Assembly: GCA_038231135.1 (NCBI GenBank)
Contig: JBBRLX010000001.1
Span: 1 to 64,000, forward strand
Reading direction: 5' to 3'
DNA from: Candidatus Eiseniibacteriota bacterium
GTDB lineage: Bacteria; Eisenbacteria; RBG-16-71-46
DNA length: 64,000 bases
The notes under the pieces are model-generated. The model saw only the letters and a list, made by a program, of their open reading frames with translations. It was not told where the DNA came from and did no database searches. The position numbers and the translations under genes were made by a program. This document shows positions 1-64,000 of the stretch, piece after piece (within the stretch, counting starts at the first letter, position 1; the number at the start of each line of letters is the position of its first letter).

Positions 1-330
1 CCGCCGCGTCATCCGGACCCCCGGCATCGCGAACGGCAAGCGCTCCACCCGCGTACCGCCGCAACACGCGATCCGCATGGGTCGCACCTCCAGGTACGTC
101 TCGGCGTCTCCGATCGAGCAGTCTCGCAGCCGGATCGATTCGGGTTCGGCAAACAGCCCGCTCGCGTGCCGCCGCCCGCAGTCCGGGCACTCGTGCTGGC
201 CGCTGCGCCGCTCGATCCGCACCACTTTCACCCGCCCCCGGCGCGGGTGCCGCTCGTAGGTCACCGCGACCACTTCGAACCCTTGCAACCCGAGATACGC
301 CGCGACAAGATCACCCGGCTCCTGGTTCAT
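1..330 (-). CDS. ISL3-family transposase, N-terminal part (truncated by window edge; absent from ORF track)
   Basis: Manual translation MNQEPGDLVAAYLGLQGFEVV...HECPDCGRRH...IRLRDCSIG...LEVRPMRIACCGGTRVERLPFAMPGVRMTRR shows the zf-ISL3 CPxCG/RD/ExLPF pattern; AGGAGGAG RBS upstream of ATG 330. Confidence 0.85.
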   Translation of the reverse strand, partial: MNQEPGDLVAAYLGLQGFEVVAVTYERHPRRGRVKVVRIERRSGQHECPDCGRRHASGLFAEPESIRLRDCSIGDAETYLEVRPMRIACCGGTRVERLPFAMPGVRMTRR

Positions 331-431
331 CCCGCTGACTCCTCCTTCTGGCAAGAAGAAGAGCCATGGATGAACCGGGGCGCTTACGCCGTCAACTCAG
401 GCGCGCGCTCCACGGAAATCTGAGAGGAGCC
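1..431 (-). mobile_element. ISL3-family insertion sequence, left end (continues beyond window start)
   Basis: Minus strand from 431 reads GGCTCCTCTCAGATTTCCGTGGAG, resembling ISL3-family ends; abuts a T-rich tract at 432-439; ISL3-type transposase N-terminus begins 100 bp inside. Confidence 0.75.
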
Positions 432-608
432 GTTTTTTTGTGCCCCGGCCGGTTCAGCCGGAGCACCAGCACGGCCAAGGATTCGATTCACGTGCGGGAA
501 TCGCCGTCGCGGCCGGCGCTGGGGCGCGTAATGTCGGGCGGGGTGGTGCAGACGGGCGACCGTTCCCGTGCGACGAGCTCCGGATTTCGACAGTGCCGCA
601 ACGAACGA

Positions 609-634
609 AGCCCCGCGGATCGCTCCGCGGGGCT
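609..634 (-). terminator. Probable intrinsic terminator of the OmpA-family gene
   Basis: AGCCCCGCGGA-TCGC-TCCGCGGGGCT 11-bp stem followed on the minus strand by TTCGTTCGTT. Confidence 0.6.
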
Positions 635-680
635 CCGTCATTTACCTGCACGCCGTTCGTGGCGGGCAGACGTGCGCCGT

Positions 681-2222
681 CTACTCGCCCTTCTGCAGCG
701 TGCGCCGGCGCTCGCGCTCCTTCTTCAACTCCTCCTGGTTCAGCACCTTGAACTCCACGCGGCGATTGAGCGCCATGCCCGCGGCGGTCTTGTTGGTCGC
801 CACCGGGACGCCCTCGCCGTAGCCCTTCGCCGTGTACTGATCGTGCGTGATCTGGGGGAACTTGGCCACCAGGTACTCGAGCACGGCATTCGCCCGCTTG
901 CCCGACAGGTCGAGGTTGTAGGCGTCGGAACCGCGCGCATCCGCGTGGCCGCCGATCTCGATCCGCAGCCGCGGCCACTGGATCAGCGTGTGGCCGATGT
1001 CGTCGAGCACCGCGTTCGATTCGGGCAGGATGTCCCACTTGGCGGTTTCGAAATGAATGTTGCGCTCGGTGATGGTGCCCTTGTCGAGCAGCTGGGTTTC
1101 GCGCTCGGTGAGCGTGATCGGACAGCCGTCCTTGTCCACCTTGGCGTTCGCCGGGGTGAACGGACACAGGTCGCGATCGTCGGGCACGCCGTCGTTGTCG
1201 GAGTCGACGACCAGCGTGCAACCGCGCGCGTCCACCTTGGTGTTGGCGGGCGTGTCGGCGCACTGGTCGATGCCGTCGGGCACGCCGTCACCGTCCGAGT
1301 CCTTGGGGCAGCCCGTCGCATCCACCACGGCGCCGTGCGGCGTGTCGGCGCACTTGTCGATGCCGTCGAACACGCCGTCGCCGTCGGTATCCGTCGGGCA
1401 GCCGTGGGCGTCGACCGTCGCGCCCGTGGGGGTGTTCGGGCAGGTATCGATGCCGTCCGCCACGCCGTCGTTATCGGAGTCGATCGGGCAACCGTTCAAG
1501 TCCACCCGTGCGCCGGCGGGGGTTCCCGGGCATTTGTCCTTGCGGTCGGGGACGCCGTCCATGTCGGCATCCGCGACCTTCTTGCCGGCGGTCGTGCCGC
1601 CGAGGCCGATCTCGATGCCGGCGGTATAGAACTGGTTGTCGGTGCCGTCATGGCCCGCGGGCGGCGGCGTCCCGACCGGGAACTTCCACAGCGCGTCGCG
1701 GAACTCCGCGCGGGCCGCGATCCGGTTCGTGAGCCGGATCTTCACACCGCCGCCGAACTCCAGGCCATTCTGATAGCGATGATTGGCCACCGAGTCCTTG
1801 TCGGCGAAGTCGAGCTGCGCCTCCTGCCAGCCGGCCGCGACGTACGGGTCGAACCAGGCCGAGGGCCGCAGATTCACCACGAGCTGGCCACCGTAGTGCA
1901 GCACGTCCACGTCGTGACGCACCGCTCCCGTGAGCACCGGCTGGGCGTAGGTGGTGAAGCCGTTCACGGTCTTGGTGGAGCTGGTCCCAATGTGGCCCTC
2001 GATGCCGACATAGCGGTGGAACATAAGGCCGACGTTGACGCCGAAGAACGGGTCGTCTTCGATATTGACGTTCTTGGCGAAGTTACCGAATCCGGCCCAC
2101 GGGAACACGGTGACACTCACGCCATTCACCGCGGCGGATGCCGCGGGAACGCGGGCAGCGCCCGAAAATCCACATACCAGCGCGACGAGTACGAACGGCC
2201 AGCTTCTCCAGCCTTGCGACAT
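681..2222 (-). CDS. OmpA-family outer membrane protein with five thrombospondin type-3-like repeats
   Basis: Signal peptide, beta-barrel region, five DxDxDGVxDxxDxC..TP....VDxxGC repeats, C-terminal OmpA domain (GHADARGSDAYNLDLSGKRA, NRRVEF). Confidence 0.92.
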   Translation of the reverse strand: MSQGWRSWPFVLVALVCGFSGAARVPAASAAVNGVSVTVFPWAGFGNFAKNVNIEDDPFFGVNVGLMFHRYVGIEGHIGTSSTKTVNGFTTYAQPVLTGAVRHDVDVLHYGGQLVVNLRPSAWFDPYVAAGWQEAQLDFADKDSVANHRYQNGLEFGGGVKIRLTNRIAARAEFRDALWKFPVGTPPPAGHDGTDNQFYTAGIEIGLGGTTAGKKVADADMDGVPDRKDKCPGTPAGARVDLNGCPIDSDNDGVADGIDTCPNTPTGATVDAHGCPTDTDGDGVFDGIDKCADTPHGAVVDATGCPKDSDGDGVPDGIDQCADTPANTKVDARGCTLVVDSDNDGVPDDRDLCPFTPANAKVDKDGCPITLTERETQLLDKGTITERNIHFETAKWDILPESNAVLDDIGHTLIQWPRLRIEIGGHADARGSDAYNLDLSGKRANAVLEYLVAKFPQITHDQYTAKGYGEGVPVATNKTAAGMALNRRVEFKVLNQEELKKERERRRTLQKGE

Positions 2223-2369
2223 GAGCCCTCCCGGACATCGATGGGCGCGGTCGTTCGTAGCTCAGGAGCCGGAAGGCTTCCGTCCTGACAAGGGTGTGAG
2301 TCCTGGGGTCGGCCACACCAAAACGACGCTCGCGTCCATGGTTACTACGCACCTCGTTTGGGCGACGAA

Positions 2370-2384
2370 GCATCGACCATGCCA
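2370..2384 (-). promoter_or_regulatory. Possible sigma54 (-24/-12) promoter for the OmpA-family gene
   Basis: Minus strand TGGCATGGTCGATGC: GG-N10-GC spacing, close to TGGCAC-N5-TTGC, ~150 bp upstream of the start. Confidence 0.4.
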
Positions 2385-2616
2385 CTGGCGGCTCGTTCAT
2401 GAACCATTCAGTATTCCACGTCGCGGCGCGATTCGAAGCCGAAGTGCCCACGAGACATGGCTCCCGCGCTCTCGTCCCGCGGAACAATCTGCGCGCGGAT
2501 GCACGTTTCACCCGCGGGGTGGCGCCAACGCGGCCCGCTTTTACTTCATCCCGCGCGTGCGTACACTCGCGTTCCTTCCAGCCTGCGCCAGTTTCCGTCG
2601 ATCCACCGGAGGTTTC

Positions 2617-4356
2617 GTGTCCCCACGCCGAGGCGTGTTCCTGTTCATCCTGCTGATGACGGTGCTGGGCGGCACCGTGCTGTTCGCGGCGCTCAGACTG
2701 CGCGGCCCGGCCGCCCCGTCGGGCTCGGGCACGCTGCTGGTGTTCGACCTGCCGTCCGAGCTCGAAGAGGGCGACTTTCCGATGCGCTCGCTGTTCGATT
2801 TCGGGCGCCGGGATCCGTACCTGGTGCACGAGATCGTGGCCGGGCTCGACCGCGCCGCCAGGGACCGCGACGTGCGCGGGCTCGTGCTCCACGTCGACCA
2901 GCTCGACTGGGGGTGGGCGAAGGCGTTCGAGATCCGCGACGCGATCCAGCGCTTCCACGACGCCGGCAAGCCGGTCTACGCCTCGATCGTCGACGGCGGC
3001 GAGCTGGAATACCTGGTGGCGTCCTGCGCGGACGTGATCGCGATGCCGCCCACCGCGGTGCTCCAGCTCGACGGCCTCACCGAGTCGGCGATGTTCCTCA
3101 AGGGCGCGCTCGACAAGCTGCAGGTGTCGCCGAACTACGCGCAGGCGGGCATGTACAAGTCGGCGGTCGAGCAGTACACGCGCGGCGGCATGTCGCCGCC
3201 GGCCCGCGAGGCGATGAACGCATTGCTCGAGACCCAGTACGGACTGCTGGTCGACAGCCTGGCCACCGCGCGCGGCTTCGAACCCAAAGACGTGAAGCAA
3301 CTGCTCGATGCCGGCCCGTACACCGCAGACGACGCGAAGTCCTCCGGTCTGGTGGACACGCTGCTCTACGACGCCGAGGTGGATTCTCTGGCGCTCGACG
3401 ACCAGACCGAGGATGTGGCGACGACGACGTTCGCGAGCTACCTCGAGCACCACCCGCGGCCCCACGGCGGCTCCCGCATCGCGCTGATCACGGCGTCCGG
3501 CACGATCATGCCTGGCAAGAGCCGTGATGTTCCGGGCCAGGAAGCCGTCATGGGCTCGGAGACGATGATCGAGGCGCTGCGTGAAGCGCGCACCAAGAGC
3601 GCGATCAAGGCGGTCGTGCTGCGCATCGACAGCCCCGGGGGGTCTGTCCAGGCCTCGGACGACATCTGGCGCGAGGTGAAGCGGCTGAGCGACGAGAAGC
3701 CGCTGATCGTGAGCATGTCGGATCTCGCGGCTTCGGGCGGCTACTACATCGCGGCGCCGGCGCGGCGCATCGTCGCGCAGCCCGCGACGCTCACCGGCTC
3801 GATCGGTGTGTTCGGCGGCAAGCTCAACGTGCTCGGTTTGTTCCAGAAGCTCGGCGTCAACGTGGAGACCCTGTCACGGGGCAAGCACGCGGGCATGATG
3901 TCGCCGTACCGCGACTTCACTCCGGAGGAGCGAACGCTCTACCAGCAGCAGATCGACACGTCCTATCGGCTGTTCCTGAAGCGCGTCGTCGACGGTCGCG
4001 GGCTCACGCTCGAGGAGGCGGACTCGGTGGCGCAAGGACGCGTCTGGAGCGGGGCGGATGCGTGGGAGCTCGGGCTCGTCGACACGCTCGGCGGCCTCGA
4101 GACCGCGTTGTCGATAGCGTGCGCGGACGCCGGCCTCGGCCGCGCCGATCGCGTGTCGATCGAGACGCTGCCGAAGGTCGATCACCACTGGTACGAAGGG
4201 CTGTTCCAGGACCTGTTCGACACCAACGATTCGTCGGACTCGCGCGCTGCGGCGCGCGTTCTACTGTCGCCGGTCATGAAGGCGTGGCTGACGGCCTCGC
4301 GCATGCAATCGGGCATGATGTTCGCGCTGATGCCGTGGAGCATCGAGTTCCACTGA
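2617..4356 (+). CDS. sppA: Signal peptide peptidase SppA (protease IV, 67K type, S49)
   Basis: GTG 2617 after GGAGG; N-terminal TM; YKSA, LRIDSPGGS, AASGGYYIA, TGSIGV, QGRVWSG motifs. Confidence 0.93.
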   Translation: MSPRRGVFLFILLMTVLGGTVLFAALRLRGPAAPSGSGTLLVFDLPSELEEGDFPMRSLFDFGRRDPYLVHEIVAGLDRAARDRDVRGLVLHVDQLDWGWAKAFEIRDAIQRFHDAGKPVYASIVDGGELEYLVASCADVIAMPPTAVLQLDGLTESAMFLKGALDKLQVSPNYAQAGMYKSAVEQYTRGGMSPPAREAMNALLETQYGLLVDSLATARGFEPKDVKQLLDAGPYTADDAKSSGLVDTLLYDAEVDSLALDDQTEDVATTTFASYLEHHPRPHGGSRIALITASGTIMPGKSRDVPGQEAVMGSETMIEALREARTKSAIKAVVLRIDSPGGSVQASDDIWREVKRLSDEKPLIVSMSDLAASGGYYIAAPARRIVAQPATLTGSIGVFGGKLNVLGLFQKLGVNVETLSRGKHAGMMSPYRDFTPEERTLYQQQIDTSYRLFLKRVVDGRGLTLEEADSVAQGRVWSGADAWELGLVDTLGGLETALSIACADAGLGRADRVSIETLPKVDHHWYEGLFQDLFDTNDSSDSRAAARVLLSPVMKAWLTASRMQSGMMFALMPWSIEFH

Positions 4357-4371
4357 CGCCGTTCGGGCGCG

Positions 4372-4803
4372 CTACTTCTTGCCTGCGAACGTATGGATGT
4401 AGGCGATCAGGTGCTCGATCTCGGCGGGTTTGACGCCCTGCTTGCTCCACGTCGGCATGCCGGACTTGGGCTTGCCGTTCGTGATGCAGTCGCGCAGATA
4501 CGCGTCGTCGTGCTTGCCGTCGGTCATCCGCTTGTTGTCGCGCCAGTCGGGTGTGGCGTTGCCCGTGAGCTTGACCCCGCCGCTGCCGTTCACCTTGTGG
4601 CAGGCGACGCAGCGCACCGTGAAGATCTTCTTGCCGATCGCGGCGTTGCCGGTGGGAGCCGGCTTGACGCTGTCGGCAGCCGCGGATGTGGCGGCCGGCG
4701 CCGGCGCCGCGGTGTTGTCGGCGAACGCCGTGACGGCGGCCCACACGGTCGCGATCCCCAACGACAGCCACACCAGCATCCGGACTCGATTGCGCTGCGG
4801 CAT
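4372..4803 (-). CDS. Exported monoheme c-type cytochrome
   Basis: Signal peptide, CVACH heme motif, distal MP; GGAG RBS before ATG 4803. Confidence 0.88.
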   Translation of the reverse strand: MPQRNRVRMLVWLSLGIATVWAAVTAFADNTAAPAPAATSAAADSVKPAPTGNAAIGKKIFTVRCVACHKVNGSGGVKLTGNATPDWRDNKRMTDGKHDDAYLRDCITNGKPKSGMPTWSKQGVKPAEIEHLIAYIHTFAGKK

Positions 4804-5219
4804 GTTCGGAACTCCCATGCGTTGGAGGCGTACGGCGTGGCGTCGGAGCGGCAGGCAGCGGGGCCGCAGCCAGAGCCAACCATGCAAAAGTCTAGGAGGT
4901 ACGTTCGAACCCGGTCAATCGGGCGGCGATTACGCCGGGGACCGTCTAGCCGCCAGCTTCGTTCCGCACACTGCATTGGATGATCGGACACATGCGGTGA
5001 CGCGGCCGGAGAATGCAACGTCGAGAGTTTCGACGCCGTGGCGCCGGGGCTTGACCGGTGTTTTGACAGCGTGTTAGCGTCCGATCTTGCAGAGGTTTAG
5101 GTCGCATCGGGCGTATCGGCCGCGATTCCTCGACCCGCCGCGCGCCAGTGAACGTATTACCCACCCGCGTTTTACAGGCAGCGTCGGCATCACCATCCCG
5201 TCTACCGGGGAGGTGCGTC

Positions 5220-7319
5220 TTGAAGGAATTCACCACCGATCAGATTCGCAACGTCGCGCTCGTCGCCCACCACGGGGTGGGCAAGACCACCCTCTCCGAA
5301 GCCATGCTGTACCTGGCCAAGGCCACCACGCGCCTCGGCCGCATCGCCGATGGCACCACGCTGCTCGACCACGCTCCGGACGAGATCCAGCGCCAGATCA
5401 CGATCAACCTGGGACTCGCCCAGTTCGAGTGGCAGGGTCACAAGATCAACCTGATCGACACCCCGGGTTACGCGGACTTCGTCGGCGACGTGCACAGCGC
5501 GCTGCGCGTGGCGGACTGCGCGATCCTGCTGCTGCGCGCCAATGCCGGCGTCGAGGTGGGCACCGAGGTGGTGTGGGAGATCGTGAAGCAGGACCGCACC
5601 CCCACCCTGATCGTCGTGAACATGATGGACAAGGAGCACGCGGACTTCATGGGCGCGCTGCGCTCGGTGCCGGACCGGCTTGGGATCAACGTCGTCGCGA
5701 CGCAGTTGCCGATCGGCCAGGCCGAGACGTTCCACGGCATCGTCGACCTGATCGAGAACAAGGCCTACACGTTCTCGGGCAAGGGCATGGAGGAGAAAAG
5801 CTCCGAGGTGCCGATCCCCAAGGAACTCGAGGTCGAGGCGGCCACGGCGCGCGCGCGGCTGCTCGAAGAGGCCGCCACCGGCGACGAGACGCTGATGGAG
5901 AAGTTCCTGACCACCGGTGACCTGACCGTGCCCGAGATCCGTCGCGGGCTGTGCGAGCGCGTGGTGATGGGCGACCTGGTGCCGGCGTTCTGCTGTTCGG
6001 CCTACAACAATCACGGCGTGAAGGAGGTGCTCGACGAGGTCGTCGACGTGCTGCCATCGCCGCTCGACGTGAAGCCGCAGGTGGGCGCGCTCGAGGGTGA
6101 CAGGACCGTGGAGTGCAAGCCCGCGGCGTCCGAGCCCGCCGCGGCGCTGGTGTTCAAGACGCTGTCCGAGCAGCATCTCGGCGACCTGTCGCTGATCCGG
6201 CTGTTCTCGGGGCACCTCGAGCCCGGGCGTGATCTGCTGAACACCGCGCGCAATCGCAGCGAGAAGCTCGGGGCGCTCTACAACCTGATCGGCAAGGAGC
6301 GCGTGGAGTGCAAGTCGGTGAGTGCCGGCGACATCGTGGCCGCGGTCAAGCTCAAGGAGACGCACACCGGCGACACGCTGGCCGACAAGTCGCGCCCGGT
6401 GAAGCTCGAGCTGCCGATCTTCCCGAACCCCGTGACCGCCGAGTGCGTGCGTGCGAAGAACAAGGGCGACGAGGAGAAGATGGTGCAGGGGCTGGCGCGG
6501 TTGCACGAGGAGGACCCGACGTTCGGTCGCCACTACGAGACCAGCACCAAGGAGTCGCTGATCCACGGCATGGGCGACCTGCAGCTCGAGATCGCCGTCG
6601 ACCGGCTGAAGAAGCGGTTCGGCGTCGAGGTGGTGCTGTCGAAGCCGCACGTGCCCTATCGCGAGACGATCCGCGGCAAGGCCCAGGGCGAGTACCGCCA
6701 CAAGAAGCAGACCGGCGGCCGCGGGCAGTTCGGCGAGGTGCACCTGCGGCTCGAGCCGCTGCCGCGCGGCGAGGGCTTCAAGTTCCTCGACGAGGTCAAG
6801 GGTGGCGTGGTGCCCAACCAGTTCATTCCGGCGGTCGAGAAGGGTGTGGTCGCGGGCATGGAGCGCGGGCCGCTCGCAGGCTACCCGGTGGTGGATGTCG
6901 CGACCGCGCTGTTCTTCGGCAAGTATCACGACGTGGACTCGTCCGAAATGGCGTTCAAGATCGCCGGCGAGTCGTGCTTCCACCAGGTGATGCTCGACGC
7001 CCGCCCGGTGCTGCTCGAGCCGATCGAGTTGATCACGGTGCGCGTGCCCGAGGAGTTCCTCGGCGACGTCATGGGCGACATGTCGTCGCGCCGCGGCAAG
7101 ATTCTCGGCACCGAGGCCGACGGCCACTACCAGGTGATCAACGCCCAGGCGCCGCAGGCCGAAACCTACAAGTACGCCACGCATCTGCGCTCGCTCACCC
7201 AGGGGCGCGGCAGTCACGCCGCGAAGTTCTCCCACTACGAAGAGGTGCCGCGCGAGATCGCCGACAAGGTGATCGCCGCCGCACGCGCCGAGAAGGAGGC
7301 CGGAGCGCACGCGGGTTGA
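5220..7319 (+). CDS. fusA: Elongation factor G paralogue (EF-G2 type)
   Basis: TTG 5220 after GGGGAGG; AHHGVGKTT, DTPGYADF, HKKQTGGRGQFG, YHDVDSSEMAFK, LRSLTQGRG; not in the str operon and with non-canonical G motifs. Confidence 0.9.
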   Translation: MKEFTTDQIRNVALVAHHGVGKTTLSEAMLYLAKATTRLGRIADGTTLLDHAPDEIQRQITINLGLAQFEWQGHKINLIDTPGYADFVGDVHSALRVADCAILLLRANAGVEVGTEVVWEIVKQDRTPTLIVVNMMDKEHADFMGALRSVPDRLGINVVATQLPIGQAETFHGIVDLIENKAYTFSGKGMEEKSSEVPIPKELEVEAATARARLLEEAATGDETLMEKFLTTGDLTVPEIRRGLCERVVMGDLVPAFCCSAYNNHGVKEVLDEVVDVLPSPLDVKPQVGALEGDRTVECKPAASEPAAALVFKTLSEQHLGDLSLIRLFSGHLEPGRDLLNTARNRSEKLGALYNLIGKERVECKSVSAGDIVAAVKLKETHTGDTLADKSRPVKLELPIFPNPVTAECVRAKNKGDEEKMVQGLARLHEEDPTFGRHYETSTKESLIHGMGDLQLEIAVDRLKKRFGVEVVLSKPHVPYRETIRGKAQGEYRHKKQTGGRGQFGEVHLRLEPLPRGEGFKFLDEVKGGVVPNQFIPAVEKGVVAGMERGPLAGYPVVDVATALFFGKYHDVDSSEMAFKIAGESCFHQVMLDARPVLLEPIELITVRVPEEFLGDVMGDMSSRRGKILGTEADGHYQVINAQAPQAETYKYATHLRSLTQGRGSHAAKFSHYEEVPREIADKVIAAARAEKEAGAHAG

Positions 7320-7343
7320 CGCCGCGTACGGTTCGGAGAACAC

Positions 7344-8093
7344 ATGTCGGGTCATTCCAAATGGGCGACGATCAAGCGCAAGAAGGCCGCGACCGATCAG
7401 GCCCGCGGCAAGCTGTTCTCCAAGTACATCAAGGAGATCACGATCGCGGCGCGCCACGGGGGTGACCTCGAGACGAATCCACGCCTGCGCACCGCGATCG
7501 CCACGGCCAAGGCGGTGAACATGCCGGCCGCCAACATCGAGCGCGCGGTGAAGCGCGGCTCGGGCGAGATCGACGGCGTGAGCTACGAGGAAGGCCAGTA
7601 CGAGGGCTATGCGCCCGGCGGCGTGGCGCTGCTCGTCGACGTGGCGACCGACAACAAGAACCGCACCGCGGGCGACATCCGCCACACGTTCACCAAGTTC
7701 GGCGGCGCCCTCGCCGAGGCGGGCGCCGTGTCGTACATGTTCAAGCTGCGCGGCGTGATCCAGGTGGACAAGGCCGCGATCGCCGAGGACGCTCTGATGG
7801 AGCTGGCGCTCGACGCCGGTGCCGACGACGTGAACACCGAGGGCGACGCGTACGAGATCCTCACGCCGCCCAATCTGCTGGAACCGGTCAAGGACGCGCT
7901 CGCGGCGAAGGGAGTCCAGGCCCAGAACGCCGAGCTGACAAAGGTCTCATCGACGCACGTGCCGCTCGACGAGTCGGGCGCGGCGTCGGTGTTGCGGCTG
8001 ATCGAAGCGCTCGAGGACCACGACGACGTGCAGAAGGTATATTCCAACTTCAGCGTGTCGGACGAGATCCTCGCGAAACTCGCCGCACGGTAG
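7344..8093 (+). CDS. yebC: YebC/PmpR family protein
   Basis: MSGHSKWATIKRKK start, YEGYAPGG, TDNKNRT, LEDHDDVQKVYSN; precedes ruvCAB. Confidence 0.96.
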   Translation: MSGHSKWATIKRKKAATDQARGKLFSKYIKEITIAARHGGDLETNPRLRTAIATAKAVNMPAANIERAVKRGSGEIDGVSYEEGQYEGYAPGGVALLVDVATDNKNRTAGDIRHTFTKFGGALAEAGAVSYMFKLRGVIQVDKAAIAEDALMELALDAGADDVNTEGDAYEILTPPNLLEPVKDALAAKGVQAQNAELTKVSSTHVPLDESGAASVLRLIEALEDHDDVQKVYSNFSVSDEILAKLAAR

Positions 8094-8103
8094 GACTGCT
8101 GCC

Positions 8104-8679
8104 ATGCGCGTGCTCGGCATCGATCCCGGCAGCCGCCGCACCGGCTGGGGCGTGATCGAGCGCACCGGCAACCGTTACCGTGTGCTGGCGTTCGGCCAGG
8201 CGTGCGCGCCGGCCACGCTCGACCTGCCGCAGCGGCTGCATCGCATCACCAGCGAGGTGGCCCTGGTGATGGACGAGCACACGCCCGACTGCGTGGCGGT
8301 CGAAGAGGCGTTCTACCACGAAAGCGTCCGCTCGACGCTGGTGCTCGGCCACGTGCGGGGCGCGCTGCTGGTGGCGGCGGTCGGCCGCGGCTTCGCCGTC
8401 GCCGAATACAGTCCGCGGGCGATCAAGCTGGCGGTCGCGGGCTCGGGCGCGGCGGCCAAGGAACAGGTGGCGTTCATGATCCGCCGGCTGCTCGAGGTGA
8501 AGGGCGCGCTGTCCGCGGACGCGTCGGACGGCCTCGCGGTGGCGCTGTGCCACCTGCATCGCGCCGGCGCGCCGGCGCCACGCATCCGCAGGTCCGGCCT
8601 CGACACCGCCGGCGTGCGCCCGCGCACCGCGGCATCGCACCGGCTGCTCGAGCTGCTGGCCCGCAAGGCGCGCGCATGA
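8104..8679 (+). CDS. ruvC: Holliday junction resolvase RuvC
   Basis: VLGIDPGS, VAVEEAF, EYSPRAIK, DASDGLAVALCH. Confidence 0.96.
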   Translation: MRVLGIDPGSRRTGWGVIERTGNRYRVLAFGQACAPATLDLPQRLHRITSEVALVMDEHTPDCVAVEEAFYHESVRSTLVLGHVRGALLVAAVGRGFAVAEYSPRAIKLAVAGSGAAAKEQVAFMIRRLLEVKGALSADASDGLAVALCHLHRAGAPAPRIRRSGLDTAGVRPRTAASHRLLELLARKARA

Positions 8680-9305
8680 TCGCCTCGCTGCGGGGCACGC
8701 TGATCGAGGCCGGCACCGGCACGTGCGTGGTCGAGGCGGCGGGGGTGGGCTACCTGGTGAGCGTGTCGAGCCACACCGCGCGCGGGCTGCCCGAGCGCGG
8801 CCGCGAGGTGTTCCTGCGCACCCGCCAGGTGGTGCGCGAGGACGCGCTCATGCTGTTCGGGTTCGCCGACGTGGAGGAGTTGCGGCTGTTCGACCTGATG
8901 ATCGGCGTGAGCGGCGTGGGACCGCGGCTCGCGCTGGCGGTGCTGTCGGGCATGAAGCCGCAGGCGCTGGCCCGCGCCATCCGCGATGAGAACCTGGGCG
9001 CGCTGGTCGCGGTGCCCGGCATCGGCCGCAAGACCGCCGAGCGGCTGGTGGTGGAACTTCGCGACAAGCTCGACGCGATCCCCGCCTCCCCGGCGACGGC
9101 CGGAGCGCCCGACGCCGGCACGGGCGTGCTGCCGCGCGCCGAGCGGTACGAAGATGCCATCGCGGCGCTGGTGCGGCTCGGGTACACTCCAGCCCAGGCT
9201 CAGGACGTGGTACGGACGGTGGCCACCGGCAACGGGGAGCTGTCGCTCGAGGATCTGGTGAGGCGCGCGCTGGCGCTGTTGAGCAAGCCGGTGGCCGCGC
9301 GCTGA
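8676..9305 (+). CDS. ruvA: Holliday junction branch migration protein RuvA
   Basis: [44 protein letters not shown] overlap with ruvC. Confidence 0.96.
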
Positions 9306-9367
9306 CTCATACACGAACACCGGGCGCCGGGCACACGGACGGCCGATTCATCGCGCGAGGACAATCC

Positions 9368-10513
<1,146 letters not shown>

Positions 10514-10545
10514 GCGCCCCCGGCAGCGACGCGGCGCGAGAGCCG

Positions 10546-11574
10546 ATGCGGCTCGAGGATCTCGACTACGCGTTGCCCGAGGAACTGATCGCGCAGCACC
10601 CCGCCGCGCGCCGCGAGGACGCGCGCCTGCTCGTCGTCGATCGCACGCGAGGCACGCTCGAGGATGCGGTGTTCGCGGACCTGGGGCGGTTCCTGGTCCC
10701 CGGCGACCGGCTGGTGGTGAACGAGACGCGCGTGCGTCCGGCCCGGCTCGAGGTGCGCCGCCCGAGCGGCGGGCGGATCGAGTTGCTGCTGGTGCGTCCC
10801 GAGCCCGACGGTTCGTGGCGCGCACTCGCGCGGCCCGCCAAGCGCGCGGTGCCGGGCACGGTGCTCGCGACCGCGGATGGCGGCCTCGAGCTGGAAGTCG
10901 TGGGCGCGGGCGAGGACGGCGAGCGCAGCGTGCGCGTGACGCGCGGCGATCTCGCCGCGACACTCGATCGCGAGGGCGAGGTGCCGCTGCCCCCCTACAT
11001 CCACCGCCCGGTCGAGCCGGCCGACCGCGAGCGCTACCAGACCGTGTTCGCGCGCACCGACGGCGCGGTCGCCGCGCCCACGGCCGGACTGCATTTCTCG
11101 ACCGGTCTGCTCGCGGCGCTCGCCGCCCGCGACATCGGGACGCTGCCGGTCACACTCCACGTCGGTCCCGGCACGTTCCGGCCGGTGACCACGGAGGATC
11201 CGCGCGAGCATCGCATGGACGCAGAATGGTTCGAGGTGCCGGCGGCCACCGTCGCCGGGATCGCGACCGCCCGCGCCGGCGGGCGCCGCTCCGTGGCCGT
11301 GGGCACGACGTCGGTGCGCGCGCTGGAGTCGGCGTGCGATCTCAACGGCGACGTGCTGGCGCCGGCGTCGGGCTGGACGCGCGCGTTCATCGTGCCCCCG
11401 CACCGGTTCCGCGCCGTGGATGCGCTGATCACGAACTTCCACCTGCCGCGCACCACGCTGCTGCTGCTGGTCGCGGCGTTCGCGGGAGCGGAGACGATGC
11501 GGCGCGCGTACGCCCACGCCATCGCGAAGCGCTATCGGTTCTATTCGTACGGCGACGCGATGCTGATTGTGTGA
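10546..11574 (+). CDS. queA: SAM:tRNA ribosyltransferase-isomerase QueA
   Basis: LPEELIAQHP, PLPPYI, YQTVFA, AAPTAGLHF, TLHVGPGTF, YRFYSYGDAM. Confidence 0.97.
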   Translation: MRLEDLDYALPEELIAQHPAARREDARLLVVDRTRGTLEDAVFADLGRFLVPGDRLVVNETRVRPARLEVRRPSGGRIELLLVRPEPDGSWRALARPAKRAVPGTVLATADGGLELEVVGAGEDGERSVRVTRGDLAATLDREGEVPLPPYIHRPVEPADRERYQTVFARTDGAVAAPTAGLHFSTGLLAALAARDIGTLPVTLHVGPGTFRPVTTEDPREHRMDAEWFEVPAATVAGIATARAGGRRSVAVGTTSVRALESACDLNGDVLAPASGWTRAFIVPPHRFRAVDALITNFHLPRTTLLLLVAAFAGAETMRRAYAHAIAKRYRFYSYGDAMLIV

Positions 11575-11631
11575 TAGGCGGCGGGCGGTTCATGGCGCCG
11601 GCGATACTCCACGACTTGCCTGCGGCGCGCA

Positions 11632-12234
11632 TTACATCGGAATCGTAGCGTCCGGCTCCGCGCGCCCCAGGCCGCGCGCCGCGAGCTTCACCAGCTCACG
11701 GGCGCCGGGCAGCTCGCCGCGGCCACCGGCGCGGATCCGGCCCTCGGCGTCGATGACGAACCACGAGATCGAGTTGCGTTGCGTCACGGGGTCGATGCTC
11801 GAATAGAGGCCGCCGATTACGCACTGGGGATCGGCGATCACGCCGCACTTGAGGTGCAGGCGCCGCGTGAGCCGGGCGACCGAGCCGACCCGCATGTCGA
11901 ACGCGGCCACCGGCCACACCCCGATTCCCGCGAGCGCGGGTAGCGCGCGGTCGAGGTCGGCGAGCTGCGCATCGCGCGCTCCGAACACCAGCAACACCGG
12001 GCCCTGGGCCATCAGCTGCCGGAACTCGTGCCACGCGCCGTCGGCGCCGAGATAGGAGAACGCCGGCGCGGGGTCGCCGATCACGACGCGGCCGTTGGGC
12101 TCGCCATCACTGCGCCAGCCATTGCCGGGCTCGGTGTCGCGCTCGACGACGGCGGACGAGGTGAGGCCCTCGGCCGCCAGGACTCGTGTGGCGGGCAGCA
12201 ACAACAGCCCGGCGATCAATACTCGGCGCAGCAT
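11632..12234 (-). CDS. Exported AhpC/TSA (redoxin)-fold protein lacking the canonical active-site Cys
   Basis: Signal peptide; IGDPAPAFS..GPVLLVF..VIADP..FVIDAEGRIR pattern; no CxxC or TxxC after the first strand. Confidence 0.65.
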   Translation of the reverse strand: MLRRVLIAGLLLLPATRVLAAEGLTSSAVVERDTEPGNGWRSDGEPNGRVVIGDPAPAFSYLGADGAWHEFRQLMAQGPVLLVFGARDAQLADLDRALPALAGIGVWPVAAFDMRVGSVARLTRRLHLKCGVIADPQCVIGGLYSSIDPVTQRNSISWFVIDAEGRIRAGGRGELPGARELVKLAARGLGRAEPDATIPM

Positions 12235-12490
12235 GACGGAACGCTCCTCGCGAAAGGGACCGGAATGGGATGAACGATGCGGATGGGTGCACTGCGAGGA
12301 CTGCAATCTCAGGGCCACCCGCAACTCATGACGGTTGCTCGGATGCGGCGGCAGAGGACCTGCAGAAACCCACGTGCGCTGTGCGAATTGCCGCAGGCGC
12401 CGGGGGGTGTTCCCCCGATTGCGCGAATCCACCCGGCGCCAAACGACGTTACGTGTTACGTAACTCCGCGCCGGGGTGCCGCCTCGGCCT

Positions 12491-12505
12491 TGGAACTCAT
12501 CTTGC
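12491..12505 (+). promoter_or_regulatory. Sigma54-like (-24/-12) promoter upstream of the RiPP operon
   Basis: TGGAACTCATCTTGC is one mismatch from TGGCAC-N5-TTGC, 110 bp upstream of the RRE start. Confidence 0.55.
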
Positions 12506-12615
12506 GTTATCCCGACGTGACGCAGTGCGAGCAGGCGTTATTCCGTGCCCGCCGCCGCATGCACGTATGTGCTCGCTCCCATTTCATCCAGACCCGGCGA
12601 GGAGGCTCGACAACC

Positions 12616-12897
12616 ATGACCGACACCACCCTCGTGCATGCCCGCACCCGCCACCTCTGGCAGGAGCTGGGCGACGAAGGCGTCATCCTCGACCTCGACG
12701 CAGGCACGTATTTCGGCCTCAACGCCGTGGGCCGCCTGGTGTGGAAGCAAATCCAGTCGCCGTGCACGCTCGCGATGCTCCGGCAGAGCGTGATGGCCGA
12801 GTTCGACGTCGACGCCAAACGCTGCGACCTGGACCTGAGGGCGTTGCTCCAGGCGTTCGCCGCCCGCGGCATGATCGATATGGACGCGGCCGCATGA
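12616..12897 (+). CDS. PqqD-family RiPP recognition element (lasso B1-type)
   Basis: 93 aa after GGAGG; QELGDEGVILDLDAGTYFGLNAVGRLVW..EFDVDAKRCDLDL..GMI. Confidence 0.93.
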   Translation: MTDTTLVHARTRHLWQELGDEGVILDLDAGTYFGLNAVGRLVWKQIQSPCTLAMLRQSVMAEFDVDAKRCDLDLRALLQAFAARGMIDMDAAA

Positions 12898-13337
12898 TGA
12901 ATCCCCGCGCCTGGGCTGTCCTCGAGATCGCGCTCGTATCCGCGCTGCTGCTCCCGTCCGTGCGTGTCGCCGCGGCCCGCGAGCCGTTGCCGAGGACACG
13001 GGCCCGCCTGCGGCGCCTGCTGCGGTCTCGGCGCCGCCCCGCGCGCATCGATGCGGCCGGAGTCGGGCGTGTCGTCTCCGCGATCGGACGTCGGATGCCG
13101 GGAATCGGAACGTGCCTCACGCATGCGCTCCTCGCCGAGGCGCTGTTGCGCCGCGAGGGACATGCGGCGCGGCTCGTGATCGGCGTCGAGCGTCCGGAGC
13201 ACCGACGGCTTGCTGCACATGCTTGGATCGAGAGCCAGGGCGCGGTCGTCGTCGGATCCGCCCGGGATCTCGATCGTTTCACACCCCTCGCGATGGGAAG
13301 GGATTCCCCCAACCCTCGGTCCGCAGGGACCGGATGA
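12894..13337 (+). CDS. Lasso peptide B2-type leader peptidase (transglutaminase-like)
   Basis: TCLTHAL (Cys), LVIGV, AHAWIE (His); ATGA overlap with the RRE gene. Confidence 0.92.
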   Translation: MMNPRAWAVLEIALVSALLLPSVRVAAAREPLPRTRARLRRLLRSRRRPARIDAAGVGRVVSAIGRRMPGIGTCLTHALLAEALLRREGHAARLVIGVERPEHRRLAAHAWIESQGAVVVGSARDLDRFTPLAMGRDSPNPRSAGTG

Positions 13338-13354
13338 ACCCGAAAGGAGCACAT

Positions 13355-13474
13355 ATGCACGAGAACGAAACCCGCAAACCGTACGTTACCCCGGAACTCG
13401 TCGAGTTCGGCTCGGTGGCCGATCTCACCGAGCGGCTCGGCAGCGGCTTCTGCGACGGCAACTGCAAGCAGTGA
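13355..13474 (+). CDS. Lasso-type RiPP precursor, 39 aa (MHENETRKPYVTPELVEFGSVADLTE-RLGSGFCDGNCKQ)
   Basis: AAAGGAG RBS; leader motif YxxPxLxxxGxxxxxT; sits between B2 and the kinase. Confidence 0.92.
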   Translation: MHENETRKPYVTPELVEFGSVADLTERLGSGFCDGNCKQ

Positions 13475-13488
13475 CCCTCGAACCTCGG

Positions 13489-13518
13489 CGGCGCGCCGGA
13501 GAGACAACCGGCGCGCCG
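13489..13518 (+). promoter_or_regulatory. Stem-loop directly after the precursor gene
   Basis: CGGCGCGCCGG-AGAGACAA-CCGGCGCGCCG perfect 11-bp stem without a long U tail. Confidence 0.6.
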
Positions 13519-13536
13519 TTCGCGTTCGGCGGCCTT

Positions 13537-14508
13537 ATGACTTCGAAGCTCTACCACGTGTTCGGCACCGTGCTCGAGAGCGACATCGAGTTGCCCGAGC
13601 TGCCCGCGGCTCTCCGGCACGAAGTGCCCGATTGGTCGTGTCATGCGCGCGCCGCGGCTTCGAGCGACACGCCGAGCCCGTCGAGCCGCATCCAATGGCT
13701 GCATCGCTCGCACGGTGAAGACGGCCGCGTGTGGATCGCCGTCGGCCGCCGCGGCTCCGGGTACGTGATTCGCGTACCGCGTATCGCGGAGTTCGCGATC
13801 GCCGCCGACGGATCCAGGATTCAGTGGCAATGCGTGCGCGGACTCCCGCCGCACACGCTGCGCCACCTGCTGCTCGACCATGTGCTGCCGCGCGTGCTCG
13901 ACCTGCGCGGTGCGCTGGTGCTGCACGCCGGTGCCGTCGCCACCTCGGCCGGCGCAGTTCTGCTGCTCGGCGGCAGTGGCCGCGGCAAGTCGACGCTCAC
14001 CACCAGCCTCGCCCAGCGCGGGTTCGAGATCCTCGGCGACGACGTGATCGTGCTGCGCATGATCGACGGCTGCTGGCACGCGGTGCCGAGCTACCCCGGG
14101 TTGCGGCTGTGGTCGGATTCCGCGGACCGGCTGCTCGCGGACGGCGGGTGCGTGGGACAGGTCGCGCACTACACGGACAAAACGCGTGGTGATGCGCGCA
14201 GCATGGGGGCGCGGTTCGCGACCGGCCCGGTGTCGCTCGCCCGTGCCTATGTGCTCGAACCCGCGGCGGCCGATGCGATCCCGGCGGTGGGCGCGATGTC
14301 GCCCGGCGCCACGTTCGGCGAAGTCGCGGCGCACACGTTTCGCTTCGATCCCGGCGCGCGCGAGGCGCTGCGCGACGAACTCGCGACCCTCGGCCATCTC
14401 GCCATGCAGCCGTGGTTCCGCACGCTGAGCGTGCCACGGTCGTACGATGCGCTCGACCTGGTGCACGACACCATCGTGCGGGACCTCGAACGTGGAGTTG
14501 CGGCGTGA
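13537..14508 (+). CDS. HPr kinase-like RiPP tailoring kinase (PadeK-like)
   Basis: YHVFGTVLESDIELPEL start, LVLHAGAV, Walker A GGSGRGKST, ILGDD, YPGLRLW. Confidence 0.88.
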   Translation: MTSKLYHVFGTVLESDIELPELPAALRHEVPDWSCHARAAASSDTPSPSSRIQWLHRSHGEDGRVWIAVGRRGSGYVIRVPRIAEFAIAADGSRIQWQCVRGLPPHTLRHLLLDHVLPRVLDLRGALVLHAGAVATSAGAVLLLGGSGRGKSTLTTSLAQRGFEILGDDVIVLRMIDGCWHAVPSYPGLRLWSDSADRLLADGGCVGQVAHYTDKTRGDARSMGARFATGPVSLARAYVLEPAAADAIPAVGAMSPGATFGEVAAHTFRFDPGAREALRDELATLGHLAMQPWFRTLSVPRSYDALDLVHDTIVRDLERGVAA

Positions 14509-15704
14509 ACCTCGAGCTCGTGCAACGACGCAGTGCCCCCGGCAAGGGCAGCCTCGCTCTCGAGCTGCGGGTGCTGCTCGACGTGGCGCGCACCCGGCTG
14601 TCGCGCGAACGCCGGCATCACGTCCAGTCCACGATTGCGGGCGGACTCGATGCCGATCGCCTGCTGGCGCTGGCAGCCGGGCACGGCCTGGTACCGCTGC
14701 TGCACCATCATCTTGGCGCGACCGGCGAGCTGCCGGAGCCGGCGCACGAACGGCTGCGCGTCGCCGCGCGCGAGAGCGCGATGCTGAACATGGCGCTGTA
14801 CGCTGAGCTCCACCGCCTGCTCGACGCGCTGGACGCCGCCGCGATTCCCGTCGTGCCCTACAAGGGCCCGGCGCTCGCGGTGTCGCTCTATGGCAACATC
14901 GCGCTGCGCGAGTTCCGCGATCTAGATCTTTTAGTAAGGCCCGAGGATGTGCTGCGCGTGAAGCCGCTGCTGCTCGATCGGGGCTACCGGCCCGAATACT
15001 CGCTGTCTGAGGCCGCCGAGCGCATTCACCTACGAGAATCTTGCGATTATCAGTTCGGCCGCAGCCGCGGGCGTGGCGTCGTCGAGGTGCACTGGGCGTT
15101 GCTGCCGCGCTACCTGTCGCGGCCCATGGAGAGCGGCTGCTGGCAGCGCCTGGTGCCGCGCATGCTCGGCAACCGCCAGGTGCGCGGACTCGCGAGCGAA
15201 GACTTGTTGTTGTACCTGTGCGGCCACGGCACCAAGCACGGCTGGGAGCGACTGACGTGGCTCGTCGACGTGGCTGAATGCGTGCGCGCCGACGCCGGCC
15301 TCGACTGGGACCGGCTGCGCATGCGCGCCGAGCTGCTCAAGGCCAGTCGCGTGCTTCGGCTTAGCCTCGCGATGGCGCGCGATCACCTGTCGCTGGAGCT
15401 GCCCGACGAGATCTCGTCATGGATCGACGAGGACGGCGAGCTGCCGCGCGTGATGCGTTCGATCGCGAACGGCTGGCACGATCCCCGGCCGCGCCGGGCG
15501 ATCACCACGACGCTGATGCATCTGGCCACCCGGGATACTCCGGAGGAACGGTTCCGCTATCTCGTGAAACGCGCCACGAACCTCAACGAGCACGACTGGT
15601 CCTTTGTCGCTTTGCCGGAATCGCTCGTCGGGTTGTACTACCCCTTACGCGTCGTGCGACTGGCGGGGGAGGGGTTGGCGAAGATGGGGAAGACGGGAAC
15701 CTGA
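14505..15704 (+). CDS. Nucleotidyltransferase family protein (NTP_transf_5-like)
   Basis: GTGA overlap with the kinase; VPYKGPALA..YG..REFRDLDLLV, VEVHW, HGTKHGWERLTWLVDV. Confidence 0.88.
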   Translation: MNLELVQRRSAPGKGSLALELRVLLDVARTRLSRERRHHVQSTIAGGLDADRLLALAAGHGLVPLLHHHLGATGELPEPAHERLRVAARESAMLNMALYAELHRLLDALDAAAIPVVPYKGPALAVSLYGNIALREFRDLDLLVRPEDVLRVKPLLLDRGYRPEYSLSEAAERIHLRESCDYQFGRSRGRGVVEVHWALLPRYLSRPMESGCWQRLVPRMLGNRQVRGLASEDLLLYLCGHGTKHGWERLTWLVDVAECVRADAGLDWDRLRMRAELLKASRVLRLSLAMARDHLSLELPDEISSWIDEDGELPRVMRSIANGWHDPRPRRAITTTLMHLATRDTPEERFRYLVKRATNLNEHDWSFVALPESLVGLYYPLRVVRLAGEGLAKMGKTGT

Positions 15705-15996
15705 AAGCCGAAGGCCAGCCACGTCCCCGGTCTGATCTGTTACCAGTGTGCCCGGTCCGTACCGACGAATTACCTTGACGTGCTTTCGAGCTGACCTTCC
15801 GGTACCTCGCCGCATGTCGTTTCGATCCACGCCTGTGCGCCCACAACGCGAGTTTGCGATCCCGTTCGCTCATCGACGCGGATGCCTCTCATAACTCAGC
15901 GCTTAACGCGATCTCACGCGATCTGCGAGCCTGAAATCAGGCCGCGCTACAATGATCGCGTCAACGCCCCCGCTCATTCCATTCCGCGAGCGTCCC

Positions 15997-16690
15997 ATGA
16001 ACAGCAACGCGTTTCGCCACATCGCCGACCGGACCCTGCTTCAGAATCTCGACGCGACAGTTCGAGTTGATTGCGGCACCACGGCCAGGATGCTGGGCGA
16101 GATCGGCGAGGTCGATAGGCTCCGGCTGTACCTGGGTGAAGGCCACCCGTCGATGTACGCGTACTGCGTGAACGTGCTGAACATGTCGCCCGACATCGCG
16201 TACAAGCGCATCCGCGTCGCTCGCGCGCCCGGCGGTTCCCGGCGCTTTACAAGCTGGTTGCTGAAGGCCGGTTGCATCTCAGTGCCATCGTGATGCTGGC
16301 GCCGTATCTGACGCGAGACAACGCCGACGACTTGGTGGCGGTGGCCACACGCAAGACCAAGATCGAGATCGAACTGCTGATCGCCGAGCGCTTCCCGCGG
16401 TTGGATCTGGCGACGCAGATCAAGCCGATCTCCCCGTGGACCCCGCAACTGGCCCCGGGGCCAGTTGAAGCGACCCCGCCGAGGCCAAAGCTCACGCCGC
16501 TGTCGCCGGAAAGATTTGGGTTGCAGGTCACGATCGACCGGAGCACATACGACACGCTATTGCTTGCGAAAGCGTTGCTCAGTCACGCGATGCCATCTGG
16601 CAACGTCGTGGAAGTGCTCGACCGGGCGCTGGACGTGCTCACCAGCAGCTCGAGCTGCGCATGTTCGCGGCGACGGACAAGCCCCGCGCC
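15997..16690 (+). pseudogene. Frameshifted, truncated DUF222-like / HNH-associated gene
   Basis: Three frames join into one protein: ...SMYAYCVNVLNMSPDIAYKRIRVARA / RRFPALYKLVAEGRLHLSAIVMLAPYLT...VLDRALDVL / QLELRMFAATDKPR; shifts near 16228 and 16642; no HNH domain follows. Confidence 0.7.
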
Positions 16691-16723
16691 TGTGGATTGC
16701 TCACGGCTTCCGCGTTCCGCAGA

Positions 16724-18274
16724 TCATAACGGCATGTTCCCGTGCTTCTTCCACGGCAGCGTCTGGCGCTTGTTGCGCAGCATCTCGAGCGCGGCGATCA
16801 GCCGGGGCCGCGTGTCGCGGGGGTCGATGACGTCGTCGAGGTAGCCCAGCTCGGCGGCGGCCCACGGGCTCGCGAACTTGTCGTTGTACTCGGCGATTAG
16901 CCGCTTGCGCTCGGCCGCCGGGTCCTTGGCCTTCGCGATCTCTTCGCGATAGAGAATATTTACGGCGCCGTCGGCGCCCATCACGGCCATCTCGGCGCTC
17001 GGCCACGCCACGTTGAAATCGCCGCGGATGTGCTTGCTCGACATGACGTCGTACGCGCCGCCGTAGGCCTTGCGCACGACGACCGTCAGCTTGGGCACGG
17101 TGGCCTCACAGTAGGCGTACAGCAGCTTGGCGCCGTGGCGGATGATGCCGCCCCATTCCTGGCGGGTGCCGGGCAGGAACCCGGGCACGTCCTCGAACGT
17201 CACGAGGGGCACATTGTACGCGTCACAGGTGCGTACGAACCGGGCGCCCTTGACCGACGAGTCGATGTCGAGCACCCCGGCGAGCACATTGGGCTGGTTC
17301 CCGACGATCCCCACGGGCCGTCCGTTGAGCCGCGCGAAGCCCACGATTAGATTGCCGGCGAAGTGCTCGTGGACCTCGAAGAACTCGCCGTCATCCACGA
17401 TGCGCCGCACGACGTCTGTCATATCATAGGGCTTGTCCGAGGACTCGGGCACCACTGTGGCCAGCTCCTGGTCGCGGCGGTCGACGGGATCGGTGCAGGC
17501 GCGGCGCGGGGGCTCTTCCATGTTATTGGCAGGCAGGAACGAGAGCAGGCGTTTCACAGTGCGCAAGGCATCGGCGTCGTCCTGTGCGGCGAAATGCGCG
17601 ACGCCGCTCTTCGAGTTGTGCGTCATCGCGCCGCCGAGATCCTCGAACGAGACTTCTTCGGACGTCACGGCGCGGATCACCTCGGGGCCGGTGACGAACA
17701 TGTGGCTCGTGCCCTCGACCATGATCGTGAAGTCGGTGATCGCGGGGGAGTACACGGCGCCGCCCGCGCACGGGCCCATCACGGCTGAGATCTGTGGCAC
17801 CACGCCCGATGCCAGCGTGTTGCGCAGGAAGATATCGGCGTAGGCGCCGAGCGATACCACGCCCTCCTGAATACGCGCGCCGCCGGAGTCGTTCAGTCCG
17901 ACGACCGGCGCGCCATTGTCCATCGCGAGATCCATGATATTGCAGATCTTGCGGGCGTTGGCCTCGCTCATCGTGCCGCCGAACACGGTGAAGTCCTGGG
18001 CGAAGCAGTAGACCTGCCGGCCGTCGATCGTGCCCCAGCCGGCGACCACGCCATCCCCGGTGATCTTCTTCTTCTCCATCCCAAAGTCGGTCGAGCGGTG
18101 GGTGACGAACGTGCCCAACTCGACGAACGATCCGGCGTCGAGCAGCAACTCCAGACGCTCGCGGGCGGTGAGAATGCCCTTGGCGTGGAGTTTGGCGACG
18201 CGCTCGGGCCCGCCGCCGGCCAGGGATTCCTCGCGGCGCCGCTGGAGTTCGGCCAGACGCTGCTCTTTGTTCAA
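16724..18274 (-). CDS. pccB: Acyl-CoA carboxylase carboxyltransferase subunit (propionyl-CoA carboxylase beta type)
   Basis: [56 protein letters not shown] start. Confidence 0.92.
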
Positions 18275-18523
18275 GACGCCTCCAATGGGAAGGACACCTG
18301 CGGGGAACCCCGGGCATGGAACCGGATTCCCGCAGCCCGGTCAAGAACGGCCGCCAAATTCGAAGAGATGCACGGGTCACCGGCGTGCATTAGAGTGGCG
18401 GCGCTCGGAATGCGTTCCGCCTCTCCGGATCGAATTCCGGCGGCTGCAGTCGGGCCTCGGCTACTCTCCGGTGATCTCGTGGCCCGCCGGAGCCGGAAGC
18501 ATCCGCACCTTTCGGAGGATTCA

Positions 18524-19933
18524 ATGCAAGCGCACTTCATACGAGTCTCCCGCCGCGCGCTAACGTGCGCGTTTGGGCTCGGCGCCCTGCTCGCGCTGAC
18601 CGCGACTGTGGCCGGGGCCGAGACACCAGCTTTGAAAGTAACGTATCAGGTATTCACGCTCGCCAACGGGCTCAGGGTGATCCTGCACGAGGACCACAAG
18701 GTGCCGGTCGTGTCGGTGAACACCTATTACCACGTGGGCTCGGGCGACGAGAAGCCCGGCCGCACCGGGTTCGCGCACCTGTTCGAGCACATCATGTTCA
18801 TGGGCTCGCAGCATGTGCCAACCGGCGAATTCGACAACCTGCTCGAGTCGGCAGGGGCGAACAACAACGGCTCGACGAACGAGGACCGCACGAACTACTA
18901 CGAAGACGGCCCGTCGAATTCCGTGCCGCTGATGTTGTGGCTGGATTCGGATCGCATGGGCTACCTGTTGCCCGAGATCAACAAGGACAAGGTCGATCTG
19001 CAGCGCGGCGTGGTGCAGAACGAGCGGCGGCAGTCGTACGAGAACCAGCCCTACGGACTCAGCGAGGAGAACATCCTGAGCCGGCTCTACCCCGAGGGGC
19101 ACCCGTACCACTGGCCGGTGATCGGGTCGATGACCGACCTGAACGCCGCCTCGATCACCGATGTGCGGGAGTTCTTCAAGAAGTACTACGTGCCCAACAA
19201 CGCCACGATGTGCATCGCTGGCGACATCAAGCCCGCCCAGGCGCGTGCGTGGGTGGAGAAGTACTTCGGCAGCATTCCGCGCGGTCCGAAGAACGTGCGC
19301 CCCACGGCGCCGGCGTTCCACATGGCCACCAACGTGTACGGTACGATCGAGGACCACGTGCAGGTTCCGCGCGTATACGATGCCTGGCACTCGCAGAAGT
19401 CGTTCGCGTCCGACGACGCGGCGCTGCAGGTGATGGGCGAGGTGCTCGCCGGCGGCAAGTCGTCGCGGCTCTACAAGCGCCTGGTCTACGAGCTGCAGAT
19501 CGCGAACCAGGTCAACGCCTATCAGGACGGCGGGCGGCTCGACGGCAAGTTCGTGATCTTCTCGACCGCGCGGCCGGGGCACGACCTGAACGAGCTGCAG
19601 AAGGTGATCGATGCCGAGGTCGGCAAGCTCGCCGAGTCGGGGCCGACGCCGCGCGAGCTGGAGCGCGTGAAGAACAGCACCGAGTCGGCGTTCATCGGCG
19701 CGATGGAAGAGGTCGGTGGTTTCGGGGGCAAGGCGAGCCAGCTCAATTACTACGACTACTTTCTCGGTGAACCGGATTCGTTCCAGGCCGACCTGCAGCG
19801 CTATCTGTCGGTGACCGCGGCTGACGTGCAACGGGTCGCGAAGCAGTATCTCGAGACTCCGCACCGCGTGGTGCTGAGCGTCGTGCCGCAGGGTCAGACC
19901 AAGCTCGCCGCCACGGAAGGAGTGCAGCCATGA
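18524..19933 (+). CDS. M16 (pitrilysin-family) zinc peptidase, catalytic subunit
   Basis: Signal peptide after GGAGG; GFAHLFEHIMF (HxxEH), NGSTNEDRTNY, VQNERR. Confidence 0.93.
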   Translation: MQAHFIRVSRRALTCAFGLGALLALTATVAGAETPALKVTYQVFTLANGLRVILHEDHKVPVVSVNTYYHVGSGDEKPGRTGFAHLFEHIMFMGSQHVPTGEFDNLLESAGANNNGSTNEDRTNYYEDGPSNSVPLMLWLDSDRMGYLLPEINKDKVDLQRGVVQNERRQSYENQPYGLSEENILSRLYPEGHPYHWPVIGSMTDLNAASITDVREFFKKYYVPNNATMCIAGDIKPAQARAWVEKYFGSIPRGPKNVRPTAPAFHMATNVYGTIEDHVQVPRVYDAWHSQKSFASDDAALQVMGEVLAGGKSSRLYKRLVYELQIANQVNAYQDGGRLDGKFVIFSTARPGHDLNELQKVIDAEVGKLAESGPTPRELERVKNSTESAFIGAMEEVGGFGGKASQLNYYDYFLGEPDSFQADLQRYLSVTAADVQRVAKQYLETPHRVVLSVVPQGQTKLAATEGVQP

Positions 19934-21516
19934 TCATGCTTCGTAGATCCGTGGGCATCGTCGTGGCGCTCGCGGGTTGTCTCGCGCTCGGCGTCGCGCT
20001 GCCCGGGATGGCCGCGACGCCCGTGAAGAACGTGCTCTCGAGCCCCAGGACCGGGGCCGCGAAAGCCAGGCCGGCTGCGAAGGCCGGCGCGACAGCCGCG
20101 TCCACGCACCGGACCGCGTCGAAGCCCGCGGCCATGGCGAACGGTCTCGATCGTTCCAAGCCGCCGGTGCTGGGCCCGCTGCCGCCGCTCGCGCTGCCCG
20201 CCATCCAGTCGCAGAAGCTGGCGAACGGGCTCGAGCTGGACGTGGTCGAGATGCACGAGGTGCCGGTCGTCGACGTGACGCTGCTGCTCCACGCGGGGGC
20301 GATGCGCGATCCCGCCGACACGCCGGGAATCGCGACGTTCACCGCGAACATGCTCGACGAGGGCGCGGGGTCGCGCGACGCGCTCGCGATCGCGGACGAG
20401 GAGGCGTATCTCGGCGCCGAGCTGAGCACGGCCGCGGGTGCGGAGAACGCCACCGTGAACCTGCACTGCACCAAACCCAAACTCGGGCCCGCGCTCGATC
20501 TGATGTCGGACGTGGTGCTGCGGCCGGCGTTCGCGGATTCCGAGATCACGCGGCAGCGCGAGCTGCGCAAGAACGCACTGCTCCAGCTACGCGACCAGCC
20601 CACCCAGATCGCGCCGATCGCGTTCAACGCGATTGTGTTCGGCAACGGCCACCCCTATGGGCGGCCGGCGGGCGGCAACGAAGCCTCGACCGAGCGTCTC
20701 GATCGCACCCGGGTGAAGGCGTTCTACGACGCTTACTACCGGCCCGACAACGCGCGGCTGCTGATCGTGGGTGACATCACTCCGGCCGAGGCGAAGGGCC
20801 TCGCCGAGGCGCGGTTCGGTTCGTGGAAGGCGGGCAGTGCAACGCCGCCGCCGGTAGCGACCGCTCCGGCCGCGGGGCCGCGGACGTTCTACCTGGTCGA
20901 CAAGCCGGGCGCGGCGCAGTCGGTGATCCGGATGGGCAACGTCGGCGTGGCGCGCTCGACTCCCGACTACTTCCCGTTGCGCGTGCTCAACACCATGCTC
21001 GGCGGCTCGTTCACGTCGCGGCTCAACCAGAACCTGCGTGAGACCCACGGGTACACGTATGGCGCGCGCTCGGCATTCGACATGCGGCGGCTCCCGGGGC
21101 CGTTCGTCGCGACCGCCTCGGTCGTGACCGCGAAGACCGACAGCTCGCTGATCGAGTTCTTCAAGGAGCTGCGGCGCATCCGTACCGAGCCGGTGCCGGA
21201 AACGGAGCTGCAGAAGACCAAGTCGAACATGACGCTGGGATTGCCCGGCGACTTCGAGACCACCGCGGACGCCGCGGTGCAATACCTCGACCTGATCGCG
21301 AACGACCTGCCGCTCGATTCGTATTCGGGATACATCGACAAGATCGAGGCCGTCACCGCCGCCGACGTGCAGCGTGTGGCGGAGAAGTACATCGACCCGG
21401 ACCACTTCGTGGTCGTGGTGGTCGGAGACCGCAAGGTGATCGAGCCAGGCATCAAGGCGCTCAACGAAGGCCCGATCGTCGCGCGCGACTTGTGGGGGCA
21501 GGAGATGCGTCCATAA
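19930..21516 (+). CDS. M16 peptidase partner subunit (non-catalytic)
   Basis: LANGL, HPYG, LGGSFTSRLNQNLRETHGYTYG; lacks HxxEH; ATGA overlap. Confidence 0.9.
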   Translation: MIMLRRSVGIVVALAGCLALGVALPGMAATPVKNVLSSPRTGAAKARPAAKAGATAASTHRTASKPAAMANGLDRSKPPVLGPLPPLALPAIQSQKLANGLELDVVEMHEVPVVDVTLLLHAGAMRDPADTPGIATFTANMLDEGAGSRDALAIADEEAYLGAELSTAAGAENATVNLHCTKPKLGPALDLMSDVVLRPAFADSEITRQRELRKNALLQLRDQPTQIAPIAFNAIVFGNGHPYGRPAGGNEASTERLDRTRVKAFYDAYYRPDNARLLIVGDITPAEAKGLAEARFGSWKAGSATPPPVATAPAAGPRTFYLVDKPGAAQSVIRMGNVGVARSTPDYFPLRVLNTMLGGSFTSRLNQNLRETHGYTYGARSAFDMRRLPGPFVATASVVTAKTDSSLIEFFKELRRIRTEPVPETELQKTKSNMTLGLPGDFETTADAAVQYLDLIANDLPLDSYSGYIDKIEAVTAADVQRVAEKYIDPDHFVVVVVGDRKVIEPGIKALNEGPIVARDLWGQEMRP

Positions 21517-21555
21517 CGCGGCGACAGCCGCAATAGAAAGACGGATCAAACGAAT

Positions 21556-21591
21556 TGCGCCGGGTGCTTCGAGCACCCGGCGCATTGTTTT
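21556..21591 (+). terminator. Intrinsic terminator after the M16 pair
   Basis: TGCGCCGGGTGC-TTCGA-GCACCCGGCGCA followed by TTGTTTT. Confidence 0.85.
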
Positions 21592-21648
21592 GGATCTTGC
21601 GGGCTACGCCCGCGCGGGCCCGCAACTACCGCCCGCAAGAAGCCGCCG

Positions 21649-22188
21649 CTACTTCTTCGGCACGAACGACAGCGCCGCCGAGTTCATGCAGAAGCGTTCC
21701 CCTGTCGGCTTGGGACCGTCGTCGAACAGGTGGCCCAGATGGCCGCCGCAGCGCGCGCACAGCACCTCGACGCGCTCCATGCCGAGCGACGCGTCCTTGT
21801 GCAACACCACGTGATCCTTTTCGACCGGCGCCCAGAAGCTCGGCCAGCCGGTGCCGGACTCGAACTTCTGCTCCGACCGGAACAATTCGAGCCCGCACCC
21901 GGCGCACTTGTAGACACCGGGATCGTGCTCGTCCCAGTAGGCGCCGGTGAACGCCGTCTCGGTGCCGGCCTCGCGCAGCACCCGATACTGTTGGGGCGAA
22001 AGCTCCTTCCGCCACTCCGCATCCGTCTTCACGACATGTCCCACTTTGCCTCCATGTTTCGCGGGTTCGGCCGTCGCACCATCGCGCCGCGACGCCGGCT
22101 TGGCGCCCGCCTCGCGCGCGAGCGGCAACACCAGCGCGAGCGCGGTCACGGCGAGCAGCATCGACCAACCCTGGGTTTGGCGTGTCAT
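21649..22188 (-). CDS. msrB: Methionine-R-sulfoxide reductase with signal peptide
   Basis: [48 protein letters not shown]. Confidence 0.96.
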
Positions 22189-22341
22189 TGGATCCTCCAA
22201 ATGGGGCGCCGTTGCCGGCCGGTCGGCCTGCCGCCCGGCGCCGTCATCCTCAATACGCAGGAGTGCGGCATTTGGGATGTCCTGGGACCGGTTTCCAGGT
22301 TCGGAAACGGTCAAGCCTTAGGGCCTTTAACCTGCGCGTGC

Positions 22342-23070
22342 TCATTGGATCCTGAGCGCCTTCCGCGCCGCGGGCAGCGCGAGCTCCGCCCAGGCGGCGT
22401 GCATCACGGGCGACGGATGGAGTCCGTCCCCCGCCACGAGCTTCGGGTCGCCGGCCACGAGCCGCGACTCGGGCGTCACGTCCACCCACTGCGCGCCGGC
22501 GTGCGCCACGCCCTCGCGAGCGGTCGTGTTGAACGCGTCGATCTGTCGCGCGATCGCGGCCCGGTCGCGGCCTGCGGCGAACGGCGTCACGCCCCAGTCG
22601 GGGATCGACAGCACCACGACCCGATCCGCGCGGCCGCCCGCGAATGCCACCGCGCGCGCCAGCAGCGTGTCGAACTGCGCCCGGTATTCCGTCACGGAGC
22701 GGCCGCGGTACTGGTTGTTCACGCCGATCATCAGCGTGACCAGGTCGTAGGGCCCGCGCGGCGCCGCGGCGTCGATGGCGGCCGACAGCTCGTCGGTGGT
22801 CCAGCCGGTGCGCGCGATGATGTCGGGGGCGTCCATGGCGGCACCGGAGGCCACGAGCCCTGCCACCAGCCGCTCCGGCCACCGGTCCGTCGCGGCCACG
22901 CTCTCGCCGATCGTGTAGGAATCGCCCAGCGCCAGGAAACGCATGCTGCCTCCGGTGCGCTCCTCCGCGGGCGCGGAACGCTCGTGCTGCACCGCGCATC
23001 CGGCCGCGAGGACGCCGAGTGCGACCACCAACGCCCGTCGTGCCACGGCTGCCCAATCCATGGGCTGCAT
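22342..23070 (-). CDS. SGNH/GDSL hydrolase lipoprotein (start uncertain)
   Basis: LAAGC lipobox, LALGDSYT, GVNNQY, DGLHPS. Confidence 0.9.
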   Translation of the reverse strand: MQPMDWAAVARRALVVALGVLAAGCAVQHERSAPAEERTGGSMRFLALGDSYTIGESVAATDRWPERLVAGLVASGAAMDAPDIIARTGWTTDELSAAIDAAAPRGPYDLVTLMIGVNNQYRGRSVTEYRAQFDTLLARAVAFAGGRADRVVVLSIPDWGVTPFAAGRDRAAIARQIDAFNTTAREGVAHAGAQWVDVTPESRLVAGDPKLVAGDGLHPSPVMHAAWAELALPAARKALRIQ

Positions 23071-23086
23071 GGTACTGTGATCGGTC

Positions 23087-24217
23087 ATGAATCGCATGCG
23101 ACTCGATCATATGGAGTGGAGCAAGGGCACGCTCGGCATGGCGGCGATCGACCTCGCCGACAGCGCGATCTCGGCGCCGGATCTGGCGGCTCTGGGGCTG
23201 CCGCACACGGCGCAACTGCCGTCCTCCGGTCTCGCGCTCGTGCATCAGCTCGAGCGCGCGCTCGGGGTTCGCCTGGCGGCTCCCGGGGGCAGGGTACAGG
23301 TGGTGGCTGGCGCCAGCGAGGCGATTGCCGTGGTGTTCGGCGCGCTGCTCGACCCCGGCGACGAAGTGCTGGTGGAAACGCCGGGCTACCAGCCCCACGC
23401 CGAGGTACCGAAATTGTTCGGCGCCACGGTGCGGACATTCGCGCGGTCTCGCGGGCAGGGCTATGCTGGATGGGCATCGGCGATCGAGGAGCAGCTCGGG
23501 TCCGCCACCCGGCTGGTGGTGCTGTCGGACCTCCACAACCCGAGCGGTGCCATGGCTACGACGGCGGACCTCGACGCGCTCGGTGTGCTCGCCCAAGCGC
23601 GCGGCTTCCACGTGCTCGTCGACGAAACGTTTCGCGACGCCGGTCCGGCGCCCACCGGCACCATCGCCGTGCGCGGCCCCCAGTGGGTCAGCATCAGCTC
23701 GCTCACCAAGGCCTACGGACTCGGCGGACTGCGCATCGGCTGGATCGCGGCGCACGCCGATGTGCTGCTCCGGTGTTTCGAGTGCCATGACGGGCTGTCG
23801 GTGCAGCCGTCTCACCTAAGCGTGGCGCTGGCGCTCGAGTTGATCCCGCACCTCGACGCCCTGCGCGCTCGCACGCACCGGCTGCTGGCGGCGAACCATA
23901 TCCACTGGGCCCAGTTCATCGCCCGGGTCGGCGCGGCACTCGAGCGCGCCGGCATGCCGCTCCAGCGCGGGGTGGCGCCGTGCGGCACCACGACATTTGC
24001 GGCATTCGGCCGGGAGGGTCTGGGCGATGCGTTCGCCCGGCACGCGTTCGAGCGATACGACGTCGCCGTGACCCCCGGGCGCTTCTTCGGCGACGCGGCG
24101 GGATTTCGGGTCGGGCTCGGAGTCGAGGCGGCGCAGCTCGACGCCGGCATCGAGCGCCTGGAACGCGCCGCGCGCGAGTTTCCCACAACCCTCACCGCAC
24201 GCGAGGCGATTGCATGA
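23087..24217 (+). CDS. PLP-dependent aminotransferase class I/II
   Basis: LHNPSG, VLVDETF, SSLTKAYGLGGLRIGW, VTPGRFF. Confidence 0.9.
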   Translation: MNRMRLDHMEWSKGTLGMAAIDLADSAISAPDLAALGLPHTAQLPSSGLALVHQLERALGVRLAAPGGRVQVVAGASEAIAVVFGALLDPGDEVLVETPGYQPHAEVPKLFGATVRTFARSRGQGYAGWASAIEEQLGSATRLVVLSDLHNPSGAMATTADLDALGVLAQARGFHVLVDETFRDAGPAPTGTIAVRGPQWVSISSLTKAYGLGGLRIGWIAAHADVLLRCFECHDGLSVQPSHLSVALALELIPHLDALRARTHRLLAANHIHWAQFIARVGAALERAGMPLQRGVAPCGTTTFAAFGREGLGDAFARHAFERYDVAVTPGRFFGDAAGFRVGLGVEAAQLDAGIERLERAAREFPTTLTAREAIA

Positions 24218-24675
24218 CCGAACCCAGCATCATGGATCGGATCCAGACCGAGATGGTCGCCGCCATGAAGTCCAAGGATGTCGACACGTTGAGCACGCTG
24301 CGTATGCTCAAGACGGCGTTGATGGAAGCCAAGACCAAGAAGCCCAAGGACGCCGTGCTGTCGGCGGACGAGGAGATCGAGATCCTGCAGCGCTACGTGA
24401 AGAAGCGCCGCGAGGGGATCGAGGAATACCGCAAGCTCGGCCGCGAGGACGTGGTGGCGAAGGAGGAGCAGGAGATCGCCGTCACCGCGCGGTTCCTGCC
24501 GCAGGCGGTGTCCGAGGCCGAGCTGCGCGCGGTGGTGGCGGAGGCCGTGAAGCAATCCGGCGCCACGGGCCCGCGCGAGATGGGCAAGGTGATCGGCCTC
24601 GTGATGGCGCAGGTCAAGGGCCGCGCCGAGGGAGCGCAGGTCTCGAAGCTGGTGAAGGAGGCGCTCGGAAGCTGA
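24214..24675 (+). CDS. yqeY: GatB/YqeY domain protein
   Basis: MVAAMKSKD..LSTLRML..KKRREGIEEY..FLPQ..MGKVIG. Confidence 0.93.
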   Translation: MTEPSIMDRIQTEMVAAMKSKDVDTLSTLRMLKTALMEAKTKKPKDAVLSADEEIEILQRYVKKRREGIEEYRKLGREDVVAKEEQEIAVTARFLPQAVSEAELRAVVAEAVKQSGATGPREMGKVIGLVMAQVKGRAEGAQVSKLVKEALGS

Positions 24676-24712
24676 GCTTCCGAACGGCAACCGACTCTGT
24701 TAAGTTATTGCA

Positions 24713-25384
24713 ATGAAAGCGACTCCTCCGAAGCGGCCGTGGTTCTCGAGTTCCATGTGGGTGAGCGTTGCATGGGTTGCCTGTGCGCTGGCCCTGCATG
24801 CGCAGCCGTTGGCCGCGTCCTCGCGGTCCGAACGGGCTCCGCGGCTTGTCGTGCCCGGCTCCAGCGTGTTGCACGCCGATGAGCGAATCGACCTGCGGTG
24901 GCACGGTGGAGGAAGGAACGTCGAGGAGATGGAGATCCTGCTCACGACCGACGGGCCCAACGGTCGCACCGTGCGTATCTCGCCGCAGCTCGATCCCCGG
25001 CGCGGCGTCTTCGTCTGGCGCGTGCCCGATCTGGGTGGGGCCACGTCCGCGCGCCTGAGCGTGCGTTTCAATTGCGACGGCCACGAAATCGAAGGCGAGC
25101 CCACGAGTATGCTCCGTATTCTCTCGGCTGCAGATCCATCGCCGCCCGCCGCTCTGCTGCCGGAGGCGGCCGACCGTGAGGCGGGGTCATCGGCCAATGG
25201 TCGCGGCGGCGACAAGGGTTCGAGCGCCGGCAGCGGCGAATCCGAAGCGGGCCGCGAGATCCACCAGCTCCTGCGCGCCGCGAGCCAGTCCCACAGTCCG
25301 ACCTCGGGCGAGCTCGCCGGGTCGTCGGCTCCGCCCAATTCACGCCAGTTCTCCATTCCGCCATTCGTGCCCACGCGGAACTGA
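24713..25384 (+). CDS. Hypothetical exported protein
   Basis: Signal-like N-terminus, beta-rich region (LRW..EEMEILL..DG..RISPQL..FVWRVP), low-complexity tail. Confidence 0.55.
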   Translation: MKATPPKRPWFSSSMWVSVAWVACALALHAQPLAASSRSERAPRLVVPGSSVLHADERIDLRWHGGGRNVEEMEILLTTDGPNGRTVRISPQLDPRRGVFVWRVPDLGGATSARLSVRFNCDGHEIEGEPTSMLRILSAADPSPPAALLPEAADREAGSSANGRGGDKGSSAGSGESEAGREIHQLLRAASQSHSPTSGELAGSSAPPNSRQFSIPPFVPTRN

Positions 25385-25672
25385 TCGCGTTCGGGGCGAA
25401 CCCGGATCTCCCATAGACCTCGAACCCGCGGTGCGACACGGTCGCGGGCGATAACGAGCGTCGTATCGAGAAGGAGACGGTGCACGTCGCGACCTCACGT
25501 GCGGCCCGCGCTCCCTCGCGAGATTCCCGTTCACAAAACCACGAACTGCAGACCTAGCCCACTCGGGCGGGTCATTCAAACCTACTGGACCTTCGCCGTT
25601 CGGGACGATTCCAAGCCCCGGGCCATTTGCGAAACCATGAATTCCGGCATGACACCCAAGGAGACTCGTACG

Positions 25673-27964
25673 ATGAATCGCGGCCGTAGCATGTCCAACA
25701 CACTCGCCATCACCTTCGCGACGCTGCTGTCGTGGGCCGCCGGCGCGGCGGCGCAATCCATTATCGGAACCGTTGGCTCCGCGGGCAGCGGCATCGTCGG
25801 AGCAACGGTGCGGGTCCTGGAGCTCAATCGCATCGAACACACGGGTGCCCACGGACAATTCACGTTCCCCAACATTCCGAAGGGAACGTACAGGGTCTTC
25901 GCGGGCGCCATCGGGCACGCGTCCACGATTCAGACGGTCGAGGTGGGCGGCGCCAACGTGTCGGTAGCATTCGATCTCAAGGAATCCGCGATCCCGATGG
26001 AGGAGATCGTGGTTTCCGCATCGCCTTATGCGCGGCCGGCGGACGATCAGTATCAGGCAGCGGAGTCCAAGTCCCAGGTCGAATTCGAGAACAGCGCAGG
26101 TTCGAGCTTCGCCGAGAAACTCTCGGATCTGCCAGGGGTCACGGTCCGCGCCAACGGCTCCGCCCCATCGCGACCGATTCTGCGGGGCCTGTCCGACAAC
26201 CGCGTCCTGATCCTCGAGAACGGACTCCGCACCGGCGACATCGCGACCTACGATCCGGCGCATGCCACCCCGATCGAAGCCATCGGCGTGTCGCAGATCG
26301 ACGTGGTGCGCGGTCCCGCGAGCATCCTCTACGGACCCAGCACCATCGGTGGACTCGTCAACGTCATCACCAACGTCGTGCCCGCCGTTTCGGACCGTCC
26401 CGTCTCCGGTACGATGGCCGTCGAGGGTAATTCCGTGAGCGATCAGTACGCCGGCTACTTCAATACGGTCTACAGCGGCAATCACCAGGCGTTCCGGGTG
26501 TCCGCCGGTGGACTCCATTCCCAGGATATTCGTATTCCGTCGGGCTCGTACACGGATCCCGCCAGCGGCGTGGCATTCGATCTCGACCGCATGCCGCAGA
26601 CGTTCGATCACAGCCACGAGGAGGGCCTCGGCTACTCCTATCAGGGCGACTTCGGCACGATCGGCATCGGTGGCAAGCACTACGAGATGAACTACGGCAT
26701 TCCCGGAGTCCCGCCGAACCCGGATTGGGAGACCAATCCCCCGGCAACGTCACGCATTGCCCAGCGCAGGAATACGGTCGAGCTCCTGAGCACGATCAAC
26801 GGCGGCAACTCATGGGCGAGGCAGTGGAAGCTCAACGCGAACTACAACGACTACAATCACTCGGAGTTCCCGACCGCCCAGGACTCGACCGGCGTATCCG
26901 ATCCGCAGGCGAATCATTTTCACAAACGCGCGTTCAACGCGGACCTGCGGCTGCAGCATCGGCCGGCGGGCAGGCTCCAGGGCACGCTCGGGCTGTGGAC
27001 GAACATCGAGAACCTCACCATCGACGGCGACCAGCCGCTCGGGCCGAACTCGGTGACCAGCGGCTACGCGGGCTACGCGTTCGAGGAGTATCGTGTGGCG
27101 GAGCACACGCGCCTGCAGGGCGGCCTGCGCTTCGACTACAACAGGATCCAGACGAACCCGAGCGCCTCATCCACGGATTCGGTGTTCCAGACGCTCGACG
27201 TGACGAAGACATCCAATGCGGTCACCGCGTCGTTCGGCGCGATCCATGAGATCAGCTCCGAGGTGACCGGTTCCGTGAACGTCGCCCGTTCGTTCCGCGC
27301 CCCCACGGTGCAGGAGTTGTTCGCCAACGGGCTCGATGCTCCGAGCGGTACCTATTCGATCGGCACCGATGACCTGGAGTCGGAGACGGGGTTGGGTGTG
27401 GACGCGATGCTCAAGGGCAATTTCCAGACGGCATCCTTCGAGGTGTCGCCCTACCTCAACGTCATCCACAACTACATCTACGGGTTCCTGCGCGGCGACA
27501 CGATTCAGGCGTTCCCCGTCCGCAAGTTCGCCGCCACCGATGCGCGCCTGGCAGGGTTCGAAGCGAGTGCGACGGTTCAGGTGGCCAAGCACATGGCGAT
27601 CAAAGCGAGCGGGGACTACGTCAACGCGGAGGACACGAAGCTGAACGTGCCGCTCCCGTTCACGCCGCCACTCCGGGGACTCGTGCGCGGGACGTATCAG
27701 GACGACAAGTACATGGCCATGGCCGAGTGGCGTGGTGCGGCGAAGCAGACGCGGCTCGGCGACGGCGACACTCCCACGCCCGGATACGGCATCGCGAATG
27801 TCGGCGTGGGGCTGCGGTTCGTCAAAGGTGGGATCGTGCACAATCTCAGCGTCCACTGCGACAACGTGTTCGATCGCGTCTACCGGGACCATCTCTCGGT
27901 CATCAAGGACTTCCTCCCGCAACCGGCACGGGGCTTCCGGCTGAACTTCGAAATTCAGTTCTAA
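25673..27964 (+). CDS. TonB-dependent receptor (ZnuD-like, probable metal uptake)
   Basis: AAGGAG RBS; carboxypeptidase-regulatory-like N domain, plug (RPILRGL, IDVVRGPASILYG), RAPTVQELF, YRDHLS, terminal Phe. Confidence 0.92.
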   Translation: MNRGRSMSNTLAITFATLLSWAAGAAAQSIIGTVGSAGSGIVGATVRVLELNRIEHTGAHGQFTFPNIPKGTYRVFAGAIGHASTIQTVEVGGANVSVAFDLKESAIPMEEIVVSASPYARPADDQYQAAESKSQVEFENSAGSSFAEKLSDLPGVTVRANGSAPSRPILRGLSDNRVLILENGLRTGDIATYDPAHATPIEAIGVSQIDVVRGPASILYGPSTIGGLVNVITNVVPAVSDRPVSGTMAVEGNSVSDQYAGYFNTVYSGNHQAFRVSAGGLHSQDIRIPSGSYTDPASGVAFDLDRMPQTFDHSHEEGLGYSYQGDFGTIGIGGKHYEMNYGIPGVPPNPDWETNPPATSRIAQRRNTVELLSTINGGNSWARQWKLNANYNDYNHSEFPTAQDSTGVSDPQANHFHKRAFNADLRLQHRPAGRLQGTLGLWTNIENLTIDGDQPLGPNSVTSGYAGYAFEEYRVAEHTRLQGGLRFDYNRIQTNPSASSTDSVFQTLDVTKTSNAVTASFGAIHEISSEVTGSVNVARSFRAPTVQELFANGLDAPSGTYSIGTDDLESETGLGVDAMLKGNFQTASFEVSPYLNVIHNYIYGFLRGDTIQAFPVRKFAATDARLAGFEASATVQVAKHMAIKASGDYVNAEDTKLNVPLPFTPPLRGLVRGTYQDDKYMAMAEWRGAAKQTRLGDGDTPTPGYGIANVGVGLRFVKGGIVHNLSVHCDNVFDRVYRDHLSVIKDFLPQPARGFRLNFEIQF

Positions 27965-27979
27965 CGGTCCCTGCAACCC

Positions 27980-28008
27980 ATCGGGGGACGCTCCGTGCGT
28001 CCCCCGAT
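27980..28008. terminator. Hairpin between convergent genes (probable terminator)
   Basis: ATCGGGGGACGC-TCCGT-GCGTCCCCCGAT 12-bp stem. Confidence 0.7.
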
Positions 28009-28015
28009 TCTGACT

Positions 28016-28792
28016 TCACAGGGCGAATCTTCCCCGGAAGAATGCGGTCATCGCCACCCACGAGCGTCGCGCGGCCTTTTCATCGTAGGCCAGGCCGGGG
28101 ATCTTATACGCGTCGGCGCCGGGGTTGGTGAACCCGTGCACGGCGTGGCCGAAGTAGAACATCTGCCAGTCCACGCCCTTCTCGTCCATGCCCTTCTGGA
28201 ACGCGGCGATTTGAGCGGGGCTCTCGAACGTATCGGCTGCGCCATGGCAAACCAGAATCGCAGGCTTGATCGAGTCGCCCGGTTGCGGGGCAGGAAGGCC
28301 GCCGTGGAACGTCACGACGCCCCTCAGGTCGGCGCCGCTGTAGGCCAGTTCCAGCGCGCACGCGCCGCCGAAGCAGTAACCGGTCGCGCCCAGCCGGGCA
28401 TGGTCGACCGCGGGTACCGCAGTCAGCTGATCCAGTGCCGCGATCGCCCGTTCCCGCATCGCCGGCTTGCCGTAGACTTCGCCCGAGAGCTTCCCCGCCT
28501 CGGTTGCATCGTTCGTCGTCTTGCCGCCGCCATACATGTCGGCTACAAACGCGACATACCCAAGCCTGGCCACATCGGTCCCCACGCCCTTCATGCGGTC
28601 ATTCACCCCCCACCATTCAGGGAATACCACCACACCCGGACGCGGTCCCTTCAGGGCGTCGTCGTAAACCAGAAATCCTTTCATCTGCACATCGCCGGCC
28701 TTGTAGGTGACGGTCTTGGTTACGATGGCCGCGTTCGCGGCTGGAACGAAGATCGATAATGCCAGGCAGACGGCAGCGGCTTGGGCGCGCAT
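28016..28792 (-). CDS. Dienelactone hydrolase family protein (exported)
   Basis: PEWWG, GYCFGG nucleophile elbow, HGAAD, HGFTNP. Confidence 0.93.
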   Translation of the reverse strand: MRAQAAAVCLALSIFVPAANAAIVTKTVTYKAGDVQMKGFLVYDDALKGPRPGVVVFPEWWGVNDRMKGVGTDVARLGYVAFVADMYGGGKTTNDATEAGKLSGEVYGKPAMRERAIAALDQLTAVPAVDHARLGATGYCFGGACALELAYSGADLRGVVTFHGGLPAPQPGDSIKPAILVCHGAADTFESPAQIAAFQKGMDEKGVDWQMFYFGHAVHGFTNPGADAYKIPGLAYDEKAARRSWVAMTAFFRGRFAL

Positions 28793-29115
28793 GGTTTTCG
28801 AGTCCTTTCTGGAACGGGAAGGGAATTGGCATCGGTGCACAGCGTCCCCAGCCGATCACGCCAAGGCATGGCTGGAGTCTAGCGCGGACAATTCAAGAAT
28901 CGCCAGCCGGCGTTCGAGCTGTCTGCGCTGCGTTCCCTTGCGAATCTTGTGAGCGGGCGAAGGAGCGTGACGATGGCACGGTTCCCCACGCCGGTAGTCA
29001 CCAGACGGGAAAGTCATATCTCCTTGCCGCGGGCGCGCCTACAATGAGCCGGATGAAACGGACCGGCCGACCCCGCGTCCGCGGATGACCCGGCTTTAGC
29101 GGAAAGACGGCCGCC

Positions 29116-29685
29116 ATGCCTCGCAACGACATCACACAGATCCTGCGCGACCTGCGCGGCGGTGAACGCGATGCCGTCGGGGCCCTGCTGCCGCTCGTCT
29201 ACGACGAGCTGCGCGTCATGGCGCACAGGCGCCTCTCTCCGGGCGCCCGGGACGTGACTCTCGACACCACCGCCCTGGTCCACGAGGCCTATCTCCGTCT
29301 GTTCGACCGCGACCGGCTCGATTGGAAGGACCGGCGCCATTTCTTCTCGGTCGCCGCCATCGCCATGCGCCAGATCGTGGTGGACCACGCCCGCCGCCGC
29401 AGCACCACCAAGCGCGGCGGCCACCTCAGGCGGGTCGACCTCGACTCGTCGCAGCTCGCCCTCGAGGGCCAGGCCGAAGAAATTCTGGCCCTCAACGACG
29501 CACTTTCGCGTTTAGCCTTGTTGGACGAGCGACTCGCCCGCGTTGTCGAGCTCCGGTTCTTTGCCGGCCTCTCGGTGGAGGAGGTCGCCCAGGTGATGGA
29601 GACCAGCGAGCGCACCGTGAAGCGCGACTGGCGCAAGGCGTGCGCGCTGCTCTATCAGGCGATGACCGCCGAGGAGCCGAGATGA
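29116..29685 (+). CDS. ECF sigma factor of the kinase-associated type (ECF43/TIGR02999-like)
   Basis: LLPLVYDELR, TLDTTALVHEAYLRL, MRQIVVDHARRR..KRGG, VVELRFFAGL, TVKRDW. Confidence 0.93.
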   Translation: MPRNDITQILRDLRGGERDAVGALLPLVYDELRVMAHRRLSPGARDVTLDTTALVHEAYLRLFDRDRLDWKDRRHFFSVAAIAMRQIVVDHARRRSTTKRGGHLRRVDLDSSQLALEGQAEEILALNDALSRLALLDERLARVVELRFFAGLSVEEVAQVMETSERTVKRDWRKACALLYQAMTAEEPR

Positions 29686-32600
29686 ACCTGATGCTGCACA
29701 GTGCCATCGATGTCGAGCGCTGGCATCGCATCGACTCTGTGCTGGACGTGGCGCTGGAGCTGCCGCCGCACGAGGTGGGGGCCTATCTCGACCGCGCCTG
29801 CGCCGGCAGCCCGGTGCTGCGCGCCGAGGTCGAGGAGCTGCTCGAAGCCGACCGGCGCGCGGCCGGGTTCCTGTCGGTGCCGCCGGCGCTGGTCGCGGAT
29901 GCCTTCGCGGACGATGGCCGGACGGCCGGAGCCGGCGCCAATCCGACGCCGGATTCCGCGGCCCAGGATGCCGCGCCGCCCGCACGCCTCGGTCGCTACG
30001 GGATTCTCGACGAGCTGGGCCGCGGCGGCATGGGGATCGTCTACCGCGGATTCGACGAGACGCTCGGGCGGGAGGTGGCGATCAAGGTGTTGCCTGCCGC
30101 GGTAGCGGAGGACCCGGAGCGGCTGGGACTGTTCCTGCGCGAGGCCAAGCTGCTGGGCGCCCTCCACCACCCGAACATCGCGGGCATCCGCGGCATCGAG
30201 CAGGCCGCGGGGCGTCGCTATCTGATCCTCGAGAAAATCGATGGCTGGACCCTGGCCGACCGGATGCGCGCGGGCCCGCTGCCGGTCGCGGCCGGGCTGG
30301 ATGCCCTGGCCCAGGTCGCGAGCGCGCTCGCCGCCGCCCACGCCTATGGCATCGTGCATCGCGATCTCAAGCCCGGCAACATCATGATCACACCCCGCGG
30401 GCTCGTGAAGGTGCTCGACTTCGGTCTCGCGATGCACGTGTCGGATCACCATGCCGCCCGGCGCGGCGCAGCCGCCGGGGAGGGAGCGTCCGGTTCGCCG
30501 CCGGCCGGGGCGCGGCGCGGCACACCCGGGTACATGAGTCCCGAGCAGGTCCTGGGCCGGCCCCAGGATGAGCGCGCCGATCTGTTCGCGTTCGGGGCGG
30601 TGCTCTATCACGCCCTCGCCGGCGAGCGGGCGTTCCGCGGAGGATCGGTGTACGCCGTGCTCGACGCGACCCTCCACGCGTCACCCGACTTCACGCGGAT
30701 TCCTGAGGAAACGCCGGCGCCGGTGCGCGAACTGCTCGCGAGGCTCCTGGAGAAGGATCCCGCGCGTCGGCCCGCGGATGCCTCGGAAGTCGCGGCCATG
30801 CTGGCCCGGGGCGCCCGCGGCGAGTCGCCCGTTGCTGCGGCGCGCGATTCGCGGGCGCACGGATGGGCCGGAAACGCAGGAGCGGCGAGCTCGTGGTCAC
30901 CTCAGGATTCCCGCGCCGAGGGCTGGCCCGAGCCGGCGACGCCCCTGATCGGACGCGAGCGCGAGATCACGGAGACCCTGGAACTGCTCGAGCGCGCGCC
31001 AATCGTGACACTCACCGGTACGGGCGGCTGCGGCAAGAGCCGCGTCGCCCTCGAGGTCGCGCGTTCGGCGCGTGGCCGCGTGGCGCGGGACCGCGCGCCC
31101 GGCGGCGGGCCCGCGAGCGCGTCAGGCACCGGTGCGCGTCCCGTGTGGTACGCCGATGTGTCCTCGGCGACGGACCTGGCCGCCATCGCGGCGGCCATCG
31201 CCGCCGCGGCCAGGCTGCGCGACCCCGCCGAGACCGGACTCCCCGACGCCCTGGCCGGGCGGCTCGGCGAGCACGGCGGGCTGCTCGTGCTCGACAACGT
31301 GGACCGGGTGCCCGCCGAGTGCGCGGCGCTGGCGGGCCGGTTGCTCTCCGCCGCGGCGGGACTGCGCATCCTGGCCACCTGCCGCGAGCGCCTCGGCATC
31401 GGGGGCGAGCAGACGTTTGCAATCGCACCGCTCGCAGTGCCCGACGCCGACACGCCCGCGCGCCGCGATGCGGTGCTTGCGTTCGCGTCCGCCCGGCTGT
31501 TCGAAGCGTGTGCCGCGACGCTGCCCGGCGGCTTCGAGATCACCGACACGAACGCCGCGCGCGTCACGGCACTGTGCCGCGACCTGGACGGCGTGCCGCT
31601 CGCGATCGAGTTGACCGCGGCGCTGCTGCGCCACCAGAGCCTGGAGGCTATCGTCTCCGAGGTGGCGCACGCCGCCGGCGGCCAGGATCCGCTGCAGGGC
31701 GCTCTCGCGCTCGGGTATCGGCGGCTCGCCGCCGACGAGCGCCGGTTCCTCCGCGCGCTCTCGGTGTTCACCGGAGGCTGGAATCTGGAGGCCGCCGCCG
31801 CGGTATGCGAAGTGGATCGTGACGAATTCGTGGCGCTCGACTTCCTGACGCGGCTTATCGACAAGTCGCTCGTCACGGTGCAGTGCGCCGATCGCATCGA
31901 GCCCCGCTACCGGCTGCTCGAGCCGATTCGCCACTTCGCCGCGACCCAGGCCGGGCTCGCGCAAGAATCACACGCTCTGCGGGCGCGCCACCTGGACTGG
32001 TTCGTGGAGCAGGTCGAGCGCACGTCGCCCGCACTCCAGAGCGGCGCCGATCAGGCGCGTGCCCTCGCCCGGCTCGAAGCCGATCATCCCAACCTGCTGG
32101 CCGCGCTGGCCTCGTGCGAGGACACCGCGGACGGCTCCCGCCAGGCGTTGAGGCTGGCCGGGTCGGTGTGGCTGTTCTGGTACATACGCGGCCACTTCAC
32201 ACGCGGCCGCGAAGCGCTGGCAAGAGCACTCGCCCTGCCCAGCGCCCCGACGCTGGCGCCGGCGCGCGCCCAGGCCATGTACGCCGCGGGCGGGCTCGCG
32301 CTGTTCCAGGGCGACTACGCGGAAGGGCGGCGCCTGAGCCGTGCGGCGATCGAACTCTATGAGCAGCTCCACGACTCGCTGGGTCTCGCGCGATCGCTGG
32401 TACATCTCGGCCTGTGCGAAAGCGGTGAGCAGCGTTATGCCGAGGCTCGCGACCACACCCGGCGAGCCATCGAGATGTTCCGTGGGCTGGGCGAGGAGCG
32501 GCGCCTGTCGGTGGCGCTCAACAACCTCGGGGTGTTCGAGCGCCAGCAGGGCGACTTCGCCGCGGCGTTTCCCCATCACGAGGAGGCCCTCGCATTGCTC

Positions 32601-33035
32601 GAGCAGGCCGGCGACCAGGATGGCATGCTCGTGACGCGCGTGAATCTCGCCCTCGCCTCCACGCGGCTCTGCCGCGAGGCGATCGCCGGGCGGCACATCG
32701 ACGCCGCGCTGGAGCTGGTGCAGGAGCTCAAGGCCCGGCGGTCCGGCGCTGCCGCGCTCGAGGTGGCAGCCGAAGTGCTGGCGAACCGCGGACTCACCGC
32801 CGAGGCCACGCGACTGTTGGGCACCGCGCGGGCGCTGCGAGCCGCGATCGGCCTCGCGCCCGATGCCGGTTGGCGCCGGGTGCTGGACCCGCTCGCGGTG
32901 CGATTGCAGGCGGGATCCGGCTCGGAACGGTTCGAGCGGTGGATCGCGGAAGGAACGGACAGACCGTTCGAGGAGTCCGTTCGGGAGGCGCGGCGATGTC
33001 TTGTGCGCGCGACGATGCTGGAGGGGGGGGCATGA
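29682..33035 (+). CDS. Ser/Thr kinase fused to a P-loop (NB-ARC/STAND-like) ATPase and TPRs
   Basis: LGRGGMGIVY, HRDLKPGN, DFGLA, GTPGYMSPE; GTGGCGKS, LLVLDN, LDGVPLAIEL; ALNNLG TPR-like repeats. Confidence 0.92.
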   Translation: MNLMLHSAIDVERWHRIDSVLDVALELPPHEVGAYLDRACAGSPVLRAEVEELLEADRRAAGFLSVPPALVADAFADDGRTAGAGANPTPDSAAQDAAPPARLGRYGILDELGRGGMGIVYRGFDETLGREVAIKVLPAAVAEDPERLGLFLREAKLLGALHHPNIAGIRGIEQAAGRRYLILEKIDGWTLADRMRAGPLPVAAGLDALAQVASALAAAHAYGIVHRDLKPGNIMITPRGLVKVLDFGLAMHVSDHHAARRGAAAGEGASGSPPAGARRGTPGYMSPEQVLGRPQDERADLFAFGAVLYHALAGERAFRGGSVYAVLDATLHASPDFTRIPEETPAPVRELLARLLEKDPARRPADASEVAAMLARGARGESPVAAARDSRAHGWAGNAGAASSWSPQDSRAEGWPEPATPLIGREREITETLELLERAPIVTLTGTGGCGKSRVALEVARSARGRVARDRAPGGGPASASGTGARPVWYADVSSATDLAAIAAAIAAAARLRDPAETGLPDALAGRLGEHGGLLVLDNVDRVPAECAALAGRLLSAAAGLRILATCRERLGIGGEQTFAIAPLAVPDADTPARRDAVLAFASARLFEACAATLPGGFEITDTNAARVTALCRDLDGVPLAIELTAALLRHQSLEAIVSEVAHAAGGQDPLQGALALGYRRLAADERRFLRALSVFTGGWNLEAAAAVCEVDRDEFVALDFLTRLIDKSLVTVQCADRIEPRYRLLEPIRHFAATQAGLAQESHALRARHLDWFVEQVERTSPALQSGADQARALARLEADHPNLLAALASCEDTADGSRQALRLAGSVWLFWYIRGHFTRGREALARALALPSAPTLAPARAQAMYAAGGLALFQGDYAEGRRLSRAAIELYEQLHDSLGLARSLVHLGLCESGEQRYAEARDHTRRAIEMFRGLGEERRLSVALNNLGVFERQQGDFAAAFPHHEEALALLEQAGDQDGMLVTRVNLALASTRLCREAIAGRHIDAALELVQELKARRSGAAALEVAAEVLANRGLTAEATRLLGTARALRAAIGLAPDAGWRRVLDPLAVRLQAGSGSERFERWIAEGTDRPFEESVREARRCLVRATMLEGGA

Positions 33036-34468
33036 CCACCACGCTGCTTGAGCGCGCCCTGCGCACGATCGACATGGGCCGGGCCGCATTCATACTCGTC
33101 GCTGCGTCGCTGATCGTCGCCGGCTTCGAGGCGCCCCCGGCGTTCGCACGCGACCTCTGCCCGGGGTGCCAGGCCGAGAACGATACCTCGTCTTCACCGG
33201 GCAACATCGGGAGCCCGCGCTGGCCGGTGGACCGGGCGGTCACGCCGCCCATCGTGTTCGTGGCGAAGGACTCGGAGGTGCATTGTGCGCTCCCCGCCGG
33301 CGATACCTGGATCATCGAGACCGTCGATCCCATCCCCGGCGCAGGCGGGTGCTCGATCACGCTCGACGACGCGCACGATCCCCTGATCGCCTATCACGAC
33401 CGGAACGGCATGCTATTCTGGTCGCGTCGGCTGTCCTCCGGCTGGACGAAGGTTCCCATCGACCGCGGCAGCTTCGTTCCGGGCTCGACCTCGATTGCCC
33501 GGGTGCCCGCGGGGCTCGCGATCGCCTACGTGGATGCCGCCGCCGGAATTCTTCGCTACGCCGAGCAGGACGCCAGCGGGGCATGGCACATCGAGAGCGT
33601 GGCGCCGGCCATCGGCGTCGAGGCATACCCGTCGCTCGTGGTCGACGGGAGCCTGCGGGCGATCAGCTACTACGACCCCGCGCGCCACGATCTGCGGCTG
33701 GCCTTGCGCACGATCGTGGGTGGGTGGACCACGCAGACGATCGACAACTCCGCCGACGTGGGCGGCTACAGCAGCCTGGTCGGGCAGCCGTCGCAAGGCG
33801 TCGTCGGCGTGGCGTATTACGACTTCACGCACGGCGACCTGCGCTACGCCCACGGCAGCCCCGGCGGAGGATTTACCGTCCAGACGGTCGATGCCGGCGG
33901 CGACGTGGGCCGGTTCTGCTCGGCCGTCGCGTTCGCCGGGACCGCCCAGGATCATGTCGGGATCACCTATTACGACCGGGACCACGGCGATCTCAAGTAC
34001 GCGCTCCTGCAGGGCGAAACGTGGTCGCTCCTGACGCTCGACGCGGCGGGGGACGTGGGGAGACATGCGAGTTGTGGCGGAACGCTCGTTCCCGGAGACA
34101 CCCTGGGAGTCGCCTACGTCGACAACGGCACGGGTACGCTCAAGTATCTGCTGCGCACGCGTAACGTGACGGCGGTGCCGGCGCCACCCGTGCCGCACGG
34201 CGCCATGCACGTCACCTGGGAGCGGACGAGCGCCGGGGGCCGGATTCGATTCAACCTGGCGTCTGCGGGGCCGGTGCGCGTCACGATCTACGATGCGCAG
34301 GGTCGCCGGATCGCCGCCCCGTTCACGCACGAGTTGCCGGTGGGTGCCGCGGAGGTCGATTGGAACGGGCGGGATAGCCAGGGTCTGGCGGTGCGTTCCG
34401 GCGTGTGCTTCGTGCGCGTGGCGGCGGGCGGGGAGTCCGGAGTGGCGGCGGCGGTGCTGGTAAGGTAG
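33032..34468 (+). CDS. Secreted repeat (beta-propeller-like) protein with C-terminal FlgD-Ig-like domain
   Basis: Repeated W...D..GDVG..S...I.YYD..GDL.YA units; C-terminus IYDAQGRRI..WNGRDSQG..SGV.FVRV. Confidence 0.75.
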   Translation: MTTTLLERALRTIDMGRAAFILVAASLIVAGFEAPPAFARDLCPGCQAENDTSSSPGNIGSPRWPVDRAVTPPIVFVAKDSEVHCALPAGDTWIIETVDPIPGAGGCSITLDDAHDPLIAYHDRNGMLFWSRRLSSGWTKVPIDRGSFVPGSTSIARVPAGLAIAYVDAAAGILRYAEQDASGAWHIESVAPAIGVEAYPSLVVDGSLRAISYYDPARHDLRLALRTIVGGWTTQTIDNSADVGGYSSLVGQPSQGVVGVAYYDFTHGDLRYAHGSPGGGFTVQTVDAGGDVGRFCSAVAFAGTAQDHVGITYYDRDHGDLKYALLQGETWSLLTLDAAGDVGRHASCGGTLVPGDTLGVAYVDNGTGTLKYLLRTRNVTAVPAPPVPHGAMHVTWERTSAGGRIRFNLASAGPVRVTIYDAQGRRIAAPFTHELPVGAAEVDWNGRDSQGLAVRSGVCFVRVAAGGESGVAAAVLVR

Positions 34469-34595
34469 AACCGCGGAGGGGGACTGGCCCCGGATCCGGA
34501 AGCGTGGTGAAATGCGGTGGTCATCCCGCATGCTCATCGCCGCCCACGATCACAACCGCCACCGTCCCTGCTGCCCTGAACAGGAGTCCACGTCG

Positions 34596-36653
34596 ATGAA
34601 GCCGTCCCTCCGTTCGATCGCTGCGCTTGCCTTGTGTGCCGGCGCCGTTTGCGCCGCCGCCGCTGCTCCCAAGCCCGCCCACCCGGCCGCGGGATCCGAC
34701 GTGCTCGCCGCGCACCGCAATACCGCGGTGAGTCCGGCCGCCGACTTCTTCGAATACTCGAACGGACTGTGGCTGCAGCAGCATCCGATTCCCGCCTCCG
34801 AGAACTCGTGGGGCATCGGGCGCGAGGTGCAGAACGAGACTTACGCCCGCCTGCTCACGATCAGCCAGTCGGCCGCGGGGGCACACGCCGCGCCCGGGAC
34901 CGAAGCCCAGAAGATCGGCGACTTCTGGGCGACCGCCACGGACTCGGTGCTTGGAGAGCATGTGGGCCTGGTACCCCTGCGTTCCGAACTGGACCGCATC
35001 GACGCGGTGCGCGACGTCGCCGGCATCCTCGATGCCACCTTCGCGCAACTGCCGCTGGGAACCGGAGCGTTCTTCGGGCTGCGCGTGGGGCAGGACCAGA
35101 AGGCCAGCGACGTGATCGCGGTTGGGCTGGGCCAGGGCGGCCTCGGCTTGCCGGACCGCGATTTCTACTTCAAGCCCGATTCGAACTCGATGCGCGTCCG
35201 CGCCGCCTACCCCGGTCATGTGCAGAAGATGCTCGAGCTGGCGACGCCCGCCGCAGCCGCGCGTCGCGGCGCGGGCACCGCGGTCGTCGCGTTCGAGACC
35301 GCGCTGGCCCGCGTCTCGCGCACCCGTGCCGACCGCCGCGACCCCGAGAAGAACTACAACAAGCTGGGCGTCGGCGACGTCACCGCGAAGCTCACGCCGT
35401 CCGTCGACTGGTCGAGCCGCCTGCCGGCGTTGGGGCTCACGAACGTGACCTACATCATCGTGGGGCAGCCGGAGTTCTACACTGCGCTCGACAGCCTGCT
35501 GCACGCCACGCCGGTCGAGGTGCTCAAGGACTACATGCGCTACCACCTGGTCTCGGCGTACGCCGACTACCTGGGCGGAGCCGTGGAGGCCGAGGACTTC
35601 GCGTTCTACGGCACGATCCTGTCGGGCCAGCAGGTGCAGCGGCCGCGCTGGAAGCGCGCGCTCGACGCCGAGGAGAACGCCCTCGGCATGGTGCTCGGCA
35701 AGTTGTACGTGAAGGAGTACTTCTCGCCGCAGGCCAAGGAGCGGTACAGCCGGATGGTCGAGGACATTCGAACCGCGTATCGCGATCGCATCGGCCGGCT
35801 CGACTGGATGAGCGACGCCACCAAGCAGAAGGCGCTCGACAAGCTGGCAAAGGTCGGCAAGAAGGTCGGCTACCCCGACAAGTGGAAGGACTATTCGGCG
35901 CTCACGATCGGGCGCGAGTCCTGGGCGGCGAACATGATGAGCGCGTCGCGCTGGCAGTTCGCCGACCGCGTCTCGAAGTTCGGCAAACCGGTGGATCGGA
36001 CCGAGTGGAACATGACGCCGCAGACCTACAACGCCTACTACAGCCCGTCCAACAACGAGATCGTGCTGCCGGCCGCCGCATTCGCGATTCCGGGTGTGTC
36101 CGACGCCAACGCCGATGACGCGATGACCTACGGATACGCGGCGGCGTCGACGATCGGCCACGAGATCACGCACGGGTTCGACGACCAGGGCCGGCAGTAC
36201 GACGCCAGCGGCAACCTGAAGAGTTGGTGGACGCCCGAGGATGAGACCAGGTTCAAGGCCCGCGCCCAGCGCATCATCGACCAGTTCGACGCCTACGAGC
36301 CGCTCCCCGGGATGCACATCAACGGCCGGGCGTCGACCGGCGAGAACATCGCGGATCTCGGCGGCGTCCTGCTCGGTCTCGACGCGTTCAAGAAGACCGC
36401 GCAGTACAAGGAGGGTGAATCGATCGCCGGGCTGACGCCGACCCAGCGATTCTTCCTGGGCTATGCGCTGAGCTGGATGGACCAGACGCGCCGGGAGATG
36501 CTGGCCCAGCGGCTGCTGTCCGACGTTCACGCGCCGGCCAAGTGGCGCGTGCTGGGGCCGCTCGCGAACGTTCCCGAGTTCTACGCGGCATTCGGCGTCA
36601 AGCCCGGGGATCCAATGTGGCGGCCGGACAGTACGCGCGTCAGCATCTGGTAG
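34596..36653 (+). CDS. M13 (neprilysin/PepO-family) metallopeptidase
   Basis: Signal peptide after AGGAG; NAYY, GHEITHGFD (HExxH), GENIADLGG. Confidence 0.95.
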   Translation: MKPSLRSIAALALCAGAVCAAAAAPKPAHPAAGSDVLAAHRNTAVSPAADFFEYSNGLWLQQHPIPASENSWGIGREVQNETYARLLTISQSAAGAHAAPGTEAQKIGDFWATATDSVLGEHVGLVPLRSELDRIDAVRDVAGILDATFAQLPLGTGAFFGLRVGQDQKASDVIAVGLGQGGLGLPDRDFYFKPDSNSMRVRAAYPGHVQKMLELATPAAAARRGAGTAVVAFETALARVSRTRADRRDPEKNYNKLGVGDVTAKLTPSVDWSSRLPALGLTNVTYIIVGQPEFYTALDSLLHATPVEVLKDYMRYHLVSAYADYLGGAVEAEDFAFYGTILSGQQVQRPRWKRALDAEENALGMVLGKLYVKEYFSPQAKERYSRMVEDIRTAYRDRIGRLDWMSDATKQKALDKLAKVGKKVGYPDKWKDYSALTIGRESWAANMMSASRWQFADRVSKFGKPVDRTEWNMTPQTYNAYYSPSNNEIVLPAAAFAIPGVSDANADDAMTYGYAAASTIGHEITHGFDDQGRQYDASGNLKSWWTPEDETRFKARAQRIIDQFDAYEPLPGMHINGRASTGENIADLGGVLLGLDAFKKTAQYKEGESIAGLTPTQRFFLGYALSWMDQTRREMLAQRLLSDVHAPAKWRVLGPLANVPEFYAAFGVKPGDPMWRPDSTRVSIW

Positions 36654-36719
36654 AAGGCGCGGCGGCAGCGCATTGAGCTGCATACCACGGCTTATCGGCG
36701 CCGGCGCCCGAGCGCGTCG

Positions 36720-37916
36720 CTATCGGCCCATCAGGTGTGGCAGCGGATCGGCGAGCAGGTAGGGCCAGATCGTCTCGTGCGGAGCGACGAACCCGCTGCC
36801 CAGCGGCCACCGGCAGCACGCGCGCAGCGATGACCTCGCCTGGAGGAATCGCTGCGCGCGCGGGCGTGGCGGCGCGAAGTCGATGCCGAGCGCCGCGAGG
36901 CATGCGAGCTGCGGGAAGTCGACGCCCGCCGCGTGGGACGCCAGCAGGCTCGACCAGTACCGTGGATTGATTTCGAGCACGGACAGGCTGCCGTCGCGCT
37001 CGTCCACGCGCAGGTCGACGTTCGCGATGCCCGACCAGCCGAGTGCCGCAACCAGGCGGCGAACGAGCTTCGACGCTTCCGGATGATCGAGCATCTCGAG
37101 CTGCGTTGGCGTCGAGAAGCCCCTCGCGGCGCCGATCGACTGTTGAACCGTCTGCGCGAGCACCACTCCATCACGGCACAGCACGCTCGAGCCCATGTCG
37201 CGGCCAGGGACGAACTCCTGGACCACGAATCGATGTGCCATTTCCGGATGGGCTTCGAGGAAGCGCAGGAGGGAGTCGGGATCCGCGAACGTACGAATGC
37301 CGTAGCCGCCGGTCATGAGCCGCGGCTTGATCAGCACGGGGAAGGCTCCAAGTTGCCGCTGGAATGCCGCGTCGGCCGTGTACAGCAGCGTCGGCGGATG
37401 CGGAATGGCGGCGTCGCGGAGGATCTCGACGAGACGCCACTTGTCGTCGATCGCGAGCGTGCCCTCGAAGGGAGCCAGTGCGACGCGGCCACGCAGCTCA
37501 TCGCCTCTGGCCTGGAGGAGCCGCATGCCGGTCTGGCAGACCGGCAGCACCACGTCGGCCCGAACGCGATCGATCAGCGTCCGCACGACATCGAAGCGCG
37601 CTTCCGGCTCGCCCGGGGGCATGACGGTGAACGATGCGCAGTACCGCGACCAGTGCACCCGCGCCCTGGCATCGTTCGCGACGACATGGACGCGATGCCG
37701 CCGATGCCGCCCGAGACAGGTGGCGACGGGGAGTGCGAAGTGACTCTCGCCGTCAGGGATGACGATGACGATCTCGCTGGCATCGGGTCGCGCGTGCAGC
37801 AGTGGCTCGGGCATCAACATGTCGTCGTTATCGGCACGCGGATCGCGCGACAGCGGGGAAACATCGTCGGCGGGAGAGGCACGCCGGCGCTCCCCATAGC
37901 CGGCGCTTCGTGACAA
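36720..37916 (-). CDS. ATP-grasp carboxylate-amine ligase (start may be ATG 37820)
   Basis: VLIKPRLMTGGYGI, VVQEFVPG, GIANVDLRVD, LEINPRYWSSL. Confidence 0.88.
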   Translation of the reverse strand: MSRSAGYGERRRASPADDVSPLSRDPRADNDDMLMPEPLLHARPDASEIVIVIPDGESHFALPVATCLGRHRRHRVHVVANDARARVHWSRYCASFTVMPPGEPEARFDVVRTLIDRVRADVVLPVCQTGMRLLQARGDELRGRVALAPFEGTLAIDDKWRLVEILRDAAIPHPPTLLYTADAAFQRQLGAFPVLIKPRLMTGGYGIRTFADPDSLLRFLEAHPEMAHRFVVQEFVPGRDMGSSVLCRDGVVLAQTVQQSIGAARGFSTPTQLEMLDHPEASKLVRRLVAALGWSGIANVDLRVDERDGSLSVLEINPRYWSSLLASHAAGVDFPQLACLAALGIDFAPPRPRAQRFLQARSSLRACCRWPLGSGFVAPHETIWPYLLADPLPHLMGR

Positions 37917-37924
37917 AGCTCAGG

Positions 37925-38491
37925 TCACGGCAGGAGCGGGTCTCGCGGTGCGGCCGCTCTTGCCGCAGCGACCGGCTGGAGCGATGCGAGGTAGGCTCTT
38001 GCATCCTGGACCACGGGTGGCCCGAGCGTTTCGGAGAACAGGTCGAAGGGAACGACCTGGGCGTTTCCGCCCGGGGAATTCGCGCGCAGGTAGAACGCCT
38101 CGACGAACAGGCTGGGCATGATGAGCAGGTTGAGTGTGTAGCCTCCATGCGCCAGCTCCGGCAGCGCGCCCATTTGCTGGATGCGCCTCCAACCCCATTC
38201 CGCCCATTCGCCGTCGAGCATGTTGCGGAACCTGGCGTTCCCATAGTCCCTGGGATTCGTCATCTCACACGATACCGTGCCGATAGGAGGCGGATAGCTT
38301 GCGTAGAAGCGACATCCGGAGGGCGCTTCGGCGGCGGTCCCGAGCGATCGCACCACGGCGTCGAGAGGTATCGCGTACACGGGCACGTGCACGGCGCTGT
38401 CATCCGGTGGCGGCGTTCCGACGAGGTCGAGGAATCCGTCCCGGTAGGTTTGGAGCACTTGCGGCGATGGCGTCACGAACTCGAGCGGCAT
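37925..38491 (-). CDS. Hypothetical protein coupled to the papain-like protease
   Basis: 188-aa ORF starting 1 nt after the protease stop; protein-like composition (PVYAIPLD, CRFY, LLIMPSLFVEAFYL). Confidence 0.75.
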   Translation of the reverse strand: MPLEFVTPSPQVLQTYRDGFLDLVGTPPPDDSAVHVPVYAIPLDAVVRSLGTAAEAPSGCRFYASYPPPIGTVSCEMTNPRDYGNARFRNMLDGEWAEWGWRRIQQMGALPELAHGGYTLNLLIMPSLFVEAFYLRANSPGGNAQVVPFDLFSETLGPPVVQDARAYLASLQPVAAARAAAPRDPLLP

Positions 38492-38492
38492 G

Positions 38493-39086
38493 TCAGCGCT
38501 TTCCCGCGGGGGGCTTCACCAGGAACGAGTACGCCCACACGCCCTGTCCATCCTGGTAGCCACCCTCGTCCCCGCTCTGCGAGGCGAATACTTGGTAGGG
38601 ATGGTGGGAGCGTGACGAGGGGTAAAGCGGGTTGCGGACGAATACGTATGGGGTTCCCCGCGCGGACACCGAGTAACCCACGATTATGATGAAGTGACCG
38701 CGCCCGTCGTCCCGCCAGCGGATGAGCACACAAATCGGGCGGCCGGCGTCGATCTCGGTGGAGATCACGCTGAACGCCACCGGACCTTTGACCCACTTGT
38801 TGTCGTGCGTCCCCGGCGGCTGAGCCAGAACCTCCATGCGTTCGAGGACCTTGTGCAGGTAGCCGGGCCGGTTACACTTCGAACCCCAGCCCGCCCCGGC
38901 ACGCCCGTCCTCGCAGCAGCTCTCCTTGAATTGTTTGCCGACGATCTCGCACTGCGATTCGGGGGCGAGCCCGAAGTGAAGGGCGACTCCTTGCGACACC
39001 GCGGCCCAGCACCATTCCGATGCCTGCTGCTTCGGGAGCCGCAGGTCGAGCGGTTTGGATCTCGGCGTTTCGGGATCGGACTTCAT
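38493..39086 (-). CDS. Papain-like cysteine protease (AvrRpt2/C70- or C39-like), no signal peptide
   Basis: QQASEWCWAA (oxyanion Gln, catalytic Cys), EIDAGRP, GHFIIIVGY (His), VRNP. Confidence 0.88.
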   Translation of the reverse strand: MKSDPETPRSKPLDLRLPKQQASEWCWAAVSQGVALHFGLAPESQCEIVGKQFKESCCEDGRAGAGWGSKCNRPGYLHKVLERMEVLAQPPGTHDNKWVKGPVAFSVISTEIDAGRPICVLIRWRDDGRGHFIIIVGYSVSARGTPYVFVRNPLYPSSRSHHPYQVFASQSGDEGGYQDGQGVWAYSFLVKPPAGKR

Positions 39087-39107
39087 GGATCGATGCCGAT
39101 GGACGGC

Positions 39108-39317
39108 CTACTTCCTGGCGGTCTTCTTCGACGATCGCCGTTTGGGGCCGCCACCGCCAGTGAGGTCGCCGCCGCTACCCTGGTTGCCACCGCCGCCTCG
39201 CATGGTGGAACTGCGGGCGGACGTCTTCGCGGCCTTCTTGCTAGCCGTCCGCTTCTTCCCGCCGCGGTCGCCGCCGCCGCCGGTCAGGTCGCCACCACTG
39301 CCTTGATTGCCTCCCAT
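39108..39317 (-). CDS. 69-aa Gly/Lys-rich peptide with two identical GGNQGSGGDLTGGGG units
   Basis: The two 45-nt units differ at nine positions, all synonymous; fills the gap between kinase and protease. Confidence 0.85.
   Translation of the reverse strand: MGGNQGSGGDLTGGGGDRGGKKRTASKKAAKTSARSSTMRGGGGNQGSGGDLTGGGGPKRRSSKKTARK
39147..39314 (-). repeat. Two 45-bp coding repeats (39147-39191 and 39270-39314)
   Basis: Codon-by-codon comparison: 36/45 nt identical, 15/15 aa identical. Confidence 0.95.
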
Positions 39318-39364
39318 GGACGCCCCCCTGCCAAGAGTGATGTGAATCGGTACCCTGACCGACT

Positions 39365-41782
39365 CTACGGCCTTTGCCGAGCCGCACTCAACCGAATCTG
39401 ATAGTCCGGTTGCCGGGTCAGGCCGGAGGCTCCGGGCCAGCGCGACAGGTCCTCCAGCAGGTCGCGGGGCGCGGCGGCGAGCGCACGGATCGCACGGTCG
39501 TGCTGCCCGAGCGCATCATAGGTGAGGGCGGCCGACCACATCACATCCCCGAGTGCCGGCGAGGAGCGGAGCGCCTGTTCGACCTCGACGTCCGCCCGTC
39601 TCGCATCCCCGAGTCGGGCGCAGAGGTAGCCGAGGAAGCCCCGGAAGTACCCTCGATCCGGAGAGCTGGCGACGGCATTCTCGACCATCGTGAAGCTGTG
39701 TTCGTATGCGGCCCGAGACTCCGCGGCGTCGCCCAGGCGCAGATGACAGTCGCCCAGGTAGAGCCAGGTGAGGAACTCGGAGGAATCCCGTATCGCGGCG
39801 CGGCGCAGGAATGGAATCGCATCGCGCTCACGGGATTGGTACATGAGCACTTGTCCAAGCGACAGCAGCGCGCTCGGATCATCACGCTGCTCGAGCGCCA
39901 GGCGGAGCTCGCGTTCGGCATCGGCGAAGCGCCCCACATTCATGAGGGCGTTGGCCAGGACCGCACGCACGCGGGTCACCGTCGGAGCCAGCGCCACGGC
40001 CTTCCGGAGTTCGGGAATGGCGTCGTTGTAGGCGCCCTGGCTGAAGTACCAGCTCCCGAGATCCTGATGGGTGCGATAGTAGGCCGGCTCCACCTCGACC
40101 GCCTTGCGCAACGCCGCGATCGCCAGGTCCAGTTGATTGTCTCGCCGGTAGGCTTCGCCCAGCCGCCGCCACGCATCCGAATTGGTCGACGGCAGTTCGG
40201 TGGCCCGCTCGTAGCGGACGATCGCCGGGGCGAACCGGCCATCGTTTGCTTCGAGCAATCCGGCGATGCGGTGCACTTCGGGCGTGTCCTGTGCGCGCAG
40301 TTCCGCGCGTCGCACGGATTCCTTGCAGCGCGCGAACCACGTGGTGTCCTGGGTGAGGTAGTACCTGCGCCACTCGGCTTCGGCCTGTCCCGCCCACGGC
40401 AGCGGCGAGCCGGGTTCCGCCGCGGCCGCATGCTTCATGAGCGCCAACGCCTCGTCGAGGCGGTCGTCGTCGCGAAGCAGCGGCAGCGCTGATTCATAGA
40501 TCCGCCGAGCCTCCGGGCGGTTCATTCGTAACGTCGTGGGATCGGGCATCAGGTGCAGCGCGGCACTCACCACCGACGCCGCGGCGACACTCGCGAATGG
40601 CAGCTCATCGGGCGCGTAGTCGCCTTCCCATCGTGTCAGCGTCTGCTGTGATCCGGTTGCGAGCAATTGCACATGCAACCCGTGACTCGTGGTCGTCGAA
40701 TCCATCACGACCCGCAACTGATGCGTCGCACCCACCATCGAATGCGTAATGTGGAACGCGCGCTGCCGGGTGCCTCGAAGCGCCTGCAGGGCGCCACGCA
40801 GGTCCAGCGTGGACGACACGGCCAGGTGCACGGTCTCGGGCGGCGCATTCACGCGCCAGTACGCGACCGAGGCGGTGAGGATCACGGCCCCGAGCGCACT
40901 CAACACCAGCACTCGCCGGCGGCGCGGAGGGTCGAGTGCGCGCTGCAGCGCGGGCACGTCGGCGAAGCGCTCGCGCGGATCCATGGCGAGGCAGCGTTTC
41001 ACGATTGCATCCCAGCGCCCGCCGGGCGGGCTGCGTCTGGCGGGAGACCCCGCGGTTCCGGATCGGGCGGGCGTCGAACCACTCGCGGCAACGGTCACGG
41101 TCGAGGCCGCTTCGAGCGCCCGGAGTTCCTTTGAGCTCGAGAGCAGCCTTTGAAGGACGACGCCGAACGCATAGATATCCGATGCAACCGATATCGATGC
41201 GCCCGTGAGCAGTTCGGGCGCCATGTAACCTGGCGTGCCCCCCGAACTCCCGTCCTGCCGCGGGCCCTGCGCCAGTCCGAAGTCCGTGATCACCGCTCGA
41301 GCCGCGCCGTCGGCCGTCGGCGCCAGCAGGATGTTGTTGGGCTTGAGGTCGCCGTGCACGACACGGCAGCGATGCGCCTCGGCCAGCCCCGCGCAGATCT
41401 GCAGGGCGATGCTGCGCGCCTCCTCGTTGCGCATCGGGGCGCGTGCCAGGCGTTGCGCGAGCGTCTCGCCCTCGAGAAACTCCATGGTGATGAAGTCCAC
41501 GTCACCGGCGGGCGTGTGCGCGGAATGAATCTCGAAGATCTTGCACACGTTCGGGTGGCTCACCGAACTGGCGTTGCGGACCTCGGGTGAGAGCAGTCGC
41601 CCCAGCCCGAATCGCGCCACCTTCAGCGCGATGCGGCGGTCGAGCTTTTCGTCGTACGCTTCGTATACGATGCCCATTCCGCCGTGCGCAAGCTCACGCG
41701 TGATCCGGAAACGACCTGCCAGCAGTGCTCCGGGAGCGAAGTGATCGGGAGACTCGCGTGTTCCTGCCGGATCGTCATGCAT
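39365..41782 (-). CDS. Membrane Ser/Thr kinase (non-RD) with C-terminal TPR domain
   Basis: LAHGGMGIVY, ALK, HGDLKPNN, DFGLA, GTPGYMAPE; TM after RRRR; many TPRs; start ATG 41782 inferred. Confidence 0.9.
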   Translation of the reverse strand: MHDDPAGTRESPDHFAPGALLAGRFRITRELAHGGMGIVYEAYDEKLDRRIALKVARFGLGRLLSPEVRNASSVSHPNVCKIFEIHSAHTPAGDVDFITMEFLEGETLAQRLARAPMRNEEARSIALQICAGLAEAHRCRVVHGDLKPNNILLAPTADGAARAVITDFGLAQGPRQDGSSGGTPGYMAPELLTGASISVASDIYAFGVVLQRLLSSSKELRALEAASTVTVAASGSTPARSGTAGSPARRSPPGGRWDAIVKRCLAMDPRERFADVPALQRALDPPRRRRVLVLSALGAVILTASVAYWRVNAPPETVHLAVSSTLDLRGALQALRGTRQRAFHITHSMVGATHQLRVVMDSTTTSHGLHVQLLATGSQQTLTRWEGDYAPDELPFASVAAASVVSAALHLMPDPTTLRMNRPEARRIYESALPLLRDDDRLDEALALMKHAAAAEPGSPLPWAGQAEAEWRRYYLTQDTTWFARCKESVRRAELRAQDTPEVHRIAGLLEANDGRFAPAIVRYERATELPSTNSDAWRRLGEAYRRDNQLDLAIAALRKAVEVEPAYYRTHQDLGSWYFSQGAYNDAIPELRKAVALAPTVTRVRAVLANALMNVGRFADAERELRLALEQRDDPSALLSLGQVLMYQSRERDAIPFLRRAAIRDSSEFLTWLYLGDCHLRLGDAAESRAAYEHSFTMVENAVASSPDRGYFRGFLGYLCARLGDARRADVEVEQALRSSPALGDVMWSAALTYDALGQHDRAIRALAAAPRDLLEDLSRWPGASGLTRQPDYQIRLSAARQRP

Positions 41783-42201
41783 GGATCCAGTTTCGCCCCC
41801 GAGATGGCCGCGCCCAGCACGCTGCGAGACTCTGCGATAGTCCGTGAGCGCTTTGGCGGGTGTCAACCGAAGCAATGCCCCGGATTCGGATCGCAGGGCC
41901 AAGTCGCTGCCACCGGCGTGGAGCCGCCGGCGAGCGGCGCGAGCAAGGCCGCTGACCTCCTCACGATGGGTCAGGGGAACAACGCCACCGAGGCGAGATC
42001 CTACCGTTTGCAGGGGTATGGCGCAGCACCGAAATCGCATCGCCACGCATCCACAAGCTCGTTCGCGCGGAGGCTAGAGGACGTTCAGGCCGGGAGGTGC
42101 GGACGGAACTCTCTTGCGTTGTGGGTGAAGTCGTACATGTCGGGCGGTTGGAACCCATCCGTCGCACGTAGGTATAGAGCTGTCCGCGGTGGTGGTGTTC
42201 A

Positions 42202-44559
42202 TCAGCGCATGCGCACCATGCGTCGGGCATCGCTCACCCCGCCCGCCTCGAGCCGGCTGAAGTACAGCCCGGCGGCCGTCGCCGCGCCCGCATCGTCGCG
42301 ACCGTCCCAATCGAGCGAGTAGTGACCGGCCTCCTGCACCGTGCCCGCGACCAGCGAGCGCACGAGGCGGCCGCCGATGTCGTAGATGCGCAGCGAAACG
42401 CGGCCACGCTGCGCCAGGTCGTAGGCGAGCGCCGTGCGCGCCTGGAACGGGTTCGGGCGCGCCGCGCGCAGCATCGCATGCAGAGGCACGCCGCCGCCGT
42501 CGACGCCGGCGACATGATTCGAATCGTAGATCGCAGTCGCGAACTCGGGGTGATCGACGAACGGGTTGCGATTGTGCTGGTACTCGTAGATCGCGCCGTT
42601 GCGCACGCGCTCTTTCCAGCTCACGGCGTCGGCGATGCTCCACAGCAAGTACTGGTCGGCCGCCCACGGCAGCATCTGCGACTTGCTGGTCGATGCGCCG
42701 CCCGGCCACGAGGCGTCCTCGTTGAAGTACCGCGTCGAAACATAGAACTGGCTGCGCGACAGGTCGCCCTTGTAGCCGTCGATCGGCTCGAAGCAGGTGC
42801 CGCTGTATCCGGGTGACACGCAGCCGCCGAGCCGGGTGCCGTTCAGCGACGTCCAGGTGGCCGAGCCGACCTTGCCGTACGGGTAGTTGCCGCGCTCGCT
42901 GTTCACCTTGGAATCCGTCGGATAGATGATCCACAAGTCCGAGTACATCGGCAGAATGCTGCCACCGAACCACGATTGCGGAAACGAGTGCTCGCGGTTG
43001 TACGCGATGCCTTCGCTGCCGCCCGAGCCCAGCGGGCCGAACGCGAACTCGTACGGCGGTGTGCCGCCCGGGACGTCGGAGTAGACGTCCCACACCTTGC
43101 CGTCCGGACGCTTGTCGGTGTTCTGGAACGCAGTCGCGGTAAAGCTGTAGGTGAGGGAGGTGTGGGCCTTGATGATGTTGTGAAGCGCGACGCGCAGCGC
43201 CGAACCGCGCAGGCCGATCGCGGAGTCGTAGTAGCCCGCGGGGATCGACACATCGACATAGTGGAAGACGAAGGTCGCATGGTCGGTGAAGTGCGCCATG
43301 AGATCCCCGACGCCATTCACCGTGAGCGTGCGGTCGCCCGCGGGGATGGACCGCACCGTGATCGTCACCTCCGACATCGTAACGGAGTCGCGGACCGCGT
43401 TCACCGTGGTGAGTCCATCGACACTGTAGTTGCCCGGGAGCTGCGAGGTCGAGGGGTCGACCGCGACGCTGAAGAACACCTGCAGCGTCGAATCGCTCGC
43501 TTCGTAGACGGAGGTGATGACCGGCGTCCCCGAGCCGCCACCGCCCGTGCCGGTGACGGCATAATTGAGGACCGGCGACTGCACGGTCACGGAGTCATCG
43601 GCCGCGATGACCTGGTAATAGACGACCGTGCCACCCGTCTGTGCCGGGATGGGCGACGAGGTCTGCCAGAAGTCCCCGCTCGCGGGGGCCATGCTGATGA
43701 TGTTCGGGAGCGACGAGTTACTCGTGCCCCACGCCAGCGAGACGGCGTCGAGCGCGCGCGCGGTGTCGACCACACTGGCCTGGACCGTGACGCCGAGCGT
43801 ATCGAGCGGCACCGACGGGGACGTCGAGAGGTTCGAGATCACCGGGCCCGCGGGGCCGCCGCCCGAACCGATCAAGGTGCCGGTCACCGCGACATTGTCG
43901 ATCGAGGCCTTGGGACGTGCCCCCGAGGAACCAGACGGACCGGTGCCGTTGTAGTCGTAGAAGCGGATGCGCGCGGTCGGGCAATTCGTGAACGCCGCCG
44001 GCAGCGTTATGAGCGAGACGTTCTGCGAGAACGCGACATTGTTCGTAAAGTTGACCACCGAGGCGGCGGACAGTTCGGTGAACGTCGTGCCGTCGATGCT
44101 CGTGTAAACCCGCATCGAACCGTTGCGATTGCCGGTGGTGTTGAACACGGTCGCGAAATCGAAGCTCAGCGTGCCCGCGGTGACGCCGGTGAAGTCGAAC
44201 AACAGGTCGATGGCGTCTGCGTTGATGTTGTCGGTGCCGTTCGTGGACAGCAGCTGGATGTTGCCGGAGCCCTTCTGCACGCCACCCGAAGTCGACGTAA
44301 CGAACGTCGCCGTGCTCACCGTGATCTTGACGCCGTCGGGGATCGTTCCCGTGCCGTTGGTGCCGACGGATGCCCAGTACTGGGCGCCGACACCGGAGGC
44401 GAAATTATTCGTCCAGTTCGCGACGTCGTTGAAGTTCTCGAGGTAGTTGCCACTCGCCATCGGGAACGGAGTGGCGGCGGAGGCCGGTGAAGCGGCTGTC
44501 CCGACGAGCAACACGAGCAGCAACAACGGAGCGGGGAAGGACACGGGGAGCTTGCGCAA
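42202..44559 (-). CDS. Secreted endonuclease I / Bsn-type nuclease with Ig-like domains and FlgD-Ig-like C-terminus
   Basis: YNREHSFPQSWF, NSERGNYPYG, FEPIDGYKGD, QHNRNPFVDHP; PNPF..IYDIGGRLVR..WDGRD; TTG 44559 after GAAAGG. Confidence 0.9.
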   Translation of the reverse strand: MRKLPVSFPAPLLLLVLLVGTAASPASAATPFPMASGNYLENFNDVANWTNNFASGVGAQYWASVGTNGTGTIPDGVKITVSTATFVTSTSGGVQKGSGNIQLLSTNGTDNINADAIDLLFDFTGVTAGTLSFDFATVFNTTGNRNGSMRVYTSIDGTTFTELSAASVVNFTNNVAFSQNVSLITLPAAFTNCPTARIRFYDYNGTGPSGSSGARPKASIDNVAVTGTLIGSGGGPAGPVISNLSTSPSVPLDTLGVTVQASVVDTARALDAVSLAWGTSNSSLPNIISMAPASGDFWQTSSPIPAQTGGTVVYYQVIAADDSVTVQSPVLNYAVTGTGGGGSGTPVITSVYEASDSTLQVFFSVAVDPSTSQLPGNYSVDGLTTVNAVRDSVTMSEVTITVRSIPAGDRTLTVNGVGDLMAHFTDHATFVFHYVDVSIPAGYYDSAIGLRGSALRVALHNIIKAHTSLTYSFTATAFQNTDKRPDGKVWDVYSDVPGGTPPYEFAFGPLGSGGSEGIAYNREHSFPQSWFGGSILPMYSDLWIIYPTDSKVNSERGNYPYGKVGSATWTSLNGTRLGGCVSPGYSGTCFEPIDGYKGDLSRSQFYVSTRYFNEDASWPGGASTSKSQMLPWAADQYLLWSIADAVSWKERVRNGAIYEYQHNRNPFVDHPEFATAIYDSNHVAGVDGGGVPLHAMLRAARPNPFQARTALAYDLAQRGRVSLRIYDIGGRLVRSLVAGTVQEAGHYSLDWDGRDDAGAATAAGLYFSRLEAGGVSDARRMVRMR

Positions 44560-44925
44560 GGGATGGAACCTTTCGGTCTTGGGCTCCGCGCCGCGGACCA
44601 CCGGGCATTTACGGATCGGTGGCTGCGGGAGGAGACGCTTCGGCTGGTGCAAGGGACGGGCCCAGAAGGGGTACCGGATCCCCATAAGAGTAACCCGGAA
44701 TGGACCGCCCGCAAATGGTTTACAGGCACCCGCGAGCCTACAACCCCACCTCACTTTCACCGCATGACGCGGACCCGGAATCCGCTCGCGCTCAGGACCC
44801 GCTCCTTGCCTGGCCGGGAATCTCCGCAGCACGACTCCCACCACTTGGACCTTGACCCCTCGCCCAGTTCGGAGCCACTATTGCGAAAGTCTTGACTTCA
44901 GGGAATCACCCTGGGAACCCCTTAC

Positions 44926-45537
44926 ATGGCCGCCGCCCGCCTTCGTGCCGTTCTACTCGCCGTCATCCTCTGCGCCGTGTGCGTCTCCGCCGCGCAAGCC
45001 ACTGGTGTCATCTGCGGCACCGTGCGTGACGCGATCACGGCTCAGCCCATCGTCGGTGCCGGCATCTTCGTCCGGCAGACCACCGGCCCGTACACGGGGC
45101 TGAACGGCGCGACCGACGCCGCCGGGCATTACTGCATCGGCGGTATTCCGGCGGGCACCTACGATCTCGAAGTGCGTGTCGACGACTACCAGGTCGCCTA
45201 TCGCCGCGGCGTCGTGGTAACCGACCAGACGACGGGTGTGGATGTCGACGCGCATTTCCTCAAGAGCACGCTGTCTCCGCCCTGGCCCAACCCGGCCCGG
45301 AACGGTGTGAGCTTCCGCCTGCGCATTCGTGATGCGGGGACGATCGGGCTCGCGGTGGTCGACTTGAACGGGCGGCTGTTGAAGGGCTGGACCGGACTCG
45401 CCGGTGCCGGTGAGGACCGCACCATCCACTGGGACTTTCGCGACGCCGCCGGACGCACGCTGCCGGCGGGTCGCTACTTCCTGCGACTGAGCGCGGGTGA
45501 TCTCGCGATGATTCGTTCGTTCGTGCGTCTTCCTTAG
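44926..45537 (+). CDS. Secreted carboxypeptidase-regulatory-like domain protein with FlgD-Ig-like C-terminus
   Basis: GTVRDAITAQPIVGA..TDAAGHY..GIPAGTYDL; PNP..DLNGRL..WDFRD..AGRYF. Confidence 0.8.
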   Translation: MAAARLRAVLLAVILCAVCVSAAQATGVICGTVRDAITAQPIVGAGIFVRQTTGPYTGLNGATDAAGHYCIGGIPAGTYDLEVRVDDYQVAYRRGVVVTDQTTGVDVDAHFLKSTLSPPWPNPARNGVSFRLRIRDAGTIGLAVVDLNGRLLKGWTGLAGAGEDRTIHWDFRDAAGRTLPAGRYFLRLSAGDLAMIRSFVRLP

Positions 45538-45548
45538 GAGAACCTCCG

Positions 45549-47993
45549 ATGCCCCGCTCCCTGCGAGTCTCGAACCCCCGGTTGTACGCGACGCTCGCAT
45601 GCTCGGTCGCAGTCGTCCTGCTGGCCCTCCAGGCGGGGTGCGGCAGCAACGCCAGGAGCGTGTTCGAGCCGCTCGCCCCGACGCCGACTGGCGCGGTGAT
45701 CGCGGGCTCTGTGCGCGCGCAGGGCGGCGGCGTCCTCCCGGGCGTGGTCGTCACGCTCGAGGCGATCGACGGTGGGTTGTCCGCGAGCGTGTACCGCGCG
45801 ATGCGTGATGTCGCTCCGGCGGCGGCGAGTCTCGGGCGCGGGGGGCGGTTGCCCCTCGTGGGCGCACCGGCGACCACCACCAACGGACGCGCGCCCAGCG
45901 CCGTGCTCGGCACGCCGAGCCGTTCCGCAGTGACCGACTCGCGCGGCGGCTTCGCGTTCGCGGGTGTGGCCTCGGGTGCGTATCTATTGACCGGGATCAC
46001 GCAGAACCACCAGGCGGGAACGGCGCACGCCGACGTTCCGCACATCGAGTCGAGCACGGCCGTCGAGACGACCTTCGTGAACATCTCGATGATGCCGACC
46101 GGCAAGTTCTACGGCAACGTCACGCTCGAGAACGCGACGAACCACCAGAGCACGATCGTCTACGTGGATGGCACCTCGTACCTGGCGGTCACCAACGCGG
46201 CCGGCAATTACCGGATCGAGGGCGTGCCGGTGGGAACGTGGACCGTGCGCGGTACGCATCCGGGTTACCTCGATCGTTCGACGAGCGGATCCATCGCCGC
46301 GGCGGGCGACAGCATCCCGCTCGCCAGCTTCCAGCTGCCGCTCAACTCGAACATCCCGCCGACTGCGGCAGCGAACGCTCCGACTTCGCTGGTCACGCAC
46401 GTGCCGACCAGCTTCTCGGGCTCGGGCGCCGACGACGACGGCACGATCGTGCGCTACGAGTGGGATTTCGAGAACGACGGCACCTTCGACTACTCGAGCC
46501 CGACGTCCGCGAGCACCACGCACGCCTACCCGTCGAACGGCACCTATGTCGCGAAGTTGCGCGTCACCGACAACCAGGGGGCCATCGGGCTCGACGCGAT
46601 CACGTTCACCGTGACGAACGCGGTATTCCTCTCCACCACGGGCGGCGACGCGAACCCCGGCACGTTCGATCAGCCGGTGGCCACGTTCGCCCAGGCGTTC
46701 TCGCTCGCCGCGTCGCAGAACCTGACCAACGTCTACGTGGCCACGGGGACGTACACCGAAGCGCCCGTCTTCCCGGCCGGCCTCGAGATTCGCGGCGGGT
46801 ATACTTCGGGCGCCACGTGGACCCGGACTGCCGGCAACTACAGCATCGTCAACGTGGGCCTGTCCCCGGCGCTGGCATCCGGCGTCAGCAGCGCGACGCT
46901 CGTCAGCGGCCTCGATATTCGCGCCAGCAATCAAATCGCTCCAGGCGCCAGTTCGATCGCGATGCGCGTGCAGAACAGCACCGCGGCCCTGCAGTTCACG
47001 GACTGCAAGTTCTCGGCGGGCAACGGCGGCAATGCCAATAACGGATCCAGCGGCGTCGCCGGCAGCAGTGGCTCCAGTGCCGGCGGTCAGGGGGGCGGCG
47101 TCGGCGGCATTCCCGGTGGCGGCCTGGGAGGCGCGGGCGGGGGCGGTGGCAACTTCGGTTCCGGCGGTGGCAATGGGGGGAATGGCGGGAACTTCTGCGG
47201 CGGCAATAGCGGTGGTTTCGGTGGAAGTGGTTTCTCGTGCTCCCCCGGCGGCGGCGGCGGCAATGGTTTCCCCGGGACCAATTGCGCCCCCGGTGACGGC
47301 CCCAACGGAGCCTCACTCACCGGTGCGGGTACCGTGGTGACCGGAGTGTGGGTCCCCGCCGCGGGCAACTCGGGTGTTCAGGGCGCGGGCGGAGCGGGCG
47401 GCGGTGGCGGCGGTGGCGGCGGCGGCACGACGACTGGATTCCTGTGCGGCAACAACGCGACCGGCGGAGCGGGCGGTGGCGGTGGCGGCGGAGGTGGATT
47501 CGGTACGGGCGGCGTGGGAGGCCAGGGAGGTGGCGCGTCGTTCGCTGTGTTCCTCCTCAACTCGTCTCCCATCTTCAGTGCGTGCTCCTTCACCTCCAAG
47601 TTCGGCGGGGCGGGTGGAATTGGCGGCAACGGTGGCGGATTCGGGCTCGGCGCCAATGGAGCCGGCGGATCCGCCGGCGGCCTCAACGCGGGTTCGGGCG
47701 GGCCTGGCGCCCTGGCCGGAAGGGGAGGCGGTGGTGGCGGCGGCGGTGGCGGGGCGGGCGGCCTGACCGTTTGCGTCGCGAGCGTGGGAGCGTCTTCGCC
47801 GACGCTCACGAGTCCCTCGTACACCGTGGGTCTCGGGGGCTCCGCGGGCAGCGGCGGATTCAACGGCGGCACCGCCACGCAAGCGCCGGCGGGCCCGAAT
47901 GGCACGTCGGCTCAGACGTTGCTGCTTCCGGGTTCCGAACCGGGACTGGTGGGGAGCAGGGTGACGGTGCGGCATGAGGGCAGGAGCCGCTGA
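45549..47993 (+). CDS. Lipoprotein with carboxypeptidase-regulatory-like and PKD domains and a long Gly-rich tract
   Basis: LQAGC lipobox; DDDGTIVRYEWDF..HAY..GTY..LRVTDNQG (PKD); GGDANPGTFDQP; ~300 aa GGx region. Confidence 0.8.
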   Translation: MPRSLRVSNPRLYATLACSVAVVLLALQAGCGSNARSVFEPLAPTPTGAVIAGSVRAQGGGVLPGVVVTLEAIDGGLSASVYRAMRDVAPAAASLGRGGRLPLVGAPATTTNGRAPSAVLGTPSRSAVTDSRGGFAFAGVASGAYLLTGITQNHQAGTAHADVPHIESSTAVETTFVNISMMPTGKFYGNVTLENATNHQSTIVYVDGTSYLAVTNAAGNYRIEGVPVGTWTVRGTHPGYLDRSTSGSIAAAGDSIPLASFQLPLNSNIPPTAAANAPTSLVTHVPTSFSGSGADDDGTIVRYEWDFENDGTFDYSSPTSASTTHAYPSNGTYVAKLRVTDNQGAIGLDAITFTVTNAVFLSTTGGDANPGTFDQPVATFAQAFSLAASQNLTNVYVATGTYTEAPVFPAGLEIRGGYTSGATWTRTAGNYSIVNVGLSPALASGVSSATLVSGLDIRASNQIAPGASSIAMRVQNSTAALQFTDCKFSAGNGGNANNGSSGVAGSSGSSAGGQGGGVGGIPGGGLGGAGGGGGNFGSGGGNGGNGGNFCGGNSGGFGGSGFSCSPGGGGGNGFPGTNCAPGDGPNGASLTGAGTVVTGVWVPAAGNSGVQGAGGAGGGGGGGGGGTTTGFLCGNNATGGAGGGGGGGGGFGTGGVGGQGGGASFAVFLLNSSPIFSACSFTSKFGGAGGIGGNGGGFGLGANGAGGSAGGLNAGSGGPGALAGRGGGGGGGGGGAGGLTVCVASVGASSPTLTSPSYTVGLGGSAGSGGFNGGTATQAPAGPNGTSAQTLLLPGSEPGLVGSRVTVRHEGRSR

Positions 47994-48145
47994 TCCACTC
48001 TTCAACCAGCGCTTCAAGTGGTGTCCACGAATCAATGATGATCAGCAGCGCTGTGATCGTTCCCGGTGACCCCCGGGTCGTCGGGCCAACCAAGTGCAGT
48101 CCTCGCGCCGGCCGCCGCCCCCAGCGCCGCGCCTTGGAGCCGCCG

Positions 48146-51100
48146 ATGAAACTCCCAAGGGTTCACCCGTTCCTGACCACGGCGCTCGTCGCCACGCTCT
48201 TCACCTCGATCCTCGCATCCACTTCCGGGGCGCAACTGCTCCTCAACGAGAATTTCTCGTACACCCCAGGCACGAATCTCACCGCCAACGGGTGGGTTGC
48301 CCACAATGCCGGCGGCACGAACCCGATTCCCGTGGCGAACTTCGGACTCGCCTACCCTGGCTATCCCTCGTCGGGAATCGGATTCGCGGCCGGCCCCCTG
48401 GCGCCGAGCGGCGAAGACGATAACCGGACGTTCGCGCAGCAGACGACCGGGACCGTCTATCTCGCGGCGCTGGTCGCCATGAACGGCGCCCAGGCCGCAG
48501 GGGATTACTTCCTTCACCTGGCCTCGGCCCCGGTCAGTACCTCGTTCTTTGGCCGCGTCTTCGCACGAAGCAGCGGGACCGGGTATCAGCTCGGGCTAGG
48601 ATTCACGACCGAGACCCCGGTCTATGGGGCCACGGTCTATCCGTTCGGCCAACCTCAACTCGTCGTCGTCAAGTACACGTTCCTCGCCGGACTCAACAAC
48701 GACCAGGTCGCGCTGTTTGTGAATCCGACGCCGAACGCTACCGAGCCGCCGCCAACGCTCGCGACCTCGAACCCGGTCGCCGTCGACGCCTCGAATCTCG
48801 GCGGCGTGGCGCTCCGTCAGGGCTCGGCCTCCGCGTCCGCATCGCCGGTCGTGGACGGCATTCGAGTCGGCCGCACCTGGGGCGACGCCATAGGACAGAC
48901 CTGGGCCATCCTGGCCTCGGCGGGTCCTGGCGGACAGATCGCTCCTTCCGGCGGTGTCACCGTGCCCAATGGCGGGAGCGTAATGTTCAACGTCACCCCA
49001 GCCCCATCCTTCGCGATCCAGGACGTGCTGGTGGACGGCGTCTCGATCGGGCCCGCTCCGATCTACACGTTCTCCAACGTGACCGCGAACCACACCATCA
49101 GCGCCGCGTTCGTGGCCTCCTCCAACGGCGTGTCGGGGCTCGCGTTCCAGCAGCTCGAATACTCGGCTCCCGACGCCGACGTCTACCCGAATTCACGCTA
49201 CATGCGGTGCAGCTTCGACTACCTTCCCGGTCCCGATCGCCAGTTCATCAACGTCCTGGTGCGTGGCGGTGGGAATCCGTCCGGGGATTGGCTGGTGCGC
49301 AATCTCTACCTGCCGCCGACCTCGGTGGCGCCTCCGATCGAGCACCTGTCCTATGGAATCCCGCTGTGCTGCGACGGGCTCTCGGTGTTTTCGTACGAAT
49401 ACGACTACCGGATCACGTCCAACCCGATCTCGGACGCGGACGCGAATGCATGGCTGCCGGCCGCGAATTGGCAGGGTCCTCTCCAGGTCACACACACGGT
49501 GCTCGAGCGCGGGGACGCGCCCGCGGATCCCGCCGCGGTGGGCGTGACTCCCGAATTGTGGAGCTGGTTCCTTGCCTTCAATCCTCCGTTGCTCTCGGAC
49601 ACCCTGGCCTATATCGGTTGCAACATGCCGAACGTCGACCTGGACGACTCGACGCACGCCGGCGACCTCAATGGATGCGTGCCCGCTTCGTGCGCCAACA
49701 GCATGACGTGGCTCAAGGGGCAGCATGCCCAGATCGACCTGCCGCCCGATCTGCGCAAGACCTTCGAGCAGCTCAGCAATCTCATGAATCGGCTGGCCGG
49801 ACAGGGCGCGACCCAGGATGAGATGATCAAGGCCAAGCTCGATCTCATCGAGGCATACGGCCTCCCGATCCGCGTCGACTATCAGTCGGTCAACCTGGAG
49901 GGGAACTTCAACAGTACGAGTGGCAAGAGCCACGCCACCTGTCACGACGCGAATGCCAGCGACTGGCCGATGCTCGACTGGCTCAATTCCGAAGCGAAGG
50001 ACGGCGAGGACGTCGAATTGTTCGGAGGCTATTACTACCACGATGGCGCCGGCTGGCACCGGGCGGGCGGGCACGCGGTGGTGGTCTCGGGGGTGGGAAC
50101 CCGGGCCGGAGTCCCATGGGTCGAATACAAGGACGACGCCGACCAGAAAAAGCCCGGGGGCCAGGAGCAGCAGTCGAGCGACATCGATGTCGTGGCCGGC
50201 TTGATGCACATTCCCGGGATCGATGGATGGCTCAAGGTAGGCGGCGTGTGGCACGACTGCGTCTTCCTCGTCCAGGGTGTCGTGGCGGAGAGTTATGACG
50301 CGAGCGTCGGCTCGGTTCCGACCAACGAGAACTTCGGCGATTACTGTCAATGGATCATCCGCACGATCCGCCCCGGCGCCAAGCTGACCGTCACCTATCC
50401 CCACGGCAACCGGTGCTTCAACTCGACCGTCTGGGTGGAGGATCGCACCGTCAAGCCGCCGGTGTGGCGCAAGACGGCCACCTGGAACTTCAACAGCGAC
50501 TCCACTCGCACTTACGTCAACTCCAGCGACAGCTGCCTATCCGTAGCGGTCCACAACGACGATCACACCTACTCGGGTGGCCTCTACGTGCCGTTCGGCA
50601 TTACCGCGGCCATGCCCGCGGGGGGCGGAACGAGCTCGATCAGCAATCCCGCCGCATATGGAGGGTTCTCGCTGGGCGGCGCGGACGGGTCCGCGGGCGA
50701 GTTCGGATCCCCGGCAGGCCCGGCGGTGACCGTTGACTGCTCAGATGGCATGCTGCTGTCGCAGGTTCCGGGTCGGATGGGAGTGGGAAGCGGCGTGCTG
50801 CAGCTCACGCTGACAGATCCCACCACCAACAACCCCTATTGGGGGCACCTCGGCCTCAACCTCCACGTGCTGTCGGTCGCGAGCGCCGGCCTGCTCGACG
50901 TGGATGTTCCGTCGAATGGATTCCATGGAACGCTCCTGATCGATCACCCGGGCCTCTATACCCTCGACTTCGGCCCGACCGGCCCGCTGCCGCTCGTCTA
51001 CGCGACCACGCTGACGTGCGAGCCCGGCGTCGATTTCGACCTCGATGCGCTCGGCATTCCCTCGCTGGCGCTAACCGTCTCGGTGCCCAGGGCGGGGACG

Positions 51101-51382
51101 CCGCTCACCGCCGGCCTGTGGAATCAGGGGCCGAATCCGACGCACGACGCGCTGCGCATGAGATTCGACCTCCCGCGCCGGAGCACGGTGTCGCTCGCGC
51201 TGTTCGACGTTTCCGGCGCGCGGGTCGCGACGCTCGCATCCGGAGTGATGGAGGCCGGCAGCTACGCCAGGTCGTGGTCGATCGATCAATCGGCCGGCCG
51301 CCGGCTCTCGGCAGGACTCTACTTCTGCAAGCTGGTCACCGAGCAGGGTAGCTGGGCCACGCGGATCGTGATCGTCCGATAG
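48146..51382 (+). CDS. Large secreted multidomain protein with putative Cys protease domain and FlgD-Ig-like C-terminus
   Basis: Signal peptide; Ig-like repeat (AGPGGQIAPSG..YTFSNVTANHTISA); NGCVPASCANSMTWL, GGHAVVVSG, YKDD; PNP..FDVSGARV..AGLYF. Confidence 0.75.
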   Translation: MKLPRVHPFLTTALVATLFTSILASTSGAQLLLNENFSYTPGTNLTANGWVAHNAGGTNPIPVANFGLAYPGYPSSGIGFAAGPLAPSGEDDNRTFAQQTTGTVYLAALVAMNGAQAAGDYFLHLASAPVSTSFFGRVFARSSGTGYQLGLGFTTETPVYGATVYPFGQPQLVVVKYTFLAGLNNDQVALFVNPTPNATEPPPTLATSNPVAVDASNLGGVALRQGSASASASPVVDGIRVGRTWGDAIGQTWAILASAGPGGQIAPSGGVTVPNGGSVMFNVTPAPSFAIQDVLVDGVSIGPAPIYTFSNVTANHTISAAFVASSNGVSGLAFQQLEYSAPDADVYPNSRYMRCSFDYLPGPDRQFINVLVRGGGNPSGDWLVRNLYLPPTSVAPPIEHLSYGIPLCCDGLSVFSYEYDYRITSNPISDADANAWLPAANWQGPLQVTHTVLERGDAPADPAAVGVTPELWSWFLAFNPPLLSDTLAYIGCNMPNVDLDDSTHAGDLNGCVPASCANSMTWLKGQHAQIDLPPDLRKTFEQLSNLMNRLAGQGATQDEMIKAKLDLIEAYGLPIRVDYQSVNLEGNFNSTSGKSHATCHDANASDWPMLDWLNSEAKDGEDVELFGGYYYHDGAGWHRAGGHAVVVSGVGTRAGVPWVEYKDDADQKKPGGQEQQSSDIDVVAGLMHIPGIDGWLKVGGVWHDCVFLVQGVVAESYDASVGSVPTNENFGDYCQWIIRTIRPGAKLTVTYPHGNRCFNSTVWVEDRTVKPPVWRKTATWNFNSDSTRTYVNSSDSCLSVAVHNDDHTYSGGLYVPFGITAAMPAGGGTSSISNPAAYGGFSLGGADGSAGEFGSPAGPAVTVDCSDGMLLSQVPGRMGVGSGVLQLTLTDPTTNNPYWGHLGLNLHVLSVASAGLLDVDVPSNGFHGTLLIDHPGLYTLDFGPTGPLPLVYATTLTCEPGVDFDLDALGIPSLALTVSVPRAGTPLTAGLWNQGPNPTHDALRMRFDLPRRSTVSLALFDVSGARVATLASGVMEAGSYARSWSIDQSAGRRLSAGLYFCKLVTEQGSWATRIVIVR

Positions 51383-51493
51383 CCGCGGCATTCACGAAAC
51401 TGGCTGCTCGAGGAGACTCGGGCGGCCAGTTCTCGTACGCGCGTGAACCCGGCCTCCGGCGGGACCGGGGCTGCCCCCGAACCGCACCCACCG

Positions 51494-52684
51494 TCACTTC
51501 ACGACGATCAGTCCCGACAACATTCCCATTCCGCAAGTGAACGGCAGGTTGCCGGGATCGCGCGGTGTGAAACGGACCAGCACGGTCCGCCCGACGGGAA
51601 CGTCGCGGCGAATGCCGAGGCCCGGGATCACGACGGTGCCGCCACAATTGCCGGCATGTGGGCGCGTGAACGCGAGGACGGCCGGCTGTCCCTGACGGAG
51701 CTCAACTCGCGCCGGTGTGTATCCCGAAGCCGAGATCGAGATCCGCACGGCCGCTTCGGGAACGACGGGCGCGGGACGGGCTGCGACGGGTGCGGCGGCG
51801 GCTACGTCGAACACAAACGGCACCGTGGTGACACGACCGGCACGCTGGAACTGCATCCACAGCTTGTAGCGCCCCGCGTGCGGAAAACTGGTGGCCGCGC
51901 GGATCGTCGACGGACTCGGGCCAATGAGCACCTTGCCGAGCAGCGCCGGATCGTGCACGTGCACGGCGGACGGATCCTGCGAGGGATCGAAAATCTCGCC
52001 GGTCTCGAGCGGGTGCGCGTGGATGAAGTCGCGCAGGTCCGCGCTGACGACAATAAAATGCGCCAGCGCGCCGAGGTAGAGCTGGAGGTCCGTGACGGGA
52101 TGCTCATCGGACGCGTAGGCCAGTGATGCCTCGATCAGGAGGTCCGCATTGGCGCGTGGCGCGCGGTCGAACCGGAGCGTCACCCGCACGCTGTCGACGG
52201 TGTGAACCAGTTCGGCATCCGGGGTGAGTCGGGCCGGCGCCGGCGTGGCTCCGCTCACTGCCACGTCGAACGGATCGACGCGGGTGCCCGAGCCGGGCGG
52301 CGTGTAATCCGCGAACAACCGGTACCTGCCCCCATGATTGAACGCGTGCGTCACGCTATAGGCGTCGTCGAGTCCCAGCTCCGGATGGATGTGGGCAAAC
52401 TCCGACAGATCGCGCGACACGACGATGAGGTGCATCGGGCGCTCGTGTACGAACTGGAGGAAGCGCACGGAGGTGCCGAGCGCATCCCGCACGCGGAGGC
52501 TCAGCTCCGCGGGCTCTCCGGCGCGCGGCGTCGCGGGCCGCGTCACCAACTCGGCGTGAAACGTGCGCGCTCCCGCCGCGGCGGCCGGTAGCGCCGCGCC
52601 CATCGCCAGCACGAGCGCCACGAGCGGCGCTCCCCACCGCACCCGCTCCAGGCACCGTGAGCCACCCCGCCGCACGCGGTTCAT
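51494..52684 (-). CDS. Exported His-rich metal-binding protein with C-terminal cupredoxin-like domain
   Basis: HERPMHLIVV..HIHP and YLGALAHF..HAHP duplicated units; GYTPARV..NCGG..FTCGMGM. Confidence 0.8.
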   Translation of the reverse strand: MNRVRRGGSRCLERVRWGAPLVALVLAMGAALPAAAAGARTFHAELVTRPATPRAGEPAELSLRVRDALGTSVRFLQFVHERPMHLIVVSRDLSEFAHIHPELGLDDAYSVTHAFNHGGRYRLFADYTPPGSGTRVDPFDVAVSGATPAPARLTPDAELVHTVDSVRVTLRFDRAPRANADLLIEASLAYASDEHPVTDLQLYLGALAHFIVVSADLRDFIHAHPLETGEIFDPSQDPSAVHVHDPALLGKVLIGPSPSTIRAATSFPHAGRYKLWMQFQRAGRVTTVPFVFDVAAAAPVAARPAPVVPEAAVRISISASGYTPARVELRQGQPAVLAFTRPHAGNCGGTVVIPGLGIRRDVPVGRTVLVRFTPRDPGNLPFTCGMGMLSGLIVVK

Positions 52685-52694
52685 CGCGGTGGGC

Positions 52695-53987
52695 TCACCG
52701 TACTACGACGAGATGCCGCGACTGCGTCCATGCGCCGGCCCGTAACTCGTAGAAGTACACGCCCGCTGCCAGCTTCGCGGTGTCGAGCGTGACGTCGTGT
52801 GCGCCGGCGGCCCGCATGCCTTCGACCAGCGTCGCCACGCGGTGACCGTTGAGGTCGTAGAGTTCGAGCCTAACCTTGCCAGCCCGCGGTAACTCGAAGC
52901 GGATCGTGCTGCGCGCCACCGCCGGATTGGGCTGATTCTGCGCCAGTGTGAGCACGTTCGCGCCGGGTGCGGCGCCACCGACGCCCGTCGTGGGAGTCCA
53001 GGCCGTCACCGGCTCCGAGATCGTGACGTGGCCGTGTGACGTGATGTCATCGGTGGCGACGACCCCGTAGTAGCTGGGACCGATGTCGTATGGGTAGACT
53101 GCGGCCCCAGTGGCGTCGACCGTGACGTAGTAGGCGTAGGTGCCCCCGGGATACTCCGGCGTGACTGCGAACCGGCCGTTGAATTCGTCAAGATCCCCGA
53201 GGCCGGCGATGTGCGCGTAGTCCTCGACGTAATATCCGAGCGGATAGTTCGCGGACACCGCGGGGCCGTACTGGGACGGCGTGAGCACGGTGCCATCGGG
53301 CAGCACCTGGCGCACGACAATGTTGCGCACGCCATAGCTGGAGCGGATCCGCGTGATGCCGCCGGTGCCGTCGGTGTTCGCATAACCGTAGGGGCCGTAG
53401 ACCGGGAAGCCGTCGAACGCGAATCCCAGCAACTGCGAATGTCGCGTCGAATCCGCGCCGTACAGACACGACGCGTTCTCGTGGTTGTGGTAGTTGCCGC
53501 CCGGCGCCGGATGCCCGAGGCAGGCGTCGAACGATGGACCCTCGACGGTGACCGCGTTCTGGTGCCAGATGTTCTGGTTGAGGTACGAGTGGGCGTCGAG
53601 CGCGTTGAAGATCGACACCCCGTTGGTCCAGACGCCAACCGTGCCCAGCGGCGTCGACGTCTTGGTGCCGGCATTCACGACCGGCGACCTGGGGAACCGC
53701 AGCAGGAAGTCCTGGTTGGTCGGCGTGTTGGGGTTCCCCGGCCACGGCCCGATGCTGTAGGAGGGAATGCTGGTGCAATTGACGTAGACCGAGGTGGCCG
53801 AGTAACGAACCGTCTGGATATTGGCCGGCAGCCCCCCGTAGCCGGTCAGGCCGGAGACGTTCCGCCGCCACACGGCCAGCTCCGGCGGGTCGGCGGCACG
53901 CGCGGCATGGCTCGCCGCCATTCCCACGGCGAGAGCCATCGTGGACACGAGCGCCCAGTGGACGGGTGAGATCCTGCGTTTGGCCAT
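52695..53987 (-). CDS. YHYH-family protein with T9SS-like C-terminal domain
   Basis: GVWTNGVSIF, GHPAPGGNYHNH, GFAFDGFPVYGP, LDEFNGR..TPEYPGGTYAYY; QNQPNP..YDLNG..GVYF. Confidence 0.88.
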   Translation of the reverse strand: MAKRRISPVHWALVSTMALAVGMAASHAARAADPPELAVWRRNVSGLTGYGGLPANIQTVRYSATSVYVNCTSIPSYSIGPWPGNPNTPTNQDFLLRFPRSPVVNAGTKTSTPLGTVGVWTNGVSIFNALDAHSYLNQNIWHQNAVTVEGPSFDACLGHPAPGGNYHNHENASCLYGADSTRHSQLLGFAFDGFPVYGPYGYANTDGTGGITRIRSSYGVRNIVVRQVLPDGTVLTPSQYGPAVSANYPLGYYVEDYAHIAGLGDLDEFNGRFAVTPEYPGGTYAYYVTVDATGAAVYPYDIGPSYYGVVATDDITSHGHVTISEPVTAWTPTTGVGGAAPGANVLTLAQNQPNPAVARSTIRFELPRAGKVRLELYDLNGHRVATLVEGMRAAGAHDVTLDTAKLAAGVYFYELRAGAWTQSRHLVVVR

Positions 53988-54132
53988 GATTCCCTCCGGT
54001 TTCGTCGCGTTTGGATCTGGCTGTGCGCCCCGAGTGTTCGAGGTCGGGAGCGGGAGCCAGCGCGCCCGGCCGAGTCCCGCACCCGGCGTACTCGCGCCTC
54101 ATTACCTTAGGAGACCCTACACGTGAGGTGTG

Positions 54133-55236
54133 TCAGAGTTGTCGCAGAGCCTTGAAGAATCGTGACCGGGTGGGGTGGGTCTGCCGGTTCCAGCTCACGA
54201 GGTCGCGCCACGACGCGGGGCGTCCGCCCTCGGTCCACACCATGCGCGATCGGAGCAGGAATTCCTGAGCTGGAGCGCCCGGCGAAGCGATTTCGCCGAC
54301 GCCGATCTCGTTGTGGTGACGAGATTGAACCGTCATCACCTGACCGGAGGCGAGGTCACGCGACAGGAGGGTCGAGCGTCGCAATGCGGGCGCGAACCGT
54401 CGTACGAATCGAACGATGAAGAAGATGATCAGTGCGGGGGCCACCAGTCCGAGCAGGCGATGCTCGCCGGAGCGAATCCAGCCCAGAAGCAGCATGACGC
54501 CGATCGCCGAGTAGGGGATGAGCCAGAACAAGCGTCGCCAGCTTGCCCGCCACACGTGTCGGATGTATTGGCGAATCTCCTCCCGCTCGGCAGCGCTCAG
54601 CGATCGCTGGACGAGCTCCTTGTCGGGATCGGTCACGACGGCGATTCCGTGCGGAACGGGCGCGCGCATGGCATAGGTCGGAGCTGCTGCCACGGCCCGC
54701 ACTCGCACCCTCAGCGCCTGCCAACTACCGCGTCGGTCTTGATACACGACGCTGCGCGATACGGCGAGCACGGCGATGCGCTGGTCGCCTGTCCAGCCTG
54801 GCTGCAGCACGCCTGCGGTAACGAGTGCCGCAAGGTCGGCGTCGGCTCCCGGTGTCACCGAGACGGTGCCGGCGAATTCGAGAACGGTTCCATCTGTAAT
54901 GTCTGCGAGAAGCGGGGCACGCGCTCGCCACAGAGCGTGCGCACGCCAGACGAGGGCGACGATCGAAGCGAAGAACCCCAGCACGGCCACCGCGGACGCG
55001 ACGATCGAGGCCATGGGGCCGATGTCTGGTGCGCGATAGCCCTCCAGCGCAAACGGTAGCAGGACGAGGGCGGCCAGGATCCCAAGGATCCCCCACCAGC
55101 TCCGCAGCAGGCCTCGGGCGATCGCGGTGACCGCCTGACGCTCGTCCGGCATCATCGAGCGAACGCCGACATAGGGGAGCCCCGCGCACCAACGGTCGGA
55201 CTCGGCGAGAGGGTCTTCTTCGAGCGCCTGCATCAC
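54133..55236 (-). CDS. Hypothetical membrane protein (about 4 TM, internally duplicated)
   Basis: Two similar units: RSxxxxER, two TM helices, LxxDxxxGxV, LxxSRxV. Confidence 0.7.
   Translation of the reverse strand: MMQALEEDPLAESDRWCAGLPYVGVRSMMPDERQAVTAIARGLLRSWWGILGILAALVLLPFALEGYRAPDIGPMASIVASAVAVLGFFASIVALVWRAHALWRARAPLLADITDGTVLEFAGTVSVTPGADADLAALVTAGVLQPGWTGDQRIAVLAVSRSVVYQDRRGSWQALRVRVRAVAAAPTYAMRAPVPHGIAVVTDPDKELVQRSLSAAEREEIRQYIRHVWRASWRRLFWLIPYSAIGVMLLLGWIRSGEHRLLGLVAPALIIFFIVRFVRRFAPALRRSTLLSRDLASGQVMTVQSRHHNEIGVGEIASPGAPAQEFLLRSRMVWTEGGRPASWRDLVSWNRQTHPTRSRFFKALRQL
54192..54234. repeat. 43-bp direct repeat, copy 1 (inside the 3' end of CDS 54133-55236)
   Basis: AGCTCACGAGGTCGCGCCACGACGCGGGGCGTCCGCCCTCGGT; 39/43 identical to 56656-56698. 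Confidence 0.92.
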
Positions 55237-55420
55237 CCCGGTATCGGCACGGGACGGCGTTGGCTAAAGGTCGCTGCCGGCTGCACTCGGGGTTCGGATC
55301 GAACCTGGGTCGCAGATCGAGGACCGCATGGAGATCTGGCTTCGCCGCCGACCCGGCAGTGGCGCGCCGCAATCCTGGCGCATCTCGAATGGCGCGGGGT
55401 AAATCTCAGGACAACGCCGC

Positions 55421-56287
55421 CTATTCGGCGGGTACGGGTCGGAATCGTATCGCGAACGACTGGCCTTGAAGATTGACATGTACTTCGAAGTCACAGGTGT
55501 TCGCCCTGTTCAGCATACGTTGGACACCCTCGTAATAGTCTTGCTGAGCGTGCGTCACGGCGCCCGAGTACTTCTCAAGGCTGCGGTTGGGCCCCGCTTC
55601 CGTGGGCATGTCTGCAAATCGCGGAAAATAGACGTACCCATTTACAGTTTTGCCGGAGAACATCGTGTTCCTTCGCAACACGCCCTCGCTTACGCTGCTT
55701 GAAAACGTGTCGTACCAGGTGGCTGTGTTTGTCGCCGCTTGTATCGTCTGAGCCGTTGCGCGTTCGCTGAGGGCGTCGCGCTTCTCCTGCGCGTCGTTGA
55801 CCACGAATCCGTTTCCAGACTGAGAACCTGTCCCGGTGATTGTCGTGGGTGGGACTTGTTGTGCCTTGAAGGCACGAAACGCACCTGCAATAGCCGCGAA
55901 TATGAGAGCGCTCGTCTTGTCGTCCGAAATCTGAGCGAGGACATGCTGTGGGGACTCGGGCTCCAGGGAGAACGTCACGGCTTTCTTGGGATCCGTGGCC
56001 TGAATGGAGAACGTCGTTCGTGGTTCAAACAAGAATTCGCCCTGCGACCGGTTTTGGAACATGCACCACAGTCGCATGTACCTGGTTGATGAGAGGTTCG
56101 TTGATTCGAGAACCAGCCACATCGAAATACTATCGCCTTGCACGGCCGCAATGGCCTGCCCGTTCGACCACACGCACGAGACGTGCACGGTTGGAACGGG
56201 GGCAAACACGATCGTGTTAGGGTCAGCCGATACTGTGGCGCGGAGTGCCGCACACAGCATGACCGTGATGACGCCTACACGGAACAT
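55421..56287 (-). CDS. Hypothetical exported protein, visibly lower GC
   Basis: 288-aa ORF with signal-like start; LRRNT..G..VNGYVYF; more A/T-ending codons than flanking genes. Confidence 0.7.
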   Translation of the reverse strand: MFRVGVITVMLCAALRATVSADPNTIVFAPVPTVHVSCVWSNGQAIAAVQGDSISMWLVLESTNLSSTRYMRLWCMFQNRSQGEFLFEPRTTFSIQATDPKKAVTFSLEPESPQHVLAQISDDKTSALIFAAIAGAFRAFKAQQVPPTTITGTGSQSGNGFVVNDAQEKRDALSERATAQTIQAATNTATWYDTFSSSVSEGVLRRNTMFSGKTVNGYVYFPRFADMPTEAGPNRSLEKYSGAVTHAQQDYYEGVQRMLNRANTCDFEVHVNLQGQSFAIRFRPVPAE

Positions 56288-56361
56288 TACGCCCCCCTCG
56301 CAGGCATCTCGCGGAAACGAGATGCTTTACCTGGATGTATCGGCGTCCGCAGGTGCCAAAT

Positions 56362-56652
56362 CTAGTGCTGGGTTGAAGATCGGGCGTCGGTCGGGAGCAT
56401 GATGTGCAGGGTTGGGTCGTGGCTCGCCCAATCGACGCTCCAGAACGCGTCACCCTTGATCGAGCGATGGATCGCCATCCGGTCGCGATAGGTGAACTCG
56501 ATCTCGATTCTGCGCCATTGCGCCGAGTCGACGTAGTCTCCCAGTTGATGGCGGACGATCTGTTCGAGTCGATCCCGTGCACGTTCCAAAGATCCATAGC
56601 CCACTCGTGGACCCGGGCCGTTCGATCGTCCAGGGCGTGTCCGCGATGGCAT
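56362..56652 (-). CDS. Short hypothetical ORF, possibly a gene fragment
   Basis: Protein-like stretch LERARDRLEQIVRHQLGDYVDSAQWRRIEIEFTY; no clear RBS. Confidence 0.35.
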   Translation of the reverse strand: MPSRTRPGRSNGPGPRVGYGSLERARDRLEQIVRHQLGDYVDSAQWRRIEIEFTYRDRMAIHRSIKGDAFWSVDWASHDPTLHIMLPTDARSSTQH

Positions 56653-56655
56653 GAG

Positions 56656-56698
56656 AGTTCACGAGGTCGTGTTACGACGCGGGGCGTCCGCCCTCGGT
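56656..56698. repeat. 43-bp direct repeat, copy 2 (abuts the tRNA fragment)
   Basis: AGTTCACGAGGTCGTGTTACGACGCGGGGCGTCCGCCCTCGGT; four C/T differences from copy 1. Confidence 0.92.
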
Positions 56699-56744
56699 GC
56701 GCCGCGAAGGAATCGAACCTTCAACCTACTGATTAAGAGTCGGT
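56696..56744 (-). pseudogene. tRNA-Lys(CTT) 3' fragment / att-like remnant
   Basis: Minus strand ACCGA-CTCTTAA-TCAGT-AGGTT-GAAGG-TTCGATT-CCTTC-GCGGCGCACC: anticodon loop, T arm and acceptor 3' strand; no recognisable D arm. Confidence 0.85.
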
Positions 56745-56780
56745 AGCGACCGGACATGGCGCCCGGCTGGCTCGCGGACG

Positions 56781-57692
56781 TCACCTCAAGATCTGCGCCC
56801 CACCCGTATCGACGCCAGCGGAATCGCCCGCAGGCGTAGTCTCCGCTTCACCTGCTGCCGCCGGCGGAGCACCGTTGCCTCCGCCCGACGTATCCGCCGC
56901 CTTGGGCTTACCGCCGCCGAAGAGCCAGCCCAAGAACGACCCGTGCGGCGCCGCCGGTGCCGCGCGCCCGATCACCACCGCGTACTGATCCTGCGTCAGA
57001 TATCCGCGCCGCAGCATGCGCCCCGCGATCATTCGCACGCGCCGCTCGATGCGCCGCGGCGGATGGAGCACGGAGAACCGGCGGGGGTTGATGATCACCG
57101 CCGCGAGCAGCACCGCCTGGCGTTCGTTGAGATGGCTCGCGGACACGCCATAGTAGTGTCGCGCGGCGGCCTCGGCGCCGAACACGCCGTCGCCCCATTC
57201 GATCAGGTTCAGGTACAGCTCGAAGATCCGGTGCTTGGACAGGGCGCGCTCGAGCCGCATGGCGAGGAACGCCTCCTCGAGCTTGCGCGTGATCGTGCGC
57301 GAATCGCCGAGGAACACGTTCTTCGCGAGCTGCTGGGTGATCGTGCTGCCGCCGCGCACCACTTTGCCGCGCTCGAGGTTGGTCTTCGCGGATGCCTTGA
57401 TCTCGTCCCAGTCGAGGCCGTCGTGGCTGTAGAACTTGTCGTCCTCGGCGATCAGGATCGCGCGCCGCAGCTCGGGCGACACGGCAGAGTAGGGCACCCA
57501 GCGCTGGTCGATGCGCAGCGTTGCGCCCTTCGACCGGGCCTCGCGCTCGCGCTGGCGCATCATCGCGGTGGTCTTCGGCGCGGAATTCGCGAGCGCGTCC
57601 ACCGGGAACGTGCGCACGCGCACGGCGGAGATTGCGGCGAGCAGCAGCACCACGGCCGCGATCACCAGCAGTGCCACGCGCAGTCGCTTCAT
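56781..57692 (-). CDS. mtgA: Monofunctional peptidoglycan transglycosylase
   Basis: IAEDDKFYSHDGLDW, RGGSTITQQLAKNVFL, RKLEEA, LYLNLIEWGDGVFG. Confidence 0.94.
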   Translation of the reverse strand: MKRLRVALLVIAAVVLLLAAISAVRVRTFPVDALANSAPKTTAMMRQREREARSKGATLRIDQRWVPYSAVSPELRRAILIAEDDKFYSHDGLDWDEIKASAKTNLERGKVVRGGSTITQQLAKNVFLGDSRTITRKLEEAFLAMRLERALSKHRIFELYLNLIEWGDGVFGAEAAARHYYGVSASHLNERQAVLLAAVIINPRRFSVLHPPRRIERRVRMIAGRMLRRGYLTQDQYAVVIGRAAPAAPHGSFLGWLFGGGKPKAADTSGGGNGAPPAAAGEAETTPAGDSAGVDTGGAQILR

Positions 57693-59005
57693 GCCCCGCC
57701 GTGCTCGGCCACCACCACCACGGTCATGTCGTCGCTCTGGACCGCGCGGCCGCGGAATTTCTCGACGTCGGCGAACAGTCCGTCGATCACCGGCAGCGGC
57801 AGCGACGCCGCGTGCCGGCTCCAGAACGCCTTGAGCCGGTCCTCGCCGTACTCCTCGTTGCGCCGGTCCAGCGCCTCCGAGATGCCGTCGCTGTAGAGCA
57901 ACAGCGCGTCGCCGGCGCCGAACGACTCCTCGCCCGTCGGATACGCGGAGTCGTCGATGATCCCGAGTGGCAGCCCGCCCACGGTCAGCTCGACGAGCGA
58001 CCCGTCGCGCCGCTTGAGCAGGGGATAGTTGTGGCCGGCGTTCGAATAGAACAGCCGGCCGCGCACGAGGTCGATCTCGGCGTAGAAGAACGTGATGAAC
58101 TTGCCGCTCGAAGCGCTTCGCAACACGCTGTGGTTGATGCTCTTCACGGCGTCGGCGATGGGATTGCGGCCGTCGCAGAACGCGCGCAGCGATGCCAGCA
58201 CGCTCGACATCAGCAGCGCCGCCGGCGTGCCCTTGCCCGACACGTCGGCGATCGCCACACCGATGCGGCCGGGGCCAAGCAGGAAGTAGTCGAACGCGTC
58301 GCCGCCGACCTCGCGGGCAGGAACGATGCGCCCCATCGCCTCCCACGCGCCCTCGCGCAGCGGCCTGGCCGGCACCAGCGACATCTGGATGTCGCGCGCC
58401 TGGTTCAGCTCACGCTGCATCGTCTCGGCCTCCTCAGCCAGCCGGCGGCGCTCGTGCGCCTCGACGCGCAGCCGGGCCTGCTCGATCACGCCCGCGGAAC
58501 TGCTCGCCACGATCGTGAGCAACTGGAGATCCTGAGGCGTCCAGTCGTGGCCGGGCTGGGCGAACGTCACCGCTAGCATGCCGGTGAACCGGTTCTCGAC
58601 CTTGAGCGGCACCGCGAGCACTGCGCGGATGCGGGTGTCGGCGCCCTTGAGCGCCACGAACCGCGGGTCGGCGGTCAGGTCGGGGGTGGCGAGCGGCTCG
58701 TTCTTCGCCATCAGGAACCCCATCACGTTCGTGGCGATCGCCGGCGGCCACGAGCCCGAGGACTTGCCGGGGTCACGCTGCGCCACCAGCGTCTTCACGG
58801 TGGGCTCGGTGAGCTCGGGCCCCAGCAGCTTGATGCTGCCCTCGTCGGCACCGAACATCGCCGTCGTCTTCTGCACCATCCAGTCGAGGATCGGCTGCAG
58901 CTCGGTGTGCGACGCGACGACCGTGCTGAGCTCGGTGAGGAACTGGAGCTCCGCCATCAGGCGCTGCACGTCGGGCGTGGCGGCGGTCTGCGGGTTCGTG
59001 GTCAC
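57689..59005 (-). CDS. GAF-domain SpoIIE/RsbU-family PP2C phosphatase
   Basis: GAF (DPRF, LAVPL) plus VGGDAFD, IADVSGKG, NAGH, YSDGISE, QSDDMT; GTG start inferred. Confidence 0.92.
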   Translation of the reverse strand: MTTNPQTAATPDVQRLMAELQFLTELSTVVASHTELQPILDWMVQKTTAMFGADEGSIKLLGPELTEPTVKTLVAQRDPGKSSGSWPPAIATNVMGFLMAKNEPLATPDLTADPRFVALKGADTRIRAVLAVPLKVENRFTGMLAVTFAQPGHDWTPQDLQLLTIVASSSAGVIEQARLRVEAHERRRLAEEAETMQRELNQARDIQMSLVPARPLREGAWEAMGRIVPAREVGGDAFDYFLLGPGRIGVAIADVSGKGTPAALLMSSVLASLRAFCDGRNPIADAVKSINHSVLRSASSGKFITFFYAEIDLVRGRLFYSNAGHNYPLLKRRDGSLVELTVGGLPLGIIDDSAYPTGEESFGAGDALLLYSDGISEALDRRNEEYGEDRLKAFWSRHAASLPLPVIDGLFADVEKFRGRAVQSDDMTVVVVAEHGGA

Positions 59006-59211
59006 GGGCAGGTCCTTGGCACGAGGGCACGGGTTCGCGGCCTGATGGCGGCGTGGTGGGGAGTCTAGGGCCGCCGTTTGGCCCCCACAAGGACCGGCCG
59101 CGGGCGGGGTGCCGAGCCGCGGAAACACCGCGGCAAAGTTGCTGTCACGGCGGGCGCTGCCTATACTGCCGCGTTCGCCTGCGCGTTCCGCTCCTGGCTC
59201 AGAGATCCGCC

Positions 59212-60012
59212 ATGACGACCTCCACGATGCCGACCTACCAGAATCTGCTGATCGAGCGCGCCGGCGCCGTCACGGTGCTGCGCATCAACCGGCCGGACGT
59301 CCTGAACGCGCTCAACCGCGCGACGCTGACCGAGATCGAGGCCGCAGCGCGCGCGTTCGTCGCCGACGATGCCCAGGCGGCGCTGATCGTCACGGGCGCC
59401 GGCGACAAGAGCTTCATCTCGGGCGCCGACATCAACGAGCTCGCGGTGCTCGGCCCCGCGGCGGCCGAGGACATCTCGCGGTTCGGCCAGCGGGTGCTCG
59501 AGGTGCTCGAGCGCTCGCCCAAGCCGGTGATCGCCGCGGTGAATGGCTACGCGTTCGGCGGCGGCTGCGAACTGGCGCTGGCGTGTCACATGCGGCTCGC
59601 CAGCGAGAACGCGGTGCTCGGGCTGCCCGAGGTGAGCCTGGGCATCATCCCGGGCTACGGCGGCACGCAGCGGCTGCCGCGGCTGATTGGCGCCGGGCGC
59701 GCGCTCGAGCTGATGCTGTCGGGTGGCAGGGTCAAGGCCGACGAGGCGGTGCGCATCGGCCTCGTGAACCGCGTGGTGCCGCGCGAACAGTTGATGGACG
59801 AGGCGATGAAGCTGGCGCAGGCGATCGTCAAGAACGGCCCGCTCGCGGTGTCGGCGGTGCTCGAGGCGGTGCATCGCGGGCTCCAGCTGCCGCTCGATCA
59901 GGGCCTGCGGCTCGAGAGCGGCCTGTTCGGCATCCTCGCCGCGAGCGAGGACATGCACGAAGGCCTGAACGCGTTCCTCGAGAAGCGGCCCGCACGGTTC
60001 CAGCGCCGATGA
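59212..60012 (+). CDS. Enoyl-CoA hydratase (crotonase family)
   Basis: INRPDVLNAL, FISGADI, AFGGGCELA, PEVSLGIIPGYGGTQRL. Confidence 0.94.
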   Translation: MTTSTMPTYQNLLIERAGAVTVLRINRPDVLNALNRATLTEIEAAARAFVADDAQAALIVTGAGDKSFISGADINELAVLGPAAAEDISRFGQRVLEVLERSPKPVIAAVNGYAFGGGCELALACHMRLASENAVLGLPEVSLGIIPGYGGTQRLPRLIGAGRALELMLSGGRVKADEAVRIGLVNRVVPREQLMDEAMKLAQAIVKNGPLAVSAVLEAVHRGLQLPLDQGLRLESGLFGILAASEDMHEGLNAFLEKRPARFQRR

Positions 60013-60476
60013 ACCTCATGCCTCCGGTGACCGTGAACGGTGGCGTGGTGAACGATCTCATCGCCATGCTGGTCTCGACGGTGCTCGGCACCATGGTGGG
60101 GTGGGAGCGCCAGCTCGGGCGCAAGCCGGCCGGGCTGCGCACGCACACGCTGGTGTGCCTCGGTTCCACGATGTTCGTGCTGGTGACGAAGCACGCGGTC
60201 GCCGACATCGGCGGCCCCAGCACGGATCCCACGCGCATCATCCATGGCGTGATCACCGGCGTGGGCTTCCTCGGCGCCGGCAGCATCATGCGCACCGAGG
60301 GCTACGTGCACGGGCTCACCACCGCGGCCAGCGTGTGGATGGTGGCCGCGATCGGCGTCGCGGTCGGCGTGCACTCCTACTGGCTGGCGCTGATGGGCAC
60401 GGTGCTCGCACTGATCGTGCTCGAATTCTTCCGCTGGGTCGAGCGCTTCATGTCGCCGCAGGACACCGACGGCTGA
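60009..60476 (+). CDS. MgtC/SapB family membrane protein
   Basis: GWERQ..KPAGLRTHTLV, DPTRI, GVGFLGAG, GLTTAASVW. Confidence 0.93.
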   Translation: MNLMPPVTVNGGVVNDLIAMLVSTVLGTMVGWERQLGRKPAGLRTHTLVCLGSTMFVLVTKHAVADIGGPSTDPTRIIHGVITGVGFLGAGSIMRTEGYVHGLTTAASVWMVAAIGVAVGVHSYWLALMGTVLALIVLEFFRWVERFMSPQDTDG

Positions 60477-60569
60477 TTCGGACGCCGGGCGCGGGCTGCC
60501 TTCTGCGACCCGCGGGATCCCGCAGACCCCATCGATGAACCACGCGACCCCGGGCGGGACCGCGACCCG

Positions 60570-62384
60570 TCACCGCAGCCGCACCACCCGCTGGAACCGC
60601 ACGCCCCACAGCGTCACAAGCCGCGCGAAGTAGACGCCGGCCGGCGCCGGCGCGGCCGATGCGAGCTGACCGCTCCACAGCACGCGATGCTCGCCCGCGG
60701 TGAACGTGCCGTCCTGAGCCCGCCACACGCTGCGCCCCGCAAGGTCGAGTATGTCGAGCCGCGCGCGCCCCGCCTGGGGCAGCGTGAACCGCAGCGTCAC
60801 CGGACCGGTCGCGGGCACCGGCCACGGCCGGGCGAAGCTCAGCGCCGCCGCGGCGCCTGCGGGGACGCCGGTGTCCTGCACGATGTGGAACGCGGAGTCG
60901 CTGACGGCGACCGCGGTGTTGAGGCCGGGATCGTACGCGGTGACGCGCACGAACGCGCTGTCGCACGAGACGTTCGGCGCCGACCACGTGTAGAGGCCGG
61001 AGTTCGGGACGCCCGCGATCCGGATCCAGGGGCCGCCGCTGCCGTGCAGCGAATATTCGATCCGGAGCGAATCGACGTTCAGGTTGTCGTCGGCGCTCCA
61101 CATCACATCCTGGTCGCTGGCGCCGTACCAGGACTCGCCACCGACCGGCGCGATCAGGCTCACGATCGGCGGCGACTGGTCGGCGATCGTGAAGCGGCCG
61201 CTGATGCCGCTGCCGACGTTCCCCGCCGCGTCGCGGCCGGTCACACGTACGCGTGCCTGGGCGCTCACGAGGTGCGGGAGGTTCCACGCCCTGGAGCCGC
61301 TGTTCGCGATGTTCGTGGCGATCGCGGTCCAGTGCGCGCCGTCGTCGAGCGAGTAGTGGACGTCGACGCTCGTCACCGCCAGGTTGTCGATCGCGGTCCA
61401 GGTGATCGTGTGCGCGCTGCCGGCGGCCCACGTCACGCCGCCCGCGGGCGAGGTGACGGTCACGGTCGGCGGGCTGGTGTCGGCCAACGGCCGGCGCGTC
61501 ACCCATTGCGTTCCGTTCAGGAACAGCACGCTATCCTTGCCCCCGGCTTCCGCCCAGCCGTTTTGCACGTTGGAGCCGTCCGATGCGCTCCCGTCGTCGG
61601 CGGGCGAGCTGTCGGTAACGAAGAACACCCGTCCGATGCCGTACATGGCCTGTGCCGCCATGACCGCGCCGTTGCCCTGCGGCGTGGCGCTGCGCCAGAC
61701 GTTGCCGCGCACGCTGGGGTTGATCGCGGGGTAGAGCGTCATCGAGGTGCCGTTGTGGAATGCGAGCGCGTCCACCACGCCATTGGGCCCGTGGATGATC
61801 GAATCGTCGGGCGCCGTGTCCACGTTCAGCGACGTCTCGCTGAAGTTGCCGGCCGCCGAGACGTCGAACGACACGCCGAACAGGTGCTGGGTGTCGAGCG
61901 CGTTCAGGGCGCGGGGTGAGTCGACGCCGTCCGGGGGGTTGTTGCGGTCCGAACCGATGTGGTCCGAGATCGCCACCAGGCCGCCGCCGTTCCGGACGAA
62001 ATTGAAGATCGCCGTGGACTCGGCCACCGTGAACGAGGTGTTGGGCTCGTTCTCGATGAACACGTCGTAGTTCGACAGATCGTAGGGATTGAGGGCATTG
62101 CCGTACGTGATGCCGTAGACGGTGGTGAGCGTCACCACCGTGTACCCGCGCTTGACGAGCTGCACACCCCACGCGGAATTCGCGCCGCTCCAGTAGGTCT
62201 CGGGCGTGCTCCAGGTGATGCCGCTCTGCGGCGGCGACGGCACCGGCTGGTCGTTGTCGATGATCCAGTTCGCGTTGCCGGCGGTCTGCGAGTGGGTGTT
62301 GTCGAACAGCGCCCGGGGCGGCGCGGCAGCGGCCGGGGCGGCCACCAGCAGGAGCAGCAGGGCGAAGCCGTGAAGCAGGCGCAT
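60570..62384 (-). CDS. Secreted protein: class-I glutamine-amidotransferase-like domain, two Ig-like repeats, FlgD-Ig-like C-terminus
   Basis: LFDNTHSQTAGNANW, FVRNGGGL..ISDH, GRVF..DSS; two PxGGxxW..ITW repeats; LDLAGR..W.G..AGVYF. Confidence 0.75.
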   Translation of the reverse strand: MRLLHGFALLLLLVAAPAAAAPPRALFDNTHSQTAGNANWIIDNDQPVPSPPQSGITWSTPETYWSGANSAWGVQLVKRGYTVVTLTTVYGITYGNALNPYDLSNYDVFIENEPNTSFTVAESTAIFNFVRNGGGLVAISDHIGSDRNNPPDGVDSPRALNALDTQHLFGVSFDVSAAGNFSETSLNVDTAPDDSIIHGPNGVVDALAFHNGTSMTLYPAINPSVRGNVWRSATPQGNGAVMAAQAMYGIGRVFFVTDSSPADDGSASDGSNVQNGWAEAGGKDSVLFLNGTQWVTRRPLADTSPPTVTVTSPAGGVTWAAGSAHTITWTAIDNLAVTSVDVHYSLDDGAHWTAIATNIANSGSRAWNLPHLVSAQARVRVTGRDAAGNVGSGISGRFTIADQSPPIVSLIAPVGGESWYGASDQDVMWSADDNLNVDSLRIEYSLHGSGGPWIRIAGVPNSGLYTWSAPNVSCDSAFVRVTAYDPGLNTAVAVSDSAFHIVQDTGVPAGAAAALSFARPWPVPATGPVTLRFTLPQAGRARLDILDLAGRSVWRAQDGTFTAGEHRVLWSGQLASAAPAPAGVYFARLVTLWGVRFQRVVRLR

Positions 62385-62630
62385 GGCAGGTCCAGGGCTG
62401 GGTGTCGGGCGAGGGGGCGACTTGGCCCGGGGCAGGGCCGTTGAACCCATGAGTCTAGCACACGCCTCACGGCGTCCCCGGGGTTTCGGGGGCCGCCTCG
62501 ATGGGCTGGACCCGCCGGTTCCGCCGCCGTTAACCCGCGTGGGATTCAATGAACGCCGGCGCCGCGGATCGGCGTTTCAGCTCCGGCGGGGATGTGATCC
62601 CGGGCCGGTTTCCACCCGAGGGAGGCAGCC

Positions 62631-62693
62631 ATGGGCAGCGCGAACGCCGGTCACGGATGTCAGGATCGCGACGCGCACGTGGCGGTCAGCTGA
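62631..62693 (+). CDS. Possible 20-aa leader ORF (MGSANAGHGCQDRDAHVAVS)
   Basis: GGGAGG RBS; its TGA overlaps the next ATG (TGATG). Confidence 0.35.
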   Translation: MGSANAGHGCQDRDAHVAVS

Positions 62694-62908
62694 TGCCGGC
62701 GCCGCTGGTCCTGGTGAATCCCGGAGAACCGCACACCGCGATCGCGAACGCGCTGCGGCTGGCCGCGGAAGGCAATCACGTGATCGAGTTCCGCTGCACG
62801 AACTGCATGGGAGTGATCGGGAGTCTCAGCGACGAGATCGCGTCCCTCGAGACCGGGATCCGCACCCAGCTGTGGGCCGCAATCGACCGTCACCGCTGCC
62901 CCCGGTGA
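62693..62908 (+). CDS. Small hypothetical protein, possible Zn site
   Basis: 71 aa with CTNC and terminal HRC; host-like codon use. Confidence 0.55.
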   Translation: MPAPLVLVNPGEPHTAIANALRLAAEGNHVIEFRCTNCMGVIGSLSDEIASLETGIRTQLWAAIDRHRCPR

Positions 62909-62948
62909 GCCTGAGGTCGGCCCCGCCGGGCGCGGGCCCGCGCCCGCG

Positions 62949-64000
62949 CTAGACGCCGGCCCCGGACTTCGTCGCGCCTTCCAGCTCCTCCAGCACCAGT
63001 GCGCCGATCTGCCCGGTGCTGAGCCCCGAATCGGTCCCGAGCGACGGCAGCCGCCGGGACGACACCAGGCGCGCGACGGCGTCCTCGACGCGCTTCGCGG
63101 CCGCGGCTTCGCCGAGCCAGTCCAGCATCATCTGCACGGCCATGATCGCGGCGATCGGATTCGCGACGCCCTTGCCCGCGTACTTGGGGGCCGAGCCGTG
63201 GATCGGCTCGAACAACGACACCTGTCCCGGGTGGATGTTTCCCGACGCCGCAATGCCTAGCCCGCCCTGGATCATCGCCGCCAGGTCGGTGAAGATGTCG
63301 CCGAACATGTTGCTGGTGACCGCGGTGTCGTACTGCGCGGGATCGCGCACCACGTACATGCACGCGGCGTCGATGTACTGGTGGTCGCGCGTGATGTCCG
63401 GATATTCGGCGCCGACCTCGGCGAACGTGCGGGTCCACAGGTCCATCGCTCGCACGGCGTTCGCCTTGTCGATCAGCGTGAGCTTGTTCGCCTTGTTCCG
63501 GCGGCGCGCGAGTTCGAACGCGTAGCGGATCACGCGCTCCACGCCCTTGCGCGTGAAGATGATCTCCTGGGTCGCGACCTCGTCGGGCGTGCCCTTCTTG
63601 AAGAATCCGCGCATGCCCGCGTAGGCGTCCTCGGTGTTCTCGCGCACCACCACGAAGTCGACGTCCTTGGGGCCGGTGTCCTTGAGCGGGCACAGGTGCT
63701 CGGCGTAGAGCTTCACCGGCCGCAGGTTCACGAACAGGTCGAGCTCGAACCGCAGTTTCGCGATGATCCCGAACTCGAGCAGCCCCACCTCGATCCGGGG
63801 ATCGCCGATCGCCCCCAATAGAATGGCGTCGTGCTGCTTCACTTCCAGGAACGCCGGATCGGGGAAGATCTCCTTCGTGCGCAGGTAGTGCTCGGCGCCG
63901 AACGGATAGGGGGTGGTCGTGACGCGGAAGCCTTCGACCGCGGCCACGCGCTCGAGCACGCGCAACGCTTCGCGGACGACTTCTGGGCCGATCCCGTCCC
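62949..64000 (-). CDS. Isopropylmalate/isocitrate/tartrate dehydrogenase family (LeuB-like), 5' end outside window
   Basis: DGIGPEVV at the edge, NLRP, VRENTE, DKAN, NMFGDI, FEPIHGSAP, ANPIAAI. Confidence 0.92.
   Translation of the reverse strand, partial: DGIGPEVVREALRVLERVAAVEGFRVTTTPYPFGAEHYLRTKEIFPDPAFLEVKQHDAILLGAIGDPRIEVGLLEFGIIAKLRFELDLFVNLRPVKLYAEHLCPLKDTGPKDVDFVVVRENTEDAYAGMRGFFKKGTPDEVATQEIIFTRKGVERVIRYAFELARRRNKANKLTLIDKANAVRAMDLWTRTFAEVGAEYPDITRDHQYIDAACMYVVRDPAQYDTAVTSNMFGDIFTDLAAMIQGGLGIAASGNIHPGQVSLFEPIHGSAPKYAGKGVANPIAAIMAVQMMLDWLGEAAAAKRVEDAVARLVSSRRLPSLGTDSGLSTGQIGALVLEELEGATKSGAGV

Follow-up and report, generated by a model that had tools for sequence, protein, structure and literature searches.

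In the published account of characterised lasso peptide kinases, these enzymes act on a C-terminal Ser, and clusters of the paeninodin and pseudomycoidin type combine a cyclase with a kinase that acts on a conserved residue of this kind (PMC9266682). In Bacillota, linear polyphosphorylated peptides (LPPs), encoded by lppA-K-B-S-D-N, have been described (Popov et al., Nat Commun 2026; PMC13381572): their clusters hold an RRE, a PF14907 nucleotidyltransferase (NTase) and a kinase of the HprK-like type but no cyclase, and the peptides are linear and carry polyphosphorylation on core Ser3. The same report confines LPPs to Bacillota, gives precursor lengths of 35–200 aa overall and a 45-aa core for the characterised LppA of P. 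alginolyticus, and records no activity for LppN in a heterologous host (PMC13381572). A linear analogue of phosphorylated lasso peptides already has a published precedent in these LPPs (PMC13381572). About half of discrete lasso-type RREs are reported by RRE-Finder to be without a co-occurring peptidase and cyclase (PMC7470986). Our literature searches did not find a description of a B2-type cluster that has a kinase and an NTase and no cyclase.

The operon described here occupies positions 12616–15704 of a 64,000-nucleotide stretch of Ca. Eisenbacteria DNA (the whole of which is called the window below). It shares with clusters of the paeninodin and pseudomycoidin type a split B1/B2 pair, an HprK-like kinase with a His-Lys-Asp-Asp motif, an NTase of the PsmN type and a leader Thr at position −2, but has neither their cyclase nor their C-terminal Ser (PMC9266682). 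Since the locus encodes leader-binding and leader-cutting proteins, a kinase and an NTase but no ring-forming enzyme, its gene content makes a short, unknotted, phosphate-decorated product likely. The explanation that we favour, with moderate confidence, is an intact and conserved RiPP operon that arose from a kinase-bearing lasso cluster by loss of the cyclase, and that yields a leader-free, non-lasso peptide, likely phosphorylated on Ser4 and possibly decorated by the NTase.

All five genes named in the preliminary description of this locus are present on the forward strand, and Pfam, NCBIfam and PDB profile matches assign their families. The B1-type RRE (12616..12897; PqqD family, 93 aa) matches PF05402 at 55.5 bits against a cut-off of 23.4, scores 49.1 bits against the lasso PqqD chaperone model NF033536, below its cut-off of 80, and is 52–60% identical to its counterparts in the related loci G057, L038 and L039. 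The B2 leader peptidase (12894..13337; 147 aa) is a transglutaminase-like Cys protease (PF13471, 86.2 bits; NF033537, 84.9 bits against a cut-off of 33) and the sole PF13471 match in the host genome, G000; its catalytic Cys (TCL) and His (AHAW) are retained in 4/4 clade members. The 323-aa kinase (13537..14508) is HprK-like by a PDB HPr kinase profile search (E 5.8e-7), its P-loop region matches HprK models sub-threshold (PF07475, 22.8 bits; TIGR04352, 42 bits), and its AF2 model (pLDDT 94.8) has a PEPCK/HprK fold. Kinase residues H130, K151, D168 and D169 are invariant among 35 relatives and are the counterparts of the His-Lys-Asp-Asp motif described for lasso kinases (PMC9266682). The 399-aa NTase (14505..15704) matches PF14907 at 207.5 bits over positions 3–248 of 249, with K120, G121, D139, D141 and H196 invariant among 23 relatives; a sequence search of the PDB gave zero matches, and the top folds for its AF2 model (pLDDT 88.4) are LnuA, MenT1, ANT(2'')-Ia and FKRP. 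The ATGA and GTGA overlaps noted earlier can be read directly from the sequence, where the first joins the RRE stop to the B2 start at 12894–12897 and the second joins the kinase stop to the GTG start of the NTase at 14505–14508.

The precursor gene (13355..13474, forward strand; 39 aa) matches the lasso leader model NF033521 at 24.2 bits against a cut-off of 19. Its true start is most likely the ATG at 13355, which has AAAGGAG six bases upstream, a Shine-Dalgarno and ATG layout also seen in G057 and L038; the ATGA-overlapping ATG at 13334 was dropped in its favour. The leader, MHENETRKPYVTPELVEFGSVADLTE, carries a YxxPxL...Thr(−2) pattern, and by analogy with lasso B2 systems, which would place cleavage after Thr-x, the predicted core is RLGSGFCDGNCKQ (13 residues). 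The calculated monoisotopic mass of this core is 1383.602 Da, and the full-length precursor comes to 4356.02 Da. When the precursor is aligned with four relatives, Y10, P13, T25 and R27–G31 are invariant, the first three belonging to the leader pattern and the last stretch forming the core N-terminus R1-L2-G3-S4-G5 (RLGSG) in 5/5 cores. Conservation within the core is highest over its first eight residues. Ser4 alone among the hydroxyl residues is shared by all five cores, and it is the sole hydroxyl in three of them; position 1 is Arg throughout, in place of the small residue expected for a lasso core. Cores range from 12 to 34 aa and end in KQ, CD, HC, HC and RD, so that a C-terminal Ser is absent. 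An acidic residue is found as D8 in 4/5 cores and as E7 in 2/5 (L038 and L039), with N8 in L038. The persistence of an acidic residue at core position 8 or 7, the position that closes the 8-residue ring in 10/10 cyclase-bearing relatives, counts against the favoured explanation, as it leaves some probability of ring closure by another route.

A GC-rich hairpin with a 12-bp stem lies between the precursor and kinase genes (13488..13519, forward strand; fold −38.2 kcal/mol, z −2.75). G057, L038 and L039 each have a comparable GGCGCGCCGG-type hairpin in the corresponding position, making 4/4 loci, and the predicted structure is likely an attenuator or an mRNA-stabilising element.

The operon sits on a 268-kb contig with housekeeping genes on either side, and both of the boundaries first noted, a divergent gene and a pseudogene, are present. 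The upstream divergent gene (11632–12432, reverse strand) resembles AhpC/TSA weakly (21.8 bits, the cut-off being 26); it was rejected as a sixth member, as it stays at the syntenic site in G057 while the operon is on another contig. The downstream pseudogene (15952–16844) is a truncated copy in two frames, alignable with the N-terminal ~240 residues of a 464-aa paralogue; it has no match in Pfam or NCBIfam and was identified through its paralogues, a family that gives 12 genomic matches. The operon module contains neither an exporter nor an immunity gene. The absence of a cyclase and an ABC exporter from the window, also noted earlier, is borne out by zero PF00733 and zero PF00005 matches in positions 1–64000, the 50 PF00005 matches of the genome all lying elsewhere.

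The same five-gene order without a cyclase recurs in G057, L038 and L039, and a fourth relative, L040 (a 1.5-kb contig), shows the precursor and kinase only; kinase identity across these four loci is 49–63%. The neighbourhood survey suggested in the preliminary description thus finds cyclase absence to be recurrent, and the close relatives with an adjacent cyclase that would have spoken for a local deletion did not appear, a cyclase being found only where kinase identity is 41% or less. The cyclase-less loci found number five and probably represent one narrow lineage, with L039 and L040 on short contigs; a scan of genome contigs with a two-sequence kinase alignment, which gives narrow patterns, returned G057 alone. 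Amino acid identity of the operon proteins is 57–60% in G057 (precursor 85%) and 55–62% in L038, the precursor being the best-conserved gene (76–85%), and the reading frames are intact for all five genes in G000, G057 and L038 and up to the contig end in L039. All five genes are under purifying selection, with dN/dS of 0.23–0.41 (dS ~1) against 0.10–0.21 in flanking housekeeping genes; dN is 0.31–0.34 for the four enzyme genes and 0.07–0.17 for the flanking ones. In G057 the operon is on a different contig and its syntenic slot is filled by an unrelated 890-aa protein, a layout indicating that the operon is modular and was relocated as a unit.

The wider relatives are kinase-bearing lasso clusters of soil metagenomes and Eisenbacteria (L042–L117, L014, L032–L036), with homologous RRE, B2, kinase and NTase genes (kinase identity 32–41% over 77 metagenome loci; NTase 26–32%), a leader of the form Y..P.L.E(Y/F)G....LT and an acidic core position 8. 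They differ from the present operon in having a Ser2-type cyclase (48 loci), variable rings starting with G, S, T, H or N (10 distinct precursors) and frequently an additional RRE following the kinase (20/80 loci). A cyclase is present in 43 of 80 metagenome loci, a further 34 outside the clade being undeterminable, and in 6/9 of the phylum loci examined. The cyclase-less set forms one clade on a long stem (SH-aLRT 100) both in the NTase tree and in the kinase tree, the latter comprising 87 rows (48 with a cyclase, 35 undeterminable) and no LPP sequences, and this clade is nested among cyclase-bearing clusters. Because the cyclase-less operon recurs, is under purifying selection and forms a single clade nested in this way, the sequences point to a single loss of the cyclase with retention of the remaining genes.

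The preliminary description allowed for either a cyclase-independent RiPP or a cluster served in trans; the genome searches support the former and disfavour the latter. Searches around the operon in G000, G057 and L038 turned up no lasso cyclase; in L038 its immediate neighbours are pccB and an AhpC-like gene, and over 8 kb was covered on each side. The PF00733 genome search proposed at that stage yields, as Asn-synthase homologues of G000 and G057, only proteins of the Cys2 type. The five matches in G000 are three full-length homologues, which start with MCGIAG, pass TIGR01536 and fail the lasso-cyclase models NF033535 and NF033561, and two short PP-loop matches; G057 has two homologues, likewise starting with MCGIAG. 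In the three of G000 and the two of G057 alike, the glutaminase nucleophile Cys2 and a GATase domain are retained; by contrast, 24/24 distinct cyclases beside related kinases have Ser at this position. An HMM built from 29 cyclases adjoining kinase relatives (24 metagenome, 5 phylum) scores its own members at 770–964 and 329–668 bits, respectively, and in G000 retrieves only the three homologues (400, 292 and 279 bits) and two weak ORFs (25–29 bits). A split cluster, in which an unassembled gene or an AsnB-like protein would close an R1-D8 macrolactam and give an ordinary branched-cyclic or lasso peptide, is unlikely on these grounds. It would account for the retention of D8 or E7 in 5/5 cores, and both genomes are incomplete draft MAGs (G000 93.45% complete in 97 contigs; its congener G057 ~97% in ~230 contigs). 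The AsnB-like protein at C1:118942-121128, at 400 bits, even outscores a true cyclase, cycG007 (329 bits). This protein was nevertheless rejected as a trans cyclase: it has Cys2 and a strong GATase_7 domain, fails the lasso-cyclase models and has as neighbours the GT2/GT4, flippase and methyltransferase genes of a polysaccharide cluster, and family genomes without the operon contain what are probably its orthologues, going only by a similar PF00733 score and ORF length. A cyclase in trans is disfavoured because two near-complete genomes appear to hold only Cys2-bearing, glutamine-dependent Asn-synthase homologues, and chance loss of the gene would be required in both. Against ring formation of this kind there are also the N8 of L038, an Arg1 unlike the first residue of the 10 ring-forming relatives, and tails of 4–6 residues (G000, G057 and L040) that are too short to thread, going by known lasso peptides.

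A ring could in principle be closed by the operon's own enzymes: Asp8 or Glu7 of the invariant RLGSGFxD octapeptide would be activated, either as an acyl-phosphate by the kinase or as an acyl-adenylate by the NTase, for attack by the B2-freed amine, again forming an R1-D8 macrolactam. Lasso-like rings would then arise independently of a cyclase, and the acidic residue conserved at position 7 or 8, the high conservation of the first eight core residues and the long stem branches of the kinase and NTase, compatible with a changed function, are all in keeping with it. It is nonetheless very improbable: we know of no precedent for kinase- or NTase-driven ring closure, the residues invariant in the kinase are the ones that Ser-phosphorylating HprK-like kinases have, position 8 is Asn in L038, and 48 related loci have the same families alongside a cyclase, which implies that their ancestral role was tailoring. 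That the operon is instead a decaying remnant of a lasso cluster, with no functional product, is quite improbable. Its proteins evolve 2–5 times faster than those of flanking genes, it lacks an exporter and it neighbours a pseudogene, but decay is difficult to reconcile with intact reading frames, dN/dS below 0.41 at dS ~1, the retention of catalytic residues and hairpin, a precursor that is the best conserved of the genes, and a module that moved as a unit in G057.

In the cyclase-free phosphopeptide pathway that we favour, the RRE would bind the YxxPxL leader and present it to both enzymes, the kinase and B2. Ser4 of the invariant RLGSG would be (poly)phosphorylated by the kinase, as core Ser3 is by LppK; the choice of Ser4 is inferred from this LPP analogy together with its conservation. 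B2 would cut after Thr-Glu to release the core, in which two Cys may pair as a disulfide, and the NTase may place a nucleotide-derived or sugar group on the phosphate, as has been proposed for PsmN. Export would proceed through an unlinked system.

If this pathway is correct, loss of the cyclase from lasso pathways has led to linear phosphate-bearing peptides on at least two occasions: in the LPPs of Bacillota, which recruited a signal peptidase, and here, where the original B1/B2 pair was kept and would act as a stand-alone leader peptidase in vivo. The LPP idea would then reach beyond Bacillota into an uncultured phylum. A 13-residue core with one candidate phosphosite would also be a very small test case, and could reveal the reaction of the PF14907 NTase, for which the work cited here on PsmN and LppN gives no settled answer.

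The likeness to LPPs is considerable: both have a discrete RRE, a kinase that is HprK-like, a PF14907 NTase and no cyclase, the product is expected to be linear in both, and the operon NTase shares its Pfam family with LppN and PbaN (supplement of PMC13381572). The differences are equally specific. The leader peptidase here is a lasso B2 Cys protease, whereas LPPs use the SipW-like signal peptidase LppS, and there is no sixth gene and no MsbA-like exporter corresponding to LppD. The operon leader has YxxPxL without the HQxIxFET of the LPP motif YxxPxVLxHQxIxFETxxS, the Ser is at core position 4 rather than 3, the cores are of 12–34 aa against 45 aa in P. alginolyticus LppA, and the host belongs to Ca. 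Eisenbacteria rather than Bacillota. The kinase clade lies inside cyclase-bearing soil clusters, in a tree without LPP sequences, which fits an independent origin. Because LPPs share the kinase and NTase families but use a signal-peptidase-like protease and an exporter, the operon is probably a B2-dependent variant of separate ancestry, for which LPPs are the closest precedent.

The five co-directional genes that fill 12616-15704 of the window are a real, conserved and cyclase-free derivative of a phosphorylated-lasso pathway. The preliminary description had listed them as a recognition element (RRE), a B2 leader peptidase, a precursor, an HPr-like kinase and a nucleotidyltransferase (NTase), and family models recover the whole set. 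The first gene encodes a PqqD-family RRE (PF05402, 55.5 bits) and the second a lasso B2 protease (PF13471 at 86.2 bits and NF033537 at 84.9, cut-off 33). The third encodes a precursor of 39 aa with a leader above the threshold of NF033521, the NCBIfam lasso-leader model (24.2, cut-off 19), the fourth a P-loop kinase of 323 aa with family matches to HPr kinase alone, all under the cut-off, and the fifth an NTase of 399 aa (PF14907, 207.5 bits). The tight linkage it had noted is read directly in the overlaps ATGA (12894-12897) and GTGA (14505-14508), and its claim that the window lacks a cyclase and an ABC exporter held, profile searches of the window giving no match to PF00733 or to an ABC ATPase. 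The likeliest start codon of the precursor is at 13355, downstream of AAAGGAG, an arrangement conserved among relatives. Wherever the spacer is visible, in four loci, a 12-bp GC hairpin lies 3' of the precursor gene.

A congener genome (G057) carries the same genes in the same order, at identities of 60% (RRE), 58% (B2), 85% (precursor), 57% (kinase) and 58% (NTase). Scanning metagenome contigs with an alignment of 35 kinase sequences gave 544 relatives, and three cyclase-less loci were found among the best 80 retained. One, L038, is a 25-kb contig in synteny with the window, with housekeeping flanks 76-88% identical; there the five genes (55-62% identity) are immediately flanked by an AhpC-like gene and pccB, and more than 8 kb on each side holds no cyclase. 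The gene order recurs in L039 (3.8 kb), and L040 (1.5 kb) shows the precursor and kinase. An adjacent cyclase in close relatives, which would have made the operon a deletion relic, was looked for and did not appear: G057, L038 and L039 keep the order without one. A cyclase adjoins the kinase (at most 41% identical) in 43 of the other 77 metagenome loci among those best 80; the remaining 34 are not judgeable, with contigs of at most 4.7 kb or a kinase less than 1.6 kb from a contig end. Kinase matches occur in 14 of 206 genomes of the phylum, including the genome carrying the window (G000), and nine of the phylum loci besides G057 were examined: six have a cyclase, two are short contigs and one is a P-loop match only. 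As a separate observation, 20 members of the retained set of 80 (L061, L070, L073, L079, L081, L082, L084-L088, L090, L093, L099, L103-L105, L110, L112 and L117) have another PqqD-type RRE gene immediately after the kinase gene, besides the B1-type copy adjoining B2; the cyclase-less clade has the B1-type copy only.

The surroundings of the operon are as first described, with a divergent gene upstream (11632-12432, minus strand; AhpC/TSA-like at 21.8 bits, below cut-off) and a frameshifted, truncated member of a multi-copy family downstream (15952-16844, plus strand; about the first 240 of 464 residues). That family has 12 matches in G000, two of them, 85-86% identical, at contig ends (C1:267407-267691 and C20:73129-73413), as expected of a repeated and perhaps mobile element; it has no Pfam or NCBIfam assignment except a weak RuvA_C match in one full-length copy, and in L038 no such stretch separates the NTase gene from pccB. 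What occupies the interval from the AhpC-like gene to pccB varies: in G057 (L128:3860-6532, syntenic to window 12433-16723) an unrelated, repeat-rich and apparently secreted 890-aa protein replaces the operon. Because the G057 operon lies on a differently flanked contig while its syntenic site holds this protein, the operon relocates as a five-gene unit. Across G000, L038 and G057 the AhpC-like gene reaches just 49% identity, with a dN/dS of 0.54, against 74-89% identity for its neighbours; it was considered as a module member and rejected, since G057 keeps it (L128:3130-4023) at the syntenic position, where the operon is missing.

The five cyclase-less loci group together as a single clade (SH-aLRT 100, stem 0.84 changes per site) among cyclase-carrying lineages in a kinase tree of 87 rows, and an NTase tree of 23 rows recovers the same clade (support 100, stem 0.89). 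A single cyclase loss is the simplest reading, the trees being unrooted and the direction resting on the presence of a cyclase everywhere else.

G000 (4.09 Mb, 97 contigs, 93.45% complete) has a single B2 gene and five PF00733 matches, two of them short PP-loop hits. The other three are full-length asparagine-synthase homologues beginning MCGIAG, which pass TIGR01536 (378-478 bits against 267) and fail the lasso-cyclase models (NF033535, 198-328 against 525; NF033561, 63-93 against 300). A cyclase HMM built from 29 cyclases adjoining kinase relatives, run on all six-frame ORFs of G000, found these three (400, 292 and 279 bits), two weak ORFs (25-29 bits) and nothing else; its scores are 770-964 for the 24 metagenome cyclases among those it was built from and 329-668 for the five from the phylum. 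In alignment, all 24 distinct metagenome cyclases have Ser at the position of the AsnB Cys2 nucleophile, and none of the five phylum cyclases has Cys there. The most cyclase-like homologue (C1:118942-121128; L003, L118:8897-11125) scores 400 bits on the HMM, above one genuine phylum cyclase, and 328 on NF033535; it has an intact Cys2 and a strong GATase_7 domain, lies in a polysaccharide gene cluster beside GT2, GT4, methyltransferase and flippase genes, and may serve as an outgroup for the origin of lasso cyclases. G057 (about 97% complete) has only two asparagine-synthase homologues, both MCGIAG. A canonical kinase-bearing lasso cluster (RRE, B2, kinase, cyclase and precursor) occurs in the same bacterial family (L014:473-652, genome G007); its very divergent cyclase reaches just 35 bits on PF00733, so weak matches need a check of model coverage before dismissal.

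All five precursors have a common leader and a core that invariably begins RLGSG and continues with F or A, a variable residue and, in four, D (L038 has E7 and N8). Their tails are diverse (GNCKQ, NETGCD, RPRD and two His/Gly-rich tails of about 25 residues ending HC). No hydroxyl residue other than Ser4 occurs in every one of the five cores, and three of them have no other. Ten distinct precursors of cyclase-bearing relatives have G, S, T, H or N at position 1, variable ring residues and an invariant D8, with a C-terminal Ser in just three. The long His/Gly-rich tails ending His-Cys (L038:9691-9867 and L039:1683-1862), like the two Cys and acidic residues of the short G000 and G057 cores, are suggestive of metal binding.

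The B2 catalytic Cys and His are retained in relatives, as are kinase H130, K151, D168 and D169, which correspond to the His-Lys-Asp-Asp motif given for lasso kinases in PMC9266682, and NTase K120, G121, D139, D141 and H196. The kinase model (pLDDT 94.8) has a PEPCK/HprK fold; the NTase model (pLDDT 88.4) shows modest likeness (TM 0.6-0.7 on target) to the O-nucleotidylyltransferases LnuA and ANT(2'')-Ia, MenT-type NTases and the phospho-alditol transferase FKRP. Both would be compatible with transfer to a hydroxyl or phosphate group, the models leaving the reaction unfixed.

Decay of the operon is very unlikely: against G057, L038 and L039 all five genes are under purifying selection (dN/dS 0.23-0.41 at dS 0.6-1.25), the flanking housekeeping genes giving 0.10-0.21 against L038. 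A cyclase acting in trans is highly improbable, the full-length homologues in the near-complete genomes G000 and G057 all being of the MCGIAG form, and we give equally little credence to ring closure by a non-canonical enzyme. The best-supported predicted product, and a reasonably probable one, is a linear or disulfide-looped phosphopeptide; chief among the findings that this phosphopeptide reading leaves unexplained is the acidic residue kept at position 7 or 8.

The nearest parallel is found in the linear polyphosphorylated peptides (LPPs), which the authors describe as restricted to Bacillota (Popov et al. 2026; PMC13381572). According to that paper, LPP clusters lack a cyclase and encode a SipW-like signal peptidase and an MsbA-like exporter alongside the RRE, the HprK-like kinase and the PF14907 NTase; in a heterologous host the kinase placed up to four phosphates on core Ser3, the peptidase freed a linear 45-aa core and LppN displayed no activity. 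The operon has RRE, kinase and NTase genes of the same families, likewise lacks a cyclase and encodes a core with a Ser close to its start; unlike those clusters it retains a lasso B2 protease, has no exporter and nests among lasso clusters from soil. Without the C protein it does not count as a lasso cluster, and without the LppS peptidase and the LppD exporter it falls outside the LPP family as defined; its way of working is most likely that of an LPP system.
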